Below, in pieces: positions 1 to 64,000 of a stretch of 64,000 bases of DNA. Within the stretch, counting starts at the first letter, position 1; each line of letters starts with the position of its first letter. This DNA comes from Hormiphora californensis (lineage: Eukaryota > Animalia > Ctenophora): contig CM035360.1 in assembly GCA_020137815.1 (NCBI GenBank), positions 3,658,001 to 3,722,000 of the forward strand, given 5' to 3'. The notes under the pieces are model-generated. The model searched no databases and was not told the DNA's origin. It saw nothing but the letters and a program-made list of their open reading frames with translations. The translations under genes and the position numbers were made by a program.

Positions 1-73
1 TGACGGTAATGTATTCCATATTGCAGTTTTTTCTGTGGTGCATAGTTATTATTATAATTTTGATAATTTTCAG

Positions 74-13065
<12,992 letters not shown>

Positions 13066-13553
13066 ACGTACAGAGGAAAAAGAGAAACAGGCGGATTACC
13101 CGAAGAAACCATCAGCGTACAATTTATTTGAGTAGAGTTTGTAGAATTTATTTTAGCTGAGTTTGTAGAATTTATTTTAGTAGAGTTTGTAAATTTGTTA
13201 AAAACCCGTGCCCATTTGAATTAAAAGCTGTTATGATCGGCTAGTATTTTGTAGATTGTTTACTTTGATAAAATTATTTATGATTATAAACTTAAATGGT
13301 GTTTTGACTTTGATTAATCAAAGAAATTAAACATACTAGTAAACAAAAAGGCACGAGCAAGCTACTCAGTGAAAGCGATTCACTGTAGAATGCCTCAAGA
13401 GATAACAATAACTTAATAAACAATAATCTTATTGTTTATTAATGATACGACTCAGTGAGACTTCTAGAACAATATATTTGCTGTATCAAAGATATTCTAG
13501 AAAACTAACGATGCACTGTACTCAGTTTAACCGCACAAGTTAGGTTCGACAGT

Positions 13554-13644
<91 letters not shown>

Positions 13645-14118
13645 AGAGCGTGGGAGACGGGTATCGTGAGGGGGATAGGATATATATGCAGCATGTTTAA
13701 GAGAGAGAAAACCCCATTTCAGTTTGAGATAGGTAGAGAGAAAACCCATTTAACTCAGCCTATTTCCCGGCATGACTAATGACTCTAAAGAAAAAATGAC
13801 CCTCAGCAGTAGGAATGGGATCTCTCTCGTCGTCTCCCCAGGGAACCTACCTCAAGTAATTTTCCGGGAAAACTATCATTTTCACTTAGATTAGTTTGGG
13901 TGATTTTCAAAAACTCCGTGTTAAATTCTCGCAAAGCAACTCAGTCAAGCTAATTTGTTTGTTCTAATAACCGGTTGTAGCCTGGATTTGTGTGGACACT
14001 TTTTGGACACGTCGCCCAAGCCCCAAAACCCCTACGCAGCTATGTCACGCCAATCCAATCTCAAGTGCTCTTCCAACCAATGGCCAGGGTCAAACGTTTC
14101 AGATTGTGGTAAAGGCAT

Positions 14119-14220
14119 TACAAGTCAAAACACGGATATATAAATCCGTGTTTTGACTTGTATACAAGTCCGGGGCATGGTAGGTCATTATAATGACCTC
14201 CCATGCCCCGGAGTCCGGAC
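14119..14220. repeat. Chain of overlapping palindromes/hairpins
   Basis: TACAAGTCAAAACACGGAT-loop-ATCCGTGTTTTGACTTGTA (14119-14162), GACTTGTATACAAGTC (14155-14170), TCCGGGGCATGGtAGGTCATTATAATGACCTcCCATGCCCCGGA (14169-14212), GTCCGGAC. Confidence 0.8.
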
Positions 14221-14468
14221 GTGTTTCCCCACATACTCAGGTCGAACGTTTGACAAACTGGATACCATTATTTGACTAGAAAATCGTTAAAGACAGAAAG
14301 AGAAACGAGAAATGAAGTTTTAACCATTTATATCGTCTTTATGAGAGACAGGGAGGGGTAATAAAGAGGGGAGGTTCTGGCGGGAAACAAGGGCAAAAAA
14401 GGTGAGAGACAAGGTAGATGATCCTTAAAGAGAGAGAAAGAGATAAAGAAAAAGAGAGAGAGAGAGAG

Positions 14469-14516
<48 letters not shown>

Positions 14517-14685
14517 GACCGAGATGGGGTGACAAGTGGCAACACAAATCATAATAATATGTGTTTTACGAACTGGATGAGCTGGGCTCCTCATATATTA
14601 TTATTTCAGGAATTGTGGAGCCGATACACATGAAACTATAATGCTCTTCATCATATTATATCTGTCGGGCAATCTCTCTCTCTCT

Positions 14686-14757
<72 letters not shown>

Positions 14758-14773
14758 CCTCTCTCTTCTCTCA

Positions 14774-14813
<40 letters not shown>

Positions 14814-15829
14814 AATTTCTCCTCATCTTTCGATCATTGTCCATCTCAATAGCTCTCAATTCTCTATTGTTCGTTCCTCTATTTCTTTCACATTTCTTCT
14901 TACTTATCTTGTACTGATGTCTCTCCGATCGAATATCATTTCATGCATTTTTTTTTGTTCACTTCTCATTTAGTTAATTCTCTTTAGTCATTATTTCATA
15001 ATAGTAACATGACATATCCTTGATGATGTTGTCTTAGATTAATAATCAGATTATGCATTGGTAACTTTTTTCACTTCATATTCTCTATTCTCCTGATAGT
15101 GAATTTACGTAAGACTCTAGATCAGTCCATCACATTGCGAGATGATTGGATAATTGTAGGCTGGTGTGCGTTCTCTACATTAGGTTGCCTGCTTGCAGGT
15201 GAAATTAGACCTGTCACGACTCGATCTAGCCTTTTTGTCGCTTCTTCTCTCAACTTATATGGGTGTCCGATTCTGAATGCCGACATTCTCTCCTCTCTCT
15301 CTCCGGCTCTCTCTCTCTATATCTCTCCTCTCTAGTCTCCCGCTCTCCCTCTCATCCGAATTCAGGTCAATCAGCTCTCCTTTTCACCTCCCCCACATCC
15401 CTTTCACTCCCTCCCTTCTCTCTCCCCCGTTGTTTCTTTTGTTGAATGACAAATTTAGGACCATTTTCACACCCATCACCCGTCTTGTTTGGGACCTGTT
15501 TCACTATATGATGGTGTCCTATCTACCCTATGATATATCAGCTCTCACGCCCTTTCATCTCCAGCGAAAAGCCTTTCTTTAGTATCGACTATATCGCCGT
15601 ATTCAGCTTTAGTCTCCCCAGCCTTTGGGCGGCGGCAGAGAAAAAAGAGGAGAGTGCATGGAGCTGGAGTAGTAGCAGGGAAAAACACGTCTCTCACTCT
15701 TACCCTCTCCCCCTTTCTCTCTCTTTGGGATATGTCTTAAGTATCGGGTATATGATCGGCGTCATGGGAACGCTCTGAACTGAGATGATGCATTAGTCAT
15801 TGCTCACCGAGAAAACTGAGAGAAATAGA

Positions 15830-15939
<110 letters not shown>

Positions 15940-18049
15940 GAGAGAGAGAGAGAGAGGGGGAGAGAGAGAGACTGAGAGAGAGAGGGACAGAGAGAGAGAA
16001 AGAGAGTTAGAAAAATATAGTAGGAGGCGGATGAGAAGGGGCACCAAAGGAAGCGAGTATAGCTGAAAGAGGTGTTTATATGTTTTCTAGAGCTTTTCTT
16101 CCTGCACGCATTGATGCATTTCTTGCTTTTCCACTTTGTTGTTTTCCTACCGATATGACGATGTTGTTGTTGTCAGATTAGTCTGAGACTGTGTTGGCTA
16201 TGAATTATAGGCTCAGTCGGGGTAACCCACTACTCATCACTAATATATCAATATGGGTCTAAGGGCTACAGACTTGCGGTCTTTGCAGTGAGCTGCCAGA
16301 CCTTCTGCAAACTGGCTCAGTCACCTGCTGGGCCCAACTCACCTGTAGAGCTGCACCGCCGACACTGGTCCACTGGTTACTTTGTCCACGGGGGGCGGCT
16401 GAGATCAGTATAGCACAGGACGCGATAAACGGGGGGATCAGGTGAGGGATTGAACGAGAGAGAGAAAAAGGTGAGAGTATTAACCCCGGATAAGTGATAT
16501 ACAGAGATAGATAAAACGCATATAATAGATAAATCGAGACGATGGTAAGAGGCTGGAAGGCTAGGGATATGGAGATGCAAATCTTTATTCCGCCTCGACA
16601 AAATACCACCTATTCAATATGCCATCTTACAAATCTTTTGTCTCAAAAACTGCATCTCTATATATAATACTCTATAGACTTGCTCCCAGTACTTCAGATA
16701 ACTTTGAGCCCCACTTTCAATTGGTTTCAAATAAGCCTGGTTATTTTGTGGCGCCGTCACCTATCTCGATGAATTGTTTTGACGCGCTTTGTACAGGAGT
16801 TGCAGTTACTGTGTCACCAGCCTGGTTATATATATTGCTCCGATGCGCAATGGAGCAACCTAGTTATATCCTCTTTTTCCTCTCTGACTCTTTCTCTGAC
16901 TCCCATATATAATATATTGATACTGATCCAAACTGAATTGGAGATGACAATATGACACTATAGGATGACAGGCGACCCCCTCATTGTTCCACATCAGTAG
17001 CCCGAGATATATATGACAACTGCTGCTGCTGAGCAATGGGCAATCAGCTGTGTAATATCCCCATAGCTTTTATAGAGGATTTGCCGCCTAAAGCTTACTG
17101 GCAGATTGCACGTGAGATATAGATAGAGATAGAGAGATAGGTAGAGAGATAGAAAGATAGATATGTCTCCAATTTTGAATGATGAAAAAGGAGATCGACA
17201 TGCGTGGGAGGGGACACATATTTCGCATTTCCTCAGTTTACACTATGAGTTTGTTTTGGAGTTTAACAGTTTGAACTTAAACCAGGGCCCCGTAATTGAG
17301 TTAAAATATATATCGTCTACGTATTGTGTATTGAAAATGCTCATAAATGTATTGAAAATATTCATAAATAAAGGGATGCAGATGTCCCTTATAAATATAA
17401 ATGAGAGTAGTGTCGAGGGAGATTTAGAATGGAACTTTTGAAAAATAGAGCGAGGATAGAAGTTGCTGGAACTTTGGAGCTGCAAAAAATATTTGAGGGG
17501 GAGGGGCATATTTTAGTGAAACATTAATGGCATTAATTCCCGCATACTATCTACTGACTATACAACAAATTGAATCTTACCAGAAAAATGAAAACTAAAG
17601 CTAAAATTAACAAAGTTGCTTCGATTAAATATAACAGCTGAACAATCCATAGTAGGATACATAATTCGCATAATTCCATAAATCGAAAGCAAGTTATTTC
17701 ATATCTTAATACAAAGGTTAGAGAGAAAAATATCCAACGAGGGCCAGGGTCGGGATAACTAAACAAAAATCTAATTAATAATAATGCACTGTAAAATTCC
17801 GGCATAGAAAATAATGAAGGGGCATAATATAAATGATATATAATGGGGGCGGGGGGATATAATATCGTCTCATCCTCCTCCTCCTCCCCTTCTATTGCAT
17901 CTAGTGAGGCATATCAGCGCTCTGATCTGATTTGAAAATGAGTTTACTGTCATTGACCTGCAGCTCACCAGTCAGATCAGGGGGACAATATCAATAAGAT
18001 AATGAACTCAACGGGGGGCAATTCATTCTGCTCTACCTCATTCCCTGGA

Positions 18050-20381
18050 GAAAAAACAATAGACATTGGAAATTTAAAAAGAAAAGAATTGGTGAAAGAT
18101 GGGGGGATATTAAAAAATTTTTAAAATATGATAAGAATTTGGGATTGGGATGAAAATTTAGAACAACCCCCTTTGGGGCCCTTTGTTTGGGGGGGAAGGG
18201 GGCCTCCTTTTTCCCCCATGTTTTATGAGGATTTTCCGAAAAATTAGGATTTTTGCATGAGATTAAAAGATAGGGAATAAAGGAAAAAAAAAAAAAAAAT
18301 TTTCCCTTTTTGAAAAAAAAAAAAGGGAATTTGAAAAGGGGGGGGGAAATTTTCCTTTTTTTTTAAATTTTTGGGGGGGGGGGTTTTAAATTTGGGAAAA
18401 ACCAGGGGGGGAATTTTAAAAAATATTTTATTTAAATTTTGGAAAAAGGGGAAAAAAAATAAAAAAGAAATTTAAAATTTTTAAAAGCAAGGCCTTTTAT
18501 AAATGATATGTGGGGGGGAGTTTAAAATGACTTTAAAAAAATTTGGGGAAACCCTAAATTTGGGCGAAAAAAATTTTTGGGGGGGGCCCTTTTTTGGGGC
18601 TAATGCAAAAAAAATTTTAAAACCTTTTGAATTTTTTTAAAAAAAAAACTAAATAAAAAACAAGTTTTTCGTTTAAAAAAAGGGGGGGGGGGGGTTAAAT
18701 TAAAAAAAACATAAATAAAGAATTATTTATATTAATCTTGAGAAAAAAAAACCAACGGGGGCCTAAAATCAAAATCAATTAAAAAATGCCCCGTAAAATT
18801 GAAAAAAAAAGAAATTTTTATAAAAAGGGGGGGCCCCCCCCCCCCTTTATTAAATATAAATAAGGGGGGTTTGTTTTTTTCCCCTTTTTAAATTTTGGAA
18901 AGGGGGGCCCTTTAAAAGTTTTAAAATTTAAAATTCTTGACCTAAATTGGAAAATACAAAAACAGATAATGAATAAAGAGAATAAAACTTTTTTAAAATT
19001 AAATTTGGGAAAAAAAAGGGGTTTGAAAAAAAAAAATTTGGGAAAATTTTTGGAAACCCGGGGTTTGAATATTGAGAATTTCCATTTAAAAAAAAGGGAA
19101 GGGGGGATTTTTTTTTCTAACCCTCTTATTTTAAATGGGGTTTTGGGAAAGGGAAGAGAAAGAAAATCCAAAAGGGGGAAAATTAGCGACTTTTGGGAAA
19201 CAGGTTTTTTTGGGAAAAAATTCCCAAAATTTAAAATTTTTTAAACAAAAGGCCCTTTCCTTAAATTTTTAAAACCCTTCAAGTTTAAATTTTAAAACTC
19301 CCACTTTAAAAATGATTTTTCCCCCAATGAAACAAACAATTTCTTTTTTTTTTATAAAAATTTTCTTTCAAAAAATACCTAATATTTTTTTTTTTTTTTA
19401 AAGGGGGGGGGGGTTTTTGGGGGGGGGGGGGGGGGGGGTTTTCCCGGGGGGGTTTTTGTTTTTTTTTTTGGGGGGGGGGGGGTTCCCCCTTTTACCCTTT
19501 AAAAAATGGTTTTAAAAAATTTTAAAAAAATTTATTTTGAATATTTTTTCCCAAAAAATTTAACTTTCCTTTTTTTTCCCTTGGGTTTTTAAAACTACTT
19601 TTAAAAAAAAAAAAAGTTTCCCCCCTTTAAAAAATTTCCGAACCCCTTTTAAATGATATTCCCCCCAAAAGGTTAAAATTTTTTTAAAAAATTGTTAAAA
19701 AATTTTTTAAAATTTTAAATTTTTTCCCACTAACAATTTTAAAAATTTTTTTTTTTTTTTGTAAATCATTTTAAAAACCTTGGAAATAAAACATCAGGGA
19801 TGACCCCCCCCAAAAAAACCCATTTTATCCCCTAATCATTTAACCCCCCCAAAAAAAATTTTTTTATACAAAAGGGGATTAAAATTAGGGGTTGGGAGAC
19901 TTGGGTTGGATAAAAATCCCCCAAACGGGAAATTGGTTTTTGTTTTACCCCCCGGGAATATGTGGGTTGGGGGGGGGGGGGGGGGGGAAACGCTGCTCAT
20001 TGGACAAAATCAGCCCCTAAAATCCGGGGTGAAAAACCATCTCGTGAGCGGGGTATTTAAAATTTCCCCTTTTCCTGCACGGTTTCAATCGCAAATTTTT
20101 TTAATTTTTAACTTGATTTTAAACCAAAATACCCATAAAATAAATTTTGTTTTGAAACAAAATGAGACATTTATAAAGTTTTGATTTGGGAACCCTTTTA
20201 AAAAACCATTTAAAAGTTTGAAACTTAAAACTTTTTTCCCCCCAAGTTTAAATTTTTTTTAATCCTTCGGTAATTTTCCGTTTTTCCCCTAACACTTTTT
20301 TCTCCCTTACTCTTTGTCCATTTTTTTTTTTGGTTACCCCTTTTCTTTCTCCCCTTTTTCCCCTTTTCCTTTCCCCCCCCC

Positions 20382-20471
<90 letters not shown>

Positions 20472-21050
20472 GGGGGGGGGGGGGGGGCCCCCCCCCCCCC
20501 CAAAAAAAAAAAACCCCTTTTTCCTCTTTTCCTCTCTCCCCTCCCCCTCTCCCCTTTCTCTCCCCCCCTCTTCTTTTTTTTTTTTCCCTTCCTTTTTCTG
20601 CTTTTTTTTTGTCCCCCCCCCAATTTTAATGGTTTTAAAATTTAAACTGGTTATGGGTTGAAAGGGGGCCCCCCCGCCTTGCAAAAGTCTTTACATAGGC
20701 TAGGGGGCTGCAGGGGGAAAAATTAGAAATTTTTTGTTGATTTGATAAAACTTGATCTTTTTAAATTAACTAGAAGGTTTTTTTGTAAAATTTAGGTACA
20801 GGGGTTTCACCGTGACCCTTGTTATAATCAATGTCTTCAACCTTGACCTTGCCATGCTAGAAATCTCACATCTTTTTCAAACTGATAGTTGAGCTGGGCA
20901 GTGTTCATCTGTGTTTCTACAATTTCTCGCCAGAAAAGGACAGGTTAATGGGTTTCAATGGGTTTTTTTGGGGTTGGGGAACAAAAACACGGGGAATTTA
21001 AAAAAGGGAAGGCGGGGGTGAAAATTTTACTTACTTCCGTACCCCGATTT
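18050..21050. other. Low-quality homopolymer-inflated sequence (probable long-read consensus artefact)
   Basis: Nearly all bases lie in A/T/G/C runs, including >40-nt A runs and long G/C runs at 20370-20520; the ORFs here are K/F/G/P low complexity. Confidence 0.8.
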
Positions 21051-24000
21051 ACCGAAAAAATGTTTAGATAAATGTTTTATTTGAGTATTATATGAGAAAG
21101 AGAAGGAAGTATATTAAATATTGGTTGTGAGTAGCAGGAACGCCCTATAAAGGAGTGGCTATAGAGCCTGGTACAGTTCAATGTCCTGCCCATCCAAATA
21201 TCAATCTTACCAGACAAATGCTTGTTTTGTTCAAACCCATTTTATCAGGGGGAGAGAGGGTCGAACAAGGCAAACAAATGCGTAGTCCTAATCCTAGTTT
21301 TTTCCACGAATCTTTTCCCCGATCATTACACGGCGTAAGATTTAATATACGGCGTTACATTCGGCTCTCACAGCACACTCATTCTGCAATACACACATAT
21401 CTCGCTCTGAGATTGAATGCCAATTGTTGGCTGAGCACATATCTTTATATATACTGTGTGTATCTCTCATAGTGTTCCATGTTAAAACGATGCATTAAAT
21501 AATACTGAAAACACAGTGACAAGAATCCGGTTCAGAATGCGAGGCAACTGAGTTAAAACTGTTGAATTGTGTTGAGCTACGTTTAGTCACTAGTCAGGGT
21601 ACTTCAGAATATATCGGCAAGGGGTATCATGTTCATAGAGAACGAACGAGAAGAACTCGACGGGAAAACGCCGGTAGTAGGTTTGAAGTTGAACACTTTG
21701 TATAGTTTCTTTGTCAAATTGATTCTTTTTGCTGCATGACACCGGTCACCAGTTTAATTAAAAGAATTTCAAATTAAAAGAAATTTAAGTTAAAATGATC
21801 CATAATGCTTGTTTGGAAGCTTTAGTTCAGGGTAGCACTCTCACATTTCGAGACTGTTGTAATAGTATTGCCTGTTGTAATAACCTATTGCCTGCTTCTG
21901 TATATCAACTCGGTGGATTCTTTGGTGTTTGCCGTTTCATGGAATGCTTTTGAATTTTCAGGGCCCTAGCTGGCGACAGGGCTATGGCTTGGAATTACCC
22001 CAAATAGCTTGCGCAATTGGCATAAAATATGTGTGCCCCTTGTGAAGGGACTGTGTAATGTTGGTTGGCCACCGATATTTATCCTTTCCTTTACCATTCC
22101 TACCCATATCTCTCTTTCTCCATTTCTCTCTATCACTTTCTATATTTTTTAATCGTTCTTTCTCGCTCTAGAATCAAATATTTATACTCAGGAATGCAAC
22201 TGGAAACTAAATTGTCGTGCGAATCTTAAAACTGAGTTTCAGTCCTCATAAAAATTTGCGATTCCTTTTTACTTGAGGGTCGACAAGTCTACGTTAGTAC
22301 GTGGACATTACATTTACGACCTCTTGATTAATTCATTATTCCAGCGAAGACTTGCTGTATCGATCACATTTTATTTCCGTGGCCACGCGTGGGGGTTCGG
22401 CAGAGCAAACGTAGTTCGGTTTTCGTTCGACGGAAATCGGTGTCACTTATCATTTATCAATATCATCCTAATGCCCAAGCTAATAATATAGGGCTATAAC
22501 TTGTTTACAGTGCCCTAGACGAGCCTTCAATATAGTTATATCGTTTACAATGTGCAATTGTCAGATAGTCGTGCTTCAGGCTTCTTAGAAACATAGGGCT
22601 GTGAGTTCTGAATCCAGTGGTCAGACATCGCCAGTAATTGGATGGAGAGAACTAATAGGAGAGAGTGATGAATAAGAGAGAAAGAGATGATAGGAGGAAG
22701 AGGATTGAAAAATAGAGTCGGAGAGAAGACGATAGAGAGAGACTAACTGTCTCCTGAGTTTGTCTGCTACCGATAAAGCTATCTGTTGCTCTAGTGTTCC
22801 CGCTAACACGACATACAGTGCACTGGTGGCCTTCCTTAGTATCGCTCTCTTCCTCTCTCTCTATCTTTCCATCTCTCTTTTTCCATCTCTTTCTCTCTCT
22901 TTCTGTCTGTCTGTCTCTCTCTTTCTGTCTTTCTGTCTCTCTCTCCCACTTTCTATTTTTCACTCACTCACACTTTCCCCGTTAGATTCTCTTGTTACCT
23001 TCATGTTTTACAGCATGCATATTGCGCCCTACTAAAACTATGAACCTTGATGATGAAGATGAGTGCCTCCTATGAAACACTAAATAGAGCACCAGTTTGC
23101 GATAACTGATGTTTTCCGATAATTATGTTTTAGAATGTATTATTATGAGTGTGTTTGGGCCATCTGATCTCCAGCGCGCCGAATGAATGGTGCTACTAGC
23201 AGTGCATGATCAGATTAACGGGAGCCTGTTGTAGTGCTCCTCCCCTTAGTCCCCCTCTTTGTTGTACCTAAACATACATTTTAATTGAACTCACACTATC
23301 TCCAATATCTCTTGTTTTTGATGTCTGAACTCCAATTTTGCTGCCTGACGTCATGTTCCAGTACCTGAGTTTTATTGTTCCCAAGTGGGAATGACTGAAT
23401 GCGAGGGAGGAATGACTTCTGCGGATGAAAAGAGAGAGAGAGAGAGGGAGCTGGAAATATGAAACAAATCTTGTTGGTGGACTGTGATACCCCAAATTTG
23501 ACAGCATGGGAGCAGCAGCGCGGATGCAGCATCGGAGAATGAATTGAGCACAATGAAAGGCACTATGCCATCTTCCCCCGTTCTTCCTCCAGCAGACCGA
23601 TCGAATTATACCTTCAGGACTTTGCATAGTGAGAGAAAAGAGAGAAGAGAGAGGGAGAGAGAGGGAGAGAGAGAAACACATTTTGAGGCCCTTTTTTCTA
23701 CTTGCCGTTTTGTTTAGCACTTTAGCACTTACTTTGCTGTACACATTGTCCTTTGCCGTGTCTTGCAACACTGGTTTTGTCGTGCTTTGACGGAGCTGGA
23801 GCGAACTTGGATGCCTGTGATTTTGGCAAATTTGTAATAGAATGATTGTATAATTCTCCCTCTTTTTTTCTCTCGCCCCTCTGAAAGTAACACACAACTT
23901 CTCGCCATCCCTGTGTGTTGAGTTACTCAACAACTTCTTCGCGGGCCCGGCCCATTCAACAGTGACTATCAGTCTCGGGAATCATGACACACGATCTGTC

Positions 24001-24079
24001 GCTGGGTACTTGTTCCTAGAGGGCACGTGACTGTGAAAGGGGGGATGGATAGTAAAAATAGAGAGGGAAATAGAGGGAG

Positions 24080-24161
<82 letters not shown>

Positions 24162-24563
24162 GGAGGGAGAGAGACGTCCCTGGAGTGAGATGGTTGGAAG
24201 ACATCAACAAGACAAGGAGCAGAGGAGGAAGACTGTGTGTGGGGGAGAGAATTGAAAATGTTTGACACGTCTCCCTATTTTTTTTCTAGAACGATGACCT
24301 CTTGTATTGTTTTACATTAAAGTACTATGCTTACGAACTACACTTTTAAAGGCATTTAAACCCTTGGCCATCGCAGTCTTGAACAATAGTGCGAAGAGCT
24401 TGAGAAAATATTTCTATTTATACTAAACCACACACGTTGATGGTTACAACTTGCAAGATATATCTAGACTATTTCTTATACCTCCGTTTTTACATATATC
24501 TCTCTCTCTTTTTCGCTATATCTCTCTCTCTCTCTGCCTCTGTTTCTATATCTCTTATATCTT

Positions 24564-24887
24564 ATCATACCCATGCGACTCTTATCAAGCAGGAGATAAT
24601 AATATTATAATATTATAATAAATCTATTAAATTCTGCTTGATCCCGAGATCTGCAGCTTCTATAGATCTATTTACCTCGGGTTAAGATGAAATCTGATTG
24701 GGTGAGACACACCCAAAACCAACGAATTGCAGACTGCATCATCTTGATCCTTGTTACTCAACAACTCAGATCATACCCATGCGACTTTTATCAAGCAGGA
24801 TATATAAGAGATCTATTAAATTCTGCTTGATCCCGAGATCTGCAGCTACTAGATCTATTTATCTCGGGTTAAGATAAAATGGGTGAG
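24564..24887. repeat. Partial tandem duplication (~206-bp period) with internal inverted repeats
   Basis: ATCATACCCATGCGACT...TCAAGCAGGA...TTCTGCTTGATCCCGAGATCTGCAGCT...CTCGGGTTAAGAT occurs at ~24564 and ~24770. Confidence 0.75.
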
Positions 24888-26382
24888 CCACTCCTTCCTC
24901 GCGTGAGGGGATATCTTAACAAGCTAAACCAACGGATATCTGCATTGCGTTACGTAATACACCCATCACGCGATAATGGAGGTATAAAAGTGTCAATGCG
25001 CAGAGTGGATTCCACGAATTGTGGTGCAGACTGCAGAGCACAAAACATTGTGCTCCTGCAAAAGTATCAGACTTTTTGCTAAATTTCATTTTGCATTCAA
25101 TTTACTAGTTCAGACTCCACCCTGCATAAGGTGCATCCATAAGGTGCATCCATAAGGTGCATCTCAAGTGGTTTTCATAACCAACCTGGCTAAGTGATTT
25201 GTTCTAACCCGCCCTAACCGGGGTGAGAGAGGGTCGAGTAAGGCATCCAAGTGATACCTCTATCATAGAAGTTGTTACTTGGTACCATGTACACAATTGA
25301 GGAGGCATGACGGATACTAGGTTACCGTCTTCTTCTTCTTAGGGTGTAATGTGCAAACCCCTCTGGCCTTTATGTGGTTCCTGGCTGACAGGCTGAGTGC
25401 GCATCATTCCTACCAGTATAATCTTCCATGGGTGCCATTATACACGAGGTGCTCACCTGAGGTCGCACTGTGTGTAACATGGGTACTATACCAGCCGCCA
25501 CACAACCTATACAATTGCAAACCTCACTCCAACACTCATCTTATGAGATCATCACCTCAATGGTATAAAATTGAATTTTCATAAGAAAATCACTGCTTGG
25601 GGCATTTCCCCGGTATTTCACGATTTCGATACTTTGTTCTTTACAAAAGATGCAACAAGCTCCTCCCACTCAAATGTGTTCTGCACAAAATATGCAGCCC
25701 CATACACTGGTAACGAGCACTTTCTCTCCTTCTCTCTCTCTCACTCCTTCTCTCTCTCCTTTTCTCACGTGCGGGGGAAGGCTGGGGGCCCCTGCAGTGT
25801 GTGTATAAACTGTGTGGGGTGTTGACAAATCTGTGATCCAAGAACTCCTGATGAACATCCGCCTATATATCCCCCCTCCTCGCCCCCCGCCGCAGAAGTG
25901 CCACCCCCTGCACTGCTGCTGCAGTACCATAGCTCATCCTTGTATAGTGTGTCGCTCTCTTTCTCTCTCTTTAATCTTTATATCGCTCTCTCTCTCTCTC
26001 TCTCTTCACTCCTACTGTATGTTTGCTTTTGCGTCCCCTTCATAGTAGTTACCAGGACATTTGAAAACTGTGGTTTCTGCAGTTCTTAGTTTATTTTATC
26101 TTTGTATAATTATAGGCCGGTTCATTATTGGAATGATGGTTCTCGAAACTCCACTGTTAGGTCCATTAATATGTTTTTGTCTTCTGATCGTCCTGATTCA
26201 ATGATCGTTGGCGTACAATATGGGTGAATCATATCATATGTAGCATAGAAAAAGCCTTTGTGTTTTTTGTCGCCACTCTTCATTTACTGTGACATATAAA
26301 CCATATTCCCTAACATTCCTTTTTCTAACAATGTCAATTAGATTCAGTCAATCTAACCCACTCGTATCTCCATAGCAATAAA

Positions 26383-27462
26383 ATGACAGCACCGCCAGTA
26401 ATACATCAAGTTGGTATCATTATTAGGATCTATATCATCCTCCTCTCCACTCGGGCTATAGCCGCAGAGTGCCAAACGAGAGAGAAGCGGGTTATCATCC
26501 GACACAAAGACTGTAGGGACGCCTTTTCATTGGTAAGTGTATCTCGAGGAGGAAGCCCTCGAGATTCTCAAGGGTTTAAGCTTGGACGAATTGCTCCAAG
26601 GTTGCCAGATCGTGATCCGTGTTAACCTGTACTGTCATACAGTGGCAGTGCAGTAAACACTTGCAGTGGTTTGCAAGTTGAAAGGACCTGCACTTTGCAT
26701 TGCTGTGCCTTTCGAATCGTCATATTCTAGAATTCAATATTGTGCACATATTCTGTAGAGGAAATCAGATACTTTTCAATCGAAATATTAGATTATTAAT
26801 TATGTGATTCCATTCTTATAACACCAGTCTTCTTTCAGAGAATTCCTTATTGCGAGGGATATTGCGAAAGCAGTTACCAGCCGCGATTCAGTAAAACCAC
26901 AAATGCAATAGAATACGCGAGGAAGTGTGATTGCTGTTCACCCATCAATGTAAGTTAACAGAATCTTAGATATCAAACACCCTCAGACTCAGTACAGGGT
27001 AAAGTCCATTTTTAAAACTGTTCAACACTATTTTTATTTGCTTGTCGGAAACTTTTTATGGCTCTCATGCTCGACAGATTTAATTGTGAAGTGTCTATAC
27101 ACTTATTTATTATATTCAGGCCGATGTTGGTCGCCACCTCCCTCTCTCACTAACATTTCCCTATTTTTTAGAATCCGACTCAAGTACAGAACATTCTTTG
27201 TCCTGGAAATGGCAGGGAGATCAACCTGGGATACCTGTACAAGAACCTAAAGTGTGCCTGTAGGAGGTGTGAACACGTGCCCGTTTTTAGCCCACAAGCA
27301 ACACGCCATCGGAACAACAGAAATCGGCGGGATTTAGAAAACAACAACCACCATCATCACGACCACATTACGATAGAGGACGCAGAACTTTACTCGGGAC
27401 CCGTTTTGGAGCTCACAAACGCAGATTTGTTTACAGACAATTCGGGGTCTGCCGTAAGGTAG
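26383..27462 (+). CDS. Secreted cystine-knot protein with 11-Cys bursicon/norrin/CTCK-type framework and a C-terminal extension after a furin site
   Basis: Exons 26383-26532, 26839-26949 and 27172-27462, all phase 0 with GTAAGT donors and tttcag/ttttag acceptors. Spliced protein: MTAPPVIHQVGIIIRIYIILLSTRAIAA-ECQTREKRVIIRHKDCRDAFSL|RIPYCEGYCESSYQPRFSKTTNAIEYARKCDCCSPIN|NPTQVQNILCPGNGREINLGYLYKNLKCACRRC-EHVPVFSPQATRHRNNRNRR-DLENNNHHHHDH...AVR*. Signal peptide, CxGxC, CxCC and CxCxxC motifs. Confidence 0.88.
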
Positions 27463-28299
27463 ATTGCAGATGGTCTGCTAGATCTTAGCTAGATATATTA
27501 AACATGTTTTCAACGTGTTTGTGTGTTTGTCAATTTTAAATTATTTTGAATTCCATTGTACTAATAAGAGAGAGAGCTGCGGGAGAGGAGTACGTGCAGC
27601 AGATGTCGCAGCTCGATCCACAGAGCTCTCTATCGGGGGTATTAGTGGGAGTTCGAAAGGGACACCTCAATGCTGACGAAAATGCCATCAAGGGACACAC
27701 CTAAAGTTGGCAGTGCAGTGCCAAACACAAAAAGACATTGGAGAGATTATGAGAGGAGGAATGTATCATTGAGAGATATTGGACACAATCGATGCAGAGA
27801 TATTATGCACTTCTGACAGAGACAGATTGTTGTAAAAGACTCATTATGGGAACCAAAGACCAGAGAGAAGGAGATCGATAGAGGGAGAGAGAGGGAGAGA
27901 GATAGTAAGAATTTAGATATATATTCTAGAATGAGATTGAAAGGTTGTATGGGCAAATCACGTGCCCGTGTGTTTTATTAATATACCGATCATATATTAA
28001 GCTTGGTCGAGCCATGATATGTTGTGGACAATTGTAAATGCTATAAATTTGTAAAACTGAATTTTAGCACCCGATAGATCCGTGCAGTTTTATTATGTTG
28101 TAACTGATAAATTATCCAATGCATCTGGTATGTAATACGGCTATACGTCGCGTTGGTTGCTCGATCGAGCTACCTGTCCCAGGAGAATTATATCTCGACC
28201 AAAACGTCAGCCGACCCGAAATCGGATTAAATTTGGCCACCCTCTGGTCTCAGGGCCTCCAAATACGTCAAAATATGTTTAAATTATCATTTGGGGTCA

Positions 28300-28705
28300 T
28301 TTAGACCTTTTAATTACATGTAATTACTAATTACCCTTTAATTACATTTTAATTACATTTAATAACTTCCAATTACATGTCAATTACTTTCCAATTACTT
28401 CAGGACCTCGAGAGCTTTCGAACGCACCCAAGAAAACCTTTCTACTCCTTCTAACTGCCGAGATCTGCATACCCCTTATTTTGACTGTTTTTCGCGTCCT
28501 ACCCCTTATGGATTTGGGTACGGCACCCCCTATACGTCGTGGGACCTCGAGACCTTTCCAATGAGCCATATAAATCCTCTCCACGACTTCAGGGGGCTTC
28601 AAAACTTTCACTCTAAAAATATATATGGTTATGGTTAAGGTTTAATGTTTTTTTTTCATCTGGTATTAAGGGCCTGTCGGCTCGGCCCCGTTGTTTTAGT
28701 TTTAG
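28300..28705. repeat. Interspersed repeat, possibly a non-autonomous Helitron-like element
   Basis: AATTAC subrepeats at the left end, internal GGACCTCGAGA duplications, and a GC-rich hairpin-like GGGCC...GGCCCC followed by TTAGT at the right end. Classification is a guess. Confidence 0.35.
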
Positions 28706-29063
28706 GGGGATGGTTTAGGGGGGATGGGTTGAGTTTGGTTTATATTCGGGTCGGGGGGCCTTGCCAGTCCCTGAATGGATTATGTTGGTGGCACAGTCAC
28801 CTCACTCGTTGAGACAATGAGTTGTTTTGATGCGCTTCGCACGGGAGTTGTAAAGCCTAAAGGTGCAGGTGACCGCATCACCAGTGGTTTTTATCAAACC
28901 AATTTGGTTGCTCGGGGTGGCGGCAGGGAAATCAGTACCAAAATGGACCGTTGCTGAACGCCATGAGAAATAATACCAAGAAATAAAGATCTGGGACCTC
29001 AAAAGAAAGGAAATTATATGGCGAGGTGTTTGCATGCAGTTTGACTTGACAGTAGAAACACGG

Positions 29064-29097
29064 TAACACCGGAACGCTAATTAGCGTTCCGGTGTTA
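29064..29097. repeat. Perfect 34-bp palindrome
   Basis: TAACACCGGAACGCTAA|TTAGCGTTCCGGTGTTA. Confidence 0.9.
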
Positions 29098-29333
29098 ATT
29101 AATTAGGCGCATATACCACGGAAATATGACATAAGGCATGGTATTACTGTGTCCACTGTCCAGTGTCCAGTCCACAGTAACCTGTAACGCCATCCGCCAA
29201 TTGGTTTTTGGTGCCGCTTACTTCCGACCCCATTAGCTGATTAGCCAGGACCTTGGTTGGTAACAGCGACCTGCGACAATACAAGGCTAACGACCACTAG
29301 GGCACTGGTCAGCACTCAGCAGTGGAAAAGCAC

Positions 29334-29410
29334 CCGTACGTACTGGTTTTGGGTGTCTTTCCCTCAGATACGGTATCTGAGGGAAAGACACCCAAAACCA
29401 GTACGTACGG
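29334..29410. repeat. 77-bp perfect palindrome (38-bp arms, 1-nt centre)
   Basis: CCGTACGTACTGGTTTTGGGTGTCTTTCCCTCAGATAC-G-GTATCTGAGGGAAAGACACCCAAAACCAGTACGTACGG. Confidence 0.9.
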
Positions 29411-29584
29411 TATGTAGAAGGTCGCTGGTCGTAGCGTTATTATTATTGTATCTCAGTCATGTGATCTAATCTGTCTACCTCTGTGTGACAGGGGGCAGTG
29501 GTGGTATGGGATCAGATCTCAATAATCGATCCTTGGGTGAGTGTGTGACATGTGATCCAACTGGACGGATCTGCATTTTATATA

Positions 29585-29755
29585 CAGTCGGACCCCGATT
29601 TACCGGGCCCTGATTTACCGGAACCCCGATTTACCAGGAGGATAATCTTCCCCCAAAATAGGAAATCAACAGTATTTACCCCCGATATACTGGGCACTCC
29701 GATTTACCGGGCAAAACCCTTCCCCCGAGCATCCCGGTAAATCGGGGTCCGACCG
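29585..29755. mobile_element. Tc1/mariner-pogo type MITE (171 bp, TA TSD)
   Basis: TA|CAGTCGGACCCCGATTTACCGGG ... CCCGGTAAATCGGGGTCCGACCG|TA: 23-bp TIR with one mismatch, CAGT start, TA duplication and internal CCGATTTACC subrepeats. Confidence 0.85.
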
Positions 29756-30171
29756 TAGTAAGATAGTGAAACATGGCCTGTTTAATATGCATTACAGATA
29801 AAGAAGATGAATTGTAGTCACCACTGTTTCTAGTTCAAATACTTAAAGTACATACACGAAGTTCTGTTGTCATTCTCACTTGCATCAACTTGGACAGGCT
29901 TGTTTCCAAGTATCCGTTCAAAACATGTTGTCTCGTGATCGCGATTCGCGTGTTTTCAAAGTTACTGTTGAACCGTAGGTATGTAGCTAAACCAAAATCA
30001 GAGATGAATATTATACGCTTGCTTCTGCACATGAAATAGCCTGAGTCTAGGGTCCTGGATGTGATTTGAAACCCAGGGTGGCCTACAAGCTGCAAGACCT
30101 GGGTAGGACTGCCATATCCGAACTTTCATGGGCGAACCCAGGTCGGCGGAGGAAATTAACCGTTTGTAGCC

Positions 30172-30500
30172 TGCATCTCACCACACTGGCTGTACTTCTA
30201 TAAGTAAAGCCCATCACACTCCACTGCACCACACCATACCGACTGTACTTCTAGAAGTAAAGCCCAACACACTCCACTGCACCACACCATACTGGCTGTA
30301 CTTCTATAAGTAAAGCCCAACACACTCCACTACACTACACCATACTGGCTTCACTTCTTTAAGTAAAGCCCAACACACTCCACTGCACTACACCATACTG
30401 GCTGCACTTCTATAAGTAAAGCCCAACACGCTCCACTGCACTACACCATACTGGCTGCACTTCTATAAGTGAAGCCCAACATGCTCCACTGCGCAACACC
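30172..30500. repeat. 53-bp minisatellite, about 6 copies
   Basis: Unit ~CTGTACTTCTATAAGTAAAGCCCAACACACTCCACTGCACTACACCATACTGG repeated head to tail with scattered substitutions. Confidence 0.9.
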
Positions 30501-31226
30501 TCACTGGAACCCTTCCACCCCCATACCCCCAATTTTGGTGTCCATTTATAATTTATATCCCCCTTTTTTCTTTGCCCCTTTTTTGTTGTCTTTTTTTTTT
30601 TTTTTTTTTGGATCTTTTCTGCTTTACTTTTTTTTTTTTTTTTTTTTTCTTTTCTTTTTTTTTGATTTTTTGATTTTTTAACCCAGGCTATTGCTAGAGT
30701 AAGGAAGCGAGACATGTAGTCACCACACTGTGTTTCTAGCCCGAAGAATACCTTAAAGTTTTACGATCTAGAAGTATGATTTCATATTCTTTCACCGACG
30801 ACAGACTGGTGGTGATTCCGAAAGGATGATCCGGTACTATGCTGTCTTGCCTGTTCGGCGAGACTTGGCTGTGTGACTGTTTACAGTCCCAGATGAGCGG
30901 CCCAAACCAAACCAAACCAAACCACAGTACTGTGGACTGTGGTGTTTCGCAAGGTTCTCTGCTAGGACCACTGACCAGCGACCAGTCTTGTCCCTGTTGT
31001 ATGTGGATTGTGGAAGAACTCCAAGATGGGGTACAGAGCTGGCAACGGACTATGTGGTAGCACTTGCCAAGATATTTGGGATGACTGTCTGCAGTGCCGA
31101 CCCTGCCAGGTCAATGCTCTGACAGCACCAAGAGTCGCGACCTGTCTGGCGGCGCCAGACAGGCCGCGACCCGGTCCGATCGTCGAACTCGACCCGGTCG
31201 GCGGTCTGACTCACTTTCAGTGTCAT

Positions 31227-34206
31227 GCAGGGATATCTTATCTCAGAAGTAAAACAGACGTTGTGCAATGTGCTCTCTTAGAAATAGATGTTAACCAGTA
31301 AGAGAAGTAGCGAATAGGCCACAAAAAATAAAAGAAAAATAAACAAGTAAAATAAAAGAAAAGGAAAGAGATAAACAAACAAAATAAAAGAAGAGAGTTC
31401 AAAATAAAATAAAAAATAAAAATTTAATTTAATTGGACAACTTCGCGCCGCGCGCAAATCTTACAACTTCACCGCCGCGCGGCGCGTGATGTTCTGCAGA
31501 ATTCTGTACACGTACGGCGCTGCGACTCAAAAAAGCTTTTAAAAGTTGAAATCGAGTCGTTTTCAAAAAATCTTTTAGACCAAAAACTGATAAGTTTGTC
31601 AAAAAGATGACGATTAAACAATTACTCATACATTTGTGACCTTGTGTTAAAGGGATACTGACATATTCAAAAAATTTTGACTTTTTCAACGATCCTGGGT
31701 GTGGTAACTGATTGGGAGATAAAAATAGGATGAGTCGAAGTGCGAACTCTCTACTCCCTCTCGTTCTCAAGATATAGGGCCCCACCTTTTAGCACTTCGT
31801 AATTGGTTATGGTAAAGGGGGAGAGTTGTATTGCAAATTACATGTAAACACGAGTCTGTTTATCTGTCAATATCTCAACTTTCACATGCACGATTTTGAC
31901 CGGATTTTTTTCTGGGAGTGAGAAATGTTTTAAATTTTTAGTATTTTCTTATGATTTATCAGAATGACCAAAAATATCAGTAAATAAACAAGTAAACATT
32001 GCAGTTTGAGGTGAACTGGAGTACATTGTCAATTAGACCCAATTATGGTCAATTAGGGCACTTTGCCGACCTCTGAGGACTTGGAAAAGTTACTGATGTG
32101 ATTCAGCGTATCAAAATTAGTGTGTTAAGTGCCCTCACATGCGATATTTCAGCATTTCCAGTTGAAAATGCAACTATCGCCAATTAGACTGAATTATGCT
32201 CGATTAGGACACTTTCTTCACCTCTGACGGCTTGGAAAAGCCGCTTACGTGATTCATCGTATCAAAATTAGTGGGGATAGTGCTCTCACATGAATTGATA
32301 ATGTTTTCATGCGATACGTTACAGTTACGATCAATTAGACCCGATTATGCTCAATTATGGCACTTTCTCCACCCCTGAGCGCTTGCCAAAGTTGCTCACG
32401 TGATTCAACGTATCAAAATTAGTCGGGTATAGTGGTTTTGCCTTTTATACCAATTAGTTGGCTAAATTTTTCAGTTTATACTCTCCTAGGATACAATATT
32501 CATTTCAGGGCTGAATAATTAATAACTATTGACTATTTTGTTGACTATGGGCTAAATATTAACAATTTGTATGTAAAATTGAGGAAGCACAGCCAAGTCT
32601 GATTGACATTAGTTACTGAATACCATGATAATATTGTTCTAAGAAGGCATACATTACATAAAAATCACGGTCTTGCTTAGGTATAGTTTTATCTATTCAT
32701 GACAACACTAGAGACAAATGGAAACAAAAAACGGAAACTAGAAGTGGTCTTAAAGTTTTTAGAAAAAACCCGGTCAAAATCGCATGTGTATTAGCTGAGA
32801 TAATGACATATAAACAGGCTCGTGTTTACCTGTAATCTGTAATACTGGTCTCCTCCTCTTACCATAACCAATTAGGAGGTGCTAATATTCGGGTCCCTAT
32901 ATCTTGAGAAGTAGAGGGAATAGAGAGCTCGGACTTCGACACAATGTATTTATTCTCTCAGATGATGTGATTGAGCAATGTTTTACTAAAATTTGAGATG
33001 GTCGATTTGAATATGTCAGTATCCCTTTAAGCTGTTTTTTTTGTTGCTTGTTAATTTTTAGACCCATCAAACATGTCTAACCTCGCCATGAAGCAAGAAA
33101 AGTTGTTATTTTGACCGTTTTGCCTACTTAAATTTTCTATAAATCAACGATCTGTTATTGGATTGGTATGAAATCTTGGATTTTAGTCGAAAATTGTCCC
33201 ATAAACAACTTAAGCATGGTCCCGACTGGCCATTTCAATCAGAAGTTTGTCAAAAATGCCAAAATCCAAAAAACAAGAAAATCAAGTTACGGTTCTCCTA
33301 GTTGGCAGATTTCAACAATTTGCCCAAATCTAACCATAAATCGGATATACACGAAAACTTGGTTCTTGGTAGAAAAATGACCATTTTAACGATTGGCACT
33401 AGTTTCAAATTCCTATCTCAACGTTTTCAATGGTTTAGGGGCCAAAAACCTCCAAAAAATGGTAAAAAATCAACTTTTGACCATTTTACAGTCATTTTAG
33501 AGATTCGACTTCAACGGCAATCGATTCTACGTGCAAAAATAGGTGGGGGTGACATATTTCGTGTGCTAAGTCATTATGGATTTTTCGGGACCACGTTTAA
33601 TATAGCCAATTTTGACCCAAATCAAATAAAAGTTAAAAAAAAGATTTTAGGGAATGGAATGTTTTTTCCCGCACCGTAGCGCCATTCTGTAGACCCTCAG
33701 CTACCACGTACAAGTGGTGGTTTCCCGTCGCATGCTAGGTCGTGTTAAAATTTCACCAGGCACGCCGTGGCAGGCAGGGATATCTTATCTCAGAAGTAAA
33801 ACAGACGTTGTGCAATGTGCTCTCTTAGAAATAGATGTTAACCAGTAAGAGAAGTAGCGAATAGGCCACAAAAAATAAAAGAAAAATAAACAAACAAAAT
33901 AAAAGAAGAGAGTTCAAAATAAAATAAAAAATAAAAATTGAATTTAATTGGACAACTTCGCGCCGCGCGCAAATCTTACAATTTCACCGCCGCGCGGCGC
34001 GTGATGTTCTGCTGCGACTCAAAAAAGCTTTTAAAAGTTGAAATCGAGTCGTTTTCAAAAAATCTTTTAGACCAAAAACTGATAAGTTTGTCAAAAAGAT
34101 GACGATTAAACAATTACTCATACATTTGTGACCTTGTGTTAAGCTGTTTTTTTTGTTGCTTGTTAATTTTTAGACCCATCAAACATGTCTAACCTCGCCA
34201 TGAAGC
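31227..34206. repeat. Partial tandem duplication of a ~1.17-kb repeat unit (copy 1 31227-33773, interrupted by the TTAA element; partial copy 2 33774-34206)
   Basis: GCAGGGATATCTTATCTCAGAAG...TGTGTTAA/GCTGTTTTTTTTGTTG...CCTCGCCATGAAGC present at 31227-33094 (with insertion) and 33774-34206 (without insertion, two small deletions). Confidence 0.85.
31651..33026. mobile_element. Non-autonomous Kolobok-like DNA transposon (TTAA TSD, AGG...CCT termini)
   Basis: TTAA|AGGGATACTGACATATTCAAA ... TTTGAATATGTCAGTATCCCT|TTAA. Degenerate inverted similarity extends ~260 bp inward; three internal ~150-bp-spaced CAATTAGAC...CGTATCAAAATTAGT repeats. The empty site GTGTTAAGCTG is seen at 34139-34142 in the duplicated copy. 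Confidence 0.85.
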
Positions 34207-34271
34207 TACCAGGTCGGTGACACTTCCCGCTCCAAAACTTCAACGTGGTTTTACCGCCCATTTGCTCCAAG

Positions 34272-50580
<16,309 letters not shown>

Positions 50581-50792
50581 CAAACGGAATAATCCAATTA
50601 TCTCATTTTTATAACAGACACTCTGAACAACTACTACAGATCAATTTCTCCTTCTAATCTCTGATAGTGAAGTAGAGTTTCTCCCTCTGATTTCGCCCTC
50701 TTTATTTCTAAACGATTGGGTTTCTCATTATTTTATGTGTTGTGTATGGGTTTTGTTGTCATTAGTTGCTGATATAAACCATCATGTAGTTT

Positions 50793-50887
50793 TGTTGTTG
50801 TCATGACAACGCATTGTGTTGTTGTCATGACAACGCATTGTGTTGTTGTCATGACAACGCATTGTGTTGTTGTCGTGGCAACGCATT
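50793..50887. repeat. 24-bp minisatellite x4 containing the palindrome GTTGTCATGACAAC
   Basis: TGTTGTTGTCATGACAACGCATTG at 50793, 50817, 50841 and a variant at 50865. Confidence 0.9.
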
Positions 50888-51365
50888 TTCAGTTCAAGTG
50901 TTACTGTGCCATGTAAATAAAGATTACTTTTAGACTGGGTAAAAACGTATACTTTTCTAAATTCCTCAATTCCTCCCCACCTCAACCCCCAATAATTCCC
51001 AAAATCCTACTTCCCAACGTTTTGTCTCTCTCTTCTCTGCATTTGTCTTTTGATAGATCGTTTCCCCAGCTCTTGGCCCATGAATCTCTCAGCCGCCGGT
51101 GCCCCTCACATTTCCATTGTCCCTTGTATGCGGCCTACTCTGTTCACGACTTGCTTGCCGGCTGTTTTTCAGCGTCAAATCCTCCATGCCCGGTGTAATA
51201 ACCCGTTTAGTTATCAGATCGTAGTTATCTTTGTTCCTCCTTTTAACCGGTCTCGCCGACTTCAGCCCAACTGCCACCCTCGGTCCCTTCCGAACTGGGG
51301 CATCGCCCAGGATCACCTTGGTGATATCCCGTATACCACTCTTATCCATCTCTACCTTGACACCT

Positions 51366-52731
51366 TTAGTGGGTGATGGTGTTGTCTCCAGGGTGGTCGC
51401 TGGTGTTGCTGAGGGAGTAGTTCGCTCCCCAGTCGTACTCAGATCCACAAGTCGTAGCTTGGGATGCTGGCCGAGAGAGGTTGTTGATGAGCTGTAAGGC
51501 TGGTGTCATTCTCCCTCTCAGGTAGCCCTCCCCTTTAGTTTCCAGACGGTTCTGACCCCTAGCAGTCGTAAAGTCGTTTTTATCCTCGATCAGTTGGAGC
51601 CATTTAGGTATTATTGATATCACCGGTAACTTTCTTTTTAGTCGTTCCATTCTGTTTTCCCTTATCTTCTCGTAGTCTGGTGGTTTCGGCCCTTTTTTGG
51701 CTGGTTTCTTCGGTTTTTCCTTCAGCGACTCCAAGAACTTCTCCCAGTTTTCCTCGTCCCGAAGGGTCTGGTGGGGCAGCTTGGCGAGCCGTATGGTGTA
51801 GTTCTTACTCGCTGCGGAGAGTGGAGGTAAAAACCTGTAGTAGGGGTCGGAGAAGAGCTTGACATAAACATACCCACTTGCAGGGACCTCCGCGGCCCGT
51901 TTACATTCACTAAACCGTTCAGCCAGGGCGACTTTCCGGGCCCTTTCCTTGAACTTATCAAGTGTGGGCGATGTCGAAGTGGTCGAGGCTGTTGAGTTTC
52001 GAGTTTTTAGAATTGGACGTTTTTGGTGGGGTTTTGGCATTGGTTCAGAGTTGGTAGGTCGGTATTCTGACCCGAGTAGATCAAGGAAGAATGTCTCTTT
52101 GAAATGAAACTGATCGGTTGTTTGTAGTCGGTCCAGAAACTTGAGTATCCGTTCTGTTCGTCTCTGAAAGAAAGAACCTGGTTAGAAGATACACACTAAT
52201 GTACAGATCTGTTTGAACGATATAACATGAAACTTCATCGTGTGAGTTGTGAACATCTGGTGGGCAGTGGGCTCAACTGTTTCAGCTAGTATAGGGCTCC
52301 TGTAAAGCCCGGTAGAGTTTCATTTTCAAATTTGATTAGTGTATCCGAATTGTCGGTATTCTTATCCTACTTGGGTTGTGTTACTAGATACTGCTGCAGT
52401 TGTTGCTGCTTGGCAGTGTGTACTGTGCACGTGTCGCTATTGAGACTTGTATTATACACGTGCAATTGTTGCAGCTGAGAGAGAGAAAGAGAGGGAGCGA
52501 GAGAGAGAGAGACAGAGAGAGAGCAGAGAGAAGAGTGAGAAGACTCGAGGAGGAGACGAGGAGTAGAGGACGAATCGGAGCGAGAGAGAACGTTGAGAGT
52601 CTGAGAGAGAGAGAGAGGAGAGAGGAGAAGAGGAGAGAGAGAAAGGATGAGAGAGAGAGAGAGAGAGAGGAGAGAGTGAGAGAGAAGAGATAGAGAGAGA
52701 GAGAGAGGAGAGAGAGAGGAGATAGAGATGA

Positions 52732-52762
<31 letters not shown>

Positions 52763-53515
52763 TAGAGTATGTACATTTAGTATAGGGCGGGTGATCTGCA
52801 TACAGCTGTCCGCTCAATATAGTATTGGAGTGTGAGTGTAGGTGTTGAATGTCAGTATGACGTAGTACTGGTCGATTCTCTCCATTCTTTGAACGAATCC
52901 GTCTCATCCTTTGTATTTGGAATCAAGCTCAGTGCAGTAATACCTATTCTCTGCTACTCTATCCTGCCCCACCCTTGTTTTGTTCAAATCCGGGGGGCAA
53001 ATTAAGACAACCCCACCCACCTCTTTACATGAAGTTGTACATACTGATCAACATCTCAATACACACATTTGGCTCTCTTTCTCTTGGCTCACGTTTATTT
53101 AATGTTTAGCTAATAACTCTAAGCCTATTATAATAGTGATTCATTATTTGCCCCTATTTGTTGAACATGAACATGGTTGATAAAGCTAATGCATTATCAT
53201 GATTATAACCCGGCCTAATCTCACATGATAATCCCACTCCCGTGATAACTCCACTCTCCAACCATTACCAACTCCCATAATAACCCCACTCTATCACATA
53301 TGAAGCTGAACCCCCACTCTCTCATCACACTCACATGCATGCCCGGGTCGCGGTGATTCTTGTTCCTCTCCAGTTCCATGTGCCACAAACTCAGAGTCCG
53401 AGTATAATCCTTCTTGAACTCCTCACTTCTCTTTGTCAGACCCCTCTTTGTTCGTTCCAGTGCCCTCTTTTGGATCTGAAGGAGGGTGTGTTTTGAGTTG
53501 TGGGCTTGCTGGTAT
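51366..53515 (-). CDS. Protein of unknown function (basic, partly coiled-coil); 5' exon(s) not located
   Basis: Exon 53515-53335 (YQQAHNSKHTLLQIQKRALERTKRGLTKRSEEFKKDYTRTLSLWHMELERNKNHRDPGMH|GTGAGT) splices in phase 0 to acceptor tttcag at 52163 (RRTERILKFLDRLQ...), which runs into the 224-aa ORF ending at 51366. No recognisable domain. Confidence 0.65.
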
Positions 53516-54835
53516 CTGGGGGTCGGGGGAGGGGATGATATAAGAGAGTTACGTAACAGGTTGGATCTTGTGAGGGAAGAGAGGGAGAGAGAGATATACA
53601 TGATATGAGCGACTAGAGAGAGACAGGGGGAGAGAATATTGGGTTTGTAATTCTATTCTCTCGACATTCGGTTCCTTTTCATTCAATTCTTCCCTCCCAT
53701 TTGTTCCCTCCTTTAGCGGGGCACCCTCTACACAAATATTCACTCTGTGTGTGAATATTTCCCGCCCAAAAATGTGCCTGCAGACTCGCTGACCAAGTTT
53801 GACTCACGCCCCCCTCACGCCATGCCATATAAATTACTAAATTGACGGCTTGTTATACGTTGTGCTAAGTAGGGGCAGAGAGAGAGAGAGAGAGTGTGAG
53901 ATAGAGAGGGAATGAGAGAGAGGGAGAGAGAGAGAGAGAATTATGTTTAAGTGGCTGCTAAGTAAAGCGACAATCAAATTTCACAGGCTAGGTTTTCTAT
54001 ATTAAGATTTAAGTTGTAACGTAGCATGCTTTCACAGCTCTATCGCCCCTCAGCTAGATCTTCTTTTGTTCCAAAAATGCTGGAATTTTGAACCTTTTTG
54101 GAACTGATACATTTAAAATTAAACCTTAAATAAATTAAAATCAGCCAGGATTCTTACCTCATTTCTCTTCATGGCAGATGTTTCAGACACGACTCTCTTT
54201 ACTTTTCCTACCTTCCTGAAAACAGTGAAAAGGGTGTTTAGTTTTCACACTGCAACAGTCAGCACTAGCTGTTGACTCGATTCGACGTGTCGGTTTTAAT
54301 TATTTTCCAAGCCATAGCTCATTTGAGTTCAGATGCGACCGTAAACAGTTATATACCCTGCTAACTTAAATAATGCGCCAGTGGCGAGAAGTCCCACTAG
54401 CGCGCTCTCAGTAAACAGCCAGTCCAGCGGCAGATTATTTCCCACTGGCAGGTTATTTATTTTTAACTCCTACGTAACATTCAAAGTGTGTGTAAATGAT
54501 CAGTTCTTACTAAAATACAGAGGGAACACTATGTGCAACACTTACACACTACATTGGAGAGAAAGAAAGGACACATTCCGTCAATTACTCTCTCTTTATC
54601 TCCCCTTTTGTCTCACTATCTCTTTCTCTGTGTTATGTGTGACATGCCCCTTATCAGGATATTTCTTTCACTCTCTTTCCTTAGCAACTGCTTAGTAACT
54701 GTTACCAAACAGTGTACACTCAATTGTGAGGTGTTTTTAACTATTTCTCAGTTCTCTTTGTGTGTTTTGATTAGTGTTCTCTCTCTTGTTGGTGTGTAAT
54801 ACTTGAAATAAACAACTAAAGCAGGGTATATAACC

Positions 54836-55023
54836 CATAAACTCTGACCACTGGCACGTTATAGGTTTAAACCCCTCCGCCTCTCCCTCGGCTCCGCCTC
54901 GGGATCGTCGTCGTGATTTAAACCAGTTTATCCGCCAGCGGCGGATAAACTCCAGCTAACTTCTCCCAGCGGCGCGCTGGGAGAAAGTTATCTGAAATAA
55001 CGCGCCAGTGGCCAGAGTTTATG
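54836..55023. mobile_element. MITE-like element with 27-bp TIRs and internal hairpins
   Basis: CATAAACTCTGACCACTGGCACGTTAT ... ATAACGCGCCAGTGGCCAGAGTTTATG; internal AGTTTATCCGCC-AGC-GGCGGATAAACT-like and TTCTCCCAGCG...CGCTGGGAGAA hairpins. No TSD seen. Confidence 0.6.
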
Positions 55024-56191
55024 CCTCATGTATACCATTCCATTTCTCTAAAGTTGTACTGTATCATCACAAGGCTTCTTGACATGCTCTAGCTATTAAT
55101 TCTTCGAAAGAAACCTGTTTTGTTAAAAACATTGTGCGAATTGTACAAGTGTGTAATTTTTGGCCCTTCCACAAAAACTAAGATCTAAGTTACAAAACGA
55201 GTTTCCTTGAAATTTCCAACCATGCCTCCCTTTCTCCATTAGATCACACACGTACAACGTTTATATCATGTGCTGTTAAACTCTGTTCTTGATGTCATTG
55301 AATGTATCGCGTCTACTACAGCTCGCTCTCTGCACGTGCATGCTTGACTAGGAGATATCACGTGACACCCATATATCTCGCTAGGGTACACACACATTGT
55401 CTGGCGGCGCCGACCTGATCTGAAAACCAAAACGGGGTCTGGCGCCGCCAGACAGCACACACTGCTCGGAGAGGTTGCGAGAATAAAATAGTTATAGCTG
55501 CTGATCGAGATATAAAAGACAAAAAAGATAAAAGACAGGGACCATAAACCCGCACCAGCGCAGTGCGCCCACGAGCACCCACGGGGGGGCCAATATTTGA
55601 TAATATTCATCCCGTGCCGGGTTGGTCCACAATCTCATGATAACATACAGACCTTTATACCCTAATTATGCTATAGAAATGATCCTTGTGTTTTAGTTGG
55701 AGGACACCGAGATGAATCTTATCAGCTATACACATCATTTTCTTGTGAATATGATCGTGCTATGATAATGATTCGAATTTGACTGATTTATAGAGTTTAT
55801 GGTGAGATGAGCAGGATATCTGGATATATTCATTATGGTAGGGTGGTTCCCTTCATGAAGTGTCTCCCCACGAAGGGAACCATCCTACCATGTATTGATT
55901 GATTTAGTGAAATGACATATCTCTACCAAACCTACATCACACGAGAGGGTATAGCTCTGCCTTTATACAGCCAACCCTTTATACATATCACTGATGATCA
56001 AAGATTGGTTATTCCTAATATTATATTGCATACATACCTCCGTGAGCTTTCGCGGAGGGGGAATTTCATTACCTATCGTCTGGTGTGGTTCCTATTGACA
56101 TGACTTTATCATGAGACCTTATAATGATGAGGTTATATCGTGATGAGACATGCCCCTGTCATATATCCTGGACGTAATGATATACACAAAA

Positions 56192-56341
<150 letters not shown>

Positions 56342-57378
56342 CCAGCTCCCTCTCTCTAATTGTCAGGGCTAGTGAGCTGCCTTACTTGTCTGGCCAAATG
56401 TGGTCATCTTACTCAATATTTCTTCTGTAGCAATACACATTTAGGCTCGGTTATTTTATTTGCTTTTATTGGTTTCTGGATCTTGTTTTGGCTCCCAAGT
56501 TCCAATCGCTTTATCTAACAGCACATTCTCTTTTGGTTCCTTTCTAATTTTAATTTTCAAGATCTTTTTCACAACCTTTTTTATAATCACAGTGCTGCTC
56601 TAGCAATAGCATGAGAACAGAAGCGTTTGACTAATTGTACCTACCTATACTCTATGCCCATGTAGGGACGAGGAGTTGGGGTGATATCAAACTCAACTGG
56701 AGAGTAGAGCGGTACCGTCCTCGTACCTGTTGAGAGGGGGGTTTATCAATATGTGTCAATACTCTTGAAGCTAGATAAAGAAATAAGTGAGAGATAGAGG
56801 AATGGAGAGAGAGAGGAAGAGAGAGAGATATTCAATATGCATATTAGAAAGTAGAACCATATAAGAATTGGGAGGCATTATCTAGTAGAGAGAAGAGCTG
56901 AATGTGTCAAAAGATAGCAAGATAGTCAAGATTTGAGATTTCAAATACGGTAGTCAATTTAATTTCAAGAGAGATAGAGTAGTCAAGAGGAAGATAATAA
57001 GGGGTTGTCGGGTGTGCTGTCAGAAGTGGGGGCTTGTCGTACTAGTCGGATTCTTCAGTTTCTACCCTCCGCTTTGTCTTGCAATCTCTCTCATATATCG
57101 TTCTCACAATGAGCTCAAACAGTGTTCAATTTTCTCTCCCCACCCCCAATCTCATTATGTGCTTGCTCCAAGGTTGTGTGTGTGTGTAAAACAGTGAAGA
57201 CGACCTCTCTCAGGAGCTTAGGGGTTGATTTGAGTGGACTTGTATTGTGTTCTGTATGCGTTTGATTGGTTGGTAAACAGTGTTTAGGTGTTTAGGACTT
57301 AGGTGTTACTACAGTTTGCAGTCTTGTGATACATAAGTGGCCATATTTGCTATTGTAAAAACGAACTAAGTATTTAGT

Positions 57379-60300
57379 GGAAGTAATTTTGATATCTCCT
57401 TCTGGTGCTGATACACACTCACACGCCCTCCGTACAACGGTTATATAGGGGAATCTCACACACACACGGGCAGATCTCGGTCAAGGAGAGATTAATTGAT
57501 TATTCAGAATAAAGAGATCTGAGCAAGAATTAAATAGGGAAGAAAATCGAAAAATACTGGGTTCGACCGGGAATTGAACCAGGGACCTCCAGAGAGACGC
57601 GCTCGATGCTCTACCACTGAGCTACCGAACCCCTGTACAGATCGCATTTCTTCACACTATATTCAAGCACATGCCCTTAGCTAGACACCATGTGATAGAG
57701 GAAGTAATTTTGATATCTCCTTCTGGTGCTGATACACACTCACACGCCCTCCGTACAACGGTTATATAGGGGAATCTCACACACACACGGGCAGATCTCG
57801 GTCAAGGAGAGATTAATTGATTATTCAGAATAAAGAGATCTGAGCAAGAATTAAATAGGGAAGAAAATCGAAAAATACTGGGTTCGACCGGGAATTGAAC
57901 CAGGGACCTCCAGAGAGACGCGCTCGATGCTCTACCACTGAGCTACCGAACCCCTGTACAGATCGCATTTCTTCACACTATATTCAAGCACATGCCCTTA
58001 GCTAGACACCATGTGATAGAGGAAGTAATTTTGATATCTCCTTCTGGTGCTGATACACACTCACACGCCCTCCGTACAACGGTTATATAGGGGAATCTCA
58101 CACACACACGGGCAGATCTCGGTCAAGGAGAGATTAATTGATTATTCAGAATAAAGAGATCTGAGCAAGAATTAAATAGGGAAGAAAATCGAAAAATACT
58201 GGGTTCGACCGGGAATTGAACCAGGGACCTCCAGAGAGACGCGCTCGATGCTCTACCACTGAGCTACCGAACCCCTGTACAGATCGCATTTCTTCACACT
58301 ATATTCAAGCACATGCCCTTAGCTAGACACCATGTGATAGAGGAAGTAATTTTGATATCTCCTTCTGGTGCTGATACACACTCACACGCCCTCCGTACAA
58401 CGGTTATATAGGGGAATCTCACACACACACGGGCAGATCTCGGTCAAGGAGAGATTAATTGATTATTCAGAATAAAGAGATCTGAGCAAGAATTAAATAG
58501 GGAAGAAAATCGAAAAATACTGGGTTCGACCGGGAATTGAACCAGGGACCTCCAGAGAGACGCGCTCGATGCTCTACCACTGAGCTACCGAACCCCTGTA
58601 CAGATCGCATTTCTTCACACTATATTCAAGCACATGCCCTTAGCTAGACACCATGTGATAGAGGAAGTAATTTTGATATCTCCTTCTGGTGCTGATACAC
58701 ACTCACACGCCCTCCGTACAACGGTTATATAGGGGAATCTCACACACACACGGGCAGATCTCGGTCAAGGAGAGATTAATTGATTATTCAGAATAAAGAG
58801 ATCTGAGCAAGAATTAAATAGGGAAGAAAATCGAAAAATACTGGGTTCGACCGGGAATTGAACCAGGGACCTCCAGAGAGACGCGCTCGATGCTCTACCA
58901 CTGAGCTACCGAACCCCTGTACAGATCGCATTTCTTCACACTATATTCAAGCACATGCCCTTAGCTAGACACCATGTGATAGAGGAAGTAATTTTGATAT
59001 CTCCTTCTGGTGCTGATACACACTCACACGCCCTCCGTACAACGGTTATATAGGGGAATCTCACACACACACGGGCAGATCTCGGTCAAGGAGAGATTAA
59101 TTGATTATTCAGAATAAAGAGATCTGAGCAAGAATTAAATAGGGAAGAAAATCGAAAAATACTGGGTTCGACCGGGAATTGAACCAGGGACCTCCAGAGA
59201 GACGCGCTCGATGCTCTACCACTGAGCTACCGAACCCCTGTACAGATCGCATTTCTTCACACTATATTCAAGCACATGCCCTTAGCTAGACACCATGTGA
59301 TAGAGGAAGTAATTTTGATATCTCCTTCTGGTGCTGATACACACTCACACGCCCTCCGTACAACGGTTATATAGGGGAATCTCACACACACACGGGCAGA
59401 TCTCGGTCAAGGAGAGATTAATTGATTATTCAGAATAAAGAGATCTGAGCAAGAATTAAATAGGGAAGAAAATCGAAAAATACTGGGTTCGACCGGGAAT
59501 TGAACCAGGGACCTCCAGAGAGACGCGCTCGATGCTCTACCACTGAGCTACCGAACCCCTGTACAGATCGCATTTCTTCACACTATATTCAAGCACATGC
59601 CCTTAGCTAGACACCATGTGATAGAGGAAGTAATTTTGATATCTCCTTCTGGTGCTGATACACACTCACACGCCCTCCGTACAACGGTTATATAGGGGAA
59701 TCTCACACACACACGGGCAGATCTCGGTCAAGGAGAGATTAATTGATTATTCAGAATAAAGAGATCTGAGCAAGAATTAAATAGGGAAGAAAATCGAAAA
59801 TACTGGGTTTGGCCGGGAATTGAACCAGGGACCTCCAGAGAGACGCGCTCGATGCTCTACCACTGAGCTACCGAACCCCTGTACAGATCGCATTTCTTCA
59901 CACTATATTCAAGCACATGCCCTTAGCTAGACACCATGTGATAGAGGAAGTAATTTTGATATCTCCTTCTGGTGCTGATACACACTCACACGCCCTCCGT
60001 ACAACGGTTATATAGGGGAATCTCACACACACACGGGCAGATCTCGGTCAAGGAGAGATTAATTGATTATTCAGAATAAAGAGATCTGAGCAAGAATTAA
60101 ATAGGGAAGAAAATCGAAAAATACTGGGTTCGACCGGGAATTGAACCAGGGACCTCCAGAGAGACGCGCTCGATGCTCTACCACTGAGCTACCGAACCCC
60201 TGTACAGATCGCATTTCTTCACACTATATTCAAGCACATGCCCTTAGCTAGACACCATGTGATAGAGGAAGTAATTTTGATATCTCCTTCTGGTGCTGAT

Positions 60301-61340
60301 ACACACTCACACGCCCTCCGTACAACGGTTATATAGGGGAATCTCACACACACACGGGCAGATCTCGGTCAAGGAGAGATTAATTGATTATTCAGAATAA
60401 AGAGATCTGAGCAAGAATTAAATAGGGAAGAAAATCGAAAAATACTGGGTTCGACCGGGAATTGAACCAGGGACCTCCAGAGAGACGCGCTCGATGCTCT
60501 ACCACTGAGCTACCGAACCCCTGTACAGATCGCATTTCTTCACACTATATTCAAGCACATGCCCTTAGCTAGACACCATGTGATAGAGGAAGTAATTTTG
60601 ATATCTCCTTCTGGTGCTGATACACACTCACACGCCCTCCGTACAACGGTTATATAGGGGAATCTCACACACACACGGGCAGATCTCGGTCAAGGAGAGA
60701 TTAATTGATTATTCAGAATAAAGAGATCTGAGCAAGAATTAAATAGGGAAGAAAATCGAAAAATACTGGGTTCGACCGGGAATTGAACCAGGGACCTCCA
60801 GAGAGACGCGCTCGATGCTCTACCACTGAGCTACCGAACCCCTGTACAGATCGCATTTCTTCACACTATATTCAAGCACATGCCCTTAGCTAGACACCAT
60901 GTGATAGAGGAAGTAATTTTGATATCTCCTTCTGGTGCTGATACACACTCACACGCCCTCCGTACAACGGTTATATAGGGGAATCTCACACACACACGGG
61001 CAGATCTCGGTCAAGGAGAGATTAATTGATTATTCAGAATAAAGAGATCTGAGCAAGAATTAAATAGGGAAGAAAATCGAAAAATACTGGGTTCGACCGG
61101 GAATTGAACCAGGGACCTCCAGAGAGACGCGCTCGATGCTCTACCACTGAGCTACCGAACCCCTGTACAGATCGCATTTCTTCACACTATATTCAAGCAC
61201 ATGCCCTTAGCTAGACACCATGTGATAGAGGAAGTAATTTTGATATCTCCTTCTGGTGCTGATACACACTCACACGCCCTCCGTACAACAATTTTTCGAT
61301 TTTCTTCCCTATTTAATTCTTGCTCAGATCTCTTTATTCT
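57379..61340 (-). repeat. Tandem array of a 321-bp tRNA-like unit (12 full copies + 60-bp partial + 50-bp inverted terminal segment), flanked by a 14-bp direct repeat
   Basis: Unit starts at 57379, 57700, 58021, 58342, 58663, 58984, 59305, 59626, 59946, 60267, 60588, 60909; partial unit 61230-61289. 61291-61340 is the reverse complement of unit segment 57506-57555. CTAAGTATTTAGTG at 57366-57379 and 61339-61352. Confidence 0.95.
57559..57632 (-). ncRNA. tRNA-like (tRNA-Cys-resembling) Pol III gene with non-canonical anticodon loop; first of 12 copies
   Basis: Minus strand GGGTTCGG TA GCTC AGTGGTA GAGC A TCGAG CGCGTCT CTCtGG AGGTC CCTGG TTCAATT CCCGG TCGAACCC followed by AGTATTTTT. A-box, B-box, paired acceptor stem and T5 terminator are intact; the loop lacks U33 and purine-37. 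Other copies start at 57880, 58201, 58522, 58843, 59164, 59485, 59805, 60126, 60447, 60768, 61089. Confidence 0.8.
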
Positions 61341-61547
61341 AAGTATTTAGTGCTTTAAAAAGCATGTCCAAGGTGGACTCTTCCTTTCAAAAATAGCTCA
61401 CTACAACTGGAGTACTAAAATGCTTTTGGACTGTTTTAAGATATGTATTGAAGACTCGTTCGAAGGTAAAAACTTTAAGATCAAAGATCGGTGCTACAGG
61501 TTTTGAAGACTAGGTAGACTCTACTGCGCTAGGTTTATAGTAGAACT

Positions 61548-61814
61548 CTAAAGGTTTTGTAGAATTCCAAAAGACTTCAGATACACGGCACACGGTAAAA
61601 CCGCTAATTTGTTACGTTGTCTTTTGTCCCGTGCAGTAGTTGTTGTAGCTCTAGATGTCCCTGTTACTGAGACTCGCTCCGGATATTCGGGTATGGTCGG
61701 TAAAATAACCTGACCTCGATCCTCTACGTCATGATCGTGTTCCCCTCCTGACCCTGTGACGTCATCGCGACCCTCCACAATCGTGGACAGCATCCTTTCA
61801 ACAACCCGGGCCAT
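61548..61814 (-). CDS. Possible short ORF/exon of unknown function
   Basis: 88-aa ATG-initiated ORF (MARVVERMLSTIVEGRDDVTGSGG...) with coding-like composition; no homology recognised. Confidence 0.25.
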   Translation of the reverse strand: MARVVERMLSTIVEGRDDVTGSGGEHDHDVEDRGQVILPTIPEYPERVSVTGTSRATTTTARDKRQRNKLAVLPCAVYLKSFGILQNL

Positions 61815-62490
61815 TGGTATAGTGCTTTCTGCTCCAATACCGGCCGATCAAAATGTATTATATCTCCAAGGGTAGATATCAAAATGGTTGCAATGTTTCG
61901 GCAAAGAAAGCTATACACCGTGTGAGAAGAGCTAATGCACTATAACATAAAGATGACAAAGCAGAGGAGATAAAACCCACCCACACACACACACACTTTG
62001 TAATTTTAACAAATCCACCATCTCGTTCATTCTCCCCCCACTCATAAGACGATTTTAAAAGGTGTGATATAATAGCGAACGTGGGGGTGCAACCTAGCAA
62101 AGCATGCATCATTATAGAGAGACATATATGATATTAACCGCATATAAAATACTGGTGAGAGAGAGAGACCCATGGTTAATATCTCTCTTCACTTAGAGAC
62201 CGTCCAATGAGCTGCACAGATCAGGTGCTTGTTAATCTGTCATACAATCTTGTCAAGTGTAGGAAACTTTAAAGTTGAACTCTAAAGGATTTGTCCTACC
62301 TGGGTGCTTGTTACCAATTGAACTTGACAACCAATATCGTTTTGTGTACTGTGAACTCAAAAAACAACGCTACCATCGGAGAGGAAAGTGTTACGAAAGA
62401 GAGTCGGTTCTATAGCATGTACGGCGGGTGTTGTTTAAACTAAAAGAACTACCAGTTTTACTGTGCCATCCTCTTTTTTCTATCTCTCAA

Positions 62491-62592
<102 letters not shown>

Positions 62593-62767
62593 CATGTCAC
62601 CTATATATCGCACACACAATCACACAAAGTACACGGGGGCACATGAGTAGCTTACTATGAATTGTCTGTGGAAGATAGAAAGTACGGAGGTCGAAAAGAT
62701 GAAAGGAATATGAAGAAAAGGTATCTTTTTCTACCTCTCTCTTTTCTCTCTCTCTCTCTCTCTCTCT

Positions 62768-62825
<58 letters not shown>

Positions 62826-63257
62826 TTCATTCTTTTCATCTTTTTGACCTTCGTACTTCGGAGCTTCCATCTAGAGATGGAGCGAAAATGAAATAGATAT
62901 CTGAGCAACTACATTGTATAGATGGTAACACACACGGAGTAGTGGGGAGGCTATATCAACTAAACGTGTTACTAAGTTAAAAAGATCTGTGACGCAGTGG
63001 CGAAGCTTGGGTGGCTCGAATGGTTTAACTAAATCCCGCCCCCGTACTACACAGAAAAACACGTGTTTTATAGCGATCTCGTTCTGGTTTTATATCAAGT
63101 TAGATTTGTATGGATTGTACACACTTTAATCACGTGACGGGTATCGCGTGACTGGTAACGCGTTACTTTTGTTGTTATCTTATCTTTGTAATTCTTGTTG
63201 TCACCACTATCATGATCCGTGACACTTCTACCAGCCTGTTATACCGGTATAGGTTTC

Positions 63258-63293
<36 letters not shown>

Positions 63294-63383
63294 TAATCTA
63301 ACTCCAGGTGGCTAGCTCCTCTCCAGCGTTCGTAATGCGGTTATCCATGGTGATCTTCTAGAGTTCTCTCTCTTTATAATTCA

Positions 63384-63435
<52 letters not shown>

Positions 63436-64000
63436 CCTTTCTATCTCTCTCTCCCTTTCCCAGATCTTGGTGTGTAACCTGATACTAGATTCAGTGTCTG
63501 AGGGAGAGAAAGTGATCTTTTCGTTTGTGTGTGTGGGCATCTGGCGGGCCGCTCCTTTTTAAACATTCGCCCAAAACTCTCCGTTCCTGGGACCTCTTTG
63601 AGACACTTTTGACTCTTCTTTGACCTCCTAACATTCTTTCTGCATTGTTTTTCCGCATTTCCCAAACCCAAATCCCTGTTTCCCCATTTCCCAAATTCCT
63701 GTCCCCCTTAGCTGACTATTGATTATCGACCATTACATTACTAACCTCGTGACTTCTCTCTTAGCCATGTCCCATTTGTTGTTCAGTTTTATCCTCCTCA
63801 ATGTATTATCACTGACAATACAAGGTAAGAGAGTGTGTGAGACGTGTGTGTGTGTAGCAGCCGATTTGAAGCCGTGTGAGCCATCTTTTACCAGCTGATT
63901 CAAAGCTATATTTGTTCATATAATTTGTTTAAAAAAGCAACGTTTTTGTGTGCTAGCTGTTACAAGCCGTTTGTGCTATTTTTCAGCAACTGATCCTCCT

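Follow-up and report, generated by a model that had tools for sequence, protein, structure and literature searches.

A young, polymorphic 12-unit insertion of a tRNA-derived tandem repeat, probably made by a Penelope-like enzyme

A 12-unit concatemer of a tRNA-derived, non-coding repeat was identified as a young insertion, likely made through target-primed reverse transcription (TPRT) by an enzyme from a Penelope-like element (PLE). Only one copy of the 14-bp flanking repeat is present in an empty allele from another individual; the target-site duplication (TSD) is therefore real and the insertion young and polymorphic. The best reading is a non-autonomous, ribozyme-free, PLE-mobilised tandem retroelement with the tRNA part as its likely Pol III promoter. 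The tandem copies, inverted 5' piece, two start sites and lack of poly(A) match published PLE insertions. Positions refer to the window, the whole 64-kb stretch of DNA that was analysed (Table 1).

Table 1. Coordinates of the array, its junctions and the signals within one unit.
Feature	Position	Strand	Remarks
Left TSD, 14 bp	57366..57379	+	Final G common with unit; single copy in empty allele
12 full 321-bp units, head-to-tail	57380..61230	-	11 identical
Unit 8, 320 bp	59627..59946	-	3 clustered differences, one being the family-majority allele
59-bp partial unit	61231..61289	-	Truncated 5' end of direct part
One extra A	61290..61290	.	Inversion junction
Inverted 50-bp piece (unit 176 to 127)	61291..61340	+	Head-to-head with array; ends at E2
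Right TSD	61339..61352	+	2-bp microhomology to inverted piece
tRNA-like domain, one per unit	57559..57631	-	Irregular anticodon arm; the other arms (acceptor, D, T) form
Pol III A box	57614..57624	-	Fits consensus pattern
Pol III B box	57570..57580	-	Fits consensus pattern
T5 and T4 runs just past tRNA	57543..57554	-	Candidate Pol III terminator (unit 8: T4 for T5)
Leader-trailer stem	57525..57676	-	Predicted; long, irregular, tRNA-like domain at tip
E1, preferred family end	57379..57380	-	Probable 3' site where reverse transcription begins; loose ends run into dissimilar flanks
E2, second preferred family end	57496..57514	-	Loose ends; inverted piece meets its TSD here

The insertion and its empty allele

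An exact search of the window confirmed the arrangement given in the preliminary description (14-bp direct repeat, 12-unit array, 50-bp inversion, extra A and 67-bp gap). The 14-mer occurs at 57366 and 61339 only, with no copy on the opposite strand and none between units; the chance of a match at a given site is ~7.5e-9. Positions 61291-61340 are the reverse complement of 57506-57555 (identity 50/50), and unit positions 60-126 (67 bp) are absent between the partial unit and the inverted piece. The differences in unit 8 (from 59627) are one deletion and two substitutions, close together. Within the array no poly(A), no simple-repeat tail at E1 and no ORF was found, and the unit ends are not TG..CA. 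Array length and the copy number of 12 are as in the assembly. Similarity to the 24.6-kb tandem was marginal (score 48.5, against 47 for the best of 297 random windows).

The empty allele was found in a public contig of run X5 (508 nt, depth 241.1). Its record positions 1-323 lie on 57055-57379 and 310-508 on 61339-61540; the two alignments, paired by length, depth, strand and coordinates and not by id, overlap by 14. The proposal of a single mobile insertion with a true TSD was borne out by this allele. Filled-allele junctions were absent among the matches listed from the contigs of 7 public sequencing runs. Contigs of S1 differ from the right flank of the window, and the left flank was without cover in X1, X6 and X13, which was given no weight. 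A Helitron origin was rejected on the 14-bp TSD, as Helitrons are not known to make TSDs.

It is extremely improbable that the array is an assembly artefact or a tandem Helenus-type TRIM with tRNA-like sequence in its LTRs. An artefact would agree with the unseen filled junctions, and a low-complexity stretch near 18-20.7 kb of the window resembles poor sequence, but an assembler would not double precisely the 14 bp present at the empty site, nor would it pick the two ends typical of the family. Helenus has tRNA-like LTRs and forms tandem arrays, but with 4-5 bp TSDs and an LTR-internal-LTR structure (PMC10886601, in part) against a 14-bp TSD and a single repeated unit here; the family ends are moreover ragged, and the unit lacks TG..CA.

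The tRNA-like domain and RNA processing

tRNA was the sole Rfam family above threshold (39.7 bits; gathering 29), matches to Plastid-ycf2, mascRNA and MIR5200 being rejected as below gathering, and ARAGORN reported 12 tRNA-Thr(CGT) on the minus strand. The domain begins ~70 nt into the unit, with the terminator run behind it. The A and B boxes were called on the Pol III consensus pattern. The anticodon arm is non-canonical and varies among copies, which does not fit an array of functional tRNA genes. The predicted leader-trailer duplex (-24.5 kcal/mol) was equalled in stability by 10 of 2000 shuffles, and 6 of the 7 variant sites in its arms fall at unpaired positions; folding of the whole unit was unremarkable (z -0.37 and -0.54). 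The tRNA part most likely provides a promoter and a stable fold rather than a signal for cutting.

The absence of a hammerhead, noted in the preliminary description, held: CTGANGA is on neither strand, none of the 3 candidates from a one-mismatch search has a stem II of >2 bp before a GAAA-like motif, and the Rfam ribozyme scan was empty down to E 10. In place of a hammerhead, host RNase P/Z had been proposed to cut a multimer or 321-nt circle, the product being copied by a resident RT. This route is considered distinctly unlikely. The observation that prompted it was reproduced, in that the inverted piece begins 2-3 nt past the tRNA 3' end (register-dependent), and the RNase Z site (unit 178-179) is likewise 2-3 nt away. 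Near that site, however, were found only this piece, at 176, and a few loose ends (unit 174-175; 4 contigs in X3, 3 in X9), and four further inverted pieces have their 5' ends at 155, 164, 169-170 and ~187. Circularly permuted or tRNA-defined starts were not seen, the fixed ends E1 and E2 being far from the tRNA ends, and a circle offers no 5' end for stopping.

In one RNA-library contig a base pair of the acceptor stem has changed on both sides in a compensatory way (C5-G68 to U5-A68), as cutting by RNase P/Z would favor, but position 68 is A in ~71-82% of summed depth while position 5 mostly remains C. Identity of 11 of the 12 units would also suit this route; unit 8, as a family variant, means that a mixed multimer template fits better than one circle. 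The leader-trailer duplex would be expected to hinder RNase P/Z cleavage. Part of the unit was present in six RNA runs (0.16-0.59 of words), of which one was mapped (9 contigs). Two of the RNA-library contigs cross the head-to-tail junction, in line with a multimer, a circle or DNA carry-over; because a high-copy repeat can derive from such carry-over, these contigs are uninformative on transcription.

Family ends, inversions and mode of insertion

The preliminary description had proposed searching for the unit elsewhere in the genome and scoring other loci for terminal inversions. In public contigs the 321-bp unit forms a dispersed, high-copy family (summed contig depth ~320-3350x flank in X5, which is not a copy number), with at least four further head-to-head inversion junctions and two opposite-strand joints. 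Two organism labels are attached to public data that contain the unit, and marine metagenomes contain it as well. The host is an animal-like eukaryote; two protein searches for its phylum had no hit at E 1e-5 among 7253 and 50 candidates.

Two positions on the tRNA-sense 3' side, E1 and E2, are preferred as ends of family copies, whose other side is ragged. Loose ends at E1 were counted in 8 (X5) and 13 (X6) contigs in a first contig mapping, and in 6+4 (X3), 5 (X5) and 7 (X9) in a second. At E2 they lie before 57500 (9, X6), 57507 (5, X1), 57514 (8, X1) and 57502 (1, X13); loose ends behind 61332 and 61339 (80 contigs) were left out of these counts because normal units run off the reference there, and a row before 57493 was dropped as normal unit sequence. 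Flanks at both clusters give a mixed, AT-rich consensus. E2 sits on a 6-bp palindrome (57500-57512) within an 8-bp stem (57471-57478 / 57514-57521), ~120 bp from E1, and deletion variants keep 34-43 bp, then jump towards E2. In the 12-unit insertion, one terminus is at E1 and the opposite one at E2.

A DNA-level event, in which a satellite product (rolling-circle or eccDNA) was captured where the DNA had broken in a staggered way, or in which unequal crossover later expanded a short insertion, is very improbable. Such capture does not predict ends that are strand-polar and fixed on one side but ragged on the other, and it does not predict inversions that recur with E2 as their anchor. The lack of TSD copies between units also counts against a DNA-level event. 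Later expansion may still have occurred. The near-identical units would suit it, as would amphibian tRNA-containing tandem repeats of 250-360 nt (PMC10702118, in part) and the unequal recombination proposed for SINE arrays elsewhere.

The Penelope-like signature noted at the outset was supported, as were recurring 5' inversions and the tRNA-sense strand as the likely template. PLE insertions are partial tandems next to which lies an inverted, 5'-truncated copy, and only one of the ends bears a tail; hammerheads are missing from Naiads, and non-autonomous Chlamys elements form multicopy head-to-tail insertions (PMC8557442, in part). One PLE protein, when purified, nicked both strands of AT-rich DNA and extended them; it initiates at two sites within the RNA, and its main substrate is unprocessed RNA (PMC11167929, in part). 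The template here would be a multi-unit tRNA-sense RNA read through an existing array. Its transcription would start from the intact A and B boxes, with leakage past the T4-T5 stop, or be the work of Pol II. The enzyme would nick both strands of AT-rich DNA 14 nt apart; one nick would prime cDNA internally at E1, with ~3.9 kb copied, and the other at E2, with 50 nt copied. Repair would then join both cDNAs head to head, adding one extra base. The retroelement reading of the preliminary description was supported as to TSD insertion, dispersed family, inversions and missing hammerhead, and not supported as to RNase P/Z processing.

Several results count against the PLE enzyme. No RT or GIY-YIG domain was found by Pfam in the window ORFs (0/140; 0/135 + 0/5), one of 136 candidate ORFs, in a low-quality stretch, being excluded from the scan. 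The E1-E2 distance is ~120 nt, against 30-40 nt for PLE tails, the target is neither a TA nor a CA microsatellite, and the T5 run would end most Pol III transcripts ahead of E2 and E1. The 14-bp TSD and 2-bp microhomology are also compatible with L1-type twin priming.

The last point leads to a tRNA-derived, SINE-like repeat moved by a LINE, whose multimeric transcript was inserted by ordinary TPRT and twin priming; this appears unlikely. Twin priming agrees with the TSD, the microhomology, the gap and the orientation (PMC2912911, in part), the A and B boxes are intact, and in a bivalve TSD-(SINE)n-TSD arrays with 4-15 units have been described along with palindromes (PMC11481361, in part). 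A poly(A) or simple-repeat tail is missing, however, the tRNA lies inside the unit instead of at its head with a terminator behind, and the second priming site is the family-wide hotspot E2, not a chance microhomology. L1-made 5'-inverted SINE insertions are rare (Alu 1/5554, SVA 4/477; PMC2912911, in part), yet inversions recur in the 321-bp family.

Significance and comparison with known systems

LINEs are the usual partners of SINE-like elements, and hammerheads are the usual companions of PLE-dependent tandem elements. In the literature consulted (titles and abstract openings), no description was found of a tRNA-derived, ribozyme-free family with PLE-type ends. Such a family, if confirmed, would be a SINE counterpart for PLEs and a ribozyme-free cousin of animal retrozymes. 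It would also provide a one-step route from mobile element to 4-kb tandem array, which bears on the long-open question of satellite origin, and, with two start sites mapped and the empty site known, a compact substrate, active and polymorphic, for studies of PLE start-site choice and inverted-end formation. A broader proposal is tentative and rather unlikely: PLE parasites with a tRNA module in place of the hammerhead would form an undescribed and widespread class. The module would drive Pol III transcription of arrays, host tRNA enzymes would cut or circularise the RNA, and concatemers would be inserted whole. If true, that class would account for the orphan amphibian tRNA-containing tandem repeats.

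Helenus TRIMs are likewise non-autonomous retroelements with a tRNA-like Pol III promoter and are sometimes in tandem, but they differ in LTR structure, PBS/PPT and 4-5 bp TSD (PMC10886601, in part). Amphibian PolIII/TAN, OAX and Rana/polIII, likened here by description only, share long tandem units with tRNA-like sequence and no matching SINE; the available text gives no insertion mechanism for them (PMC10702118, PMC12054243). With tRNA-derived SINEs and their tandem arrays the family shares A and B boxes, high copy number, a TSD within 6-18 bp and the TSD-(unit)n-TSD form, but its internal tRNA with terminator behind, frequent inversions and two fixed ends set it apart (PMC11481361, PMC10702118, both in part); SINEs are recognised by a tRNA at the 5' head and a poly(A) or microsatellite tail, and the array has neither.

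Animal non-LTR retrozymes are alike in having tandem, non-coding units of about this size and TSDs >4 bp, in occurring both as monomers and as multimers, and in their proposed PLE dependence (PMC7229834; bioRxiv 10.64898/2026.07.22.740005; both in part). The non-coding tandem unit of 150-450 bp with a long TSD that marks them is found in the array, but they carry a type I hammerhead per unit, where the array has a tRNA-like domain and Pol III boxes. Retrozymes are further marked by a circular monomer RNA, a form that the junction-crossing RNA-library contigs would fit, along with a multimer or DNA carry-over. From PLEs the array differs in having no ORF, in its wider E1-E2 spacing and in its tRNA module, which the available parts of the PLE articles do not mention. 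With hammerhead-less Naiad and Chlamys PLEs and non-autonomous Chlamys elements such as MRC1, it shares tandem copies, a 5'-truncated piece in inverted orientation, a pair of preferred 3' start sites with extension confined to one end, an AT-rich target and freedom from poly(A) (PMC8557442, PMC11167929, both in part).

Array structure and empty allele

Re-examination of the window sequence reproduced exactly the array outlined in the preliminary description (parts and neighbouring features in the table). The 14-mer of the target-site duplication (TSD) occurs solely at 57366 and 61339 in the 64-kb window (chance of a match ~7.5e-9 per site). Eleven of the 12 full units are identical, and the three differences of unit 8 are clustered. 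The tRNA fold proposed for each monomer was recovered by both Rfam and ARAGORN; its A and B boxes match the consensus, its anticodon arm is irregular, and in each unit the domain is directly followed by a T5 run. The claimed lack of a hammerhead also holds, as a motif search found no hammerhead core in the unit or array and an Rfam scan no other ribozyme in the unit.

Features of the window (positions of the whole stretch)
Feature	Position	Strand	Details
Element with long terminal inverted repeats	1753-3063		Repeats 122 nt, 97%, of 13-19 bp plus 55-bp subrepeats; within Ig gene region; foldback or MITE-like
1832-aa ORF	7567-13065	+	Many Ig domains, basic cleavage-like motif, C-terminal hydrophobic segment; Ig exons upstream from ~500; residues 1300-1830 without homologue at E 1e-5 (protein search)
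Homopolymer-rich tract	~18200-20700		Resembles low-quality sequence; caution on assembly quality
Partial tandem	24565-24894		~205 bp plus shorter copy; hairpin-rich non-coding unit; no Rfam match above threshold
53-bp tandem	30126-30549		6 copies
Inverted pair, ~190 bp	31716-32959		82%; encloses 151-bp tandem
151-bp tandem	32025-32443		3 copies; inside inverted pair
Sushi domain exon	37810-38076	-	Pfam E 3.8e-5
Smr domain exon	50124-50432	+	Pfam E 2.6e-8; longer homologue not found (protein search)
TSD, left	57366-57379		14 bp
Full 321-bp units	57380-61230		12, head to tail, between TSD copies
tRNA-like domain		-	One per unit; Rfam 39.7 bits
Unit 8	59627-59946		Variant, 320 bp
Partial unit			59 bp, between TSD copies
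Extra A			1, between partial unit and inverted piece
Inverted piece			50 bp; 2 bp in common with right TSD copy
TSD, right	61339-61352		14 bp

The insertion and its family were surveyed by comparing contigs of public sequencing runs with each array end. One contig of run X5 (sample S2), 508 nt long and at depth 241.1, matches the left flank to 57379 with letters 1-323, and a contig of equal length, depth and strand, the properties by which the two were paired, matches with its letters 310-508 the right flank from 61339 onward. The stretches overlap by 14 letters, so that the contig carries one 14-mer copy; it is the empty allele with a single target copy, bearing out the proposed TSD. Two S1 runs have a right-flank contig that likewise departs from the window at 61339, followed by 54 unlike letters, and is probably the empty allele as well. 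Filled junctions were absent from the contigs listed for 7 runs, and several flank differences from the window are common to all four runs of the right-end comparison; the evidence for the filled haplotype, and for 12 as the unit count, is therefore the assembly. An assembly artefact is nevertheless unlikely, since the stretch of the empty site that was duplicated measures exactly 14 bp and the array has family-typical ends on either side. The insertion is real and young, and the element real, mobile and polymorphic.

Family ends and inversion junctions

The unit was present in 20 of 24 listed runs (two organism labels and marine metagenomes), with 539 to 3527 matching contigs per DNA run in the left-end comparison; summed contig depth in X5 was ~320 to 3350x that of the flank, which is not a copy number. 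Where family copies break off from the unit and unlike, AT-rich sequence begins, two positions are preferred. The first (E1) is the left end of the array, at 57379/57380, with at least 8 and at least 13 contigs in the left-end and at least 10, 5 and 7 in the right-end comparison, X5 being in both. The second (E2, 57500-57514; at least 9, 5, 8 and 1 contigs, left-end comparison) sits on a 6-bp palindrome within an 8-bp stem, and there the inverted piece joins the TSD. These counts are from the best-supported matches, with 360 and 299 further matches in the two comparisons. The opposite ends are scattered, and several copies stop loosely at 57596-57605, in the anticodon loop. Summed contig depth at 57520-57610 is several-fold above the rest of the unit; the most frequent kind of copy may be a short form that spans mid-tRNA to E2. 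Both comparisons also contain truncations and deletion variants clustered at unit positions 34-43 (57413-57422; 34 to 120, 36 to 128, 37 to 74, 43 to 107, 43 to 138, 41 to 129), which keep 34-43 bp after E1, the tail length of a Penelope-like element (PLE). The partial tandem of the table has a 45-nt stretch in common with the unit, starting at E2 (BLAST E 0.005; score 48.5, best random 47 of 297, hence marginal), and may be mobilised by the same enzyme.

Four other head-to-head junctions were found in the right-end comparison (direct 28 joined to inverted 164, in two samples; 26 to 155; 203/204 to 170/169, in two runs from a single sample; 219 to ~187), besides two opposite-strand joints in the left-end comparison. 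The anchoring of inversions at E2 is in part an ascertainment effect, because the right-end reference can reveal inversions only within unit 127-176.

The tRNA-like domain and the template

The preliminary description had RNase P and Z cutting the RNA to size, a model that the data do not support. The locus's inverted piece and seven loose ends (two samples, 174-176) do lie near the RNase Z site, a pattern that reverse transcriptase (RT) stalling at the acceptor-stem base would also give; the other inverted-piece 5' ends scatter from 155 to ~187 and the fixed family ends lie far from the tRNA, both of which speak against processing. Of 2000 shuffles, 1990 were less stable than the leader-trailer duplex, in whose arms 6 of 7 variant sites are at unpaired bases (binomial 0.006, with copies that are not independent); pairing of this kind should impede both RNase P and RNase Z. 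A compensatory acceptor change in one RNA-library contig indicates that the fold has been under some constraint. Since a transcript stopping at the T5 run would lack both E1 and E2, templates would have to be read-through RNAs, predicted to extend past that run. At the site numbered 57564, unit 8 carries the family-majority base (71-82% of depth), and its two-substitution haplotype recurs in the letters of another junction; this family variant is better explained by a multimer template of mixed units, by conversion or by polishing than by a single circle.

Insertion mechanism and comparison with known systems

The family's pattern, fixed at one side and ragged at the opposite side, is the outcome of reverse transcription from a 3' start, and we therefore infer that the tRNA-sense strand is the template. 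PLE insertions are described, in the available portions of PMC8557442, as partial tandems, often with an adjoining inverted 5'-truncated copy, and with a tail of 30-40 bp at just one end (the same structure is given in the part available of PMC8969392); Naiads are without hammerheads, and non-autonomous Chlamys elements form multicopy head-to-tail insertions. Purified anole PLE protein nicked and extended both strands of AT-rich DNA, and used unprocessed RNA with two internal start sites matching genomic ends (PMC11167929, in part). The locus fits a PLE-type insertion, having E1 at one array end and E2 at the other, 5' ends joined head to head, a target of 70% AT and no poly(A). Against this stand the E1-E2 spacing of ~120 nt, a target that is not a microsatellite, and the lack of a partner RT element among the ORFs scanned in the 64-kb window. 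Taken alone, this locus would also fit twin priming of the L1 type, but L1 seldom produces inverted SINE insertions (one Alu of 5554; PMC2912911, in part), and a second start site shared across the family is unexpected under it. The array is most likely, with moderate confidence, a ribozyme-free, tRNA-bearing parasite of PLEs.

A standard SINE was rejected, the array's tRNA being internal and a tail lacking, as was Helenus on its 4-5 bp TSD (PMC10886601, in part). A literature search, thin for subscription journals and Repbase reports, found no description of a tRNA-derived, PLE-dependent tandem element. Partial precedents, from the accessible parts of the sources, come from a bivalve, with TSD-(SINE)n-TSD arrays (PMC11481361), and from amphibians, with tandem repeats that contain tRNA sequence (PMC10702118; PMC12054243). 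The array works like an animal non-LTR retrozyme, an identity rejected because it is set apart by having no hammerhead, and like a non-autonomous PLE.
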